DNA of 64,000 bases from an uncultured Poribacteria bacterium (lineage in GTDB: Bacteria > Poribacteria > WGA-4E > WGA-3G): the NCBI GenBank assembly GCA_951813565.1, contig OX638351.1:32001-96000 (forward strand). The letters run 5' to 3'. Positions 1 through 64,000 of this stretch are shown here, in pieces. Under the pieces are notes generated by a model, which did not search any database, was not told where the DNA came from, and saw nothing but the letters and a program-made list of their open reading frames with translations. A program made the translations under genes and the position numbers. Each line of letters starts with the position of its first letter. The first letter of the stretch is position 1.

Positions 1-215
1 TTTTTAGTCCAAGAGTTGTTTCAGTGGGGATTTGATATAGGAAATCAGGATTTTTCTCTTGACACTACCGTTGTCCAAAAATGGGTTGCACCAGATGTTG
101 GTATTATAAAATTTACGCAATCTCAAACACGGGATGGCGTAACAGTCGAAACGGAACTTGAACTTGAATCCTATGAACTCGTTAATAATTAAGGTTAGAG
201 AAAAGGATCTAAGAA

Positions 216-1235
216 TTGAAAAACGCAACAAAAAGCCTGGAGATTTTAACCACGACGGTAGGTTCTTATCCGATTCCAGCTTGGCTTCACTCAATGCCTA
301 CGGAACAAGCGCTGATTGATGCAACGCGCGTAGTCGTAGATATTCAGCGGCAACACGGTATTGATTTGCCTACTGATGGGGAATTATACCGCTTTGATGT
401 GAACCATCCTGAAACGAACGGTATGATTGACTATTTTATCCGCCCACTTTCAGGTATCCGAGCAGAGGCAGGTCGTCAGGAATGGAATGAGTTTAGACAG
501 ATGCATACCATGGCGTTTCGGGCAAAACCTGCCGGTGTTGTTGAGAGTGCATTAGGAGAAGGAACGTTAAACCTTGTTTCCGATTGTGAACGTGCTGTCG
601 GTGTTGCAGGCACGGACATAAAATTTACAGTGACAAGTCCTTATATGCTTGCACGAACACTATTGGACAAACACTACGGTGACTTTGACACGTTACTTAC
701 TGCATTGGCAGAAGTATTGTCTGCGCAGGTGCGGGAACTGGATTGTGCTTGCCTGCAAATTGATGAAGCAAATATACCGGGGAACCCTCAAGACGGGCCC
801 CGTGCAGCTGAGGCGATAAATATAGTGCTTGATGCTTTTGACGGAGAGAAGGCTGTTCATTTCTGCTTTGGCAACTACGGAGGGCAAGTTATTCAAAAAG
901 GGAGTTGGAGTTCCCTGATTGACTTTTTGAATATGCTTAGGTGTGACCATCTCGTTTTGGAATTGGCACATCGTCCTGATGCGGATCTTGAGGCACTCAA
1001 GGAAGTTTCTTCAGAGATTCGCCTCGGTATTGGCGTGATTGATGTGAAAGTTAACCCGGTTGAGACACCTGATGATGTTGCATCAAACATAGAAAAAGCA
1101 GAAAAGATGTTGGGAGCAGGACGTGTTGGTTGGGTGCATCCGGACTGTGGATTCTGGATGCTTCAACGTTCTGTGGTTGACCGAAAAATAGAAGCACTCG
1201 TGAAAGGCAGAGATAAATACCTCGCAATCGAATAA
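216..1235 (+). CDS. cobalamin-independent methionine synthase family, catalytic (C-terminal) barrel only
   Basis: TTTVGSYP start, PTDGE, LQIDEA, Zn ligands HFC...E...PDCG; only 339 aa. TTG start uncertain. Confidence 0.8.
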   Translation: MKNATKSLEILTTTVGSYPIPAWLHSMPTEQALIDATRVVVDIQRQHGIDLPTDGELYRFDVNHPETNGMIDYFIRPLSGIRAEAGRQEWNEFRQMHTMAFRAKPAGVVESALGEGTLNLVSDCERAVGVAGTDIKFTVTSPYMLARTLLDKHYGDFDTLLTALAEVLSAQVRELDCACLQIDEANIPGNPQDGPRAAEAINIVLDAFDGEKAVHFCFGNYGGQVIQKGSWSSLIDFLNMLRCDHLVLELAHRPDADLEALKEVSSEIRLGIGVIDVKVNPVETPDDVASNIEKAEKMLGAGRVGWVHPDCGFWMLQRSVVDRKIEALVKGRDKYLAIE

Positions 1236-1463
1236 TAAAATATAGATATTAGAGAACATGATTTTCCAAAATTTGATCAAGGAACCTGCCATAGTAGGTA
1301 TGTGTGTCCTTTCAAACAAGAGTGCTTTTTAAGCAATGTGTTTGGTGGTGTGTGCTTAGAGACACGCACCCCTTTATTTTTTAGATAAAAAAATAATACC
1401 AAATTAATTTGATTCATCGTCTTCACATACCGCTCCAGCGGAGCGGAAGAGTGGAAGGAATAC

Positions 1464-1757
1464 ATGTTTGAATTTCATCCATCAGGATTAAAAAGGTATC
1501 AAAATATTGCCGGTATCGCTGGTGGCATAGGATTTGTACTCGGAACGGTTATCCCTGGCGTAGCGATACTCACACATAATTGGCACTGCCCATTTGGAGA
1601 TGGTATGCTTCAAACCACTGGTTTCTTGGCAATCACAGGATTCAGCAGTGCAATTGTCCTGGGCAACCTTGTTGCCTTTTTACTGGTTGGGATTGCCAGA
1701 TATCAGCACGGTTCACGTAAATCATCTCACAGAAAAGGAGACTCGGATGGGAATTGA
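1464..1757 (+). CDS. small two-helix membrane protein, hypothetical
   Basis: GGAAGGA before ATG; two hydrophobic segments; overlaps the start of the next gene. Confidence 0.6.
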   Translation: MFEFHPSGLKRYQNIAGIAGGIGFVLGTVIPGVAILTHNWHCPFGDGMLQTTGFLAITGFSSAIVLGNLVAFLLVGIARYQHGSRKSSHRKGDSDGN

Positions 1758-2559
1758 AATTTTCGGTCTTGACATCTTGTATATTATCCTGCTTATGGGT
1801 GTGGGGATGTTTGCGGGCTTTGTCAACACTGTTGCTTTCGGTGGTTCACTATTAACACTTCCAGCCTTAGTCTTTGTGATGGAAGCTATTGGTGTTCCGA
1901 ACCTACCTGCTGGTACTAACGTAACAAGCACAGCCAATGGAACTAATAGGGTAGCAATTATCTTTCAAAACTTTAGCGCTATTTTGGGGTTTCGCCGCAA
2001 AGGTGTATCAGATTTTCGACACGCAATTGCACTTACAATACCAGCAGTTGTAGGAGCGAGTATTGGGGCGTTCATAGGAACCGAAATATCCGATAAGGCA
2101 TTTAAGCCGATTCTTGCTGTTGTAATGGTTACAATGCTCCTTTTAACCCTGTTTAATCCGACTGAGCGACTACAAGGGAAATTTAATCCGAGTGGTACAC
2201 AACATAAAATAATTACGACTGTCGCTCTCTTTTTTGTTGGAATATATGGCGGGTTTATCCAAGCAGGTGTAGGATTGTTGGTTATAGCTACCTTGCGGAT
2301 TCTTGATGGCGGTGATCTGGTCATTACCAACGCGCTCAAGGTGTTTATAATTTTCTTTTACACAATCATCGCTTTAGCTATTTTTGTTAGCAAGGGACAG
2401 GTCAATTGGGTTTTAGGCCTGACCTTAGCGGTTGGAAACGCCACAGGAGCATGGATCGGTAGCCATTTGGCAGTAAAGATGGGCGACAAATGGATTAAAG
2501 TGGTATTAGTTGTTGCCGTGATTGGTTCTGTGATAAAACTGCTATGGGATACCTTTTAG
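1747..2559 (+). CDS. TSUP (TauE/SafE) family transporter
   Basis: AGFVNTVAFGGSLLTLP, ANGTNR, YGGFIQAGVG motifs; AAGGAG RBS before ATG 1747. Confidence 0.85.
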   Translation: MGIEIFGLDILYIILLMGVGMFAGFVNTVAFGGSLLTLPALVFVMEAIGVPNLPAGTNVTSTANGTNRVAIIFQNFSAILGFRRKGVSDFRHAIALTIPAVVGASIGAFIGTEISDKAFKPILAVVMVTMLLLTLFNPTERLQGKFNPSGTQHKIITTVALFFVGIYGGFIQAGVGLLVIATLRILDGGDLVITNALKVFIIFFYTIIALAIFVSKGQVNWVLGLTLAVGNATGAWIGSHLAVKMGDKWIKVVLVVAVIGSVIKLLWDTF

Positions 2560-2617
2560 GAGTGTTCGCTCGTTTTAATATAATTCTACCTATATCCAAA
2601 CAAAACAGCAAATCAAG

Positions 2618-3232
2618 CTAAGGCTGGCTTTCTGTGGGAAGGTGAAAAGACTCTAATCGGTTAGCAATTAATTCTGTGCTTGATATCGTTGAGGCCTCTT
2701 GTAAGAGATTCAAAAGCTGCTGAGGTATGTCTGCCTGTTCGCAAACAATTTTGAGATTCTGTGACTTCAATTTCGACAGCGCTGTAAGTTCTTCCTTATC
2801 GGGTTTTACTATAACGCACCCATCCGCCCATCCAAGTTCCTTTAGAATAATATCGTTCCAATTGTAATTACCATCAAAAACCGTGATAATAGGTTGTGAT
2901 AATTTTAGTAGGTGTATTTTAGCGTTCTGAATCGCGGTGCCTAAAGTCAAAAAAGCATGATGTTGTGTTGTAGCAATACGTATGAGCGATAGATTCCACA
3001 ATACTACCGGTTTTTTGAGGCGTTGAGCAAGTGTGATTAACCGAAGCAGCCGCCTCCAATCAGCAGGTTGTTCAAGACTTTCGGTATTCCCTTTTAACAA
3101 AACGACCTTAACTTTTTTTAAATCCGCGAAACCCGCAAATTCAAAAATTCCTTGTCCGCCTGCTCTATCTCCGTAGAGTTGAATTGTCTTTTCAAACGGA
3201 GGATGTTCGGAATTAAAATTAAGTGATGACAT
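2618..3232 (-). CDS. degenerate acetyl-CoA carboxylase carboxyltransferase alpha (AccA)-like protein
   Basis: LYGDRA, PADWRRLLRLITLAQRLKKPVV, LGTAIQN..LLKLSQPIITV and STELIANR parallel AccA segments; catalytic Gly motifs absent. Confidence 0.5.
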   Translation of the reverse strand: MSSLNFNSEHPPFEKTIQLYGDRAGGQGIFEFAGFADLKKVKVVLLKGNTESLEQPADWRRLLRLITLAQRLKKPVVLWNLSLIRIATTQHHAFLTLGTAIQNAKIHLLKLSQPIITVFDGNYNWNDIILKELGWADGCVIVKPDKEELTALSKLKSQNLKIVCEQADIPQQLLNLLQEASTISSTELIANRLESFHLPTESQP

Positions 3233-3246
3233 TGCTTGTCTACTAT

Positions 3247-3284
3247 AAAAAAAGCAGGGAAGAGCTGATACGCATCTTCCCTGC
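3247..3284 (-). terminator. intrinsic terminator after the LysM gene
   Basis: 10-bp stem GCAGGGAAGA/TCTTCCCTGC followed by T7 on the minus strand. Confidence 0.7.
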
Positions 3285-3306
3285 CTGAATGAATAATTGA
3301 AATTAC

Positions 3307-4170
3307 TTACTCGCCGCTACGTCCACCGATTGCGTTAATAGCAAACCATCCGATACCAGCAGCAACTGTTGTGATAAAAACAAGGGCGCGTTTAGTTGAA
3401 GAAACTTCTTCATGCACACCCTTTGCGTCCTCTATCATCATTTTCAGTTCGTTGATAGCTTTTTGATTTGTTTCAATCTGTGTCAACGCGGTTTTCACGT
3501 CCTCTTGAATACTTTTGTGATGCTCTTGCGTTCCTTTCAACTCCTTTTGGAGAGCAGTGAGCATTTCGTTTGAAGATTCAAGGTGACCGTGTAAATCTTC
3601 TAATTGCTTTTGAATAGCATTCCTGCTATTTCTGACGACTTTAGTAACATCAGCAGCAGCATCTTTATTTGCTTTCTTGACTGCGTCAATCACTTTTTCT
3701 TGGGATTTCTGGCTGGTTTCAAGTGCTTTAATTTGTTTTTGGAGCTTCGTCATGCTCTCACTTAAACTCTTAATCTCAGCCATTAATTTTTCCCGAGTTG
3801 CTTCAGATTCAGCGAGTTCAGTACGTAATTTCTCTAACTCTTCTGTTTGTTTAGCAAGATCTCCCTCAGCCATTTCTACAACGTCTTTAGCCATAGCTAA
3901 AGGAATACGCAGTTTTTCACCAGGATAGATCAAATGCGGATTAGTAAAATCGTTATATTTACTAAGCTCTCTCCATTGGAGAGGATCTTTCAAATGTTCC
4001 TGGCAGAGATCCCAAAGAGTGTCCCCTTTTTCAATGGTGATTAGCATGGTATCATCATCGCCTTCGTGCGGTGTGATCCTTGCCGAGGCAGATAAAGCAT
4101 ATATACCACTGAGTGCTACGCAGATATAGAGAATCAGTGCTAACTTTAGCGTGGATTTTATTATCTTCAT
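3307..4170 (-). CDS. LysM domain protein with signal peptide, long coiled coil and C-terminal membrane anchor
   Basis: IEKGDTLWDL...WREL..YN...NPHLIYPGEKLRIP LysM; heptad-rich middle; ALVFITTVAAGIGWFAI at the C-terminus. Confidence 0.85.
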   Translation of the reverse strand: MKIIKSTLKLALILYICVALSGIYALSASARITPHEGDDDTMLITIEKGDTLWDLCQEHLKDPLQWRELSKYNDFTNPHLIYPGEKLRIPLAMAKDVVEMAEGDLAKQTEELEKLRTELAESEATREKLMAEIKSLSESMTKLQKQIKALETSQKSQEKVIDAVKKANKDAAADVTKVVRNSRNAIQKQLEDLHGHLESSNEMLTALQKELKGTQEHHKSIQEDVKTALTQIETNQKAINELKMMIEDAKGVHEEVSSTKRALVFITTVAAGIGWFAINAIGGRSGE

Positions 4171-4190
4171 CAGTATTCTCCTCTTAAGTG

Positions 4191-5219
4191 CTAAAATTCA
4201 TAGGATACGGAAACATAGTGATTGCTTCCGGCCCCATTAATTTCCCTTGCCATACCATCTTGAATGGCGTAGTCAAGCTGCAATCCAGCAATGTTGACAC
4301 CAAATCCACCGAATAGGTTCTGAACGTCACGTGATGCTCTGATACCAGCGCGTAGAGAAAATTCGGTTGACCTATTAGTGAAAATCGTATATTCAACACC
4401 GCTACGCATGCTAAACGCACTCTCATCAAGGTTAACAAATTCTTGTTCAATATCTGCTGAGAATGTGACGACATTACCCATATATAGATCGTAAGCTACA
4501 CCAACATCAACAACCATCGGCACGGTGCCTTCTCCAAGAGAAGCGCCGAGGTATTTAGCGACAATACCGTAATGGAATGTTGGAACCTGTATATGTCCCT
4601 CATGCGCTTCATTTGAATGTGCGTGAAGGGCTTGTCCCATCATTTTTTCGGCAATATCTATGTGGAGTGCGTGTCCCATGATTCCGATATCTACACCACC
4701 GAAACCGCTTTGGTTTTCAACACTATCCACGCCGAAATTATCCATTAACATTCGACCTGTTAAACCGATATTGAAGTGTCCGACGGCAATGCCGTAAGAG
4801 AGAGAGTAAGCATTTGAACTGTAGTCAGATTTACCCCCATACTCACCTTGTGCGTCATACAAATCATAATCAGACACACCAAAATTTGTAGCTGCTAACC
4901 CAATAGACCCATAAGTTCCAAGCGCTTTTGTTAAAGCGATAAAATTGTGGCTTCTATCAAGAGACAGTCTCTGTGTAGAAAAATTAAGGCTTAAATCTGC
5001 CGCTGAACCGAGACCTGCTGGATTCCAGACAGTGGCTGTGGCATCTTCTGCAATTGCTGTGAAAGCACCGCCTAAGCCAATTGAGCGGGCACCTGCACCG
5101 AGACGTAAATGGGGCATAGCGTTAACTTCACCCTCAGCAAAACAGACAGGCGACACAGCAAGTATAAGAAGTAAAACGGGTATTACACCGCATAGCAATC
5201 TTTGCTTTGTGATAGACAT
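4191..5219 (-). CDS. PorV/PorQ-like (UPF0164/FadL-type) outer-membrane beta-barrel
   Basis: Signal peptide, GAGARSIGLGGAFTAIAEDATATVWNPAGL, terminal YVSVSYEF beta-signal. Confidence 0.8.
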   Translation of the reverse strand: MSITKQRLLCGVIPVLLLILAVSPVCFAEGEVNAMPHLRLGAGARSIGLGGAFTAIAEDATATVWNPAGLGSAADLSLNFSTQRLSLDRSHNFIALTKALGTYGSIGLAATNFGVSDYDLYDAQGEYGGKSDYSSNAYSLSYGIAVGHFNIGLTGRMLMDNFGVDSVENQSGFGGVDIGIMGHALHIDIAEKMMGQALHAHSNEAHEGHIQVPTFHYGIVAKYLGASLGEGTVPMVVDVGVAYDLYMGNVVTFSADIEQEFVNLDESAFSMRSGVEYTIFTNRSTEFSLRAGIRASRDVQNLFGGFGVNIAGLQLDYAIQDGMAREINGAGSNHYVSVSYEF

Positions 5220-5244
5220 TTATGTCCTCCTTCGTAGTCGCACC

Positions 5245-5277
5245 ATCGGAAATTGGGAACAATACCCAATTTCCGAT
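5245..5277. other. intergenic stem-loop
   Basis: Perfect 13-bp stem ATCGGAAATTGGG-N7-CCCAATTTCCGAT between the giant gene and the PorV-like gene. Confidence 0.7.
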
Positions 5278-5295
5278 TTGCGGACTATCGTTTAC

Positions 5296-8200
5296 TTAGC
5301 GCGTCAGAGCGAGCTTAAGAATGGCGTATTCTGGCTCGAAACCATCTGTTACTTCTATCTGACAGTAATAGATGCCGCGAGCTAAGTCTTCGCCACCGCT
5401 GGTTTTTCCGTCCCAACCGATTCCGTTATTGCCAGTATAATCTCCAGCATTCATAACCACGTTATCCCGTAGGACTCGAACTGGTCGGAGCGTAGCGTCA
5501 TAAATGACAATACGAACCGTGGACATTCTGTTAAGTCCAAAGGAAATCCGTGTGTTATCCTTGAACGGATTGGGGAAGTTAAACGGTTTCATCAATATAG
5601 GTGCATCCGTATACTCAACGAAGAAACTGAACTGGTATACAGCTGTGTTAGCTTCGCGAGCTCCATCGCTTTCTTCAGAGACATTGCCCTGTTTTTGCGC
5701 GTTGTCGGATACCTCCAGTTTAACCACATGTTCACCAGGGGCAAGTCGATCAGTAAAGACAGGAGCCGCAGGTGTATAAACAACCTGTGTAGCTGACTTC
5801 TGCTTATCCGTGAGGTTAATCGGAGTCACTAAGGTTCCTCCACCCCATTTCGGTGCTTCTATAACAAGCTTGATAGAATCGACATTCACACCTGTTTCAG
5901 CATCGGCAAAAGTGATTGAGATGGTTGGTCTCGCTTCTTCGTCGTGCTTATACATCAGGCGTGCACCGTTCTGAGGTGAAGACGTTGTGATGATTGGTGC
6001 AGCGGTATCAAAATCAACTGTAAATACACCGCCACTTGTAGAGGAATTACCAAACGCATCTGTCGCACGAACTTCAATCGAGTAAGTACCCTCAGAAAGG
6101 GGTGCTTCAGGATGGAAGTCTAAGCGGGTGATACCTGCATTGGTTCTATCCTCATCGTCATCTGTAGTGTCACCTTTCACCTCTTCACCATTACTATCCA
6201 TTACGACGATAGCCATTTCTTCAACACCTGAGTCGTCGGTGGCACTCGCCGAAATAACCGGGAGTCCCGCATGAATAGTCCCAGCAGGAGTGATTGTGGA
6301 AATTATCGGAGGAGATTGATCTACCTCCAACGTGAATTGCCAACTAAACTCTCGTGTTCCACCTTCACTGGCCACTATGAGTTTAATGGTATGTGGTCCC
6401 GGTGTAAAGCTTTCTATAACCTCGAACTTGCTTTCAGCTCGTTCAACAGGATAAGAATTAGCCGGCAGTTGACCATCAATAACGTACTTCACACTTGATA
6501 AAGCAGATTCATCATCAGTGATCACAGCAGCGATGGTTATCGCAAAGTTTTCATCCAAGGTATTCTGCTTATTCAGTTGAACCACTCCAGATGGTGACAC
6601 TTCTGAAATGACAGGAGCCGTTGAATCCAACTTCACATTAAAGACAACAGTTGCCTGCGCTGTTTTATTATTTTCATCAGTGACTTCAACAAAGACGGCA
6701 TGTTCACCGTTACCCAAAACTGGGTCAGGCGTATAAGTGAACTGATTATCTTCGCTTATTTCTCGTTCAGCATCTTCACCGTTGACAGTAAATGTAGTTA
6801 CCTCAACATCTGTCATACCAGAAAATTCACCTCTGATAACAGGTCCACCGTGATCGTAGGTTTGACCTGGAGCAGGTGAAAGAATCGCTACTGACGGACC
6901 CGGTATATCCACCATGAAGTCAGTTGATGTCTTGGCGGTTCTGCCGTTAGCATCTGTGACAACAACAGTAACCACGTGTGGATCATCACTCAGCGCATCT
7001 GTTGGTGTGTAGGTGAATTCATTGTTGTCGCTACCGACTAACTCAACAGCTTCACCCTCATCAATAGAAAGTGTAACCTTTATAGGAGCAGCACCTGAGA
7101 AATCACCAGCGATAATCGGCATACCATGCTCATATACCTGACCAGCTGTAGGTGTTTGAATAGAGACTTTTGGAACCGGCAATCTTATGGAGAAGATTGC
7201 AGTCGCATCAGCACTCTTACCATTCACATCCGTGACTTTAGCAACGAGTGTATACTTGCCATCCTCTAACGCTCCATCATTATCGACATCTTTTTCAGGA
7301 AGCGTATACGCAAATTTGCTGCCATCGTCAGCGTCTGCTGAGACAACGTCACCATCAAGCGTAAGGATTAGTGAGTCAATATCAGCAACACCTGAATACT
7401 CACCTTGAATAACAGGATCACTAATATCATACATTTGACCTGCATCAGGCACATGGATCATAACCGTCGGACCCGGTATATCCACCATGAAGTCAGTTGA
7501 TGTCTTGGCGGTTCTGCCGTTAGCATCTGTGACAACAACAGTAACCACGTATGGATCATCACTCAGCGCATCTGTTGGTGTGTAGGTGAATTCATTGTTG
7601 TCGCTACCGACTAACTCAACAGCTTCACCCTCATCAATAGAAAGTGTAACCTTTATAGGAGCAGCACCTGAGAAATCACCAGCGATAATCGGCATACCAT
7701 GCTCATATACCTGACCAGCTGTAGGTGTTTGAATAGAGACTTTTGGAACCGGCAATCTTATGGAGAAGATTGCAGTCGCATCAGCACTCTTACCATTCAC
7801 ATCCGTGACTTTAGCAACGAGTGTATACTTGCCATCCTCTAACGCTCCATCATTATCGACATCTTTTTCAGGAAGCGTATACGCAAATTTGCTGCCATCG
7901 TCAGCGTCTGCTGAGACAACGTCACCATCAAGCGTAAGGATTAGTGAGTCAATATCAGCAACACCTGAATACTCACCTTGAATAACAGGATCACTAATAT
8001 CATACATTTGACCTGCATCAGGCACATGGATCATAACCGTCGGACCCGGTATATCCACCATGAAGTCAGTTGATGTCTTGGCGGTTCTGCCGTTAGCATC
8101 TGTGATTTCAACAGCAACCATGTGTTCACCATCACTCAGCGCATCTGTTGGTGTGTAGGTGAATTCATTGTTGTCGCTACCGACTAACTCAACAGCTTCA

Positions 8201-11200
8201 CCATCATCAATAGAAAGTGTAACCTTTATAGGAGCAGCACCTGAGAAATCACCAGCGATAATCGGCATACCATGCTCATATACCTGACCAGCTGTAGGTG
8301 TTTGAATAGAGACTTTTGGAACCGGCAATCTTATGGAGAAGATTGCAGTCGCATCAGCACTCTTACCATTCACATCCGTGACTTTAGCAACGAGTGTATA
8401 CTTGCCATCCTCTAACGCTCCATCATTATCGACATCTTTTTCAGGAAGCGTATACGCAAATTTGCTGCCATCGTCAGCGTCTGCTGAGACAACGTCACCA
8501 TCAAGCGTAAGGATTAGTGAGTCAATATCAGCAACACCTGAATACTCACCTTGAATAACAGGATCACTAATATCATACATTTGACCTGCATCAGGCACAT
8601 GGATCATAACCGTCGGACCCGGTATATCCACCATGAAGTCAGTTGATGTCTTGGCGGTTCTGCCGTTAGCATCTGTGACAACAACAGCAACCGTATACTT
8701 ACCATGACTTAATGCTTCTGCAGGCGTGTAAACGAATTGGTTATTGTCGCTACCGACTAACTCAACAGCTTCACCATCATCAATAGAAAGTGCAACCTTT
8801 ATAGGAGCAGCACCTGAGAAATCACCAGCGATAATCGGCATACCATGCTCATATACCTGACCAGCTGTAGGTGTTTGAATAGAGACTTTAGGAACCGGTA
8901 ACCTTACTGTGAAGATAGCTGTTGCTTTCGCCATTTTACCGTTAGCATCAGTTACTTCAGCAACGAGCGTGTATTCACCATCATCTAACGCATCAGTCGG
9001 CGTATAAGTAAACGTGTTATCGCCGGCTGCTGTGACAGCTGCACCGTTAAGGGTAAGACTTAGTGATACTGGAGCAGCAACACCTGAGAACTCACCATGA
9101 ATAACCGGTCTGCTGATATCATACATTTGCCCTGCATCAGGCACATGGATCATAACTGTCGGACCCGGTATATCCACTGTAAATTCAGTTGATGCTTGTG
9201 CCATGCGGCCGTTCGCATCTGTGACAACAACAGTAACCACGTGTGGATCATCACTCAACGCATCAGTTGGTGTATAAGTGAATTCATTACCACTTACTTC
9301 CATCACAGCTACACCATCAATGGAGAGTGTACCCGCTACCGGGTCTGCGCCTGAGAAATCACCTGTGATAATCGGCATACCATGCTCATATACTTGACCA
9401 GCTGTAGGTGTTTGAATAGAGACTTTTGGAACCGGTAGCCTTATTGTGAAAATAGCTGTTGCTTTCGCCATTTTACCGTTAGCATCAGTTACTTCAGCAA
9501 CGAGCGTGTATTCACCATCATCTAACGCATCAGTAGGCGTATAGGTAAACATGCTATCACCGGCTGCTGTGACAGCTGCACCGTTAAGGGTAAGACTTAG
9601 TGATACTGGAGCAGCAACACCTGAGAACTCACCATGAATAACCGGTCTGCTGATATCATACATTTGCCCTGCATCAGGCACATGGATCATAACTGCCGGC
9701 CCCGGTATATTTACCGTGAAATCAGTTGATGTTTCAGCAGTTCTACCGTTTGCATCTGTGACAACAACAGTAACCACGTGTGGACCATCACTCAGCGCTT
9801 CTATCGGTGTGTAGGTGAATTGGTTATTGTCACTACCGACTAACTCAATAGCTTCACCATTATCAATAGAGAGTGCAACCGCTATAGGAGTATGATCAGC
9901 ACCTGAAAAATCACCGGCGATAATCGGTTTGCCGTGATCATAGACTTGACCTGCAGCAGGTGTAGTAATTGTGGCTGTCGGAACTGGTAATTCTACTGTA
10001 AAGGTTAGAGATGTTTCAGCAGTTAGACCGCTACCATCTGTAACTTCAACAGCGACTGTGTAGTCTCCGTCACCTAACGCTTCGGTAGGCATATAAGTGA
10101 AGTTATTTTCATCTACTTCTGCAGTCATATCTGCATCGTTAATGGTAAACTTCGTAATGCTAACATCACCACCGCCGGTAAAGAAACCGGTGATTTCTGC
10201 CGGACTGTGATCAAAGTTCTGCCCGGAAGCGGGTGCGGTAATAATAACAATCGGATCTTCACCTTCAACAGCAAACGTTACTGCCTGTGTGCCTACGTTG
10301 CCAAGTCTATCTGAAACTTGGACTGTGAACATATAGGCGCCACCAGCAAGTTTGTCTGTGCGAGTATAGACGACAGAGTCTATATCCTGCTCAACCATAC
10401 TCTGATCAACAGGAATAGGAACTGCGTCCTGAACAACTTCTTCCGGACGGAGGCGATCTAATAAAACCTCAGCTGTATCCGCCATACTTACACCGCTACC
10501 CGATGGTTTAGTTGGATCAGTATCTCTTTCTGGATTCAGATCTATGAAACTTGCGAGGAGCGTTGGTAAGTCATTAACTGTAACCCCTTCCGTAGGTGTT
10601 TCAATAGTGATCGTTGGACCGGTGTTGTCCAAGTTAATCATCGCTAACGGGAAGGTCAAAAAACCGTTCCGTTTGGTTATGCGTCCGAGCGGTGTATACC
10701 ATCCGTCCGCTAATTCTGAAAGTTTATCTGCCATCAGTGAGAAAGCGTTCTCAGCATCACTGCCAGCAGTAAATGTTACTTCATGTCCATCAACGAGAAC
10801 ACCTGTAAGGTCTCCAACTGCTAATGAACCGTTATTAACATTGAAACTCACAGCAATTGATTCTTTGAGAGGGAACCTGCCTTGAAGTACTCCAACAGTT
10901 TCTTGGAGTACGTGCCTGTCTGGCGATTCACCATCCACTGCCGTTACAGTCAGGTCAGTAATGTCACTTAAACGGATGTTTAGAACATGAACGGTGATAA
11001 CTGGTGAAGGCATATCACCTTGCACCTGTACATTACCGAATTCATCAGCAACGAGCGCATGATACATATATGGACCATTTGCAAGAAGACCAACATCAAT
11101 TGTAATGCTTCCTTCTTCAAGACTACCATCTGTTTCAGTCACTGTTCCATCAGGAGCAGTTTGAACCAGAACAGTCTTTCCTCCGACATAAGTGTTCGGA

Positions 11201-14200
11201 TCAGCAGTCGGTTCAATGGTAAACGTAACATCCGTTGGATACAGAGCTGGATCATCAGCGATTAAACTGACAGTGTAGCTACCATCTTCATCCGCAGCAA
11301 TAGAACCTGCTACATCGGCAACATCAGTGATGTTTGTCGGACCGAGTGGCGGCACATCATCAACATTGTCTAATGAGAAGAAAGCTTCCACACCATCACG
11401 ATCGTGATATTCACGACCATCGCGCGGTGGTTCTTCACGTTGATTCATGTTCTGAGGTGTAAGCGAAATTGCACGCACCTCATACTGGTTATACTCGCGT
11501 GTATCTTTGGAAGCATCGCGTTCAGCAGCATCACCACGTTTAATTGTATCATCCAGTTTGATGGTTTCATCCGGTTTGTCGGTGCCTTCCAGTGCCAAAT
11601 GACGGGTATCCGCTCTAACAGACCATTTCTGATAGCCTGCAGGGATTCCAGGAATTCCTACTTCCGATTCCCCACCAGACACAGTGCCTGCCTGCGTGAT
11701 TCCGACAAGACCTCCAACGATACCTGCCAAATCGGATTCATCAACCATAACAGGTGGTTCAACGGTTCCAGTAATACGTTCCCAAGTTGTATCACCTCGA
11801 CGTCTTCTTACCTCAAACCGAACGCCTTCTGTTAGTGGTGAAGTCATACCGTAGGTATACGCTGTGAAAAGGAGGTCCCCTTGCGGTGCGCCGCTGTCAG
11901 GATTCGTTTCCGTTTCCGGATTCAAATTTTCAACAGTGATAGCTATCACACCTGGATCGTGTCTGTAGGAGTTCATAACATTCACTGTGGTTTTGTTTTC
12001 AACAGTGTCTATTATTTCACCACTTTCGGCACGATCATGGGTCTGATCATTCATGTCCGCGTCATAAGCCAGAGCGTGGACTTGGAACGTAAAGACTCCA
12101 CCTTTTGGATTCTCAAATAATTCCTCTGAATTTTCGATATAACTGTCTTCAATATATCTATCATTGTAGACCAATTCGTCAGCATCCATGAGTGTGCCAA
12201 CATCAATCGTTACAGTAAAGACACCGCTACCTTCGGCAGTTTCGGTGATGTCTCCGATAATAGCATCTTCAGGAAGAGTTGTTAGTAACTTCACCGATGC
12301 ATAGGTGTTACGTGCGGCTGTTGGTGTAATGGTGAATGTAACGACAGGAGAGTTGACTTCCGGATCGTATTTATCAACGAGACCACCAACTGTGTAAGTT
12401 CCGTCACCATTGTCTATAAAGACACTGGTATCCTCATACGCGTCAGTCATTGTTGCGACAATGTTCGTCGGGCCGAGCGGACCAACGTCATCAACGTTGT
12501 CTAACGAGAATTTCTCGGTAAACATGTCACCTTCAGCGACTCCATCTGCATCGTCACCATCACTGGTAACTGGGTATGCACGCACCATATAGCGGTTGCC
12601 ATCCAGGTCCACATACGTCATTCCCCCAGCATGCGCAGCATCGAGATTCTCTTTAGTGATGCTGTCTGGCAAACCCAAAGCAACGGTATCTAAATCAAGA
12701 GACCATTGGATGTAGCTGCTGGTGTCATGAATATGTAACATATCGTCTTTATAGACATCTGCTAAAGTGTTACCTTTAAACATAACAGCGGTTATCTTAT
12801 CGCCATCAATGCCATGTTCAGGTTCAGTCATTACTTCAACAGTGCCAACATCTGTCCACGTTTCGCCATCCATACTGACATCAACACGAATAGAGTTAGT
12901 TGCTGGAACTGTCCGACGTGCAGCATATCCGGTAAGCATGATATTGCCTCTCGGTGCGCCACTATCAGGACTCGTATCATCTATGATAGATGCATCATCA
13001 ACCTCAACAACTAAGACCTTCGGATCAACTGGGAAAACGTCTGGATCAAGCGTGATCGGGAACGGATCAGATTCAGACGTGAGTTGGAGACCGTTGGTTG
13101 TTACAGTACGAACCATTACGGCATCGCCTGCCAAATCAGCAGGGGCACTCCAATCAATTGTAAGCGGATCTTCGGTAGCACCTTCACCTTCGACTAAATT
13201 AAGTCCGCCGATATTCTGCCAAGTGCCAGCCGCGTCCATATACTGGACCATGATAGTTCCTGGATGGACTGTGCGTTCATCTTCATCGACTGTAACGGTT
13301 AGCGTTACATCTCTGGCATTCTCATAGATAGTACCGCTTTCATACGGGTCATCTTTACCATTATGGTTGATGTCACCCAAACTTGCCATGGTAACGCTCG
13401 CCCTATCATATTCAGGCGCAACGATTTTAAGATGCGTTGGAGCAACATGAGAACCGACATTAAAGAGTGTATCAATACCCATTGCACGTATCCCGAAATT
13501 ACCTTCTAAGAGCTCTAAATTCTCACCTTGAATAGGCATCATCATGACACGTGTCGTATCATAGGTTATCGGTATCAAATTAAGGTCTTGAACTGCAGCA
13601 CCTATTAAATCAACAAGCAACGCGCTTTGTTCCTCAGTAAGTTTTATTCCAAAGGGTTTCAAAAACGGATTTGCGAACTGTTGAACCAACTGGGCGTTTA
13701 ACAGAGTTAACACATCATCCAATTCTAACGCCGCGGCCGCCTGTAGAGCCGGATCGGACTGTCCTTCCAACTGTTCTCTGACAATCTTCCAGATATCCGA
13801 TGCTACCATAGAATTCTCAACCGTCAAACGCAACCACGTATCTGCCGGATCCGGTTTACCGTTTTCGTCCAATGGAATCATTTGATAAATAAGATACCCT
13901 TTACCCTCACCTACGTCAGAACTTGAACTTGTAATGTTCAAATAAGCAGCACCTGCGTTAGGAGACGTGGCAACCCAAGCACCTGCGGAATTCTGATAAC
14001 CGGTAACGTTTTCTCCGAAGTTATGTTCACCGTCTCCAAACATAATGTCTGCTGCAGGAGCAGTGGTGTCCACCTCAAAGTCAACCATAATCCGATCCAC
14101 AGGTTCGTTATTTGCATTATATACAACGGCTTCTAAGTTAGAAGCACCATCATAAATTGAATCAATATTAGCAAACCAAAATGAACCCGTTTCTATATCA

Positions 14201-15900
14201 ACTTCTGGCACACTGAAGACAGAGGCTAACAACGGATCGAAATTTCCACCGCGATATACTACGCCATTTTCATCAGGTTTGCCTTCAAAGGGACTGGTCA
14301 ACCTGTTGACATTGCGGAAGAACAGATTCTGGAGCTTATTGATTTCTCTTTGTGGAATTGCATTTGCAATCGCTGCACCTTCTATTGGTTCGCCAGCATA
14401 AGCAGCAGCAATAAGTGGCCTAACTTCAGGTAAATTCAGAAGCGTAAACATAGCGGCCTGTAAATCCGCATCAAATAATGCTTCAATGATACCACGTTCT
14501 GCCAATTGAAGGTTGCGCGGATCGGGCATTGACCAGTTTTGGATTTCATATACCTTTATGACGTCTGCAGTAGACGTTCCAGCAGCAGCAATTTGAATAA
14601 GCGCTTCAGGATTTATCACCTCTAACTTCACTGGATTGGTAAGTGTCACTTCAAAATAGTAAAAGACATTACCTTTCGGATAAATTCCGAATTCAAATTC
14701 CCAAACACCATCGCTATTTCGTTCCATAGGATGGGAATCAAAGTCCTCTCCGTCTACCGAATACCGGAGTACAACGCTTGAGAAGATTTCGGTATCTGAA
14801 CCTGGCCATGCGGGTAGGTTCGCCGCTGCAAGCGATTCGTCCAATCGGAAGGTATAAGGAATAGTATCCTGTTGAAATTCAACTGGTGTAATCCTTTTAC
14901 CCTCTACTGTCCGGCCATTAAGATTAAATTTAACATTCCCACCTTCAAGCACAGATGGAACGCGTACATAAACGTTCAGGTTATCACTTGTCAGGTATTT
15001 TTTAACGTCAAAATTGCCGGTGGAAATATCAGCAAAGTCTGAGATAACAAGACTGGGCGTAATAGCATTCCCAAAGTTCTCAAAATCTAACTGCGATCCC
15101 TTTCCTTCAGCAAAAACAGAAAAAGGTTGTTGAGAAGCTAAAATCTGTTTAATCACACCCTTGGGGAGAATCCCCTGCGGGATTTGCGCTAAAATAAAAT
15201 CAACTACAGGCTCCACTAACGGGTCTGCACTTGATGCGGGTAATCCAGCTGCTTTAACAATTTCTCGAACAAAAGCTCTTCCAGAAACTCTGTTAAGTGA
15301 AAGACCACCAAGCCGTGACAGACCATTTAGGTTTGAAGGGGGAAGATCAACTGGCGGTTCAACCGGTGGATCAACTGGCGGTTCAACCGGTGGATCAACT
15401 GGCGGTTCAACCGGTGGATCAACTGGCGGTTCAACCGGTGGATCAACTGGCGGTTCAACCGGTGGATCAACTGGCGTTGCAGCAAGCAGTCCCTGGAGTT
15501 CCTTAACTGCCTCTGTGTCCTGCAGCAAAGTCCGAACTTTTGGGGCCTCTAAAAGTGCTCGGATATCTTGGTCATTTGTGAGTAAACCTATTTGTTCGTC
15601 TGTCACATCCGGCGCAACCTGTCTTATCAGAACAGGAGTTGCCAGTACCAAATCTAACGCAGGACCAAGTCCACCGAGTGCAACAATGGTAGGATTCTGT
15701 AAAGTTGCAGGATCGCTCAGTGCTGTGAGAACTTGATCGACCAGATCCTTAAGATCCTCACGCAAAAGCGTATCGCTGTATTCATCATACACCTGTTGGG
15801 CTAAAGACGCGTCATCTTGCCCAAACACAGTGCCTGGAATTGAACTGTGAAATATACACAATGTAAAAATCAAAAAACAAACAAGTGTTCGTTTTTTCAT
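5296..15900 (-). CDS. giant secreted surface protein (3534 aa) with ~17 Ig-like repeats and a T9SS-type-A-like/FlgD C-terminal domain
   Basis: Signal peptide, Pro-rich linker, repeated ~90-aa beta modules (P.V.I..P...F.YTP...L.DG.Y.....V.D.NG), C-terminal FNFPNPF...IYD...WDGK...GIYY. Confidence 0.85.
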   Translation of the reverse strand: MKKRTLVCFLIFTLCIFHSSIPGTVFGQDDASLAQQVYDEYSDTLLREDLKDLVDQVLTALSDPATLQNPTIVALGGLGPALDLVLATPVLIRQVAPDVTDEQIGLLTNDQDIRALLEAPKVRTLLQDTEAVKELQGLLAATPVDPPVEPPVDPPVEPPVDPPVEPPVDPPVEPPVDPPVEPPVDLPPSNLNGLSRLGGLSLNRVSGRAFVREIVKAAGLPASSADPLVEPVVDFILAQIPQGILPKGVIKQILASQQPFSVFAEGKGSQLDFENFGNAITPSLVISDFADISTGNFDVKKYLTSDNLNVYVRVPSVLEGGNVKFNLNGRTVEGKRITPVEFQQDTIPYTFRLDESLAAANLPAWPGSDTEIFSSVVLRYSVDGEDFDSHPMERNSDGVWEFEFGIYPKGNVFYYFEVTLTNPVKLEVINPEALIQIAAAGTSTADVIKVYEIQNWSMPDPRNLQLAERGIIEALFDADLQAAMFTLLNLPEVRPLIAAAYAGEPIEGAAIANAIPQREINKLQNLFFRNVNRLTSPFEGKPDENGVVYRGGNFDPLLASVFSVPEVDIETGSFWFANIDSIYDGASNLEAVVYNANNEPVDRIMVDFEVDTTAPAADIMFGDGEHNFGENVTGYQNSAGAWVATSPNAGAAYLNITSSSSDVGEGKGYLIYQMIPLDENGKPDPADTWLRLTVENSMVASDIWKIVREQLEGQSDPALQAAAALELDDVLTLLNAQLVQQFANPFLKPFGIKLTEEQSALLVDLIGAAVQDLNLIPITYDTTRVMMMPIQGENLELLEGNFGIRAMGIDTLFNVGSHVAPTHLKIVAPEYDRASVTMASLGDINHNGKDDPYESGTIYENARDVTLTVTVDEDERTVHPGTIMVQYMDAAGTWQNIGGLNLVEGEGATEDPLTIDWSAPADLAGDAVMVRTVTTNGLQLTSESDPFPITLDPDVFPVDPKVLVVEVDDASIIDDTSPDSGAPRGNIMLTGYAARRTVPATNSIRVDVSMDGETWTDVGTVEVMTEPEHGIDGDKITAVMFKGNTLADVYKDDMLHIHDTSSYIQWSLDLDTVALGLPDSITKENLDAAHAGGMTYVDLDGNRYMVRAYPVTSDGDDADGVAEGDMFTEKFSLDNVDDVGPLGPTNIVATMTDAYEDTSVFIDNGDGTYTVGGLVDKYDPEVNSPVVTFTITPTAARNTYASVKLLTTLPEDAIIGDITETAEGSGVFTVTIDVGTLMDADELVYNDRYIEDSYIENSEELFENPKGGVFTFQVHALAYDADMNDQTHDRAESGEIIDTVENKTTVNVMNSYRHDPGVIAITVENLNPETETNPDSGAPQGDLLFTAYTYGMTSPLTEGVRFEVRRRRGDTTWERITGTVEPPVMVDESDLAGIVGGLVGITQAGTVSGGESEVGIPGIPAGYQKWSVRADTRHLALEGTDKPDETIKLDDTIKRGDAAERDASKDTREYNQYEVRAISLTPQNMNQREEPPRDGREYHDRDGVEAFFSLDNVDDVPPLGPTNITDVADVAGSIAADEDGSYTVSLIADDPALYPTDVTFTIEPTADPNTYVGGKTVLVQTAPDGTVTETDGSLEEGSITIDVGLLANGPYMYHALVADEFGNVQVQGDMPSPVITVHVLNIRLSDITDLTVTAVDGESPDRHVLQETVGVLQGRFPLKESIAVSFNVNNGSLAVGDLTGVLVDGHEVTFTAGSDAENAFSLMADKLSELADGWYTPLGRITKRNGFLTFPLAMINLDNTGPTITIETPTEGVTVNDLPTLLASFIDLNPERDTDPTKPSGSGVSMADTAEVLLDRLRPEEVVQDAVPIPVDQSMVEQDIDSVVYTRTDKLAGGAYMFTVQVSDRLGNVGTQAVTFAVEGEDPIVIITAPASGQNFDHSPAEITGFFTGGGDVSITKFTINDADMTAEVDENNFTYMPTEALGDGDYTVAVEVTDGSGLTAETSLTFTVELPVPTATITTPAAGQVYDHGKPIIAGDFSGADHTPIAVALSIDNGEAIELVGSDNNQFTYTPIEALSDGPHVVTVVVTDANGRTAETSTDFTVNIPGPAVMIHVPDAGQMYDISRPVIHGEFSGVAAPVSLSLTLNGAAVTAAGDSMFTYTPTDALDDGEYTLVAEVTDANGKMAKATAIFTIRLPVPKVSIQTPTAGQVYEHGMPIITGDFSGADPVAGTLSIDGVAVMEVSGNEFTYTPTDALSDDPHVVTVVVTDANGRMAQASTEFTVDIPGPTVMIHVPDAGQMYDISRPVIHGEFSGVAAPVSLSLTLNGAAVTAAGDNTFTYTPTDALDDGEYTLVAEVTDANGKMAKATAIFTVRLPVPKVSIQTPTAGQVYEHGMPIIAGDFSGAAPIKVALSIDDGEAVELVGSDNNQFVYTPAEALSHGKYTVAVVVTDANGRTAKTSTDFMVDIPGPTVMIHVPDAGQMYDISDPVIQGEYSGVADIDSLILTLDGDVVSADADDGSKFAYTLPEKDVDNDGALEDGKYTLVAKVTDVNGKSADATAIFSIRLPVPKVSIQTPTAGQVYEHGMPIIAGDFSGAAPIKVTLSIDDGEAVELVGSDNNEFTYTPTDALSDGEHMVAVEITDANGRTAKTSTDFMVDIPGPTVMIHVPDAGQMYDISDPVIQGEYSGVADIDSLILTLDGDVVSADADDGSKFAYTLPEKDVDNDGALEDGKYTLVAKVTDVNGKSADATAIFSIRLPVPKVSIQTPTAGQVYEHGMPIIAGDFSGAAPIKVTLSIDEGEAVELVGSDNNEFTYTPTDALSDDPYVVTVVVTDANGRTAKTSTDFMVDIPGPTVMIHVPDAGQMYDISDPVIQGEYSGVADIDSLILTLDGDVVSADADDGSKFAYTLPEKDVDNDGALEDGKYTLVAKVTDVNGKSADATAIFSIRLPVPKVSIQTPTAGQVYEHGMPIIAGDFSGAAPIKVTLSIDEGEAVELVGSDNNEFTYTPTDALSDDPHVVTVVVTDANGRTAKTSTDFMVDIPGPSVAILSPAPGQTYDHGGPVIRGEFSGMTDVEVTTFTVNGEDAEREISEDNQFTYTPDPVLGNGEHAVFVEVTDENNKTAQATVVFNVKLDSTAPVISEVSPSGVVQLNKQNTLDENFAITIAAVITDDESALSSVKYVIDGQLPANSYPVERAESKFEVIESFTPGPHTIKLIVASEGGTREFSWQFTLEVDQSPPIISTITPAGTIHAGLPVISASATDDSGVEEMAIVVMDSNGEEVKGDTTDDDEDRTNAGITRLDFHPEAPLSEGTYSIEVRATDAFGNSSTSGGVFTVDFDTAAPIITTSSPQNGARLMYKHDEEARPTISITFADAETGVNVDSIKLVIEAPKWGGGTLVTPINLTDKQKSATQVVYTPAAPVFTDRLAPGEHVVKLEVSDNAQKQGNVSEESDGAREANTAVYQFSFFVEYTDAPILMKPFNFPNPFKDNTRISFGLNRMSTVRIVIYDATLRPVRVLRDNVVMNAGDYTGNNGIGWDGKTSGGEDLARGIYYCQIEVTDGFEPEYAILKLALTR
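6895..8898. repeat. ~3.5 near-identical 573-bp tandem repeats (two Ig domains each)
   Basis: CGGACCCGGTATATCCACCATGAAG starts at 6895, 7468, 8041 and 8614; identical shadow ORFs at 7187, 7760 and 8333. Confidence 0.95.
15345..15476. repeat. 24-bp tandem repeat x5.5 encoding a (PVDPPVEP)n linker
   Basis: GATCAACTGGCGGTTCAACCGGTG repeated exactly. Confidence 0.95.
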
Positions 15901-16523
15901 TAACTTTTCCTCCTCGTTAAGTCTACGCGAAAACGAGACTAAATACTGAAGTTTTTAGAATGGGCAAGCAGAAACACGATAAAACGACAGGAGGTAGGTG
16001 TCTGCCCATCTAAATTAACATCCTACTACCAAGTATTAAATTTTTTCCGTATACGTAACTCAACCCTTAGGATATAGTATCATATATCCGTAATATCAAG
16101 TCAAAAGCAGGCAAAATTGGGCACCGAAGTTCTGTATTGACCAGCGGGGAATCTCTATGGAAGGTTCACATAACAGATTCGAGTGATTACGTAACATAAA
16201 TTTATTGACTTAAAGTTTGATCATAATATAAGAACATCTGTTATTTTAACAAAAATGACAAATTAAGCAAGCATTTTAATCGGCACGCGGCGTTTAATTT
16301 TAGAAATTTGGTAAATTTCCCCGCCTATTTGTTTATCATCGATTAAATTGCAATCGGCATTTAATATAATACCATAATTTTAAAAGTATGTCAAATCAAA
16401 TTGGGAACTTTTTATTTAAAATTTCGGGCATATTTGGACAAAAATTCAATTTCCGATTGACATAATACCAAAAAACGAATAAATTGTCAACAAAAAAGAT
16501 TTCTGTTAAAGGAAAATCTATGT

Positions 16524-17264
16524 ATGTTAACAATTTCTGAAAAGTCTCAACTCGACCAAAACGGTTTTCTGCTTTTGAAAGATGTGGTCTCTGTGTCCAC
16601 AGTATCTCAACTCCGAGAACGCGCTTTGGAACTTGCCATAGCGGAACAAAAGACAGGTAAAAGCCATACCTATTTGCCAAACGGAACCGCACAACGTGTC
16701 TGGAATCTAATTGACAAAGGCGAGATATTTGAAGAGGCTATCCAACACCCTCAAATGCTCAATGCCATGGAATATCTACTCGGTTCAGACTGCACGCTGA
16801 GTTCATTCACAGTAAACATTCTTTACCCAGGCGCACCAGATGCGGGGCTACATATTGACTATCCGTTATCCGCACTTCCGACACCACGTCCCAATTTCCC
16901 TATGGTTGCAAATAGCGTCTGGTTTTTAGATGACTTTACAACTGAAAACGGGGCGACCAGCTGTGTGCCGGGTAGCCATCGAAGACTTGAAGCATTACCA
17001 GAAGGCGGCGTTGAATACGAAGACGAACAGCAAATTTGTGGCATCCAAGGTTCAGTACTAATTGTGAACGGTGCAGCTTGGCACGGTTCCTCCGAAAATA
17101 GAAGTGATACACCAAGAGTTGCGTTACTTGGTTTCTTCTGCCGTTCTATTTTAAAACCTCAACAAGATCATCTGAAGATTGTATCGGATGAAGTCATTGA
17201 ACGTGCAACGCCGACATTAAAACGTTTACTCGGTCTGAATTCATTACCAAGTCTTAACGCGTAA
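16524..17264 (+). CDS. phytanoyl-CoA dioxygenase (PhyH) family Fe(II)/2OG enzyme
   Basis: LHID, DDFTTENGAT..VPGSH, WHG..ENRS..PR motifs. Confidence 0.9.
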   Translation: MLTISEKSQLDQNGFLLLKDVVSVSTVSQLRERALELAIAEQKTGKSHTYLPNGTAQRVWNLIDKGEIFEEAIQHPQMLNAMEYLLGSDCTLSSFTVNILYPGAPDAGLHIDYPLSALPTPRPNFPMVANSVWFLDDFTTENGATSCVPGSHRRLEALPEGGVEYEDEQQICGIQGSVLIVNGAAWHGSSENRSDTPRVALLGFFCRSILKPQQDHLKIVSDEVIERATPTLKRLLGLNSLPSLNA

Positions 17265-17373
17265 GAACGGTTTTCGACTATCGCTTGCACAGTTCCCTAT
17301 TCTGCAGGCGCGCTATTCTACCCATTCTGTAAGCACGCTGTTTCAAAGTATCTGGATAATACCTTCTCAAATC

Positions 17374-18387
17374 TTACGGCGCAATCTTACTTTCTTCTGC
17401 CATAAGTATCCATTCAGGTTCAGATGTTTTTGGTGTAAGTTGATATCGAAGACGGGCCCTGAGTGTGTCACCACTGCTAACATTAAAAACAAACGTTCGC
17501 TTCTCATCAGGTTTAAGACGGTTTCGCCTTTTTTCAGAGATTAAAACCTGCTTTTTCTGATTCTGTGTCCCATTAGGCGCAAGGTGCATTACATCAAGAA
17601 CGATGATACGTAATGTCCCACCCGGTAAGAGGTGGCCCGCTTTGTTCTGAAGGGTCACAGTCGCTTTCTTATCCGCAAATTCAATTTTAAGTGCTGCAGC
17701 ATTTTTTAGCTGTGTGACGCTGCGGCTACCGCGCCACGTATGTTTCCTTCCAGTGATACTTTCGTAACTTGCTGTACTTTGTAACCGACTGACAAGCGGC
17801 ATGTGGCATGTAGCACAACTCTTGTTTTCAGTCGCGAATTTACTCTTGAGAAAACTGGATACCTGATCGTGTTCAGGGACGCTCGGTTGTCCATGACACG
17901 TAGCGCAAAGTTTTGTCGATTCTTTATAGATAGGGTTAGTTACATTTGCATGAAAATTGGTCTCGGCACTTGCCGGAGGACCTTGCATCGCACCATCCGA
18001 ATCGAGGTGGCACACAAGACATGAAACGCCAGAGTCACGTTGCACGTTACGCAATTTTGGCATTTTCCCAATACCTGTAACGAGGATTGGTTTTGGTGCA
18101 TGGCACGGATCACAACTTTTTTCTCTGCCAGCAACCTGTTTTGCTGCTTCCTGATATATTTCGTCTACCCATGCTTGCGCGTGTATCGATTTTTCCCATT
18201 CACGCCAAATTGCTGGGTGGCAACTTTTACACTTGCCATCCTTAAACGCTTGATACATCTCCTTATGTTGATTCTCATCACTCTCTACATCGGATATAAA
18301 GTTTCCGAAGAATACTAAAACACTCAATCCTAATAGAGATAGACACAACCCCAAGATGCATCGTCGAAAATTTAAAGTATAACGCAT
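17374..18387 (-). CDS. pentaheme c-type cytochrome with N-terminal signal/anchor
   Basis: Five CxxCH motifs (CKSCH, CDPCH, CLVCH, CATCH x2); W..S.HA motif. Confidence 0.9.
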   Translation of the reverse strand: MRYTLNFRRCILGLCLSLLGLSVLVFFGNFISDVESDENQHKEMYQAFKDGKCKSCHPAIWREWEKSIHAQAWVDEIYQEAAKQVAGREKSCDPCHAPKPILVTGIGKMPKLRNVQRDSGVSCLVCHLDSDGAMQGPPASAETNFHANVTNPIYKESTKLCATCHGQPSVPEHDQVSSFLKSKFATENKSCATCHMPLVSRLQSTASYESITGRKHTWRGSRSVTQLKNAAALKIEFADKKATVTLQNKAGHLLPGGTLRIIVLDVMHLAPNGTQNQKKQVLISEKRRNRLKPDEKRTFVFNVSSGDTLRARLRYQLTPKTSEPEWILMAEESKIAP

Positions 18388-18396
18388 CTCTGTTCC

Positions 18397-19827
18397 CTAT
18401 ATTGTATCAAGTAGTTTCAATGCTGCTTGCTCACCGCTGTGTATACAATCTGGAATACCGATGCCGTGGTACGCATTGCCTGCTAAGGCGAGACCGGGCA
18501 AGCCTTTCGCGAGTTCATCAATTTCACGGACAAGTTTTTGGTGTCCAACCAGATATTGTGCCATCGCTTGTGAATGTTCACTAACAAGAAAAAAAAGAGG
18601 TTCCTTTTTGATTCCAAGCAATTTCGATACATCCTTTAATGCAGAGGAAACTAAATCTATTTGTGTCCTATTTTTATTCACATTATTTGAAAAAGTGTTT
18701 CCGCCTATAAATACGCGTAATAGCACGGAGTTCATAGGCGCGCGATTTTCAAATTTAACGCTGCTAAATGAACACCCAACGAGGTTAAGCTGTTCTGTGA
18801 TGGGAACAACAAACCCCATCCCATTGAGCGGGTGAGAGATATCCTCACGACGGAAAGCTAAATTAACTGTTGCAGATGATGTATAAGGAATCGCAGAGAG
18901 TTTTTTGGCAAGCGGCGGTGCAACCTCAGACAAAATATTGCTTGTTCGTGGTGCGGGCAACGCAATGCAGAGTAAGTCTGATTCTAACACTTCGCCATTT
19001 TCAAGGCAAACGCGCCACCCCTTTTTATTTTCTTTTTCTTCAATAGTGCCTACACAGGATAAAAAACGGATACATTCCGCGAGTTTTGCGGCGAGTGTGT
19101 CTACCAACGTCTGCATCCCGTCTGCAAAAGATAAAAATAGACTATAACGTGCCCCGCTTGTCCCACGGCTTGCTTGGGTGGCTTTCCGTTTTTGTGTTAA
19201 GAGTGCTTTGATAATGCTGCCGTGTTCTTGTTCCATTTCCAAGAATCTTGGAAACGTCGCTTTGAGACTTAGATTTTCTGCATCCGAGGTGTAGATGCCG
19301 CCTATCATCGGTTGTGCCATCCGCTCAAACGCCTCGTTTCCGAGTCTGCGTCTAACGAAATCTGCAACCGATTCATCATCTATACCGCTGCGAGGGGAAA
19401 TAAAAAGGTCAAGTGCTATACGGAGTTTACCCGGTAAACTGAAGATAGGGCTTTTTAAAAAAGGCCCGAACGATCCCGGTGCCATCATGTAAAAACCTTC
19501 AGGGACCGGTAGTAGTTTCCCTTTACGGAGGACAAAACTCCGTCTTACCTTTGGGTTAGTGCCTATCAGTTTATCTGTAAGACCGAGCTCTTCACACAAC
19601 GCTTTTGCCCACGGTTTTGTTGTGATGAAGGCATCAGGACCGTGCTCTATGATGAATCCATCTCGGTGTTCCGTTTGAATAACACCGCCTACTCTGTTGC
19701 TTGCTTCAAGCAGACTAATCTCAAGAGGAATCTCCCTATTTTCTGCTTCGCGTTTCAGACGATAAGCAGCAGCTAAACCTGTGATTCCGCCGCCGATAAC
19801 AATTGCACGTTTCTGCTCCTGCGCCAT
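18397..19827 (-). CDS. hemY: HemY-type protoporphyrinogen/coproporphyrinogen oxidase
   Basis: GGGITGLAAAY, EHGPDAF, PMIGGIY, GIGIPDCI. Confidence 0.93.
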   Translation of the reverse strand: MAQEQKRAIVIGGGITGLAAAYRLKREAENREIPLEISLLEASNRVGGVIQTEHRDGFIIEHGPDAFITTKPWAKALCEELGLTDKLIGTNPKVRRSFVLRKGKLLPVPEGFYMMAPGSFGPFLKSPIFSLPGKLRIALDLFISPRSGIDDESVADFVRRRLGNEAFERMAQPMIGGIYTSDAENLSLKATFPRFLEMEQEHGSIIKALLTQKRKATQASRGTSGARYSLFLSFADGMQTLVDTLAAKLAECIRFLSCVGTIEEKENKKGWRVCLENGEVLESDLLCIALPAPRTSNILSEVAPPLAKKLSAIPYTSSATVNLAFRREDISHPLNGMGFVVPITEQLNLVGCSFSSVKFENRAPMNSVLLRVFIGGNTFSNNVNKNRTQIDLVSSALKDVSKLLGIKKEPLFFLVSEHSQAMAQYLVGHQKLVREIDELAKGLPGLALAGNAYHGIGIPDCIHSGEQAALKLLDTI

Positions 19828-19874
19828 CAGAGTATTCCTTAGAATGCAAACAGGTTAGTACTTAAAACGTAATC

Positions 19875-20819
19875 CTACTTATCAGACTTTTCACACACAA
19901 AATCTGCTAACATATTAATGAATTTTGGATGGTCTCCAACAGTCCCAGCTCGAATAAAATCAATTCCGCATGCTTCCGCTGTTTCCTTTGCCTCCATATC
20001 TAAGTCATATAGAACCTCTACGTGGTCGCAAAGAAATCCGATGGGGGACGCTACGACAGTATCAACCCCTTCTTCTTTTTTGGCTTTAAGCCAATCGTTG
20101 ATATCGGGCTGTGTCCATGGGATAGGGCTATTTTCGACCTCGCTCTGGTATGCTAAACTGAATTGTCTTTTGCCTATCTTTTGTGCCACAGCTTCAGCTG
20201 TTTTTTCAAATTGTTTTGAGTAAGGTGAGGTATCCGCTGCTTTTTGCGGAATTGCATGTGCCGTAAAAACCAGTTCGGCACGGTCTAACTTGTCACTGCA
20301 TGCGGTTTTGATAATCTCAGCGATCGCGCCAACATATCCGTTATGGGTATACCATTGATCGAGATAGTCAATAGTCGGCTTTTCACCTTCAACTGCTTCA
20401 ATGCCTTTCTTGACGGTCTGTTGGTACCATTCCCAGCTAACTTTGGCTCGGTGGGGTGCCATAATAATACCAAGCATTTTGCGATGTCCCTTTTGTGTCA
20501 TTTCAGCGATGACTTCATTTAAATAAGGAGTCCAATGTCTGAATCCAGCATAAACAGGTAACGGTAAGTCACGCTGTTGCAATGCGTTTTGTAATGCTTT
20601 GGCTTGTTTGAAAGTCAATTCGTTAAACGGCGAAAAACCTCCTAATTTAACGTAATGGGTGGAGATGTCTTGGACGCGTTCTTTTTCAGATTCTGCTTCA
20701 CCGGCAATTCCTTCAACAAAGCAGTATGCCTCACCGGGGCAGTTTTTGGTATCATATTTTTTACAGCATCCAGGGGTTGGACCACCGAATGCTACAAGTA
20801 AAACGCTATCGTATTTCAT
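19875..20819 (-). CDS. hemH: ferrochelatase
   Basis: AFGGP, GGFSP, FTAHAIP, YQS, W..PD, PIGFLCDHVEVLYDLD. Confidence 0.93.
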   Translation of the reverse strand: MKYDSVLLVAFGGPTPGCCKKYDTKNCPGEAYCFVEGIAGEAESEKERVQDISTHYVKLGGFSPFNELTFKQAKALQNALQQRDLPLPVYAGFRHWTPYLNEVIAEMTQKGHRKMLGIIMAPHRAKVSWEWYQQTVKKGIEAVEGEKPTIDYLDQWYTHNGYVGAIAEIIKTACSDKLDRAELVFTAHAIPQKAADTSPYSKQFEKTAEAVAQKIGKRQFSLAYQSEVENSPIPWTQPDINDWLKAKKEEGVDTVVASPIGFLCDHVEVLYDLDMEAKETAEACGIDFIRAGTVGDHPKFINMLADFVCEKSDK

Positions 20820-20827
20820 TTTGCCTC

Positions 20828-22285
20828 CTATGCCATATTGGCAAATTGTGCGGGCATAAAACTCGGATCAACAGCAATTGCTTGTGCAAATGCCTCACGA
20901 GCAAGTGTCTCATCAGAATTTGTGCGATGTGCTAAACCGATGGAAAAGTAGGCTTGCGCAAGTTCTGTGCCCTCAATTCCACAGACTAATGCCTTATAGA
21001 TTGATTCCATACCGGGGGTGGGATCATCACCATTTCGGTAGGCAGAGAAAATGTAGTTGGACCCGCGCAAAAGGTGAGCTGGCGCATAATCGGGGTTCAA
21101 TTCAAGTGCGACATTGAGTGCATTTTTTGCCGCAAAGAAAAAATCACCTTTCTCAAGTACGCTCGACACAGTACGAGATGTTTGTATGAGTAGGTTTGCG
21201 TATTCTGTCCATGCTTCTGGAAGATTGGAGTATTTTTCAGTTGCAACTTTCAAAATGGCGATGGCTAATCCCAAGTCATTTCCTTCTGCGACTTCTTCTG
21301 CAGTTTCGCGATATGCCGCAAAGTCTTGCAGTTCCTGTATCCGTTGGTCAAGCACTTCTGTATCTACTGCCGGAATTGCGGACGGTTTGAAGTGTTGCCA
21401 TCCTGGTTCCGGGTCATCAATCAACCCACGATATACACGCAGAATAGCATAGCGAGGAGTTCCCCAGACTTCAGCAATATCGCGAATCCAGTTCGGCATG
21501 TTGGTTTCCATGTCAGTTAGCAATTCTGCTAAATACATGTCTTGTTCAACCCGTTTTCGGACTTCTGTTAAGAAATAGGATTCAATTTTGAGCAATAGGT
21601 CAATTTCGGCATCGTGTGCTAAAGGTCCGTGTCCGGGCAGCACATGATCTGGTGTGTATGTGCGTAGTTCTTGAATTGTATTTATCCAATCATGGTTTGC
21701 CATAAGTCCTTCATTCATTACGGGTTGTCCAAAAATAGGAAAACTACCTGTCATCACTGTATCACCAGAAACGATGCATCCCTCTGCTGGAATCCTGATG
21801 GCAGTCGCGTCATCTGTTTCTGCTTTTCCTAAATGAACGAGATGCAAAGGTTGATTACCTAAATCAAGTTCGGTTTCGTGGGTGAATGTCTGCTGTGGCA
21901 AAAATGGCGGATCGCCAAGGGTGAAACCACGAGAACGGAGAAAATCTTCTTGGCGCGGTGCTCTGTTCACCATAAAGTCCTTTGTCATCTCGCGTGCGAC
22001 AACAGTTGCACCTTCTTGGCGAAAAATTATGTTCCCGTTTGTATGATCCCAATGATAATGCGTGTTAATTGCATAGAGAATCGGCTTATCTGTGATAGTT
22101 CGAATTGCTTTGAGAAGTCGTCTCCCCATCATCTGATTTACCTGCGTGTCAATTACCGCAACCCCGTTATCTCCTATTATAATAGAAGAGTTGACAATAT
22201 TGCGAAACAGATATACTCGATCTGTCACCTTAACAAGTTGTCCATATTGACGTGGTGCGAAAGGGTTTTCTGAAATGTTTTGCAT
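20828..22285 (-). CDS. MBL-fold metallohydrolase with C-terminal TPR repeats
   Basis: VIDT, THYHWDH, SGD, PGHG; TPR-like helices; ATG overlaps the hemE stop (TGATG). Confidence 0.85.
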   Translation of the reverse strand: MQNISENPFAPRQYGQLVKVTDRVYLFRNIVNSSIIIGDNGVAVIDTQVNQMMGRRLLKAIRTITDKPILYAINTHYHWDHTNGNIIFRQEGATVVAREMTKDFMVNRAPRQEDFLRSRGFTLGDPPFLPQQTFTHETELDLGNQPLHLVHLGKAETDDATAIRIPAEGCIVSGDTVMTGSFPIFGQPVMNEGLMANHDWINTIQELRTYTPDHVLPGHGPLAHDAEIDLLLKIESYFLTEVRKRVEQDMYLAELLTDMETNMPNWIRDIAEVWGTPRYAILRVYRGLIDDPEPGWQHFKPSAIPAVDTEVLDQRIQELQDFAAYRETAEEVAEGNDLGLAIAILKVATEKYSNLPEAWTEYANLLIQTSRTVSSVLEKGDFFFAAKNALNVALELNPDYAPAHLLRGSNYIFSAYRNGDDPTPGMESIYKALVCGIEGTELAQAYFSIGLAHRTNSDETLAREAFAQAIAVDPSFMPAQFANMA

Positions 22286-23373
22286 CAACTATCCTGATAT
22301 GTTTTTGCGATATGGACGAAATGTTTGACGTTTTCAAATGGTGTATCTCTATGAAGTCCATGGCTAAGGTTTAAAATATGTCCTGTCTTTCCACCCTGTT
22401 TTATGCAAGTGCTTACTGCTTCTTGTATGTCAGCAAATGTGCCATCGCGAAGAATATCGTTATCAACGTTTCCCTGAAATGCTACGGAACCGCCTATTTC
22501 AGTTTTGGCTTTTTCAAGGTCTACACATTTTCCGATACTCAATACATCCGCTCCACTTTGGTGCATTAAATTAACGAAAGGACACTCTTTTGCAAAAAGG
22601 ATTCCTGGTGCATCTGAATTGAGTTCAGCGAAAATCCGTTGATGATATGGAAGCGCGAAATTTTCATACATCTGCCGCGATAGCACATCCGCTATTGACT
22701 CAAAAAGCTGCACAATCTGAGTACCTTGACTGATCTGGTAATTCAGATAGTTAATCGTCATTTCAGTTAATTTATTTAACAATTGGTGTAGAAGCTCTGG
22801 TGCGTCTTCCATCATTTCAAAGACAGGAGTTGCTTTTTCCGATATGCCAGCACCTCTTTTCATCGGGCTTTCTCCTGCTATCAAAAAAAAGGCGAGTGTT
22901 AATGGGGCACCCGCAAAACCGATAAGCGGCAGTTCTCCATTCAACGTCTCACGCAGTGAACGAATTACTTGTCCAGTGAACTCTAATTGTAGGTGTGGAT
23001 CATTCAGTGGTGTAAGTGCGTCTATCTGTGATTGTGTTCGTATCGGTGGGTTTAAAACTGGACCGGGTAAAAATCGGAAATAAGCACCCATCGGCGCAAG
23101 CGGTGTGAGAATGTCTTTATAAACAATTATAGCATCTACACCGATGCGCTTGGGAAGAAGTGAAATTTTTACTGCCCATTCTACATCTGTGTCCGACATC
23201 GGGGAGGGACAGGTTCGGAAGAGGCGTTCCAACGGAAGGTCAATTTTTTGTCGAATTTCCCGATAAAGGGGGTCCGATCTACCTGCTTGTCGCATCATCC
23301 ATACAGGCACACGTCCCACCGGCAAATATCTTGACGCGCGCAGAAGTAAGTCATTTTTTAATTGTTGTTCCAT
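22285..23373 (-). CDS. hemE: uroporphyrinogen decarboxylase
   Basis: PVWMMRQAGR, LIGFAGAPLTLA, QLFES, QGNVD, ILNLSHG. Confidence 0.95.
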   Translation of the reverse strand: MEQQLKNDLLLRASRYLPVGRVPVWMMRQAGRSDPLYREIRQKIDLPLERLFRTCPSPMSDTDVEWAVKISLLPKRIGVDAIIVYKDILTPLAPMGAYFRFLPGPVLNPPIRTQSQIDALTPLNDPHLQLEFTGQVIRSLRETLNGELPLIGFAGAPLTLAFFLIAGESPMKRGAGISEKATPVFEMMEDAPELLHQLLNKLTEMTINYLNYQISQGTQIVQLFESIADVLSRQMYENFALPYHQRIFAELNSDAPGILFAKECPFVNLMHQSGADVLSIGKCVDLEKAKTEIGGSVAFQGNVDNDILRDGTFADIQEAVSTCIKQGGKTGHILNLSHGLHRDTPFENVKHFVHIAKTYQDS

Positions 23374-23398
23374 ATTAATAAGGAATAACTGCTTTACT

Positions 23399-24163
23399 TT
23401 ACCGTGTTTTTAAGCGGGCAAGTTCCTCTCGGAGTCGTGAGGCTTCCGCTTCAGCTTTCTGTCGCGCCTCAGCTTCATGTTGGACACGCGTTTCAGCTTG
23501 TTCGGCACGCGTTTCAGCTCGTTCAGCACGCGTTTCAGCTCGTTCGGCACGCGCTGTCGCTGCGTCAGCAGGAGTCTGCAGCTATTTCCCCGCAACCGGC
23601 TCGTAAACCCCAAGCCCATCATTCAGTAAATGAAAATTCAGGTTTAATACCTCAGAACGCAATCCATCATCAACGTCTGGGGAAACTTCAATATAAGCAT
23701 CCTCAACAAGTCGAAATCCCATCAAGGGTGTTGGTAAATAACGTCTATCAACATCATAGAGGAAGTACTCCGGAATTCCCATTGCAGCATAGTGCGCGAC
23801 TTTCCCCTCTAAATCATTTCGATAGGTGCGTTTGCTTGAAAACTCCATTACGAAATCAGGAGCCTTGCCTTCCTCCCATACCTTGTAGGTACGGCGTTCT
23901 TTCTGTCCTATCCCGAAAGAGACAAGAATATCGGGAAACACAGCAGTTCGAAGAGGGCCCTCAATGTCGTACATCATGATATTGCCGGAGATATAGACTT
24001 CCGGTCTCTGCGCAAAATGCCCCTCAAGGACTTGCCGCAGCCAGATTATCCACTGAATGTGGAGATCGGTATCAGCCATAGGTTTACCATCCGATTCAGG
24101 GTAGAGATCTGCCGTTTCTGTCGGTGCGTAAGGCATTTGGCGCACGTTTGGATAACTTTCCAT
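23399..24163 (-). pseudogene. Uma2 family endonuclease-like gene with an in-frame TAG at 23582-23584 before its coiled-coil tail
   Basis: YPESDGKPMA, PD, PDFVMEFSS, EYFLYD. Frame continues past TAG as LQTPADAATARAERAETRAE...LARLKTR* to 23399; the paralog at 44482 has W at this position. Confidence 0.8.
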
Positions 24164-24257
24164 CGGTGTCCCTCCTAACCATAAGGTTACGTGATTCATC
24201 AAAAGTGTCTAACGTTACATGTAGACAATTTAGTTCTCGATTTTACGAGAGGTTCCA

Positions 24258-24599
24258 TCAAGATAAACCTCTCTTCTGACGCCGTTCCAAAAACTGCCGT
24301 AGTTTCGCAAAACTCTTAACGTTTTTCATAATTCTACCGCTTTCTCGCTCTTCAAGATAGAGTAAAAACCCCATGAGATAGAGGCTCACTAAAAACAGTA
24401 GAAAACCAGTTATGCACTGTGCAATCGCACGATAATTTAGTTTTAAACCGAGGTAAGGGGTGACAACTACGTCGTCGACGGTCGCAGCAGATGGGTTCTG
24501 CTCAGGCCACTCAACCGATACAAGGTCACCCCACCCCGTTATTCCGAGCGATAAAAAAACGATTGATAAGGCAAAAACGATAAAAAATGGGATACCCAT
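24258..24599 (-). CDS. hypothetical two-helix membrane protein
   Basis: Two hydrophobic segments, basic tail, lies just downstream of the dehydrogenase. Confidence 0.6.
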   Translation of the reverse strand: MGIPFFIVFALSIVFLSLGITGWGDLVSVEWPEQNPSAATVDDVVVTPYLGLKLNYRAIAQCITGFLLFLVSLYLMGFLLYLEERESGRIMKNVKSFAKLRQFLERRQKRGLS

Positions 24600-24615
24600 G
24601 TTAGATACCGAAATC

Positions 24616-25686
24616 TTAAGAAGAAACTTTTATCAATCCTTTGGTGCAGCGGTCTTCTCGATTACAAACCTTTGTGATTCCTTCAACAAGTGATTCAAGT
24701 GGAAATTCGTGACTAATGATTTTGTCCATGTTTACATCGCCACTGGAAATGAGTTGAACTGCCTCTTCCCATGTATCGGGTGCTAACCATGAGAACCTTA
24801 TGGTCTTATCCATAAGGATCGTGTCAAGAATTGGAACCTGCATTACATCTTTATCACCAGGAAGACCAAAAATAACGACAGTTGCGTGTCTCCCAGTAAC
24901 TTCAAGCGCAGTATGGATTGCATCAAGCGAGCTCGTGGCAGTAATAGCACGGTCAGCCAATTCACCGTTATTGAGTTCCTGAATTGTTGCGCCAAGGTCT
25001 TCAACGTAGTGTGGAGAGTTGGTATCGCTGACATTCACAACTAAGTCTGCACCGAGTTCCTTACCGCATTCCAAACGATAGTCGCGAGTTCCAACCAACA
25101 ACACGTTCTTCAAGCCACGACTTTTCAAAACTTGTACCATCATCAAACCGATGGGACCGGGACCGAAGACAACAGCAGTTTGTCCTTCTTCAGCATTAAG
25201 ATTGTTAACGGCGTACAATCCGCATGCGAGAGGTTCAGTGAGTGCTCCCTGTTCATACGTGACGTTTTCGGGTAGTTTTACCGTCCAACGGTAGTCAGAA
25301 ACAGCGTATTCCGCGAAGCCACCATCAACACCCACACCTAAGATACGTTTTTCGGGACATAGGTTGGACAGTCCTTTTTTGCTCCAAAAAGAATTCGGGT
25401 TGGATTGCACTGGATTCACAACAACTCTGTCGCCGACTTTAAATCCGCCTGTCTTTCCTGCTTCACTTCCTACTTCAACGACTTCGCCAGTAAATTCGTG
25501 TCCGAGAATAAGCGGTCCTTTGCCATCGTCTGTTTCAAGGGAACTATTACCGAAATAGTATGCTACATCCGAACCACAAATGCCCACTGAACGAACTTGA
25601 ACTAACAGGTCTGCGTCACCAGCTGTAGGCACTGGTCGATCTTCAAGACTCATTGATTCAGGTTCATAGAAAATTTGAGATTTCAT
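24616..25686 (-). CDS. Zn-dependent MDR alcohol/polyol dehydrogenase
   Basis: GICGSD, GHEFTG, DGGFAEY, EPL, GPGPIG; AAGGAGG RBS. Confidence 0.9.
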   Translation of the reverse strand: MKSQIFYEPESMSLEDRPVPTAGDADLLVQVRSVGICGSDVAYYFGNSSLETDDGKGPLILGHEFTGEVVEVGSEAGKTGGFKVGDRVVVNPVQSNPNSFWSKKGLSNLCPEKRILGVGVDGGFAEYAVSDYRWTVKLPENVTYEQGALTEPLACGLYAVNNLNAEEGQTAVVFGPGPIGLMMVQVLKSRGLKNVLLVGTRDYRLECGKELGADLVVNVSDTNSPHYVEDLGATIQELNNGELADRAITATSSLDAIHTALEVTGRHATVVIFGLPGDKDVMQVPILDTILMDKTIRFSWLAPDTWEEAVQLISSGDVNMDKIISHEFPLESLVEGITKVCNREDRCTKGLIKVSS

Positions 25687-25784
25687 TATATACCTCCTTA
25701 ACTTTTATGAATACCGTTAGTTTAACGTGAGTTTGATAATTAGACCTAAATGTAGATGTCCGTTGGGTAGAGCGAAGCGAAACC

Positions 25785-26123
25785 TATAGGCGTCAATTTA
25801 GTGCCTGATTTTCTTGTGGGAGGGCTTTCTAAGCCCGATATTGTGAGGCTCAAACCGTTATATCGGGGTTGAAAACCCGACAAATGCCAAAAAGCGCATT
25901 TGGCGTTGATTTGGCAGCATGCCAAACGCGCATGCTGCGTTGATTTGGACAAATGCCAAAAAGCGCATTTGGCGTTGATTTGGCAGCATGCCAAACGCGC
26001 ATGCTGCGTTGATTTGGACAAATGCCAAAAAGCGCATTTGGCGTTGATTTGGCAGCATGCCAAACGCGCATGCTGCGTTGATTCGCTCCCACAATAGGAT
26101 ATATTCTAAAATTGACGCCTATG
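25785..26123. mobile_element. MITE family B nested in a REP hairpin
   Basis: Ends TATAGGCGTCAATTTAG / CTAAAATTGACGCCTATG; flanked by direct repeat GTAGAGCGAAGCGAAACC (25767-25784 and 26125-26142). Confidence 0.85.
25879..26083. repeat. 69-bp tandem repeat x3, made of six ~35-bp hairpin units
   Basis: Unit starts at 25879, 25948, 26017; two alternating hairpins, each followed by GTTGATT. Confidence 0.95.
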
Positions 26124-26307
26124 AGTAGAGCGAAGCGAAACCCAACAATTCAACCGTCTTGGAAGTAATTTAAAGTTGAGTTTCACTCATTTTCCTGTTA
26201 TTTCGGCATCAAATGGAGAAAAAATCTCTCTTTTATGTCCGATTTTTTGTTTATTCCGTTCTACCCAACGGACAGTGGTTATTGAATTTTATTATCAAAC
26301 TCACGTT

Positions 26308-26336
26308 AGTTTAGCATAGCTACCTTAAATTTACAA
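26308..26336 (-). promoter_or_regulatory. sigma70-type promoter (TTGTAA-N17-TAAACT, extended TG), probably the original promoter of the dehydrogenase
   Basis: Its -10 box lies inside the MITE target-site duplication. Confidence 0.5.
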
Positions 26337-26350
26337 TAAATTAATAGACA

Positions 26351-26657
26351 TTAGACATTATAACGTTTTAATTGTGAGTTATTGGTCTACGGAAAAATCT
26401 TATGTTTGTCCGTTGGGCAGATGAGGCATCGCGCGCAACTTTCTGAATCGCGGATTTATCGGATGACGCAGATGGCACGGATTATTGGATACTGGTAACA
26501 ACAAGTCGTTTTCATAATGTCCGGTCAATAACAGAAGGCGTGCATGCGTCCGTTGAATGTGCGGATACAAAGTTCTTAAAATCCGCGTCATCCGATAAAT
26601 CTGCGATAATCCGCGATTCTGACAACACAACGCAGATTAAATCATTATAATGTCTAA
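26351..26657. mobile_element. MITE family C with internal GAATCGCGGATT inverted repeats
   Basis: TTAGACATTATAACGTTTTAAT vs reverse complement of ATTAAATCATTATAATGTCTAA (20/22); internal inverted pair at ~26441-26483 and ~26580-26622. Confidence 0.7.
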
Positions 26658-27000
26658 TATAGACGTTCAAGAGATTCATCCATGAAAATGTGATGAAATT
26701 AATCCGGTCATTATTAGTGTCAGCTCCCTCATCTTTGATAATAGGAATAATCGTGACTCTTTTTGTATTGAGACCGTACGTGTTGTAAATACGTGGAAAT
26801 GGATATGTCCGGGTTCGTTTTGGAGTTTTCCATTGTGAGTATGCGATATTGTTTCCCGGAGTTCCAAAGTTAATCAACCCGTAAGCACCAGCTTTATTTA
26901 CATCAAATTGAGTAATATCGTGACACTTCAATTTCTCTGTACCCAAAAAGGGTGTGTATTTTACATTCTTCACAAACCCTTTTAAAGAGACTGTTTTCAC
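26658..27000 (-). pseudogene. 5' fragment of a probable restriction endonuclease-like gene, truncated at MITE C
   Basis: GGAGG RBS and GTG start; TPKRTRTYP..RIYNT...IIPIIKDEG motif recalled from type II REase-like proteins; ORF runs into repeat sequence after NVYI. Confidence 0.5.
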
Positions 27001-27086
27001 AAAACGCCTCCGTGTAGAATCTTAGAAGGTTTCTGAATTTGTCTTATGAGTGAATGCTAAAAGTATATCACACATGGCTGCAATTT

Positions 27087-27950
27087 TCAAAAAATAAAAC
27101 GCATAGATAAAAACAGATACCGACTACAAAACTCACCCAAAAATACAGTAATTATTGCAATGAAAAGAAAACCTGTTGCTGCCCGCGTCGCCCCGATTTC
27201 ATCCTTAGCAACAGACTTTTCACGCAAACAATCCCAAGAAATAAAATACAGAACCAATGTGCCGCCAAACCCAATTCCTAACCGCATCCAAAATATGAGT
27301 TGGTAATGAAAATTAAATGGCGCAACATTTTCTGTTTGCGACCTAAAAAACATATTTATGCAGAAAAGAGAGATTGTTACAACCAATGTCCATAGTAAAA
27401 CAGTGTTAAATCGTCTCAGATAAGTCACAGGTAAATCAGGAATTACAAGATACCAGTGACCAAACCACATCCCACTATGGACTGCACCGAGTAGCACTGC
27501 TGACACTAAAAATTGGAATGGCAATATAAATGTTGCATCGGGAAACTGGACATTTTTGAAGTGGGGCAAAGCGCTAAATACAATCCACACGATACCACAG
27601 AGAATCCCGCTATAGAATAGTATCTGGGTAAGCAAAGACGATTTAAACCACCAACTCAGTGTATAAGCAAAAATGAGTAGAACGAAACTAATTACCAAAA
27701 CGGATTCGGTGTCGTGCCAGAATCCAAAAAAATTAAAAAAAGTAACCGGTTGCTGGCTTAGGTACAGGTTTGCACAACGTGCTAAACCACTCACAAGCAG
27801 GTAGATGCTTCCCATCAACCGATAAAAATTTGCACCGACCAAACCTTTCGGTATAAGGAGCATCGTTACAAACCCGCCTACAGCGAGTTGACTGAAAACA
27901 AGGTAAAAAATCTCTGCAATACTGAACATCTGTTGTAAGAAAAACCCCAC
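27087..27950 (-). CDS. polytopic membrane protein with GHWYL motif (NrfD/DmsC-anchor-like)
   Basis: About 8 hydrophobic helices; MWFGHWYLV.P.LP and ATGFLFIA...GE..SR motifs. Confidence 0.6.
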   Translation of the reverse strand: MGFFLQQMFSIAEIFYLVFSQLAVGGFVTMLLIPKGLVGANFYRLMGSIYLLVSGLARCANLYLSQQPVTFFNFFGFWHDTESVLVISFVLLIFAYTLSWWFKSSLLTQILFYSGILCGIVWIVFSALPHFKNVQFPDATFILPFQFLVSAVLLGAVHSGMWFGHWYLVIPDLPVTYLRRFNTVLLWTLVVTISLFCINMFFRSQTENVAPFNFHYQLIFWMRLGIGFGGTLVLYFISWDCLREKSVAKDEIGATRAATGFLFIAIITVFLGEFCSRYLFLSMRFIF

Positions 27951-28030
27951 TATAGTTTAACACCATAATGGGGTTAGCGTCCGTTCACTTTGTTAAGCAT
28001 GCCTCCACAGTTTGAAGGCGAAAACACAAG

Positions 28031-28432
28031 TTAGACAATCTCAACGACTGCACCGACAGCTTCAAGTTGCTCTTTGGTTTTTTCAGCATCTTCTTTGCTG
28101 ATACCTTCTTGGATAACAACTGGTGCTGATTCAACCTTTTCTTTCGCTTCCTTCAAACCAAGCCCTGTAATGGCACGAACTTCTTTAATAAGCGGAATTT
28201 TCTGCCCACCAATCTCTTTGAGTTGGACATCAAATTCGGTTTGCTCTGCTGCTTCCTCAGCTTCAGCTTCCGATGCAGCGCCTGCTGCTGCTGGTACTGC
28301 TCCCGCTACTGCCATTGCTGGCATGGCAGAAGCACTTACACCAAATTTATCTTCAAGTGCTTTTACCAGTTCGGAGAGTTCCAGAACAGTCATCTCACTA
28401 ATTTCATCAATCAATTTTTCTATATCTGCCAT
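28031..28432 (-). CDS. rplL: 50S ribosomal protein L7/L12
   Basis: [34 protein letters not shown]. Confidence 0.98.
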
Positions 28433-28466
28433 TTTTACAATCCTTTCTTAATTTCAATAGTTATGC

Positions 28467-29027
28467 CTATTCGGCTGCTTTCTTCTGGTCAGCGATCTGT
28501 GTTAACACAGATGTCACCTGACCTATTGTATTACTAAGCACATTGACAAACCGAGTCATAGGTGACCCGTTATTTAAGACTCCGACAAGCCCATACAGCG
28601 GCGCACTGATGCCTCCGATAGCCTTACCAATCAAAACCTCTTTTGAAGGCATATCCTGTAGTGCTTTAACGCCGTTCGCGTCAACTACCTGTGTTCCAAG
28701 GATACCACCTTTAATTTTTAGGCTTTCATGTTCTTCGCTAAACTCAAAGAGGATTTTACTGGAGGTAGCAGGGTCATCGCTTGCCGCAAGAGCAGTGTTA
28801 CCTGTTAAGTATGGCGCAAGTCCATCAATTTCTCGTTCTTGCGCAACGACATTAATTAATGTATTCTTGCAGACTTTATACTGAATATTTGCGGCACGTA
28901 ACTGCTGCCGCAAATCGTTCACCTCAGCGACCGTAAGTCCCTGAAAATCTGCTAAAAGAATTACATCCGAACTTTCAAAAAGTTCACGAATTTGTCCAAC
29001 CTGCTGAATATTTGCTTCATTCGGCAT
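28467..29027 (-). CDS. rplJ: 50S ribosomal protein L10
   Basis: DFQGLTVAEVNDLR, KVCKNTL, IKGG, MPSKE; directly upstream of rplL. Confidence 0.97.
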   Translation of the reverse strand: MPNEANIQQVGQIRELFESSDVILLADFQGLTVAEVNDLRQQLRAANIQYKVCKNTLINVVAQEREIDGLAPYLTGNTALAASDDPATSSKILFEFSEEHESLKIKGGILGTQVVDANGVKALQDMPSKEVLIGKAIGGISAPLYGLVGVLNNGSPMTRFVNVLSNTIGQVTSVLTQIADQKKAAE

Positions 29028-29070
29028 TGGTTAGCTCCTTTCACGTCTCGACTATTCCGCTCAGAAATAG

Positions 29071-29210
29071 AAAAACCCCCAGAAACCTGGAGGCTTGACC
29101 TAACTACGGAAGTCAAAAAAACTGGCTTCGGTGCATAAACACGAAGTGTTTTCCAACCTTATCCGAGTCTCGGTAGGCAATTAAGCCAAAAGCCCCTACT
29201 TTCTACAACT
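29071..29210 (-). promoter_or_regulatory. L10 leader RNA with downstream attenuator-like terminator
   Basis: Minus strand AGTAGG...TTAAT..CCTACCGAG (29166-29210); hairpin AAGCCTCCAG-GTTT-CTGGGGGTTTTT (29071-29096) before the rplJ RBS. Confidence 0.7.
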
Positions 29211-29496
29211 CTATTCTATTTTATGGAATTTGTCGTTTGTTTCCTATAATATTTCAAGACCTTCACACAACAAGATAGTCTGCACACTTGTCATCCGGTT
29301 CAACGTTGATCTTGGCGATCTGTTCACAAAACGCTGGTGTCATCCACAGCCACGCATTAGAAATCTAATACACCAACGATTCGTTCATCAATACGCTTCG
29401 TTACGAAACATAGCAAGTTCTCGCCGTAACCGTCTATCTGCGCGGTCTGATTCTTGAAATGCTTCGCCTCATAGTTCAAGTAGTGAGGCCATAATA

Positions 29497-30024
29497 TCAA
29501 TATGAAAAAATGTTTGCGATTGTCCAAATAAAACTAATGAATCCAAATAAGGTGAATTGGGTCACGGATCCAATACGAATTATATGATAACGTGAGTTTG
29601 ATAAATAGTTAGAACTTCCACATTTCCTCTTAAAGTCCCTCTGATAAGGGGGATTTAGGGGGTTAAAAACGCCAAAATAACGATTTTTTCAGCAAATATG
29701 CCCGTTCTCTGTTCAATTTTTGCCTGTCCAGTTAATTATCAAACTCACGTTATGATAAGTAATTATTTGAACCAATATTTGACACACAAATGTGCCAACG
29801 CCTGCTAAAATAAGACCAATCCAACCTAACATCAATAATCCGTTAAGACAAGCAAGGGGCAAAGCCAAAAACATATACCATCTCATAATTGCAGATCCGA
29901 TGGCAGTTGAAGCCCACATTGGATTATATAATACACCTTCCCCTCTGATTTTATAATAATTCATTCTGGAAATACCATTATACGCGATGGAATGGACAAT
30001 TATAAAAATTATTAGAGGAAGCAT
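29497..30024 (-). pseudogene. membrane protein gene interrupted by MITE A
   Basis: Removing 29590-29750 plus one TATGATA restores a 119-aa ORF ending YHIIRIGSVTQFTLFGFISFIWTIANIFSY* (stop 29497-29499). Confidence 0.85.
29590..29750. mobile_element. MITE family A copy 2 (161 bp)
   Basis: ACGTGAGTTTGATAA...TTATCAAACTCACGT; duplication TATGATA at 29583-29589 and 29751-29757; internal AAAGTCCCTCTGATAAGGGGGATTTAGGGGG repeat. Confidence 0.92.
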
Positions 30025-30036
30025 TACACCCGCACC

Positions 30037-30402
30037 TTACTTTAATTTCGTTCGCCGACCACGAACAGGTGGTAATAACTCCCAGCCTCTATCTTCAAGT
30101 GATTTCTTTATTTGTTCATACTCTTCCATATCAGGTTTTATTTCAATTTGAGCGGGGAACTTGCCATTCTTGGGTTTCACAGACAGATGAATATATGATA
30201 AAGATTTATGACGGAGTATATGCTTTATTTCGCCATTGTTATCATACCAAGTAAATAAATCATGTGAACCTCTATTTAACACACTGGTTTCATAGTTTTC
30301 TGGTCTATCATATTGATTTAATTTTATACCTGTCTCCAAAACAGTTCTTTGTTTCGCTTCTTTTTCTATTGTTTCAAATAACTTTTGAAATATGTTGCTC
30401 AT
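30037..30402 (-). CDS. hypothetical protein (AT-rich insert)
   Basis: GGAGG RBS, 121-aa ORF, no family recognised. Confidence 0.6.
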   Translation of the reverse strand: MSNIFQKLFETIEKEAKQRTVLETGIKLNQYDRPENYETSVLNRGSHDLFTWYDNNGEIKHILRHKSLSYIHLSVKPKNGKFPAQIEIKPDMEEYEQIKKSLEDRGWELLPPVRGRRTKLK

Positions 30403-30456
30403 CTATACCTCCACTTTGAAATGTTTAGTCTCTTAATTCAAGTAGTATGCTATAAA

Positions 30457-30903
30457 TTAGATATTGTCTGGTATAATTGAACATACAGTCATGTAAAGAC
30501 GTTGTGATAAATAATTTAAATCCGCAGGTCTATTTGGAAATACCCAAGGAATGAGGTGTAAATGATTTAGATCTTCTAACACTACGGTATATGCAACCGC
30601 TTGGAATTTCAATTGCTGATTTTCACCCATTTCTAATTCTGCGGTAGTAAGGATACCATCAATTTCATCTTCCGTATACTCTTTATGGTGTGTTTGTAAA
30701 ACAATTTTATATAAATCTTCATGTGATAGATCAGGATGTGTTGATTTAGCACGATAATAAAAGAAAAGTAGATATTTTAGATGCTTTTTTATCACACGAA
30801 AAGCGAATGATCTACTAATAAGGTAATGCGGTCTTCTTAAAAATGGCAAAAAAATAGCAAATGGACCAATAATCTTTGAAGTGAGCCAAAGTAAACCACT
30901 CAT
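30457..30903 (-). CDS. hypothetical protein (AT-rich insert)
   Basis: 148-aa ORF co-oriented with rplA, no family recognised. Confidence 0.55.
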   Translation of the reverse strand: MSGLLWLTSKIIGPFAIFLPFLRRPHYLISRSFAFRVIKKHLKYLLFFYYRAKSTHPDLSHEDLYKIVLQTHHKEYTEDEIDGILTTAELEMGENQQLKFQAVAYTVVLEDLNHLHLIPWVFPNRPADLNYLSQRLYMTVCSIIPDNI

Positions 30904-30994
30904 ATCCGAACCTTGAAGTTTCTATTCTGCCGCGCAATACGTTCTTTGCGTTGCTGCCGTTCATGCTCAAACCGACTGACACGCAATTCGCGAA

Positions 30995-31693
30995 TCACAG
31001 AAATTGTTGGGGATCAATTCGGATACCAACTCCCATCGTTGAAGAGATCGCAACACTTCTCAGGTAACGTCCTTTTGCTGATGCCGGACGTGCCTTCACG
31101 AGAGCATCCATGATGGTGTTGAGGTTGTCCTTAAGTTGATTTTCTTCAAACGAAACCTTGCCTATTGGTACATGTACAATACCGGAGTCTCGCTCAACAC
31201 GATACTCAATTTGTCCCGCTTTGATGTTCTGAATCGTCTCCGTGACATCCGTTGTCACGGTGCCAGCTTTCGGATTGGGCATTAAGCCTCGCGGTCCGAG
31301 TATCCTTCCTAACTTCGGCATGATGCTACGCATTAAATCCGGTGTTGCGATTGTTGCGTCAAAATCAAGCCAACCGTCAACAATTTTATCAACTAAATCA
31401 TCACTACCGACAAAATCTGCACCTGCTTCCTCGGCTTCCTGTGCCTTGTCACCTTCAGCAAACACAGCAACACGAACAGATTTTCCAGTGCCGTGCGGAA
31501 GCGCAACTGTACCGCGAATATTCTGTTCAGCAAGGCGCGCATCTACACCAAGACGCGAAGCTAAATCAACTGTTTCATCAAACTTTGCAGTACTCGTTTT
31601 TTTCAAGAGTGAGATAGCTTCGTCAACAGTGTAAAAATTTAATCTGTCAACATGCTGCTGAATATCGCTATAACGTTTTCCTTTTTTCGCCAT
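30995..31693 (-). CDS. rplA: 50S ribosomal protein L1
   Basis: [38 protein letters not shown] 31693 after GGAG. Confidence 0.98.
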
Positions 31694-31823
31694 TTTGCTC
31701 TCCAAGTTTTATAATACCATATTTAATTGATAAAATATCATAATAGCGTATAGGTCAGGTAGAACGGACGCGAAACCCGACATGGCACTATCCAGATTTT
31801 TTCCTAAATGGGTTAACTTAGGT

Positions 31824-32246
31824 TTAGTTAATATTTAAACCCATGCTCCGTGCTGTGCCTTCAACCATTCGGATTGCTGCTTCTATATTCTTGGTATTAA
31901 GATCAGGTAATTTCGTTTCAGCAATCTCGCGTATCTGATCCTTACTGACAGTGGCGACCTTATTCCGATTCGGTTCACCAGACCCTTTGGCAATTTTCGC
32001 CGCAGATTTAAGCAAAACCGCAGCCGGCGGGGATTTTACGATGAATGTAAAGGATCGATCACTATAACATGTAATAATAGTGGTGACAACCATACCGCTC
32101 TGCTGCTGTGTCTGCGCGTTGAAGGTTTTTATAAATTCCTGCAGGTTAATCATATAAGGCGCAAGACTGGGACCGACAGGCGGTTGTGGAGTAGCCTGCC
32201 CTGACACCAACTGAAGTTTTACTTCACCTGCTACTGTTTTTGCCAT
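31824..32246 (-). CDS. rplK: 50S ribosomal protein L11
   Basis: [30 protein letters not shown]. Confidence 0.98.
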
Positions 32247-32276
32247 TTTGTTACCATCTCCGTATCTTTACTAAAT

Positions 32277-32849
32277 TTATAGCCTTTCAACCCCAAGGAA
32301 CCCTAATTCAAGAGGTGTTGAACGTCCAAAGATTGTAATTGAGAGGCTTAAGCGTTGTCGTTGCATATCTATTCCAAGAATTTCTGCAGTAAAGGAACTG
32401 AAAGGACCTTCAATAACGCGAACTTTATCCCCAACAGCGTATGTCACCTCTGGTACAGGTGCTTGTTCTTCAACAGTTGAACTTTCCAACATCCGTTCTA
32501 CATCTTCCGCGCTAAGGGGAATAGGATTTGCATTTCCAAGAAATTGCATGACACCAGGGGTTTCCTGAACAAAAGCCCAACTTTTCTGGCCAATCGGATT
32601 TTCCGCATGCGGACCAATTTCATGCTGAGAGTTGATAAGCACATATCCAGGATAAGTAGGACCAGTTCTCACTTTTCGTTTTCCGTCTTCATTTTTCACG
32701 GTAGTGGAGAGAGGAACGTTAACCTGTAAGATTTCGCCCTGTAGTTCCTTATCAGTATCCGAATCGGATGCCAGGCGTCTCTCAAGATTAGACTGTATTT
32801 TCTTTTCGTGTCCAGTGTATACCTGAACAATATACCAGTAACCAGTCAT
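32277..32849 (-). CDS. nusG: transcription factor NusG
   Basis: WYIVQVYTGHE, YPGYVL, TPGV..FLG, KOW motif GDKVRVIEGPF, IFGRSTP. Confidence 0.96.
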   Translation of the reverse strand: MTGYWYIVQVYTGHEKKIQSNLERRLASDSDTDKELQGEILQVNVPLSTTVKNEDGKRKVRTGPTYPGYVLINSQHEIGPHAENPIGQKSWAFVQETPGVMQFLGNANPIPLSAEDVERMLESSTVEEQAPVPEVTYAVGDKVRVIEGPFSSFTAEILGIDMQRQRLSLSITIFGRSTPLELGFLGVERL

Positions 32850-33005
32850 GATTAATTCCCATTGCTAAAATAAGGTGTCAGAATAAGACATCGGCAGTTT
32901 GTTAGGCTTGAATCAAATAACCTTTTTGCGCAGATACAATTTGTAAACGCGAACAAGGCAGGAGTTACCGGGAACACCGCACTATTTGCCAAAGTCCTAT
33001 TTGAG

Positions 33006-33380
33006 TTAACGCAGAAAAATATTCCTTAAAAAGGACATCCCGAACCCTGTGAGCGATTCTTCAGGTTGAACAACGTATTGACTAATAAGGACAACGGCCA
33101 AAGGAATACATGCTATAGCTGTTGCGAATAACCGCCGGTTTTCTAAACCTTTACCAAGGAAAAAGACAACGATAGGAATTGCAATCAGAATCAATTCAGC
33201 AGGCCACTTCCACGTAGGTTGCGCAGAACTACCGTCAACAAGCCAAATGAAAACTCCCAAAATTCCAGAGGCAATCAAAACTACAACTGTACTACCGCGC
33301 ACTTGTTCCAAGTCAGGTTTAGTTACCTTTTGCCATTCTAAAAGTATGTTTTGAACGTAATTTTTAATTCGTGCTATCAT
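33006..33380 (-). CDS. secE: preprotein translocase SecE (atypical, 124 aa)
   Basis: EWQKVTKP....V..STVVV...FIWLVD motif; position between tRNA-Trp and nusG. Confidence 0.88.
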   Translation of the reverse strand: MIARIKNYVQNILLEWQKVTKPDLEQVRGSTVVVLIASGILGVFIWLVDGSSAQPTWKWPAELILIAIPIVVFFLGKGLENRRLFATAIACIPLAVVLISQYVVQPEESLTGFGMSFLRNIFLR

Positions 33381-33389
33381 GATAAGAGG

Positions 33390-33463
33390 CAGGCCAGGAG
33401 GGATTCGAACCCCCAACATCCGGTTTTGGAGACCGGCGCTCTACCAGTTCGAGCTACTGGCCT
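33390..33463 (-). tRNA. tRNA-Trp(CCA)
   Basis: Cloverleaf AGGCCAG...CCGGT-CTCCAAA-ACCGG...GGTTCGAATCC...CTGGCCT-G. Confidence 0.95.
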
Positions 33464-33476
33464 GTGGACGTAAAGT

Positions 33477-33629
33477 TTAGCGAGTCTCCTTATGCAGCGT
33501 ATGTTTACGGCAGAAACGACAATATTTTTTGCGCTCATACCGGTCCTGCTGCGTCCGTCGATTCCGTGTTGTTATATAATTTCGTTGTTTACAAGCATCA
33601 CATGCTAATGTTACTATGTCTCTCGGCAT
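33477..33629 (-). CDS. rpmG: 50S ribosomal protein L33 (Zn-ribbon form; missing from the ORF track)
   Basis: [50 protein letters not shown]. Confidence 0.96.
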
Positions 33630-33656
33630 AAATTTCCTACCTTCGTATTATATAGG

Positions 33657-33732
<76 letters not shown>

Positions 33733-33750
33733 AAGTCATTATGTATCACA

Positions 33751-33823
33751 AGCGGGAGACGGGATTCGAACCCGCGACGCATGGCTTGGAAGGCCAATGC
33801 TCTACCAGCTGAGCTACTCCCGC
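33751..33823 (-). tRNA. tRNA-Gly(TCC)
   Basis: GCGGGAG...TGGC-CTTCCAA-GCCA...GGTTCGAATCC...CTCCCGC-T. Confidence 0.95.
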
Positions 33824-33834
33824 ATAAAACCGAA

Positions 33835-33916
33835 TGGGGGCGGACGGATTCGAACCGCCGTAGGCATTGCCAACAGATTTACAGTCTGCCCTTTTTGACC
33901 GCTCAAGCACACCCCC
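33835..33916 (-). tRNA. tRNA-Tyr(GTA)
   Basis: GGGGGTG...GCAGA-CTGTAAA-TCTGT, long variable arm, GGTTCGAATCC. Confidence 0.95.
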
Positions 33917-33923
33917 AAAGGGA

Positions 33924-33995
33924 AGCTGACGAGAGGAATCGAACCTCCAACCTAGTGATTACAAATCACTTGCTCTACCATTGAGCCACGTCAGC
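33924..33995 (-). tRNA. tRNA-Thr(TGT)
   Basis: GCTGACG...AGTGA-TTTGTAA-TCACT...GGTTCGATTCC...CGTCAGC-T. Confidence 0.95.
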
Positions 33996-34024
33996 ACGCA
34001 AACGTGCCTCTCTTCAACCCTTAA

Positions 34025-34053
34025 AGTATACACACTTTAAGGGCATTTGTCAA
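34025..34053 (-). promoter_or_regulatory. sigma70 promoter of the tRNA/ribosomal protein operon
   Basis: TTGACA-N17-TATACT, 30 bp upstream of tRNA-Thr(TGT). Confidence 0.8.
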
Positions 34054-34072
34054 GAAAATCTCCTTTTCGCGC

Positions 34073-34456
34073 TTAGTTCTCATCTTCGTTTTCTTCATCA
34101 GCGTCGCCGTCTTCGGTATCCACATCGTTATCGGTATCAGCATCACTGTCTTCAGTTGAACTTTCACCAAAAAGTTCGGCAATCTGTTCATCTTTGTCTA
34201 CTGCATCGTAGTCATCAGATTCAGAAGTGAAAATAGACTTCATCTCGGACTCAGAAGTATTTGGATCAACTTTTTTATATGTCAGTTCACCTGAAGCCAA
34301 TTCTTCAGTTGCAACAGATACAGGTTTCTGTTTTTTGGATAAACCTGCTCCAAGAAGTTCGTCATTTAACGAACGCGCACGTTTCGCGATAACGTTAACT
34401 GCCAGATATTTATTCGGCACCTGCTTTACCAACTCTTCAAGGTAGACAATTGCCAT
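34073..34456 (-). CDS. rpoZ: RNA polymerase omega subunit with long acidic tail
   Basis: NKYLAVNVIAKRARSL, KPVSVATEEL; C-terminal half Asp/Glu-rich. Confidence 0.9.
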   Translation of the reverse strand: MAIVYLEELVKQVPNKYLAVNVIAKRARSLNDELLGAGLSKKQKPVSVATEELASGELTYKKVDPNTSESEMKSIFTSESDDYDAVDKDEQIAELFGESSTEDSDADTDNDVDTEDGDADEENEDEN

Positions 34457-34491
34457 CGTTTTTCTCCATTTTTTTTAAGACTCAACGTATA

Positions 34492-34556
34492 ATTGTATCT
34501 AATTTCTTCAGTGAAGTCAAATTAATTTTGACATGTCGTCAGTAAAATGGTAGAAT
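34492..34556. promoter_or_regulatory. back-to-back sigma70 promoters for rpoZ and mqnC
   Basis: Minus strand TTGACT-N17-TACAAT (34520 to 34492); plus strand TTGACA-N17-TAGAAT (34528-34556). Confidence 0.75.
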
Positions 34557-34604
34557 TGTTTTATTGTTTACGTAACTGAACATTGTAGAAGGATAATAAA
34601 GCTA

Positions 34605-35672
34605 ATGAATAATACCGTTCAACTCATATTGGAAAAAGCGCTTGCGGCGGAACGTTTGAATTTTGATGACGCATTAACTCTCTTTAAAAGCCATGATCTG
34701 CTTGCCCTCGGCCACGCTGCAGATGTTATCCGACACCGAAAACATCCAGAAGGCTACACAACTTACATTGTTGATAGAAACATTAACTATACCAACTGGT
34801 GTTACGTTGATTGTGAGTTTTGTGCCTTCTATCGCCACCGAAAAGACCCTGACGCTTATGTAATGGAACGTGAAGAACTCGGACAAAAAATCCAAGAAAC
34901 CCTTGATTTGGGCGGTGAACTTATTCTGATGCAAGGTGGACTACATCCTAAACTCAAACTGGAATGGTATGAGGACCTACTGCGCTGGATTAAGGCCAAC
35001 TATAAAATTCATGTTCACGGCTTTTCGCCACCAGAATTAGATTGGTTTGCCAAGATCAATAGGATGCCTTTACGAGAAATACTCACTCGACTCCGTGATG
35101 CTGGACTTGACTCTATTCCTGGCGGTGGCGCTGAAATCTTAACCGACCACGCTCGAAACAAAATTAGCCCTAAAAAGTGTACAGCAGACGAATGGCTTGA
35201 GGTGATGCGGCAAGGACATTTTGTCGGACTCAAATCAAGTGCAACCATGATGTATGGGCACGTCGAGAGTTATGCTGAACGCGTAGAACATTTAATGCGG
35301 TTGCGCGATTTACAAGATGAAACCGGTGGGTTCACTGCATTTATCTGTTGGTCTTTTCAGCCAAGCAACACGGAACTTGAACACATTCCACCTGCAGGAA
35401 GTTTTGAGTATCTAAAAACCTTAGCAATCTCCCGCTTATTTCTGGATAATATTGATAACTTTCAATCATCGTGGGTTACGCAGGGACCGAAAATTGGTCA
35501 ACTCTCCCTCAAGTTCGGTGCCAACGATATGGGCGGCACGATGATAGAAGAAAACGTTGTCAGTAAAGCGGGTACCGTCTACTGCATGCCGATAGAGGAA
35601 ATTGAACGCACCATATCAGAATTAGGATTTGTGCCTAAACGTAGAAACTTTTTCTACGACATCCTCAATTAG
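34605..35672 (+). CDS. mqnC: dehypoxanthine futalosine cyclase (CofH/MqnC radical SAM)
   Basis: TYIVDRNINYTNWCYVDCEFCAFY, MQGG, IPGGGAEIL, ATMMYGH, FTAFICWSFQP, QSSWVTQG, GANDMG..EENV. Confidence 0.88.
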   Translation: MNNTVQLILEKALAAERLNFDDALTLFKSHDLLALGHAADVIRHRKHPEGYTTYIVDRNINYTNWCYVDCEFCAFYRHRKDPDAYVMEREELGQKIQETLDLGGELILMQGGLHPKLKLEWYEDLLRWIKANYKIHVHGFSPPELDWFAKINRMPLREILTRLRDAGLDSIPGGGAEILTDHARNKISPKKCTADEWLEVMRQGHFVGLKSSATMMYGHVESYAERVEHLMRLRDLQDETGGFTAFICWSFQPSNTELEHIPPAGSFEYLKTLAISRLFLDNIDNFQSSWVTQGPKIGQLSLKFGANDMGGTMIEENVVSKAGTVYCMPIEEIERTISELGFVPKRRNFFYDILN

Positions 35673-37633
35673 CGATAGTCTTCGTGAATCCAAATATCCC
35701 TCGCCATCGCCTTTTTACGTGTCGCGAACCAAGTCCCATACGCTTCCCTTTTCTTACCTTGAAGAAGTGCTTGATAACGTTGTGTCTTTTGTGCAGGATC
35801 AGTTCGGAACAATTCTACATCCGGTTCTACTCGTTCACTTAATTCAATGATGTAAACTGCTGAGTCACCTGTAAATGGTCCACGGACATCCCCTACAGAC
35901 ATATTAAAGGCGGCAAACATGACTTCTTTTGAGTTCCCCATATTGGAAATATAGGAACTTCCTGCTGTCCGATTAAAAAGGTTGCTCTCTTGGACGGATT
36001 TTTGGACTGCAGTTATCCCTTCAGGCACTTTATATTTTTTAACTAAGTCATCTAACGATTCACTGTCTGTCCGTTGATTAAACAAATTTTGTGCATCCGC
36101 CAAAGCACTTTCTTTGGCTTTTTTATTACGCAAATCGTTGATAACTTGTTCTTTCACACCCTCAAATTCGGGGATAGTAGCGGGTTTCTTTCCAAGGACA
36201 GTTGCAACAAAATAGGCAGTAACATCTCTGCCGAATCTCTTCGTTTCAATTGTCTTTGTCACGCCTACTTCCATATCAAAAAGTTCTTCAGTCAATCCTC
36301 CGTAAACCCAACTTGATCCAATATCAGGAATATTTGTGGTTCCCTTACTGAAGAATCCTGTTTCTCCAGCAACAAGTGACAATTCTTTGTAACTATCAAG
36401 TCCAATTGCGGTTTCATAATCCTCAACTTCAATGTCAAAGAGTAGGTTATCAGCTACCTCTTTTGCATTATCTACACCATTGATTTTAACCAGTTTTTCC
36501 CGAATCTCGTTTTCTACATCAGAAAAAGGTTTAACTTCTGCTGCTTTTTTCTCTTCCAATTGGATGATATGGTATCCGTAAGAGGTTTCAATCAGATCAC
36601 TCACTTCCCCAGGTTTTAATATGTCAAAACATGCTTCTTCAAAAGGTTTGACCATATCTCCCCGCGCAAAATAATCACCAGGTGGCAGGTTTGGATTGTT
36701 ACCGCGCAGGGCACCACCATTTACACCTGAAGGCCCTTCTGAATGTGTTTTAGCCAAGTCAGCAAATGATGTTCCTGCAGCCAATTCTGCTTTGACAGTT
36801 TTAAGTAATTCTTCCGCAGCCGTTTTGGTTTCTACTTTTTGTTCATCAGTGGCATTTTCAGGAAATTTTTTCAAGATATGCCGTGCTTTGACTGCCTCGG
36901 CTGTCGTAAATTCAGATTGATTTTCAGTGTAATAAGTTTCAATATCCGATGTTGAAACAAAATCACCGGGATTAATTTTGATAAACCTAATATTCACCTG
37001 CTCCTCGGTTTTATAGTCGTCCCGGTTTTCTTGAAAATACGTTTCTGCCTCTGCATCATCTACGTTTACAGTTGATAGATAATCACTGTGTCGAAATTCA
37101 AGGTATTTTACTTTTGCCTTGTCTGCTTCAAGCTGATAAACTTGTTCGGCTTCGGTGTCAGTTACCAATTCAAGGGTTTGAATATTATCTCGCAGTGATG
37201 TTGAACTGAGTTGGAAACGCACATTCTGCTTATAGAGTTCTGCTACTCCCCACCCTTCATATTGATTATACTGTTGAACACGGTTTTCGTCACTTCGGAT
37301 ATAACGTTCAACTTCTGCGTCGCTAATATTTGCGCTCCCCTCAATCGCCCGTTTTATCAAGAAATCAATTATTTCTTTTTGTGTCCTTTTCTGGTCAGGT
37401 GGAGTACCATATCTTTGGTTCTGTTGTTGCCGCATCTGGTCCGAGACCATTTTTTCAAAATCTTTTCTTGTAACTTCTATCGCATCAATTTTGAGAACAA
37501 CCTCTGCCTCTGTCCCCTCCTTGCGTCCTCCACTTGAACCACTGTAGAGCATAATTGAGCCAATAACGAAGACAATTGCAATAACCCACATAAAGATTTG
37601 AGCTATAAATTTTTCCCGTAGAAAGATAATCAT
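35669..37633 (-). CDS. PpiD/SurA-like membrane-anchored parvulin peptidyl-prolyl isomerase
   Basis: N-terminal TM, ARHIL, FADLAKTHSE, MVKPFEEA, ETSYGYHII. Confidence 0.88.
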   Translation of the reverse strand: MIIFLREKFIAQIFMWVIAIVFVIGSIMLYSGSSGGRKEGTEAEVVLKIDAIEVTRKDFEKMVSDQMRQQQNQRYGTPPDQKRTQKEIIDFLIKRAIEGSANISDAEVERYIRSDENRVQQYNQYEGWGVAELYKQNVRFQLSSTSLRDNIQTLELVTDTEAEQVYQLEADKAKVKYLEFRHSDYLSTVNVDDAEAETYFQENRDDYKTEEQVNIRFIKINPGDFVSTSDIETYYTENQSEFTTAEAVKARHILKKFPENATDEQKVETKTAAEELLKTVKAELAAGTSFADLAKTHSEGPSGVNGGALRGNNPNLPPGDYFARGDMVKPFEEACFDILKPGEVSDLIETSYGYHIIQLEEKKAAEVKPFSDVENEIREKLVKINGVDNAKEVADNLLFDIEVEDYETAIGLDSYKELSLVAGETGFFSKGTTNIPDIGSSWVYGGLTEELFDMEVGVTKTIETKRFGRDVTAYFVATVLGKKPATIPEFEGVKEQVINDLRNKKAKESALADAQNLFNQRTDSESLDDLVKKYKVPEGITAVQKSVQESNLFNRTAGSSYISNMGNSKEVMFAAFNMSVGDVRGPFTGDSAVYIIELSERVEPDVELFRTDPAQKTQRYQALLQGKKREAYGTWFATRKKAMARDIWIHEDYR

Positions 37634-37721
37634 GCGTAATCTTTTCTCCTCAATTTAAATTATACTACATTTAATGATACCCTATAGGACTGCAATTTTC
37701 AATAATTTTTTAAGTTTTATA

Positions 37722-38230
37722 ACGTGAGTTTGATAAATCCGTAGGGAATCAACACCGAATGCGCCTACGGCATTCGGTGGGGTAGAACGAAAATGGGGAA
37801 TAAAAAACAGCCTCTAAAGAGAGGTTGTTGACCCATTTGAGGTCTACATTTCTGAAAAAATAAGTGAAACCCAACTCTTTAGGACTCTCAAGACGGTTGA
37901 ATTGTTGGGTTTCGCTTCGCTCTACCCCATAAGTGTCAACTTAAGAAAAAATGCTGTATTTTCTCTTGTGGGAGGGAGACCTTGTCCGCCCGATATTGTG
38001 AGACTCAACCTATTATATCCAAATCAACGATGAATGGCGCCTATGGCATGCTGCCAAATCAACGCTGAATGCGCGTGTAGGCATTCATCGGGGTTGGAAA
38101 CCCCTCCCACAAGAGGATATATCCTTAAGCTGACACCTATGGGTGGGTCCCGCCGAATACCGCACGCGTATTTGGGCGTTGATTCACTGCATCTATACGG
38201 ACATTCGGGTACCCAATATTGAACTCACGT
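37722..38230. mobile_element. MITE family A copy 3 (composite, inverted relative to copy 1)
   Basis: ACGTGAGTTTGATAA...AATATTGAACTCACGT; interior matches the reverse complement of 26125-26190; flanking duplication not preserved. Confidence 0.8.
37928..38141. mobile_element. MITE family B copy nested at the same REP
   Basis: CATAAGTGTCAACTTAAG...CTTAAGCTGACACCTATG; internal CTCTTGTGGGAGGG/CCCTCCCACAAGAG pair; directly after GTTGGGTTTCGCTTCGCTCTACCC. Confidence 0.85.
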
Positions 38231-38261
38231 TAGTTTGAAATTATTGCTTCAAGTTTCAAGT

Positions 38262-38289
38262 AAAAAAGCCTCCGTAAACTGGGAGGCTT
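38262..38289 (-). terminator. intrinsic terminator
   Basis: AAGCCTCC-N8-GGAGGCTTTTTT on the minus strand. Confidence 0.7.
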
Positions 38290-38371
38290 ATGTTATACCT
38301 ATGCAACAACCTGAGTTGATGACAATTCTGATTTTTTAGATAACAATTTGAATTTTATTGAATTTCACCCA

Positions 38372-38602
38372 TTACGATACAGACCGTTTTTTACACAACA
38401 TGTGTCGAATCGCCTTCAGACACTTTTTCTTAGAAGTATCACAGCAATTTAATGCCGTTTTTAGTTCAATTAACAATGCGCGAGCAGCTTGTAACTTCGG
38501 CAATGAAGGGGTTTGCAGATAAATTTTTAACAATTCTTCTTTTTCGGCACTATCCATTTCATCTTGCGATTCAAGGATTTTACGATATCGTGAATAGTCC
38601 AT
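38372..38602 (-). CDS. hypothetical protein
   Basis: GGAG RBS, 76-aa helical ORF followed by a terminator. Confidence 0.6.
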   Translation of the reverse strand: MDYSRYRKILESQDEMDSAEKEELLKIYLQTPSLPKLQAARALLIELKTALNCCDTSKKKCLKAIRHMLCKKRSVS

Positions 38603-38672
38603 ATTTATATCTCCAATTTGTGTGTTTCAGGTAAGCAGTTATATTTTTTTAGTCTATTTACATTTTAAAGTT

Positions 38673-39173
38673 TTACAGCTCACTGTAAGAAACGGCAATC
38701 GGTTCTGCAGCGTTTAAGTTTAATGTGGTTTTTACGTGTTGATGCTCTTTTATCGCCTCATTTTCAGTTTGTCCTTGAAACACTGTTTCTAATTCAACAA
38801 ACTCCCCTAAACCCTCAACTATATCTAAGTGAATTCGGGTGCTATTATACATCCAAAGTGATCGTTGTTTTTTGACTATTGTCTTTATACCTAACGCAGC
38901 AGTCAAAAGTTCTTTTAGTGCTACCGGTTCAACAATTTCACTGAGTTGATATATACTGTAGCGGGATTCCAATTTATTTGGACGTTCATAGTAGATTAGC
39001 CAGCCTTCATCTGACTCAGCTGTCTCGCGTAGTTTTAACCTACCTTTCGGATTTTCAAAATAAGTATCTACTTGATGTATTGTTCCTGTGTGCGTTGCCT
39101 TTAAGTCAGCCAGCCTTGGCAGGAGCGCATCAAGCGACTCATACCGCACTTTAAACTCTAAGTTTTTTGCCAT
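38673..39173 (-). CDS. CYTH domain / class IV adenylate cyclase-like protein
   Basis: NLEFK, QVDTYF, LKLRE, VKKQR, RIHLD.V.GLGEFVELE, SYSEL. Confidence 0.9.
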   Translation of the reverse strand: MAKNLEFKVRYESLDALLPRLADLKATHTGTIHQVDTYFENPKGRLKLRETAESDEGWLIYYERPNKLESRYSIYQLSEIVEPVALKELLTAALGIKTIVKKQRSLWMYNSTRIHLDIVEGLGEFVELETVFQGQTENEAIKEHQHVKTTLNLNAAEPIAVSYSEL

Positions 39174-39240
39174 TAATTGATTTAATAGTTGTTCTTAGTG
39201 AATTCGATGTGTTTAGTGTTAGTACTACACACCACAAGTC

Positions 39241-39846
39241 TCATTCAAGTTCCAATAAATCTAAATCATCTTCAGTTTGATAACTATTGACACAAGAGCG
39301 ATTGCATCGTTCTCCGTGTGCCTGTAAGCCACAAACGCGATGTTTCAACTGCAGCGAACTCACCAGACACGTACGCAATTGTTCAGGATCAAAATTCCGT
39401 CCCATCAGGAAACTGTAACTCCCTCTTTGCATTAGATAACGTGCCGTCCTGTCATCAGAAACAATTGAGATGACCTTAACGTGGGATCGGTATCTTTGGA
39501 TAAATTCAAAGATACGAGTACGCCGAAATCGTGAGAAATCTGCAATTACCATCCGATATTTTGCCAACTTCAACATTGCGACTGCCTGCGAACCGCGACC
39601 TATAACATCATACCGATAGTTTTCTGATTCAAGCACATTTACAATTTTGTCACGTACATCACGATTATAAGAAACAACCAACACATCGCCTTTCAATTGA
39701 GATATAGAGTGACTCTCTTGAATTTCAAGTGGGAGAAGGGCATCATCGACTCGCCATCGTAAACGTCTACGTGCATCACGCATTCGTCTTTCGACTGGAG
39801 CAAGTTTCTCCTCTAATTCTGGATGTCGTTTTTTTGATCTTCGCAT
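39241..39846 (-). CDS. hypothetical protein with degenerate receiver-like domain
   Basis: VLVV...RDKIVNVL...Y.MVIAD...GSYSFL topology of a CheY fold; basic N-terminus; Cys-rich C-terminus. Confidence 0.55.
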   Translation of the reverse strand: MRRSKKRHPELEEKLAPVERRMRDARRRLRWRVDDALLPLEIQESHSISQLKGDVLVVSYNRDVRDKIVNVLESENYRYDVIGRGSQAVAMLKLAKYRMVIADFSRFRRTRIFEFIQRYRSHVKVISIVSDDRTARYLMQRGSYSFLMGRNFDPEQLRTCLVSSLQLKHRVCGLQAHGERCNRSCVNSYQTEDDLDLLELE

Positions 39847-40286
39847 AATAGACCTTTATACCTTTGATGCTTGAACATGCGTATTTGAATCTCTTGTGTG
39901 ATTGAAAACGCACCTACACTAAAGACACAAGATAACCCATAATACGTAATCCATGCAAATTTAATAACGAATTATTCTGAAAAAGAATTCATAATTTTGG
40001 AAAAAGTTCACTAACTTCAAGCTATTGCTACTTTTTAGATGCGGCAATCCCATTTTTTCTTGTAAAAAAATTTGATGTGCTATAAAATAACGACAATTCT
40101 TTTACTGCTATCCTTCGGGGATATCTCAATCTGACAGTTGAAACTAAAAATAAAGCCTAACACTTACGATTACCTACTTGTTACATATTATAGACACATT
40201 TGTCGTAAAAAAGATAGCAAAAAACGCTATATTTCTTTAGTTATGTATATATTGACGTATTTAAAACCCAAAAAGGATAGAAGAAA

Positions 40287-41336
40287 ATGAGCCACACATC
40301 GTCAATATCCCAAATTCCGATTCCAGCACATTTTGATTCAGATCAGGTAGGACGGGTGTGGCGTATTCCGTATCAAGAACGGATTAGTGAGGCGCGTGCA
40401 TGGGCACAACAATACGAAATCCCTCCTGCATCTGAGGATTCCGTCCGTACCTGCTTGCTGCTTGTTGATGTCCAAAATACATTCTGCATTCCGGATTATG
40501 AACTTTTCGTTGGTGGCAGATCGGGAAACGGTGCAGTTGAAGATAATGTTCGCTTGTGTCAGTTCATCTATCGTAATCTTCCACTTATTACTAAAATCGC
40601 TTGTACGTTGGATACACATACTGCCATGCAGATATTCCACGAAATTTTCTGGGTTAACGATGCAGGTGAGCATCCCGTGCCACTGCAGACGCTTATCATA
40701 CAATCGGATATTGAAACAGGAAAATGGCGTGTTAATCCAGCAGTTGTTGAAAGTTTAAGAGGAAATACGGATCAATATGCATGGCTCAAGGAATATGGTG
40801 AACATTATGTAAAAACCCTTACGGCTGATGGAAAGTATCCGCTTACAATATGGCCTTACCATGCCATGCTCGGTGGGATTGGACATGCTGTTGTCTCTGC
40901 TGTTGATGAAGCATGCTTTTTTCATGCAATTGCTCGCAATAGTCAAACACACTACGAACTCAAAGGACGGAACCCGTTGACTGAAAACTACTCAGTCCTT
41001 CGACCAGAAGTACTTAATGATGCAGAAGGGAAATCTATTGCGCAAAAGAACAGTGATTTTTTGGAAATGCTATTAGAATATGACCGTGTGATTATTGCCG
41101 GACAGGCAAAAAGCCACTGTGTTGCATGGACGGTGAGTGACCTGCTCACAGAAATTCAGCAAATAGATTCAACCCTTGCCAAGAAGATTTATCTGATGGA
41201 AGATCTAACGTCAGCGGTTGTTGTGCCGGGGATAGTAGACTATACGGACTCCGCAGATGCGGCTTTTGCCAAATTTTCGGAAGCGGGAATGTATATAGTC
41301 AAATCAACGGAATCGATTGGAAACTGGATTAGATGA
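40287..41336 (+). CDS. isochorismatase/nicotinamidase-like cysteine hydrolase
   Basis: LLVDVQNTFC, LDTH, IWPYH, KG.NPLTENYS, AGQAKSHCV. Confidence 0.88.
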   Translation: MSHTSSISQIPIPAHFDSDQVGRVWRIPYQERISEARAWAQQYEIPPASEDSVRTCLLLVDVQNTFCIPDYELFVGGRSGNGAVEDNVRLCQFIYRNLPLITKIACTLDTHTAMQIFHEIFWVNDAGEHPVPLQTLIIQSDIETGKWRVNPAVVESLRGNTDQYAWLKEYGEHYVKTLTADGKYPLTIWPYHAMLGGIGHAVVSAVDEACFFHAIARNSQTHYELKGRNPLTENYSVLRPEVLNDAEGKSIAQKNSDFLEMLLEYDRVIIAGQAKSHCVAWTVSDLLTEIQQIDSTLAKKIYLMEDLTSAVVVPGIVDYTDSADAAFAKFSEAGMYIVKSTESIGNWIR

Positions 41337-41382
41337 ATACGAAGCATCGCAACTCAGAAATGTAATCCGACAGTAAATAAGG

Positions 41383-42630
41383 ATGGGAATAGTTATGGAA
41401 AAAAGGCGTTCAGAGATTATTACCTTTACCAGACTGTCAGGGATGATGTTTTTACAATTTGCTATCTGGGGAGCCTGGGCAGTCCTCATTGCAGGACACA
41501 TGGAAAATCTTGGGTTCTCCGGCAAACAAATTAGTTATGTCTTTGGCACTACCGCCATAGGTTCAATAATTTCCCCTATCATTGCCGGATGGATAGCAGA
41601 TAGATTGATGCCTGCCCAGCTGTTCGCTGCTATTTCACATATACTGAGTGGCGTTTGTCTCCTCATCGCATGGAAACAAACAACGTTTCCGATGATGTGG
41701 TTGATGATTTTTCTCCACGCCATCCTCTATATGCCCACCATCGCCCTCACTAATTCAATCGCTTTTCACCACATGGGACAGTCCGAAAAATTTGGAAATA
41801 TCCGTGTTTTCGGAACGTTGGGGTGGATCGTGATCAATTGGGGATTGAGTCTGTATCTCCGATATTGGGAAGGACAAGAAACGAACTTGCCTCACGTTGG
41901 CGACTGTCTCCTTTTCGGAGCCATCGTTTCTTTCATAATGGGCGCTTACTGTCTGACCTTGCCTAACACACCCCCAAGCAAAGAGGCAAAAAATCCGTAC
42001 GCTTTTCTTGAAGCCTTCTCCCTTACCTCAAATAAGAACTTCGCAGTGCTTCTGTTTATCTCCTTCCTTGTTGCGATAGAATTACCTTTCTATTACAATT
42101 TAACCTATCTATTCCTAACTGAGGCGGAACACGGCGTTGGATTAGCAGCAAGTAACGCGAATTTTGCGATGAGTCTTGGGCAGGTCGCTGAAGTAGTACT
42201 AATGTTGTTGCTATTTCCATGTCTACGGCGTTTTGGAATGCGGATTACTATCTTTTTAGGGATTCTTGCATGGCCAGTGCGTTATGCTATCTTTGCCATA
42301 GGTGAACCATGGTGGTTAGTAATAGGAGCACAAACGTTGCACGGTATCTGTTACTCATTCTTTTTTGTTGGTGGAATGATTGCTATTGAAACACTTAGTC
42401 CGAAAGATATTCGCGCAAGTTCTCAGGCATTACTCCTATTTGTTACAAACGGGTTTGGTATGTTGGTTGGGCATATCGTTAGTGGGCGTGTGCATGATTT
42501 CTTTGAGTATTCAGGTGGTGGACATGCCTGGGCGAAAATTTTTATAGTTCCGATTGTCTTAACTGTCATTGCAGCGATTGCCTTCTTTATATTGTTTGAT
42601 GAAAAGAAATATCAGCAGACGCGAATGTAG
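41383..42630 (+). CDS. MFS nucleoside:H+ symporter (NupG/XapB-like)
   Basis: LSGMMFLQFAIWGAW, YMPTIALTNS, IRVFGTLGWI, LGQVAE, LHGICY. Confidence 0.88.
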   Translation: MGIVMEKRRSEIITFTRLSGMMFLQFAIWGAWAVLIAGHMENLGFSGKQISYVFGTTAIGSIISPIIAGWIADRLMPAQLFAAISHILSGVCLLIAWKQTTFPMMWLMIFLHAILYMPTIALTNSIAFHHMGQSEKFGNIRVFGTLGWIVINWGLSLYLRYWEGQETNLPHVGDCLLFGAIVSFIMGAYCLTLPNTPPSKEAKNPYAFLEAFSLTSNKNFAVLLFISFLVAIELPFYYNLTYLFLTEAEHGVGLAASNANFAMSLGQVAEVVLMLLLFPCLRRFGMRITIFLGILAWPVRYAIFAIGEPWWLVIGAQTLHGICYSFFFVGGMIAIETLSPKDIRASSQALLLFVTNGFGMLVGHIVSGRVHDFFEYSGGGHAWAKIFIVPIVLTVIAAIAFFILFDEKKYQQTRM

Positions 42631-42669
42631 TGCATAATACACTGCGAATATCGAATATAGGAGAAATTT

Positions 42670-44373
42670 ATGTCAACTGGCAAAACTCTCATGTTTTCCC
42701 ATGGTGCTGGCGACGTGACGATTTCATCAATGCGAAACTGGCGCATCATTATCTCAAATGATGCAGCTGTTTCAGAAAGATATGCCGCCGAAGAATTCCA
42801 AAAATGGTTTAATCAAGCAACCTCGTTGACGTTACCACTTGAGACAGCACAAGAAAATACCAGCTACAATGAAGGGCAGGTCAATATCAGCGTATCTTCT
42901 ACGATGGGCGATGAGGAAATCCACATCACCGTTGAAAATAACCAAATTCAGATTAGTGGAGGCCTACCGAGAGGTGTTCTTTACGCTGTCCATCAGTTTC
43001 TTGAAGAATTGGTTGGCATCCGATTTTTAACCGCTGACCATACATACATTCCAGATGCATCTGAACTCAAAATACCCTGTGGCAATTATACTTACACGCC
43101 ACCTTTTTCATTTCGTTGGAGTTACTACCGCGAGAACTCAAATGCTCCCGAATTTGCTGCGAAACGCAAAGTCAACACCGTCACAGATGCCGAAAATCTC
43201 GGTGGAAAAACGGGTCAACAGCTTATCAACCATTCATTTCATGTACTCGTCCCCTACGGCACGTACGGCGAAAGTCATCCGGAATACTACGCCTTAGTCG
43301 ATGGAAAACGGGATACCAATACCCACGGCGGCGGACCGCAATTGTGCGTCACCAATCCTGAAGTGATTGAGATCGCCGCTGCAACAGCAATTCAAAGTCT
43401 CACTGACAACCCCCATGTAGCGAACATCAGTGTCAGTCAAGCAGATACTGCCGCATACTGCAGGTGTGAACGTTGTGAAGCGCTAAACGAAGCGGAAGGC
43501 ACACCGATGGGTTCACAGTTGACGTTTGTCAACGCTGTTGCGGAACGCATCGAAAAAGCCCACCCGAATGTCAAAGTTGGAACGCTTGCGTATTGGTATA
43601 CTCGTAAACCACCTAAGACAGTTCAACCTCGCCATAATGTGCAAATCCAACTCTGTAGTATTGAATGTTGTACGCTCCATGCCATTGACAACCCAGATTG
43701 TGAACAGAATCAGGCGTTTTGCGCCGACACAAACGCATGGGGAAAAATCTGTAATGACATCTGGATTTGGAATTATAACACCAACTTCCGTTCCTACGAT
43801 TTACCGTTTCCAAATCTACGGAGTATTGGACCTAATGTCCGCTACTTTTTACGGAACAATGCCAAAGGTGTTTTCATGCAGGCAAATGGTAACGGGTTAA
43901 CAGGCGAATTCTCCGATTTACGAAATTATCTAATTTCATGTCTTCTCTGGAATCCACATCTTGATGATCAAGCAGTCTTAACCGAATTTGTGGAACTCCA
44001 CTACGAATCGGCTGCACCCGCTATTCTGGCTTATATCAATTTTCTTCACGAAAACGTTGAGGAGAGAAACCTCCACCCAAGATGTTTTCCAAGTCCAGAG
44101 GATGTCGGTTTAGATGCAGAAAGCGCGCAGCGTGTGTTTGACTATTTCCAAGAAGCGTTAGCACTCGCAGCAAATTCAGAGATTCAAGCACGTGTAGAAA
44201 AAGCCTCTATTTCTGCCTACAAGGCAATGTTGGTAGCAGGTGGTGAAATTCAACCGCAACGGCGGCGCGTCTTGATCGCTGAGTACATCGCGTTGTGTAA
44301 ACGCTATGGTCTGACGCACACAGCAGAACACCAAGCGGCTGAAGACTATTTTGAAGAATTGCACAAACAATAG
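42670..44373 (+). CDS. DUF4838 domain protein (putative glycoside hydrolase-like)
   Basis: GH20/GH67-like N-terminus (RGVLYAV..FLE), HPEYYAL, QLCVTNPEV, CRCERC, LAYWYT..PP. Confidence 0.8.
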   Translation: MSTGKTLMFSHGAGDVTISSMRNWRIIISNDAAVSERYAAEEFQKWFNQATSLTLPLETAQENTSYNEGQVNISVSSTMGDEEIHITVENNQIQISGGLPRGVLYAVHQFLEELVGIRFLTADHTYIPDASELKIPCGNYTYTPPFSFRWSYYRENSNAPEFAAKRKVNTVTDAENLGGKTGQQLINHSFHVLVPYGTYGESHPEYYALVDGKRDTNTHGGGPQLCVTNPEVIEIAAATAIQSLTDNPHVANISVSQADTAAYCRCERCEALNEAEGTPMGSQLTFVNAVAERIEKAHPNVKVGTLAYWYTRKPPKTVQPRHNVQIQLCSIECCTLHAIDNPDCEQNQAFCADTNAWGKICNDIWIWNYNTNFRSYDLPFPNLRSIGPNVRYFLRNNAKGVFMQANGNGLTGEFSDLRNYLISCLLWNPHLDDQAVLTEFVELHYESAAPAILAYINFLHENVEERNLHPRCFPSPEDVGLDAESAQRVFDYFQEALALAANSEIQARVEKASISAYKAMLVAGGEIQPQRRRVLIAEYIALCKRYGLTHTAEHQAAEDYFEELHKQ

Positions 44374-44405
44374 AAGTTGGATATTGTTACCCACAACCTT
44401 AATCC

Positions 44406-44434
44406 TTGACATCAACTCCATTTTATAATATACT
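44406..44434 (+). promoter_or_regulatory. sigma70 promoter
   Basis: TTGACA-N17-TATACT upstream of the Uma2 gene. Confidence 0.7.
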
Positions 44435-44481
44435 TAAAATAACACGTGAATCATTAGAATTTGATACTGGGAGATGAAACG

Positions 44482-45216
44482 ATGCAGAAAAAAATACAGT
44501 CTGCGCCGACAATATTCTATCCGGAATCGGACGGTAAACCTATGGCAGAAACAGATAAACATCGAGACCTGATGATAGATTTTATTCAGATGCTAAAACA
44601 CCACTACCGAAACGAAAACGATGTTTATGTATCAGGAAATCTGCTCATATATTACGAAGAAGGAAACCCAAGAAAGTCTATATCGCCCGATGTGTTCGTG
44701 GTATTTGGTGTTGCCAAAAAACAGCGGAACACCTATCTGACATGGAAAGAGACGCACACCCCTGATTTTGTGTTGGAAGTGGCAAGTCCAAGCACTTTTA
44801 GTAAGGATATGGGGCGAAAAAAAGACCTTTACGCTTCCGTGTTTGAGGTAAAAGAATACTACATCTACGACCCACTTGGTGAAATTGTACCGAGTTTTAT
44901 CGGCTATCGGTTGACTGATGGTATATATCAAGAAATCAATTTTGTAAATGAGCGTCTACCCTCGGCGGTTTTAGGATTGGAGTTGGGAGAACATGGAAAC
45001 GAATTGAGATTGTATGACCCTAAAACCTCGCAATGGTTGCAAACACCACCTGAACGTGCTGAAAATGCTGAAATACGCGCTGAAAATGCTGAAACACGCG
45101 CGCAAGAAGAAGCCTCTGCCCGACGAAATGCTGAAACACGCGCTGAAAACGCTGAGGCGGCGCTTGCCAAGGCTTTAGCGGCACTTGAACGCCTTAAAGC
45201 AGAGGAAAATAATTGA
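44482..45216 (+). CDS. Uma2 family endonuclease-like protein with heptad (RAENAET) tail
   Basis: YPESDGKPMAET, SPDVFV, PDFVLEVASPST, EYYIYDP; 21-bp repeats at ~45055-45155. Confidence 0.9.
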   Translation: MQKKIQSAPTIFYPESDGKPMAETDKHRDLMIDFIQMLKHHYRNENDVYVSGNLLIYYEEGNPRKSISPDVFVVFGVAKKQRNTYLTWKETHTPDFVLEVASPSTFSKDMGRKKDLYASVFEVKEYYIYDPLGEIVPSFIGYRLTDGIYQEINFVNERLPSAVLGLELGEHGNELRLYDPKTSQWLQTPPERAENAEIRAENAETRAQEEASARRNAETRAENAEAALAKALAALERLKAEENN

Positions 45217-45370
45217 AACCTAATTTTTGACATTTGTTTAAAGACTTTACACCACACATTTCTTCTATTTTGCTGCTGCACCCTATACCAACTGATAATT
45301 GATAGCAAACCCTACATTAAGTTTTTTGAATGCGCTCGGAGTACCTCACAGGTCATCGGAGAATTAACAG

Positions 45371-48163
45371 ATGTTTGATTTCCGATCCCCCCTCTTCTTA
45401 ATCCTACTCGCAGCGATACCGATCTTAATCCTTATCCAATTACGCACAAGCGTTTTAGCAGCAAAGTGGCGAAGACAAATTACTTTCTTACTTAGAGTTA
45501 TCGCACTTTCCTGTGCGATCCTTGCCTTAGCAAATCTACAACGAACTCACAAAGAACAACGCCTCGCTGTAGCATTTTTACTTGATACATCTGATAGTAT
45601 TGCACCTTCCCAGCGGGAGGATGCAATTAATCAGATTAACGACGCTATAGCAAAATTGAAACCGAACGATCAATTTGGGGTTATCAGTTTTGCTCAGGAG
45701 TCATCCGTCTTAATCGGAATGGGCCCGTCACGGGAACAGCAGTTACTAACGTCGAATCTGATAGAATCATCCGTTGAGTCAGATGCTACCGATATTCTCA
45801 CAACTCTCAAACGGGCACTTGAACTGTTACCAGACAATTATCACCGCCGAATTGTGCTTTTCACTGACGGAATAGATAATGTTGGCAATACGTCTGTCAC
45901 AGATTTTCTACCGTTGTTTTCTGCGAGTGACGTGGAAATCATGACAATCCCTCTAAACACCGTGCAGGATGCAATCCGTGTTCAAGAACTGCAAATGCCA
46001 AATCAGGTGCGAAAAGGACAAACCTTTCCGATACAAGTGATCGTTGAATCCGATGGAAGTATTCCAAAGGTAACAGCCACACTCTACCACAATGATGTTC
46101 CAATTTCCGATATTGAATTCCCCCTACAAAAAGGCAGAAATGTACTAACGTTCCCTACACAAAAGGTTTCGGAAGACCATCCTCATACATATCAACTGAA
46201 GTTAAATGTAAATGATGAAATCCTTGAGAATAATCAGGCTTATGGGGTGGTACAAATTCAGGACAGCCCAAATGTCCTATATGCGGAAAATGATTTGGAA
46301 CATGCCGATAATCTAAGAGAGGTGCTTGAAGAAAACGGTTTTGTAGTAGAAGTAATTTCTGGTCAGGATATACCAACGGATCTGATAACCCTCCAACACA
46401 ACAATGTGCTGATTCTTAGTAACATTCCTGCTGGCACACTTTCATCGGAGCAATTAAATATTATAGAGGCTTTTGTCCGTGGCCTCGGGCATGGATTAGT
46501 GGTTATCGGAGGCGAACGTGCTTTCGGTCCTGGCGGGTATACAGATACAGCGTTAGAACGTGTACTCCCTGTGGAGATGACACCGCGTGAACGGCAAGAA
46601 TCGGTTGCGCTTGTGTTTGCCATTGATACATCGGGGAGCATGGCAAACTACGTTGGATCACAGAAAAAGATTGAACTTGCTATTGAGGCGATACGCGCGG
46701 GTATTCGAAATCTGGAAGCAGAGGATCAGGCAGCAGTCATCGGTTTCGACGTGAAACTACGTGATATTTCATCCTTAACATCTGACCATGATGCGTTAAT
46801 TGAAGCAGTTGGTAGGCTTAAACCAACAGGTGGCACGACTGCAATGGGAAAGGCAATTGAAACAGCTGGGAAGATGCTAAAATTATCCGATGCAAAGCGA
46901 AAACACATCATTCTTTTGTCGGACGGCAAATCTGAGGGAGAACCCTCTACGTTTGTTGATATCGCAAAAGACTTGGCTGAGGCACGCATCATGATTACGA
47001 CAATCGCGATTGGTGATGCCGATAAAAACCTATTGAAAGAAATCGCGATCGCTGGTAATGGGCGGTCAGAAGATGTTAAGAATATACAAGAATTGCCTGA
47101 TATTTTAGTTGACGCTGTCCGCGAGACACAAAATTATATCGTTCAAGAACAATTCCAACCGATAATAGTGAGTCCGACAACGCCAATTTTAGAAGGTATT
47201 GATAGATTGCCGATGCTTTATGGGTACGTAGCAACAGCAGAAAAGTCTATCGCGCAGGTTTTTATAAAATCTCATAAAGACGAACCTGTTTTTGCTGGTT
47301 GGCACTATGGATTGGGAAAATCAGTCGCATGGACATCGGATGTCAAACCGGGGTGGAGTAAAGATTGGATTTCATGGTCAAACTTTGGCAAGTTTTGGGG
47401 ACAAGTTGTCAATTGGACTTTACCTTCTGAAGAGACAAATGCGGATTTTGATCTTATCGTTTCGTCTCGTAATGGCAGCGCAAAAGTTGTTATTGATACA
47501 CAACATGCGTCTCCTACATCTTATATAGTTAAGGTTGCAGGTCCGAATGGTGTGAGTCAATCTGTTGACATACAGCAGGAAAGTTCTATGCGCTATGCTG
47601 GAACATTTCAGATGAACGATAGTGGTTCTTATATTGTCACCGCAAAACAAAAAGATGGTAAGCATAAACAAATGGAAACGGTAACCCTCTCCTATCCTGC
47701 CGAATATGCGACGTTTGATGTAAACGTCAATCTACTTAAGAAACTTTCTGAGGATATAGGTGGTATTTTTGAACCGTCATTATCCGAGATAGTTGCGCCA
47801 GCAGGAACACCTTTTGAAAAACGTGTGTCACTTTCTCAAACGTTGTTAATTATTGCTGTTGCTCTGTTTGTATTAGAGATGATTCTTCGAAGGTTCAGCA
47901 TAGCAAGCGGATATTTCGCAGAACTTCGCTCACAACTACGGAGACAATCCGAGGCAGTTGTGCCTGAAACACTAACACAGCTTACACAGAAAAAAGCTAA
48001 TGTTAATTCTATTGCTAATAGTGGTGTTTATGCAACCGTGGAAAGCACATCCTCAAGCGAACACTCATCTAATGAAAACACATCTGAAACAACGATACCA
48101 CAATCAACAGAGGGAACTATGACACGCTTATTGGCTGCCAAAAACAGATCTCGTTCTGTGTAA
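45371..48163 (+). CDS. membrane protein with two VWA domains and a glutamine-amidotransferase-like domain
   Basis: BatA-like N-terminus, MIDAS motifs DTSDS and DTSGSM, LSDG, GGERAFGPGGY, W.YGLGK.VAWTSD. Confidence 0.85.
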   Translation: MFDFRSPLFLILLAAIPILILIQLRTSVLAAKWRRQITFLLRVIALSCAILALANLQRTHKEQRLAVAFLLDTSDSIAPSQREDAINQINDAIAKLKPNDQFGVISFAQESSVLIGMGPSREQQLLTSNLIESSVESDATDILTTLKRALELLPDNYHRRIVLFTDGIDNVGNTSVTDFLPLFSASDVEIMTIPLNTVQDAIRVQELQMPNQVRKGQTFPIQVIVESDGSIPKVTATLYHNDVPISDIEFPLQKGRNVLTFPTQKVSEDHPHTYQLKLNVNDEILENNQAYGVVQIQDSPNVLYAENDLEHADNLREVLEENGFVVEVISGQDIPTDLITLQHNNVLILSNIPAGTLSSEQLNIIEAFVRGLGHGLVVIGGERAFGPGGYTDTALERVLPVEMTPRERQESVALVFAIDTSGSMANYVGSQKKIELAIEAIRAGIRNLEAEDQAAVIGFDVKLRDISSLTSDHDALIEAVGRLKPTGGTTAMGKAIETAGKMLKLSDAKRKHIILLSDGKSEGEPSTFVDIAKDLAEARIMITTIAIGDADKNLLKEIAIAGNGRSEDVKNIQELPDILVDAVRETQNYIVQEQFQPIIVSPTTPILEGIDRLPMLYGYVATAEKSIAQVFIKSHKDEPVFAGWHYGLGKSVAWTSDVKPGWSKDWISWSNFGKFWGQVVNWTLPSEETNADFDLIVSSRNGSAKVVIDTQHASPTSYIVKVAGPNGVSQSVDIQQESSMRYAGTFQMNDSGSYIVTAKQKDGKHKQMETVTLSYPAEYATFDVNVNLLKKLSEDIGGIFEPSLSEIVAPAGTPFEKRVSLSQTLLIIAVALFVLEMILRRFSIASGYFAELRSQLRRQSEAVVPETLTQLTQKKANVNSIANSGVYATVESTSSSEHSSNENTSETTIPQSTEGTMTRLLAAKNRSRSV

Positions 48164-48284
48164 AACAATAAGTCAAAAGGACCATACACCTGTCCCTCTC
48201 GAATCAACGCCAATATATCGGGGTTGAAAACCCCTCCTCCAAGAGAGAAGATAATCCCAAGAACTTCACTCACTCTTCATCTTC

Positions 48285-48686
48285 AGGGTTATTTAGTTTT
48301 CGATTTTTCGGCTATATTTTCACATTTTAATATAAACTAATACGTATGCAAAGTAGTAGGCACACGCCGTGGGTTTCCGTCCACCCAAAATGTAAAGCGG
48401 ATGGCACGCGGAGCGTGCCTGCTTACCATGTCTAAATCAACGTCAAGTGCGCTTATGGCATTCGTCGGGTGCTAAGATGCGATTTGCCAAAGCCTCGGAG
48501 AGGCGAAAGGTGTATAGTAAGCGTTGATCCCGCCAATAGCAAGCCCCAGAGGGGCGAAAGGTGTATCCGATGCACAAATGCTAAACGCTAAATTGACGCC
48601 TATGGGTTTCGCAAACTCTACCCGAAGGACGATATAAACTATCAGTAAAACTCAGTAACTGATAATTCTTAAAACTAAATAACCCT
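48285..48686. mobile_element. MITE family D (composite with REPs and a MITE-B end)
   Basis: Perfect 16-bp inverted ends AGGGTTATTTAGTTTT...AAAACTAAATAACCCT; internal GTAGTAGGCACAC/CGTGCCTGCTTAC pair and two AAGCC..GAG.GGCGAAAGGTGTAT repeats. Confidence 0.75.
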
Positions 48687-48704
48687 ACCCTGCTCCAGGA
48701 TGGC

Positions 48705-48733
48705 TTGACTTTCTCATCGATGTATCGTAAAAT
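48705..48733 (+). promoter_or_regulatory. sigma70 promoter
   Basis: TTGACT-N17-TAAAAT. Confidence 0.6.
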
Positions 48734-48798
48734 AAGGTTGCAAAACAGTGATGAGATTATAAGATGTGCAAGCAAAGTCAAAACACATTTAGGAGATA

Positions 48799-49695
48799 AT
48801 GATGGCAAAAGTAGGACTAATCGGCGTTGGTAATATGGGCACGGGCATGTCAAAAAATATATTGAAAGCTGAACATGAACTCACGGTGTACGATGTCAGA
48901 ACGGAACCACTAAAAATGCTTTCACAATTGGGGGCACATGCCGCGGCTTCTCCAAAAGAGGTAGGAGAAGCTGCTGATGCAGTTTTTATCATGGTGCTCA
49001 ACGTCGATCAGGTCAAAGAAGTGCTCCTAACTGAAAACGGTTTGTTAGCAGGATTAAAACCGGGAGCAACGGTTATTTGCACCGCGACTATTGGACGTGC
49101 AGAAGTAATAGAGGTTTCAGAACTTATAACAGCAAACGGGTTCAATATTATTGATTCTCCTGTTAGTGGTGGGGCACCGGGCGCAGCCGCAGCAACACTC
49201 ACAATGATGGTTGCAGCAAAAAAAGATGTTTTTGAAGCATCAATGCCAGTACTTGAAGCAGTTGGGAGGGATATCTACCACGTTGGAGAAGAAATCGGAA
49301 TGGGACAAACCGTTAAGTCAGCACTTGCAGTCCTGACCGGTGTCACTTACGCAGGTATATTTGAAGCATTGACGCTGGCTGTCAAGGCAGGTGTAAAACC
49401 GGAAACGTTACGTGAGGTTGTTAGTACAAGCGTTGTCGGTAATTTTCTCTTTAAGGATACAACGGAAAACATATTAGAACGAAACTTTAAGGGACAGAGC
49501 AATATTGGAACGATGTATAAAGACCTTAGTCTTGCGAAAAGTATGGCAAATGATTGTGGAGTCCCTCTGTTTGCGGCGAGCGCTGCCTTTGAGTTATTTC
49601 AAGCAGGGAAAGCAGTGAATCCTGATGAGGATAATTGGACAATTATTAAAATACTCGAAAGCATAGCGGGTATTGAAATAAGAAAAACGGAATAA
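48799..49695 (+). CDS. beta-hydroxyacid dehydrogenase (3-hydroxyisobutyrate/L-threonate dehydrogenase family)
   Basis: GLIGVGNMG, DSPVSGG, GQTVK, MYKDL. Confidence 0.9.
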   Translation: MMAKVGLIGVGNMGTGMSKNILKAEHELTVYDVRTEPLKMLSQLGAHAAASPKEVGEAADAVFIMVLNVDQVKEVLLTENGLLAGLKPGATVICTATIGRAEVIEVSELITANGFNIIDSPVSGGAPGAAAATLTMMVAAKKDVFEASMPVLEAVGRDIYHVGEEIGMGQTVKSALAVLTGVTYAGIFEALTLAVKAGVKPETLREVVSTSVVGNFLFKDTTENILERNFKGQSNIGTMYKDLSLAKSMANDCGVPLFAASAAFELFQAGKAVNPDEDNWTIIKILESIAGIEIRKTE

Positions 49696-49742
49696 TGTTA
49701 TGGAACACACCCTCCAATAAAATAGAATTGAAAGGCAATATA

Positions 49743-50642
49743 ATGCAAAATGTTGAACAACAAGTTTTCAGTTCATCTAATACCCCAAAATTAGGGGTCA
49801 TCACAGATGGAATTAGTAGGGATTTTGAGTATGCGCTTGATACTATGGTCAGAACTGGGTTGGAATATGTTGAATTGCAGTATCTTTGGGAGAAGCAGGT
49901 TGGTGAGTTAACTGATGCGGATGTTGAACGCGTTAAAAATCTAATAGAGGCACGGAATTTAAAGGTATCGTGTATCTCACATCACAATTTGGCAGGAATT
50001 CCTGTTAATACTGCAGTAGACGCGCCAGCATATCAAGACCAACTTCACACGTTACAACGGTGCATAGATATTGCGCAGACACTCGGAACAAATCTGGTTC
50101 GGATATTCAGTTTCCAAAAGGAGATGGTACTCTTTGGTGCAGAGCCAATTGTTTCCGAGGGTGCGTGGATAACACTCTTGAACCGATTAGAAGAACCGCT
50201 ACAAATTGCAGAAGCAGCAAAAATTACGCTTGTTATTGAGACTGCTATCTCCTCAAACATTACATCGGCTCTACTTGCTCGAAAATTGATAGATGAATTA
50301 GCCTCAAAACATCTGAAAGTTCTCTGGGATCCGTGTAGTTCCCTCTATTGTACCGAAGTGCCATATCCAGATGGATATGAAATTATCCGTGAGCACATCG
50401 CGCATATCCATCTTAAAGATGGAATTGTTAATCTTCCTGCTGCTACTTTTGATTTCTGTGCGATGGGTCAAGGACAGATGCCACCTTACTACACAGATAT
50501 TGTAAACGCGTTAAAAAGTGATGGGTATCAAGGAACAATTTCCTTAGAGAGTGTATACACCCCGGAGAATGGCACACGAGAGGATGGGTTTAAAGAATCA
50601 TTACCGGTATTTAAGGAATTGATGGAATCGCTGAGAAACTAA
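49743..50642 (+). CDS. sugar phosphate isomerase/epimerase (xylose-isomerase-like TIM barrel)
   Basis: ITDG, VRIFSF, IET, WDP, HIHLKD, SLE metal ligands. Confidence 0.85.
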   Translation: MQNVEQQVFSSSNTPKLGVITDGISRDFEYALDTMVRTGLEYVELQYLWEKQVGELTDADVERVKNLIEARNLKVSCISHHNLAGIPVNTAVDAPAYQDQLHTLQRCIDIAQTLGTNLVRIFSFQKEMVLFGAEPIVSEGAWITLLNRLEEPLQIAEAAKITLVIETAISSNITSALLARKLIDELASKHLKVLWDPCSSLYCTEVPYPDGYEIIREHIAHIHLKDGIVNLPAATFDFCAMGQGQMPPYYTDIVNALKSDGYQGTISLESVYTPENGTREDGFKESLPVFKELMESLRN

Positions 50643-50661
50643 TGAGGTAAGGAACATATTA

Positions 50662-50761
50662 CCATAAGCGTCAATTCAGCAAGTGCAATATGTGCGTTTA
50701 ATGTTGATTCGGACAAAAGGGAAATCTTATAATATCAGGCTTATAAACCCTCCCACAAGAG
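50662..50761. repeat. decayed MITE-B remnant
   Basis: CCATAAGCGTCAATTCAG end, GTTGATTCG unit remnant and CCCTCCCACAAGAG REP half. Confidence 0.6.
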
Positions 50762-50843
50762 AAGCAGTTAATGTCAAAACTTTCCACATGCTAACCTTAC
50801 ATGTTTTTTGAAATTACCCCTGATTGTAATAATTTATTGGTAA

Positions 50844-51911
50844 ATGAATAAACAATTGTCCCCCAAATCACATAAGATCGTTATTCTTGCCGAAGAGTCA
50901 TTCGGTGTTCTTGAATCTAAAACTGCTACTGTTTTGGTGCGTTATCTTCCTGACAACGTTGTCGCAGTGATTGATAGCACGAAAGCGGAAAAAGATGTAA
51001 GCGAAGTCATTGAAATAGGCAGAGGAATTCCGGTTGTCCGCAGTCTTGCCGAGGCGATGCGGTTTGAACCGACAATGTTGGCTATCGGCATAGCACCCCC
51101 CGGTGGCGAGTTGCCTGAGGCGTGGCGTTCTATTCTCTGTGAAGCGATCAGAAGCGGACTACACATCATGAGTGGTCTCCACCATTTTTTGAGCGATAAC
51201 GCGGAACTCTCGGAGTTGGCAGCGACACATAATGTGGTGCTATGGGACGCACGTAAACCACCAAAGAACTTACCTGTGGCAACTTGTAAAGCTGCGGATG
51301 TAGATGCAACTGTTATTCTCACTGTCGGTTCAGATTGCCGCGTTGGGAAAATGCTCTCTGGTATAGAGATTACAAATGCTGCAAGGGAAAGGGAACTCAA
51401 TGCTGAATTTTGTCCAACTGGGCAGAACGGTATCATGGTGTGGGGTTGGGGTATTGCAATTGATGCTGTCGTCTCTGATTTTACCGCTGGTGCTGCTGAG
51501 CAGATTGTGCTTGAAGGTGCAAGAAATCACGACCTACTAATCGTTGAAGGACAGGGGTCGTTGGTGCATCCTGGATATTCGGGAGTGACGTTGAGTCTAC
51601 TCCATGGCAGCATGCCTGATGCGATGATATTTTGTCATCAACCCTCGCGGAAAGAAGTTGCGCGGTATACGGTGCCTTTGCCCTCTTTAACCGAGATGAT
51701 AACACATTATGAGATGTTAACTGCACCTATAAAACCTGCAAAGGTGATCGGATTAGCACTCAATTGTTTCGATTTGTCTGAAAAGGAAGCACATGCAGCA
51801 ATTACTGCTGCGGAGTCGGAAACTGGGTTACCTGCTACAGATGTCGTGCGGTTTGGTGCTGAGAAGTTGGTTGATGCCGTTCAGAAAATATATCAAGACA
51901 ATAAACGATAG
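50844..51911 (+). CDS. DUF1611 family protein (DgcN-like)
   Basis: IGIAPPGGELP, SGLH, TVGSDCRVGK, TGQNGI, DAVVSDF, VEGQGSL.HP.YS.VTL.LLHG. Confidence 0.88.
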   Translation: MNKQLSPKSHKIVILAEESFGVLESKTATVLVRYLPDNVVAVIDSTKAEKDVSEVIEIGRGIPVVRSLAEAMRFEPTMLAIGIAPPGGELPEAWRSILCEAIRSGLHIMSGLHHFLSDNAELSELAATHNVVLWDARKPPKNLPVATCKAADVDATVILTVGSDCRVGKMLSGIEITNAARERELNAEFCPTGQNGIMVWGWGIAIDAVVSDFTAGAAEQIVLEGARNHDLLIVEGQGSLVHPGYSGVTLSLLHGSMPDAMIFCHQPSRKEVARYTVPLPSLTEMITHYEMLTAPIKPAKVIGLALNCFDLSEKEAHAAITAAESETGLPATDVVRFGAEKLVDAVQKIYQDNKR

Positions 51912-51945
51912 TATTCAGCAAATTTCATTAGTCGGGAGATATTTT

Positions 51946-52194
51946 ATGGTTACTCGTGAGTGGTTAGTAGAAACCGAAACTCCTCATACTGTTAGAGTTG
52001 ATCATTGGAGTACTTGGTCTGGCAAAATCCATATCTATGTTGACGATGAGTTAATCTTTGAAAGACGTTCAAAATTATCGGACACAGGGGTGGAACATCG
52101 TTTCAAAGTTGACGGATTACCTTATATCATCAGAATTCTGTACCGGACAGGGCATTATGAATATGAACTGTGGGTTGACGGTAAACTGCAGTAA
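51946..52194 (+). CDS. small all-beta protein resembling the FAIM1 domain
   Basis: GGGAG RBS; W.V....H.V.V.H...SGK..IYVD...G..F.V...I.I...YEY.L.VDGK pattern. Confidence 0.6.
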   Translation: MVTREWLVETETPHTVRVDHWSTWSGKIHIYVDDELIFERRSKLSDTGVEHRFKVDGLPYIIRILYRTGHYEYELWVDGKLQ

Positions 52195-52294
52195 TTTAAT
52201 CAAATGAATTATGGATATTTTAGTGAAATCTAAATATGGTACCAGTCTTGGTAGGTCCGGTTTCCTAACCGAACTTATATAATTGGAGGAAACG

Positions 52295-52516
52295 ATGCGT
52301 ATTTCAAAACGTAGTCGATCCGTTATATTTGTGGCGGTAATATTTTCTTTCGTTGTAGGGTTCTCAATGATTTTGCACCCTGAAACTTACTCAATGGAGC
52401 CGTTCATGTTGGCTGCTATAGCTACCATGTTGGCAGGAATTTACGTTGAATTGAACGAAATGAATAAACAGAGGCGCGAATCGGATAAACGCCTGTCGGA
52501 AACAGAGAAAATGTAA
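52295..52516 (+). CDS. small two-helix membrane protein
   Basis: GGAGG RBS; two hydrophobic segments. Confidence 0.6.
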   Translation: MRISKRSRSVIFVAVIFSFVVGFSMILHPETYSMEPFMLAAIATMLAGIYVELNEMNKQRRESDKRLSETEKM

Positions 52517-52633
52517 CTACCGAATGAAGTAGGGAGAACTTATCTTAACTCTCGTTGAAATATCGATTTCAACCCTACATAGTCTGGTCTATATCGTTTA
52601 AGTCTTAACCTGTTTATAATTTTGGAGGTAAAA

Positions 52634-53023
52634 ATGAGAAGCGACATTCTTGTAACAACCGGGGATATTAATCAGGATTACCAGATCATAGGTCCTGTTT
52701 ACTTTCAGATATCAAATAAAGGGATTTTCTCAAATGCCCTTTCTAAACTCGTCAAACAATACGAAGCAGAAATCATAGATATGAAAAGAAGTGGGCAAAT
52801 GGGAGAGGATCGGGCCGATTGGGGATTCTTGTACGGTGAGTGGAGTGTGGGTCAAAGTGATTTTGAAAAGGCATTTTTCGTTTCAGTTGAAGAGCTGAAA
52901 AAACGCGCAGCACTTTTAGGAGCTGACGCAATTATAAGTATGCGTCAAGATATTGACTTGGATACGAATAGCTTTCAATACTTTTATCTTCAGATGTACG
53001 GAACTGCAGTAAAATTAAGTTAG
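52634..53023 (+). CDS. YbjQ/UPF0145-like putative heavy-metal-binding protein
   Basis: VTTGDI..DYQIIG, ELKKRAALLGADAII..R.D.D, YGTAVK. Confidence 0.8.
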   Translation: MRSDILVTTGDINQDYQIIGPVYFQISNKGIFSNALSKLVKQYEAEIIDMKRSGQMGEDRADWGFLYGEWSVGQSDFEKAFFVSVEELKKRAALLGADAIISMRQDIDLDTNSFQYFYLQMYGTAVKLS

Positions 53024-53123
53024 GTCGTTGTTTTGCCCACTCTTGTGGACATCATTGTAGAAATGCTTGCGGATGTGCTACGCGAGGAAATGAACAGCCT
53101 TTTCTACTTTTCTATTGTCCTAC

Positions 53124-54233
53124 CTAAGAAACACTCCGATTTCTTGCGGTGACCTCCCACGTTCCTTGACAATACCCATCGGCATCTATCAGATAATAAA
53201 ACGGATGCAACGCAACACATGGACAGATATGTGTCGGACAAACGTAAACCTCTTGTCCGATTTGTATCGGTGTGTCTTTAGGGACATTTACTGCCCAATG
53301 TTCCTCGTGTTGTGTGTCCACCTCAGTATCATCAATATTCAAAATGATTCCGCGCACGCCATCAGGGTCAGCTGCGATGGCTTTATGCCCCAAATCAAGG
53401 GTGATTCGGTTTGGGGTCGGTATGCTAATGACGCGGCTCAGCAGTAGTGCTGCGGGAATAAAACCGAGGTCAGGATAACGCGTGGTATAACCGTAATCAT
53501 GGAAAATAAAAGTGCCTGGGGATGCTTCTACCCCTGGTGTTTCAGCGTAGATCGGAAATGTCGGTGTACCACCCATCACAATCAACGGCACAGCAAGTCC
53601 TTTAGCAGAAAGCATGTCCTGCATCTCTTCAACTTGTGCGAGACTTTGATTGCAAGCGTCTCTACGGGCAACAATATCTTCATCGTGGATATGTCCATCG
53701 TATACATGTAATCCACACGGCTGTAAACTATCTGATCGATCAATGGATTCGTATATCTCCACAGCGATGTCTCCGACAGGCACACCGGTGCGATTCATTC
53801 CTACATCAAGGTCAAGCATGACTTTAACGCTCAATCCAAGCTTCTCCGCTGCTGTAGAGAGTGCTGCCACTGCTTCCAAATGGTCAACAATCACCTTAAA
53901 ATCTGCATTTGGATACCGCTGCTGTAGTAACAGAAAGCGGTTGATATTAGGGCCTACCATCTGGTAAGCGATCAAAATATCCTCTATGCCGTTTTGCGCG
54001 AGCATTTCTGCCTCTCGCAGCGTGGCACATTTATGCTTGAGGATACCCGCTTCACGTTCCATTTCAATTATTTCCGCTGTTTTGTGCGTCTTCACATGAG
54101 GTCTGAGTTTTTTGACATCACCATCAACAGTAGCGATAGCGCGCGCTATATTCTGCTGAACCAGTGGGAGATAGACAACAAGTGCGGGACTCGGTATATT
54201 TTCAACGTTTTGAATACGATATTTCTGATCCAT
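53124..54233 (-). CDS. fold-type III PLP enzyme, D-threonine aldolase/D-serine dehydratase family
   Basis: LRPHVKTHK, DVGMNRTG, YDGH, GGTPT, DLGHKA, EEH, HICP. Confidence 0.9.
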   Translation of the reverse strand: MDQKYRIQNVENIPSPALVVYLPLVQQNIARAIATVDGDVKKLRPHVKTHKTAEIIEMEREAGILKHKCATLREAEMLAQNGIEDILIAYQMVGPNINRFLLLQQRYPNADFKVIVDHLEAVAALSTAAEKLGLSVKVMLDLDVGMNRTGVPVGDIAVEIYESIDRSDSLQPCGLHVYDGHIHDEDIVARRDACNQSLAQVEEMQDMLSAKGLAVPLIVMGGTPTFPIYAETPGVEASPGTFIFHDYGYTTRYPDLGFIPAALLLSRVISIPTPNRITLDLGHKAIAADPDGVRGIILNIDDTEVDTQHEEHWAVNVPKDTPIQIGQEVYVCPTHICPCVALHPFYYLIDADGYCQGTWEVTARNRSVS

Positions 54234-54271
54234 TTCATTACCTCTCTGTAGGATTAGCCTCTTTTTCCTAT

Positions 54272-54883
54272 TTAGCGAGCGTTAAACCGATTCATTGCTG
54301 TCCGAATATCGTCTTGAACGAACGTTTCAACTGCTTCAACTGCGCGTTTGACGGTATCTTCAATCTCAATTTCTTCTTCCTTTGAGAATTCAGAAAGGAC
54401 ATAATCTGTTAAGTCACCGACAGGTTTGCCAATGCCGATGCGCAAACGTGGGAACTCAGTTGTCCCAAGGTGATGGATAATAGATTGCATGCCTTTTTGA
54501 CCGCCGGCAGTTCCCTTTTGTCGTATCCGAATTGTCCCGATGTCCAAGTGAATATCATCATAGATGATACAGAGGTCCGTAAGAGAGACCTCAAACCGAT
54601 TGATGAGGGCAGCGACAGCAGATCCGCTGTTATTCATATATGTCATCGGTTTGGCAAGGATAATGGGCAAACCGTTCCAGATAGTCTGAATGACGAGTGA
54701 TCGATAGATAGAGGTTACGCGCTTTGCAGAAACATTTTCAGAACTCTGTACTGATAGCATCTTGTCGTAGATTGTATCAATCACTCGGAAACCAATATTG
54801 TGTTTAGTATGCTCGTAGCGCGAACCAGGGTTGCCGAGTCCGACGATGAGTTTCACTGGTTTTTCTTCGCTGTGTCCTGACAT
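54272..54883 (-). CDS. pth: peptidyl-tRNA hydrolase
   Basis: LIVGLGNPG..YE.TKHNIGF, KPMTYMNNSG, RLRIGIG. Confidence 0.95.
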   Translation of the reverse strand: MSGHSEEKPVKLIVGLGNPGSRYEHTKHNIGFRVIDTIYDKMLSVQSSENVSAKRVTSIYRSLVIQTIWNGLPIILAKPMTYMNNSGSAVAALINRFEVSLTDLCIIYDDIHLDIGTIRIRQKGTAGGQKGMQSIIHHLGTTEFPRLRIGIGKPVGDLTDYVLSEFSKEEEIEIEDTVKRAVEAVETFVQDDIRTAMNRFNAR

Positions 54884-54908
54884 TGCACGGTTAAATATAG
54901 TATTACAC

Positions 54909-55523
54909 TCAAAACCGCAAGGGTTGAGATAGGTTGATATGTCCAGTGAGTTTCTCTACTTCTTTACCGTCGATAAGAAATTGGACATGTTTAACATTGT
55001 CCGGAAACGCGTCAAAGACAGTTTTAAGAATAGCAATTACTGTTAACAATTCAGCTGTTGTTCCGCCGATATGTCCATCCCTAAGATGATGTGAAAAATC
55101 CAAATATGCGGTCTTTTGACTATCTATGTAGACTTCGTTAAGTAGTGTCCCTCGTGGAATTGGATTTCTGTAGTTGGGAGGTGTTTCCTTAACAAGTGTT
55201 GATACTATCTGTTTCAACCGTTCGATTGGTTCGGAATAGAGTCGAAGTTCGACTTTAACAGGGGTAATTTCAAGGGATGTTGCGTTTAATAGAAAAATGT
55301 TCACCTGTTCTGGGGGCGGTAACTTATTTGAAGGGTTAGCTGCGTCTGGTAGTTTTGGCGGTGCATCTTGAATTCTTATTTGTTTAGAATGGGAAATTAA
55401 CACAAGTGTAATAGCAAGTCCGCTTACAATGGCAACCAACGTAATGCCCCATATTATAAAGAGCTTTGAGTGGATAATTTTTCGGAAGAGATTCACTTTT
55501 TTGCTCCAAAAGATTCTCTGCAC
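54909..55523 (-). CDS. GerMN domain membrane-anchored protein
   Basis: TM helix, IPRGTLL, AYLDFS, VQFLIDG...L.GH. Start uncertain. Confidence 0.8.
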   Translation of the reverse strand: MQRIFWSKKVNLFRKIIHSKLFIIWGITLVAIVSGLAITLVLISHSKQIRIQDAPPKLPDAANPSNKLPPPEQVNIFLLNATSLEITPVKVELRLYSEPIERLKQIVSTLVKETPPNYRNPIPRGTLLNEVYIDSQKTAYLDFSHHLRDGHIGGTTAELLTVIAILKTVFDAFPDNVKHVQFLIDGKEVEKLTGHINLSQPLRF

Positions 55524-55599
55524 CTATGTTCTTAATGTTGGGAAATGAGATGTTCCCTATAGAAAAACGGCATCTTATCTACGCCCAGATATTCTTTTT

Positions 55600-56754
55600 T
55601 TAAAATCCGTTAAGATTGGCTGACTGATTCACCGATGTAGAATATTTTTGTATGGCACGTATGATACCTTCAGCTATCTCGGCGATATGGTCAGGATTGG
55701 AGAGGCGGGTAGCATCATCTATATTAGAGAGATAGCCGAGTTCTAATAACACAGCTGGCATGTGGACATCCGCTAAGGTTATTAGAGGAAATTCAGAGAT
55801 GACAATCGGGTTTTCAGCCAAAAAATTCAACTCTTTCTGAAGGACAGATGCAAAATCTTGGCTCTGCTTCAAAAAATTGACTTGAGTAAGAATGTTTAAA
55901 CGTTTTTTTCCAAGTACTGGCAGGGCAGTAGTTTTGAATCGGATTTGCCCGTTTGGATTATTGATGTAAAGTCTTATCCCTTTATGATTTGGTAAAAACG
56001 AAGCGTTGCAATGCAGACTAACAAACAGTTGTCCTTGATTACGGTTGGTGGTTTGGACACGTTGAATCCGTGTTTTTTTTATATCTTGGTCGCGGGTTAG
56101 ACGGATGGAAAGCCCATGTTGGTTACTGAGTTTTTGGATTTCTTTTGCGACATTCAGAACAACATCCTTTTCAAAAAGTCCATTTTGGCTTTTACAACCG
56201 AGGTCATCTTCTCCTCCATGACCAGGATCAATAATTATTATCCAGTCACGAGTGCCATCAGGTATTTCAGTTGCCCATACGGTTTTAGGCATTATTCTGA
56301 TTCGTTGAAGGGTATGGTTATATTGGACCTCAACGTCATCAAGGTGTGGCAGTATCTGTTTAAAAAAATCAATAGGCAACATAGGTTGACCTTGAATTGC
56401 GAGTGGTGGCGCGTTGAGGATGAACGTCTGTTTACCGGGATCAATTTTGACTGTGGTATTTCCCATTCGTAATCGGAGTTCCTTACCTTTAGTTTTTAAG
56501 GTAAGTTGTTTTCTTGGATGATCGTATGGGTGTGTCATCTCCGAATCGAAGACGGTTTTGAGTGTTTCGGCAGGCAGGTATACTATTTCTTGATGAAGTG
56601 TGAATTCTACTTCGGCAAGAGTTTCACCTTCACCACCAATAAAACGCACGGTTGATGCTTGCGCAATACCGTGCGTTGCGGAAACTAATATAACAATGAA
56701 TAAGAAGATGGGTAAAGTTTCAAATGGGCGTAACCACATGTTGCGTAACCACAT
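55600..56754 (-). CDS. N-acetylmuramoyl-L-alanine amidase (Amidase_3) with N-terminal stalk domain
   Basis: IDPGHGG, EKD, SLHCN, PAVLLELGYLSN. Confidence 0.9.
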   Translation of the reverse strand: MWLRNMWLRPFETLPIFLFIVILVSATHGIAQASTVRFIGGEGETLAEVEFTLHQEIVYLPAETLKTVFDSEMTHPYDHPRKQLTLKTKGKELRLRMGNTTVKIDPGKQTFILNAPPLAIQGQPMLPIDFFKQILPHLDDVEVQYNHTLQRIRIMPKTVWATEIPDGTRDWIIIIDPGHGGEDDLGCKSQNGLFEKDVVLNVAKEIQKLSNQHGLSIRLTRDQDIKKTRIQRVQTTNRNQGQLFVSLHCNASFLPNHKGIRLYINNPNGQIRFKTTALPVLGKKRLNILTQVNFLKQSQDFASVLQKELNFLAENPIVISEFPLITLADVHMPAVLLELGYLSNIDDATRLSNPDHIAEIAEGIIRAIQKYSTSVNQSANLNGF

Positions 56755-56762
56755 GTTGATAG

Positions 56763-57479
56763 TTATTCCGCGTCTTCGTCGTCACTACGGCGTCTACGTG
56801 AAATTAACTCGGGTTCAGTGCGTTCTTCAGCATCATCACCTTCGCCTTCTTCACCTTCGCCTTCTTCACCTTCGCCTTCTTCACCTTCGCCTTCTTCACC
56901 TTCTACGACTTCTTCAACTTGGACACGTGGATGACTGACAGATACTATCATCCGCTGGAGGTCATCTAATACTTCAACTTCATCATCCAGTTCTATGTCT
57001 TGGACATAGATGATATCGCCTATATCTAAGTTGGTTACGTCTACACTGATCTCATTTGGCATCAATGCGGGTAGACAATTAAGAGTGAGGGCGCGGAGTG
57101 GAAATTCAGTAACACCGCCTTCTTGTGCCCCAGCAGGCGTGCCGACTAAAACTATTGGCACAGTTGATGTAACAGGTTCATCTAAAGAGATTCGAATAAA
57201 ATCTGCATGGAGCAAAACCCGTTTCTCAACTGGATGGCGTTGAATTTCTTTGATAATGGCAGGTTCAGAATTGCCTTCGGTGATTTCCATATTAACGATA
57301 ACGTTTTCACCGTATGTTCTAAGGAATTGTTTTAATGCGCGTTCATTGATTTGCAGTGCAACGGTATCCTGTTTCCGTCCGTATAGGACAGCAGGGACAT
57401 CACCAGATTGACGAATTACCCGTGCGTTTTTCTTACCGAAACTGCTTCGTTGTTGAACATCTAATTTTGCTTGCTGCAT
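56763..57479 (-). CDS. rplY: 50S ribosomal protein L25/Ctc with acidic tail
   Basis: R..G.VPAVLYG, IKEIQRHPV, HADF; 15-bp repeat x4.5 (56836-56903) encoding EEGEG. Confidence 0.95.
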   Translation of the reverse strand: MQQAKLDVQQRSSFGKKNARVIRQSGDVPAVLYGRKQDTVALQINERALKQFLRTYGENVIVNMEITEGNSEPAIIKEIQRHPVEKRVLLHADFIRISLDEPVTSTVPIVLVGTPAGAQEGGVTEFPLRALTLNCLPALMPNEISVDVTNLDIGDIIYVQDIELDDEVEVLDDLQRMIVSVSHPRVQVEEVVEGEEGEGEEGEGEEGEGEEGEGDDAEERTEPELISRRRRSDDEDAE

Positions 57480-57511
57480 TTTAATCTTCTAACCTTTTCT
57501 CTGTAAATTAA

Positions 57512-57583
57512 CAGGGCGGGTAGGATTCGAACCTACGCATGCAGGTGCCAAAGACCTGTGCCTTACCACTTGGCCACCGCCCT
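57512..57583 (-). tRNA. tRNA-Gln(TTG)
   Basis: AGGGCGG TGGCCAAGTGGTAAGGC A CAGGT-CTTTGGC-ACCTG...GTAGGTTCGAATCCTAC CCGCCCT G. Confidence 0.92.
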
Positions 57584-58474
57584 TTAATTATAAATATACA
57601 CACCAACAAGGTTGGTGTGTGTGGTAGTGCAAAAACTGACGCTGTTTTTAAAGAATGATTCGCATCGCTGTGCTGCCGCCCTATTTTCCATTAAGGCAAA
57701 CATAGTAGCACCACTACCCGACATTAGGGCACCATAACACCCTATCTGTGTAGACAACTGCGTTTTTAGAACAGTTAATTCAGGATATTTGGAAAAAACT
57801 GGTACTTCAAGAAGATTGTATAGATTTTCTCCAACACCGACTAAATCACTCTTCTCAACACAAGACTTTATAATTATACTTTCTTTTTTTTGCTTTGTCA
57901 AGGTAATGTCTAAATTTTTAAATATATCGGAGGTAGAAATGGAGGTGCCTGGGTTGATAAGGACAATTGGGACATCAGATAATGCAGGTAATGGGGTTAA
58001 AATGTCTCCTATACCAGTGCCAAAGGCTGCCCCTCCGTGCAAGCAGAATGGCACATCTGCTCCCAATTGCGCACCGATTTCCATTAGCACATTTTCTGAC
58101 AACCCTAACGCGTATAGTTCATTTACACCGTAAAGAACAGCGGCTGCATTCGCACTGCCACCTGCTAATCCAGCCGCAACAGGAATCCGCTTGTGAATCT
58201 GTATCTTAAGCCCTCCGAAGCCACCAACTGCATTGCTGAGAGATTGCGCCGCACGATAAGCGAGGTTTCGGGAATCAGATGGGACATCTGGATGATCACA
58301 ATGCACTGTAATCTCTGTCTTCGGTCGTTCGTGGAGAACAACCTCATCGTGCAAGCCAATTGAATGAAAAACTGTTTCAAGGTTATGATACCCATCATCA
58401 CGTTTGCCGACAACATTTAGATAGAGGTTGATTTTTGCGTGGGCATGAACCCGTAAAACCTTCGGTTTGTTCAT
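57584..58474 (-). CDS. ispE: 4-diphosphocytidyl-2-C-methyl-D-erythritol kinase
   Basis: AKINLYL, DGYH, KRIPVAAGLAGGSANAA, GADVPF, MSGSGAT. Confidence 0.96.
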   Translation of the reverse strand: MNKPKVLRVHAHAKINLYLNVVGKRDDGYHNLETVFHSIGLHDEVVLHERPKTEITVHCDHPDVPSDSRNLAYRAAQSLSNAVGGFGGLKIQIHKRIPVAAGLAGGSANAAAVLYGVNELYALGLSENVLMEIGAQLGADVPFCLHGGAAFGTGIGDILTPLPALSDVPIVLINPGTSISTSDIFKNLDITLTKQKKESIIIKSCVEKSDLVGVGENLYNLLEVPVFSKYPELTVLKTQLSTQIGCYGALMSGSGATMFALMENRAAAQRCESFFKNSVSFCTTTHTNLVGVYIYN

Positions 58475-59328
58475 TCAGAAACATCTGTCTCCTCAAGTTC
58501 CGAGAACGGCATAATTTTCATATCTTCAGTCAGAAACGGTTCGAAATCAAACCTGCTATCGTCAATTTCAATGTTCAGTTGGACCTTTGCCATTCTCACA
58601 ACAACGCGTGTTTGTTCAAGTGGACGTTCTATTTCAACCTTGTGAGGTCTTAGGATACCGTCAACTTCACGATAATCTTCAAAAACAACACTTTGTTGTA
58701 GCAGTCCATCTTTGTCGTTGATACCCCATTCAGTGACACGTGGTTCACCGTCTCTTACAAGAATGGTTATAATTTCAGTGTGTCCCGCTTCCACACCAGC
58801 ACGGTTAATGAAGAATTTTGGTGCTAAACCTGTAATTTTTAACTTCTCGGTGCGCCCGTCAAGGAAAGGATTTGCAAAGATTGCACTCAATATATCAGAA
58901 ACACGCAAATCAATTCTGAAAATATTTCGTAAGACACCGTCAGATAACTTGCCGAAATATGTTTCTTGCTCATCAAGAAGTGAAAGTAGGAATTCATTTC
59001 GGTTTGCTATGGCAACAACCTTTGTATCATTGAAAGGACCCAATGCTTGGACACGAAGTAGGTCATTACCATCAGTGGATCTTTTATACCATAAAAATTC
59101 GCGGAGTTCTTCTGGATTTCGACCAGTTTCTTGAATTGTCACCGTCATCTTAGTAGTTTTTAGAGTTTCAGTCAGATCATATCTCGCTTTGAGTGTTTCT
59201 AAGTGTGGAGAAAATTGCGACATTTCCACAAGAGGGAGGTCAATGTCAGAGGTTTTAGTTACACAACCTGTAATAAATATCAACGCTAAAAGAAATAGAA
59301 AGAAACCGACAACAAGACGCTTTCTCAT
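58471..59328 (-). CDS. lipoprotein, LolB/DUF4292-like
   Basis: Lipobox-like ITGC; LRVQALGPF; occupies the lolB position upstream of ispE. Confidence 0.65.
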   Translation of the reverse strand: MRKRLVVGFFLFLLALIFITGCVTKTSDIDLPLVEMSQFSPHLETLKARYDLTETLKTTKMTVTIQETGRNPEELREFLWYKRSTDGNDLLRVQALGPFNDTKVVAIANRNEFLLSLLDEQETYFGKLSDGVLRNIFRIDLRVSDILSAIFANPFLDGRTEKLKITGLAPKFFINRAGVEAGHTEIITILVRDGEPRVTEWGINDKDGLLQQSVVFEDYREVDGILRPHKVEIERPLEQTRVVVRMAKVQLNIEIDDSRFDFEPFLTEDMKIMPFSELEETDVSE

Positions 59329-60519
59329 TTAGAAGGCCTCTGACATTGATTTTTCAACGATATTTACTGCTTCCTCAACATGACCAGCATTGATATTGAG
59401 CGGAGGCAAGAATCGGAGGACATAATCATTGGTGCAAATAGTGACTAAACCGTTTTCAATACATTTGGCAGCAAGTGGTTTAGCATCCTCTTCCATTACG
59501 AGTCCCCGTAGCAAACCTTTACCGCGGACTTCTTTAATTGGATACTCACCTTTGAGTTCCATCAGACCACCTGCAAGATAATTTCCCATTTTAACCGCAT
59601 TTACCGCGAGATTTTCTTCAAGGATAGTTTCTATTGTTGCTACGGCTGCAGCAGAGGATAAGAAATTACCACCGAATGTCGCTGCGTGGGTACCGGGGAC
59701 AAAACTTTCGGCTACGTGTTGTTTTGCTAACATAGCACCGATTGGCACTCCGCTGCCGAGAGCCTTTGCCATCGTAATCACATCTGGTACAACACCGTAG
59801 CTTTGATAGCCGAAGAATGTGCCTAATCTACCCATTGCTGTTTGCACTTCATCAAACATTAACAGCAGGTTATGTTTGTCGCAAAGTTCTCGCAATCCTT
59901 GTAAATACCCATCACTTGGCATATTCACACCGCCTTCGGACTGAATCGGCTCAACTAAAATGGCGCAGGTCTTTCCACTGATAGCGGCTTCGGTTGCCTC
60001 AAGATCATCAAATGGGACGTATTTGAAACCCTCAAGCATCGGTTCAAACCCGACGTGATATTTTGTCTGTGCTGTGGCAGTAATCGTTGCCATTGTTCTG
60101 CCATGAAACGAATTATCCATTGTAATGATTTCGTAAGCATCTGTTTTACCACTGTCTTTCGTCCATTTGCGAGCCAATTTGATCGCTGCTTCATTTGCCT
60201 CAGCACCACTATTACAGAAGAAACACTGGTCCATATCCGAATTTTCAATTAGAAGTTTCGCTAATTCTGCCTGCGGTTGTATGTAGTAGAGGTTAGAGGT
60301 ATGCAGCAGATTGCCTGCTTGCTCACGGATAGCAGAGACAACTTTGGGGTGCGCATGTCCTAATCCGTTGACTGCCAACCCCCCTAAAAAATCGAGATAT
60401 TTTTTGCCGTCTGCATCCCATAGATAGGGTCCCTCTCCCTTGACAAATGCGAGACTTCTGTCACCGTAAGTGTTAATAATATATTTTGTTGCTATCGTTT
60501 TTATGTCAGTTGTAGTCAT
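59329..60519 (-). CDS. argD: acetylornithine aminotransferase
   Basis: YLDFLGGLAV..LGH, NSGAEANE, SFHGRT, DEVQT, AKALG.G.PIGA, TFGGN. Confidence 0.92.
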   Translation of the reverse strand: MTTTDIKTIATKYIINTYGDRSLAFVKGEGPYLWDADGKKYLDFLGGLAVNGLGHAHPKVVSAIREQAGNLLHTSNLYYIQPQAELAKLLIENSDMDQCFFCNSGAEANEAAIKLARKWTKDSGKTDAYEIITMDNSFHGRTMATITATAQTKYHVGFEPMLEGFKYVPFDDLEATEAAISGKTCAILVEPIQSEGGVNMPSDGYLQGLRELCDKHNLLLMFDEVQTAMGRLGTFFGYQSYGVVPDVITMAKALGSGVPIGAMLAKQHVAESFVPGTHAATFGGNFLSSAAAVATIETILEENLAVNAVKMGNYLAGGLMELKGEYPIKEVRGKGLLRGLVMEEDAKPLAAKCIENGLVTICTNDYVLRFLPPLNINAGHVEEAVNIVEKSMSEAF

Positions 60520-60634
60520 AAGATTTCTCCTTGTGTCTTTCAGATAGGCGCGGTTTAAAACAACACCTAAAATCTATAATTATGAATGTTTAAATTTTAC
60601 GAGGTCTTATTTCCTAATTCAAGCAAGAGTTGTT

Positions 60635-61158
60635 TTACGCGTCAATACCATAGATAAGGACAGGAATGTCAATTTCAGCAACGCCACGTTGCTCTAAATC
60701 CCACACGAACTGCTCAAAATACGAGACCCCGGTAGACATCTCATCAGCAAAAGATTTCACAGGAACAATCTCAATCCCCGCATCAATGTAACCCAGATTG
60801 TGGAAGATGGTCATTTTCGCGCACACGTTGTAAACCATGAAAGCGTACTTTCCAAATTGCACCTCTACTCCAAGTCTATCCTTCAGAAAATCCATTTCTC
60901 GGTATGCTGTTTGGCGCATAGGTTTTAGTGAATATCCAGGTTGGTAGTAGTTTGTTGGATAATCGCATTTTACGCGCATTTTTTCCCATCCTTTAGATTC
61001 GTAGCCTTCAGCAAAAACGCGATTAAGGTCCTTAGGACTATACAACATTTTGCCCGGCATTGTGATCTCTTCGCTTGTTTTAGTTTTGCACTTTGAAGCA
61101 TCAACAGATGAAATTATATCTTTAACCTCTTGTAATAGGTGTTAGCAGCAATAATCAT
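60635..61158 (-). pseudogene. BglII/BstYI-family restriction endonuclease with 5' frameshift/deletion
   Basis: EMDFLKDRLGVEVQFGKY motif; ATG 61158 (MIIAA) is out of frame with the HLLQEVKDII...MPGKM body, which has a TAA directly upstream. Confidence 0.75.
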
Positions 61159-61164
61159 GATCGC

Positions 61165-62121
61165 CTATTTCCATTCCAGCGGCAGCTGTACCACACGTTC
61201 TTTTTCTGTCGGTTCGTGGATCGGTTTACCGAGCGGACGTAGCGGCAATTCTCCATCAACGAACTTCTTTATTCGTTTACGCGTAATCGTGATGTAGTTT
61301 GAATCAAGCTCTGCGGCAATTGCTTTGCGGTCGTGCTGCAAGGCAGCGATAATTGTTGACCCAACACCACAATACGGGTCAAAAACGACTCCATCAGGTT
61401 GTGTGAGTGCCAACACACATCGCTGAACTAATTCCACAGGAAACTGACACGGATGTTCGGTTTTCTCTGGATGGTTCGCTTTCACATTTGGAATATCCCA
61501 TACGCCGTCTTCCCAGTCATGTGTCACTACATCCCAAACATCAGACGGGTTTTTGCCGAGTGGATTTCCTGAAAGTTGGCCTCGTTTTGGTCCTTTGAAA
61601 TGGCGTTTGCCCGGGTATTTTGCAGGAACTCGTACAGGGTCGAGATTAAAAATATAGTCGTCACTTTTGGAAAACCACAAGATAACCTCATACCGTCCCG
61701 AAAACCGTTTAGTGCAGTGCAAGCCGTGATTAAATCGCCAGATGATCCTATTCCGCAATTTTAAGCCGAACCGTTTAAAAATTTCATAAAAGTAAATATC
61801 AAGTGGAAAGACCTCGCCATTCTCAATATAATTGCCTACCTGCCAACAGAGGTTTCCGGTATCGGCAAGCACTCGAACAAGTTCCACTATTACAGGTTCC
61901 TGATTTTTAAGATATGTCTGTAAAGACATTTTTTTCTCATATTTTTTGCCCAAATTGTATGGTGGGGAAGTAATGACTAAATCCACCGAACTTGAAGGAA
62001 TGTCCTTTAGTAGCTCGCTACAATTCCCATCAAAGAGAACAACGTCGGCGCTGGTGTTGTATATGTCTGAAATTGATATCTGACGTTTTGTAAAGTCAAA
62101 TGCCTCTTTTATTTCACTCAT
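61165..62121 (-). CDS. beta-class amino DNA methyltransferase (probably N4-cytosine)
   Basis: TSPPY (motif IV) precedes HPCQFP and DPYCGVGST (motif I); GGAGG RBS before ATG 62121. Confidence 0.92.
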   Translation of the reverse strand: MSEIKEAFDFTKRQISISDIYNTSADVVLFDGNCSELLKDIPSSSVDLVITSPPYNLGKKYEKKMSLQTYLKNQEPVIVELVRVLADTGNLCWQVGNYIENGEVFPLDIYFYEIFKRFGLKLRNRIIWRFNHGLHCTKRFSGRYEVILWFSKSDDYIFNLDPVRVPAKYPGKRHFKGPKRGQLSGNPLGKNPSDVWDVVTHDWEDGVWDIPNVKANHPEKTEHPCQFPVELVQRCVLALTQPDGVVFDPYCGVGSTIIAALQHDRKAIAAELDSNYITITRKRIKKFVDGELPLRPLGKPIHEPTEKERVVQLPLEWK

Positions 62122-62217
62122 CCTGTCCCTCCTTTCCTGCAACTTGAAATTCATTCCACAAGCGATTTCTGACTGTAAGTTGTAAATCCTATATTTTGTA
62201 AACACAATCTGAAATTC

Positions 62218-63351
62218 TTACCAATTTGTATAAGAACCGTCATCACGTTGATAGCCGTGAGGTGGTCCGTACTCTTGTGTGGACACATTCGTGAGTGCAT
62301 CTTCATTGAATTCAATACCGAGACCTGGGGATTCGGGGGGCAAGAGATAGCCTGATTCAAACGGCACCTGAACGGGAAAAACATCGGTCAGCGAAGACAT
62401 CGGTGCACGTGGAAGTTCCTGCACACCAACAAGCGATGATGCTAAGCAGAGATGTAGACACGCTGCAGTGGAAACAGGACCGAGCGGGTTGTGCGGTGCT
62501 AAATGGATGTAGTGTGTTTCGCACCAACCAGCAATTTTCCGTGCTTCTGTCAATCCACCAGCAATACATAGATCAACACGGCAATAATCTATTAGGTCTT
62601 CTTCAATGACTTCACGGAAAGTCCACTTACTATCAAATTGTTCACCGACAGCTATGGGGACGGAGGTCTGTTGGCGTAATCGTCTGAGACTCGCTGGGTT
62701 TTCGCTTCGCAATGGGTCTTCAATGAAGAACGGGTTGTAAGGTTCAACCTTGTTACAAAATTCGAGACTATCCGCAGGGTCAAGACGGGTATGTACATCA
62801 ACGAGTATATTAATGTCATCACCTAATGCTTCGCGGACTGCTTGTACCTCTTCCAATCCGAACTGCACAGCACGTCTCGGTTCAAACGTGCCTGTCCCTG
62901 TCCTATCAGCCAAACCCCATCGGACAAATTTCCATCCCGCTTCGTGTGTTTGCCGACAACTCTCAACAAGTGCGTCAAGAGTTCCACCACCATTATGCGG
63001 ATAACAGACAACCTTATCTCTTGTGCGTCCACCTAACAATTCATAGACAGGAACATTTAGTGCTTTTCCTTTGATGTCCCACAACGCAATATCTACCGCA
63101 CTCACTGCAGCGGATTGAACGACACCACCTGGGAAAAATCCACCCCGAAACATGACCTGCCACAAATGCTCAATCTGAAACGGATTAGCACCGATGAGAA
63201 AAGGTTCAAACGAGCGTACAACTTCTGCCAAAGCGAGAGAGCGACGTCTTATGCCTCCTTCACCGACACCGAATATACCCGAATCGGTCTCTACTTTGAC
63301 GAAGAAATGTCCCGATGCTGAAACAAACGATTTAACATTGGTAATTTTCAT
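62218..63351 (-). CDS. mandelate racemase/enolase superfamily acid-sugar dehydratase (DgoD-like)
   Basis: SAVDIALWDIKGK, YELLGG, DVH, FIED, GE, APHNP, QE, PGLG. Confidence 0.9.
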   Translation of the reverse strand: MKITNVKSFVSASGHFFVKVETDSGIFGVGEGGIRRRSLALAEVVRSFEPFLIGANPFQIEHLWQVMFRGGFFPGGVVQSAAVSAVDIALWDIKGKALNVPVYELLGGRTRDKVVCYPHNGGGTLDALVESCRQTHEAGWKFVRWGLADRTGTGTFEPRRAVQFGLEEVQAVREALGDDINILVDVHTRLDPADSLEFCNKVEPYNPFFIEDPLRSENPASLRRLRQQTSVPIAVGEQFDSKWTFREVIEEDLIDYCRVDLCIAGGLTEARKIAGWCETHYIHLAPHNPLGPVSTAACLHLCLASSLVGVQELPRAPMSSLTDVFPVQVPFESGYLLPPESPGLGIEFNEDALTNVSTQEYGPPHGYQRDDGSYTNW

Positions 63352-63406
63352 AAATACCTCATTATGTAGGACGCAGACGATACAACCAACGTAATCTAAT
63401 GGGTGA

Positions 63407-64000
63407 TTACCCCGCATCTAAAGTCGGCGTATTGTCCTGACAATAAACTGGACGGAAGAGCGTCTTCCGTTTGAATGGCATCTCTTCAACGTGCTTGGGA
63501 TGCGGTTCCCACCTGTGCCACTTGTTGCCAACGGTATTGTAGCAGTTGAAAATAGCGACACGGTCATGTATCTCATCTGTCCATTTTGCACCGGTATGTG
63601 TAATTGCTTCAGTGAAAATCAGGACAGAACCAGCGGGACAACTATAATCCTCCCATAATGGTGAGTTTCGGTCTGCTGTTGATTTTGGGGCAGGGAATGC
63701 ACCTTTGTGGCTTCCTGTCAGAAACATCGTTCCACCGCCGCGTTCTTTAACAGGATTGAGTTCCCACACAACTCGTGTCAAACCACTGTGTGCTTTGTCG
63801 TGGTGTAAGTGATAAGTATGTGAGTTGCCCGGGAAGTTGAGCATTCCACGGCCGCCGTGAGGACGGAAGTTATCGTGTCCGTTTCCGCGAATTGTAAGGA
63901 ACGTCCCTTCTAATCGGAAGCCGTAACAGTTCTCGTTGGCATATCCGGATGTCAAAAATTCATTCATAAAACCGAACACAACCGGATGGTCGGCCAATGA
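63407..64000 (-). CDS. PhyH-family dioxygenase, 5' end outside the window
   Basis: PHGG, GGT.FL.GSHK, PAGSVLIFTEAITH, R....Y. Confidence 0.8.
   Translation of the reverse strand, partial: SLADHPVVFGFMNEFLTSGYANENCYGFRLEGTFLTIRGNGHDNFRPHGGRGMLNFPGNSHTYHLHHDKAHSGLTRVVWELNPVKERGGGTMFLTGSHKGAFPAPKSTADRNSPLWEDYSCPAGSVLIFTEAITHTGAKWTDEIHDRVAIFNCYNTVGNKWHRWEPHPKHVEEMPFKRKTLFRPVYCQDNTPTLDAG

Follow-up and report, generated by a model that had tools for sequence, protein, structure and literature searches.

In the window analysed here, a 64,000-nt stretch of the genome of an uncultured Poribacteria bacterium, six copies of a hairpin of about 35 nt stand in a row at positions 25879..26085 and split a larger palindromic repeat. 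We asked whether so small a unit is a mobile element and, if so, what moves it. A first-pass annotation had placed the unit at five sites in the window, each directly followed by GGG, and all five were recovered with their coordinates, strands and GGG as claimed. The unit is 33-36 nt long and has two parts, an invariant AATCAA tag and, after it, a hairpin with a C-G closing pair. In the type seen first, the stem is 9 bp long and its second pair is frequently a C-T mismatch (85/430 copies). A sister type carries a bulge of two bases near the stem foot (276 hairpins), and a third, tag-less type ends in ATG. The tag does not vary, the base before it is almost without exception a purine, and across two genera the bulged type is identical letter for letter. 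Terminal inverted repeats and target duplications were looked for at the unit ends and none were seen, in agreement with the first-pass annotation. At many sites of this genome (G000; among them C1:698019 and 1111617), tag-less, ATG-ending hairpins sit in the loops of AATCAAC units and are joined exactly at their 3' end.

The array at 25879..26085 (minus strand) does comprise six units, but it is not made of six independent copies. Types of 34 nt and 35 nt alternate and form three copies of a ready-made 69-nt dimer, which occurs singly at 18 other sites and is triple only here; six separate insertions were ruled out because the array is a tripled dimer. The closing G, the pairing partner of the leader's last C, is position 25878 (minus strand), and the host also has G here, so that its origin is locally ambiguous. 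The split host is a REP with a GTGG foot (25863..26092, minus strand). The array is carried by a 582-bp MITE (25725..26306), whose terminal inverted repeats are 15 bp long and whose target duplication measures 7 bp (25718-25724 and 26307-26313). This MITE is missing at the orthologous site in 5/5 relatives, one of which (G006) has a single target copy. Ends like those of the MITE also flank a PF13612 DDE transposase, which we take to be IS982-like. The unit itself was rejected as a DDE-type MITE, since inverted repeats and a target duplication belong only to the 582-bp carrier.

Three further sites lie close together. A single unit whose first stem pair is A-T occupies 37746..37779 (plus strand, with closing G) in a host context with 23 filled copies, and two tandem units occupy 38020..38090 (plus strand, with closing G) at the C^G of an inverted REP. 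Another single unit, at 38151..38186 (minus strand, with closing G), has a left arm that is one base longer, as judged from sequence and fold. Around these units lies a second pair of ends of the 582-bp-MITE type (37722..38230), with no matching target duplication, and this element is absent from the orthologous site in 5/5 relatives. The absence of both carriers at orthologous sites indicates that the window units at 25879-26085 and 37746-38186 arrived as cargo. At 48433..48467 (plus strand), sequence and fold identify a decayed unit between two different repeats.

Canonical stems, which had been described for the named sites, were found at most of them; the exceptions are the first unit at 38020, whose mismatched arms give no canonical hairpin fold, and the decayed unit at 48433. 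Of two proposed remnants, the one at 48200..48213 (plus strand) is a truncated leader with the start of the left arm and is also present at the orthologous site of G006, but the one at 50675..50711 (minus strand) is at best a possible decayed copy whose arms pair poorly. The claim that the unit interrupts REPs at 25879 and 38020 was borne out by 39 uninterrupted copies of the first host in the genome, and by 187 empty against 50 filled copies of the second host site.

Other features of the window were recorded. An Rfam scan of the window matched tRNAs only and left the unit unmatched; six tRNA genes lie at 33390-33995 and 57512-57583. A 1.75-kb stretch at 29238-30994 holds three short ORFs, all without a Pfam match; contigs from three sequencing runs have 64 different bases in its place. 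A 161-bp MITE with a target duplication lies within this stretch at 29590-29750, and a minus-strand ORF of 3534 aa at 5296-15900.

The association of AATCAAC with the stem is beyond chance. In the whole genome, 399 of 2358 AATCAAC sites precede a stem in which 8 or all 9 pairs are formed, compared with 0-4 such stems for each of seven control heptamers (565-1743 sites each). A relaxed definition yielded 430 copies in 339 arrays, and a broader leader pattern that includes the sister types yielded 1087 matches, against 4 in the reversed genome. Stems vary while their pairing is kept, as had been proposed: among 53 distinct stems picked by leader and loop only, with relatedness uncontrolled, 228/318 cells were paired (shuffled: 186±6.6), and 0/2000 shuffles reached 228. 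Hairpin-correcting mutation could contribute to this covariation.

Empty sites show that the unit is mobile, and of this we are nearly certain. Empty paralogues exist for 268/483 arrays. Unique DNA on both sides was found for 25/523 arrays, two of which are inside genes; both genic insertions were searched in 40 genomes of the genus, and the 30 best loci of each were examined. In a gene of the lipoate-ligase family (L411, G000:C1:4511663), a 36-nt in-frame unit adds 12 residues, and among these 30 best loci the site was filled in 3 and cleanly empty in 27. In an OGG glycosylase gene (L412, G000:C1:4444600), a 33-nt in-frame unit adds 11 residues; here 14/30 best loci were filled, in part decayed, and 16/30 were empty. 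The OGG insertion is old and has decayed in three relatives. Four filled relatives have G as its closing base and most have A, which leaves the original state uncertain. Both genic insertions kept the frame and show no duplication. With empty alleles at paralogous and orthologous sites, the earlier suggestion of a tiny, structure-conserving mobile element is upheld. At repeats, contigs from four sequencing runs break, and orthologous alleles are unreadable there.

Copy number is far above the number of insertion events, as 399/523 arrays have repeated DNA on both flanks, in about 120 context classes. Most copies arose by multiplication of the larger repeats that carry them; later spread is by such cargo transport together with local tandem duplication.

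The filled and empty sites also define the junctions. The base right after the stem is G in 483/501 terminal units of the first two types, and in folds that include this G it pairs with the final C of AATCAAC. In one host REP, the closing position is A in 160/160 empty copies and G in 18 filled copies. Flank classes for which an empty paralogue exists number 63, and in 28 of them the replaced host base is non-G; the classes are non-independent and represent perhaps a dozen host families. Because non-G host bases are replaced, the closing G is the unit's own base and not the host's. The reported GGG does directly follow 249/306 terminal copies genome-wide, but its first G belongs to the unit, and GGG as an insertion target was therefore ruled out. 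The two bases after the closing G are GG in 319/483 arrays, followed in frequency by TA, GA, CC and TT. The 3' junction is exact, yet only loosely sequence-specific.

At the other end, 0-3 variable bases stand before the tag. The commonest 5' class (26/63) is a clean insertion at C^G, and in the other classes 1-5 target bases are lost; the ragged junction often has one base in common with the target. The rule is thus an exact 3' junction after the closing G and a ragged 5' junction with loss of 0-5 target bases. Targets are mostly within or adjoining hairpins, and insertions were found in REPs, MITEs, other units and the two genes. Self-nesting occurs in the loop of another unit or between its tag and hairpin, and 122 doubled leaders were counted. 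Some leader repeats are more numerous than their hairpins, which indicates that slippage contributes to doubling. The geometry of nesting differs between genera: one purine replaces two bases in 16/16 cases at loci of genus g13, and two bases replace one in 9/9 cases at loci of g1 and 29/29 in this genome, and all these may descend from few events.

The wider family is confined to one Poribacteria family; outside it, one true unit was found among 64 genomes. The first type was matched in 23/24 genus relatives and in 0/16 genomes of other families. For the bulged type the counts were 39/39 in g1, 59/65 in g13 and 0/3 in g9, and 8 of the 64 genomes outside the family had one or two matches each, including the one true unit. 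A tag-free pattern and follow-up revealed low-copy true units in g10, g11 and g12, and further stem variants were seen in the second genus. In a GTDB-wide pattern scan, 61/80 among the matches listed were from Poribacteria, and the other 19 were without the unit's stem. Among well-assembled genomes, G023 (one contig) has 42+127 units and G001 (four contigs) has 79. Nine units of G001 are clustered among repeated nuclease genes, presumably Rpn-like and Uma2-like (L087-L088, C2:12000-50000).

What, then, moves the unit? We tentatively favour, at somewhat below an even chance, a reading in which the unit is non-autonomous and is transferred in trans, in the form of a folded DNA single strand, by a strand transferase of the HUH/Y1 type. 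A fixed unpaired tag next to a stem that keeps its shape but is free in sequence suggests that what is recognized is DNA in single-stranded, folded form. Moreover, the architecture parallels that of tagged REPs, with an unpaired 5' tag, a variable stem and a mismatch or bulge near the foot, and Y1 genes are common in the family (100/112 genomes). Y1 enzymes are described as cutting and rejoining REPs on single strands; cleavage is at short dinucleotides at a variable distance, and a free 3'-OH is joined to the tyrosine-held end (PMC8266576). In the favoured reading, the enzyme would read the tag and the stem foot. Of the two ends of the cut target, the one that stays attached to the enzyme would account for the exact junction, and the one with the free 3'-OH would lose bases before it is ligated and so produce the ragged one. 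Trimming of the free end has been proposed as an origin of junction variety (PMC3333891).

Several observations count against a Y1 enzyme. This genome, which is 95% complete, has ten Y1 matches, five of the IS200/IS605 type and five RAYT-like or subclass 1.2-like. A search for an enzyme gene flanked by the unit had been suggested, but no Y1 gene is specifically so flanked in this genome or at 14 loci of relatives; Y1 genes are flanked by host REPs or other repeats, and nearby units sit inside those hosts. Nor did 150 unit loci share a recurrent mobile-element-specific neighbour gene, or any match to a local Y1 profile. The unit-rich, well-assembled G023 and G001 had no Y1 match either with Pfam or with a local RAYT profile, whereas RAYT matches were found in 2/3 genomes of the genus in which no unit was found. 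No strand bias relative to local GC skew or gene direction was seen. Published guide rules, based on the four bases 5' of the hairpin, predict no single cut site that fits both junctions. Target bases are lost, and to our knowledge such loss is not a feature of IS200/IS605 insertion. The absence of the enzyme today may reflect its loss after insertion, as most copies spread as cargo; the literature describes REP-rich strains that can have lost their Y1 gene.

The resemblance to elements moved by Y1 enzymes is partial. REPs, BIMEs and REPINs with GTAG or CGTC tags share with the unit an unpaired end tag, a variable hairpin, a size of 20-40 bp and an intergenic, tandem arrangement (PMC3733652, PMC8266576, PMC3116915, PMC3333891), and some of the tagged REPs in these accounts also insert in frame into genes or into other palindromes. 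REPs, however, carry a defining 5' tag, GT[AG]G or CGTC, where the hairpin has its foot (PMC6006769, PMC3733652). The unit's tag is AATCAA(C), not GTAG, GTGG or CGTC, and no RAYT gene is flanked by the unit; neither its tag nor its gene linkage makes it a REP. Unlike REPINs as characterized in PMC3116915, the unit moves as a single hairpin and not as an inverted doublet, and it parasitises the GTAG REPs of its genome. The ends of IS200/IS605 elements and of their non-autonomous derivatives are likewise hairpins with conserved foot bases that insert without target duplication, but the unit is one hairpin instead of two ends, has no fixed target tetranucleotide and removes target bases. In the IS605 elements resident in this genome, the target is fixed and the ends are unlike the unit's. 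In four IS605-type elements (L002-L005), the base 5' of the left end covaries with the hairpin-foot base (TTAG/AAAC, TTAA/AAAT), a covariation that the IS608 guide rule predicts.

It is possible, at well under the likelihood of the Y1 reading, that the junctions reflect one-sided transfer of a new kind. A protein would read the 6-base tag and the hairpin foot and join the closing G exactly, and the other end would be left to lineage-specific repair.

A dedicated enzyme may not be needed at all, though we consider this unlikely. A host replication or repair protein could join or copy the hairpin at forks stalled in palindromes, with one end exact and the other joined by one-base microhomology, and the covariation would stem in part from palindrome-correcting template switches. 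This would accommodate the one base that ragged junction and target often have in common, the targets in or beside hairpins, and a self-nesting geometry that depends on the genus despite the same unit sequence. It also agrees with the enzyme search, in which none of the tested families (Y1/RAYT, RT, Cas1, short tyrosine recombinase) was present in all unit-rich genomes. However, generic template switching would not choose one tag; the invariance of the tag, the identity of the bulged type in two genera and the confinement to one family are hard to reconcile with host repair.

Equally, the failure of every tested family as the sole explanation could mean that the enzyme is of another family, or is encoded by a plasmid or phage in the sponge community that escaped binning. 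We regard this as distinctly unlikely. Near-identical units in many species do suggest a common trans-acting source, but no recurrent neighbour gene was found and viral contigs contained no true unit (0 matches; 11 chance matches). In this genome, there was no PF01548 match to an IS110 transposase and no PF04986 (Y2) match, the control sequences for the latter also being unmatched; genome proteins were compared by word-based clustering. Three IS607-like elements in this genome have GG at both junctions and ends unlike the unit's, and an IS607-like mover was rejected because the unit is without a left GG and its ends differ.

The closing G raises the comparison with integrons. Integron integrases act on folded single-stranded attC sites, whose features include an AAC-ending box, an L box, TT after the G and arrangement in a cassette array, and strand exchange takes place after the G that pairs with AAC. 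A tyrosine recombinase might treat the folded, single-stranded unit similarly and exchange one strand after its AAC-paired G, with replication or repair making the ragged end. The exact junction after this G is attC geometry, and both are folded single strands with unpaired bases. Occurrence also seemed suggestive: a PF00589 match is present in 37/39 and 63/65 genomes of two unit-rich genera and in 0/3 of the genus without units. This correlation was weakened on inspection, since the matches are different types of protein and G092 has one unit and no PF00589 match. The sole tyrosine recombinase of this genome (L027, 207 aa, G000:C1:4771354-4771977) consists of a catalytic domain only, which appears intact by sequence; no full-length XerC or XerD was matched in this genome. 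Its type is found in 28/40 genus members at 77-95% identity and was not found in the other 12/40, including the unit-rich G023, G001, G005 and G010; in the other large genus, the short recombinase is of another type and adjoins another gene. L027 lies downstream of a conserved palindrome of its own and upstream of a second conserved motif, and looks XerS-like. Against the integron integrase profile it scored 38 bits, the cut-off being 265 bits. Furthermore, the unit is much shorter than attC, has no L box or cassette array, is followed by TT after the closing G in just 18/483 arrays, and has no integron integrase. We therefore consider a tyrosine recombinase improbable.

The first-pass annotation had also left room for an RNA-based route, which the present data disfavour and which we rate as very improbable. 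A small RNA would be reverse-transcribed into nicked DNA, as in target-primed retrotransposition, which likewise gives an exact 3' and a ragged 5' end. The junction asymmetry has the matching polarity, and the related tag-less hairpin family with its exact 3' end and the purine before the tag would also fit. Reverse transcriptases, however, were found in only 17/39 genus relatives and not in the unit-rich G023, G104, G006 and G017, and those of this genome are one CRISPR-linked and one DRT4-type defence enzyme. On the tag-first strand, G-T mismatches (16) did not exceed A-C mismatches (30), and no unit was found near 30 group II intron RT loci. The CRISPR-linked enzyme is a stand-alone RT encoded between cas1 and a CRISPR array of 52 repeats, with type III-like genes adjoining (L023, G000:C1:3.99-4.01 Mb), and the DRT4-type RT is at G000:C1:0.81 Mb (L022).

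Off-target integration of the unit by one end through Cas1-Cas2 is the least credible route, for although the unit length fits local spacers (34-41 nt) and Cas1 is common in the family (85/112 genomes), Cas1 was unmatched in the unit-rich G017, G021, G006, G016 and G022 and is present in 3/3 genomes of the genus without units, no repeat is duplicated, and the unit is unlike the local CRISPR repeat. The arrays were also rejected as CRISPR arrays themselves, as the units are head to tail without spacers and dispersed, and the CRISPR repeat differs.

The closest counterparts in kind are the small dispersed repeats (SDRs; Elhai et al. 2008) of Nostocaceae, as the first-pass annotation had suggested and as the SDR-like nesting confirms. 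Those of Nostoc are reportedly 21-27 nt long and nest in themselves, and we know of no mobiliser for them. SDRs, especially SDR4-6, are likewise very small, non-coding, structure-conserving and inserted in other repeats, and the unit shares with them mobility, compensatory stem changes and nesting without target duplication. Compared with SDRs, the unit is longer (33-36 nt), has another sequence, belongs to another phylum and has no single octamer target; moreover, one exact and one ragged junction are shown for it. SDR5, by comparison, is reported to insert precisely into HIP1, and the same accounts place SDRs in Nostocaceae only (PMC4390886, PMC5861425). No description of the unit was found in the open literature, subscription journals and supplements being outside the search. 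We conclude that the unit family is undescribed, as had been suggested, but that elements of its kind were already known in cyanobacteria.

The mobility of repeats shorter than 40 bases is an open question, and the movement of REPs by RAYT has been demonstrated solely in vitro. The present family supplies hundreds of copies per genome, datable in-frame insertions and over 100 genomes of relatives. The rules that its junctions obey are explicit (precise after the closing G, ragged on the tag side, with genus-specific nesting) and lead to testable predictions. If a dedicated enzyme exists, it would insert a 34-base module with no duplication of the target. If one-sided transfer is true, it would represent a new transposition chemistry for a cargo of 34 bases and might also supply the mechanism that is missing for cyanobacterial SDRs. 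For the bacterium itself, a major sponge symbiont, the unit lengthens proteins by 11-12 residues and gives rise to layered repeats in the genome.
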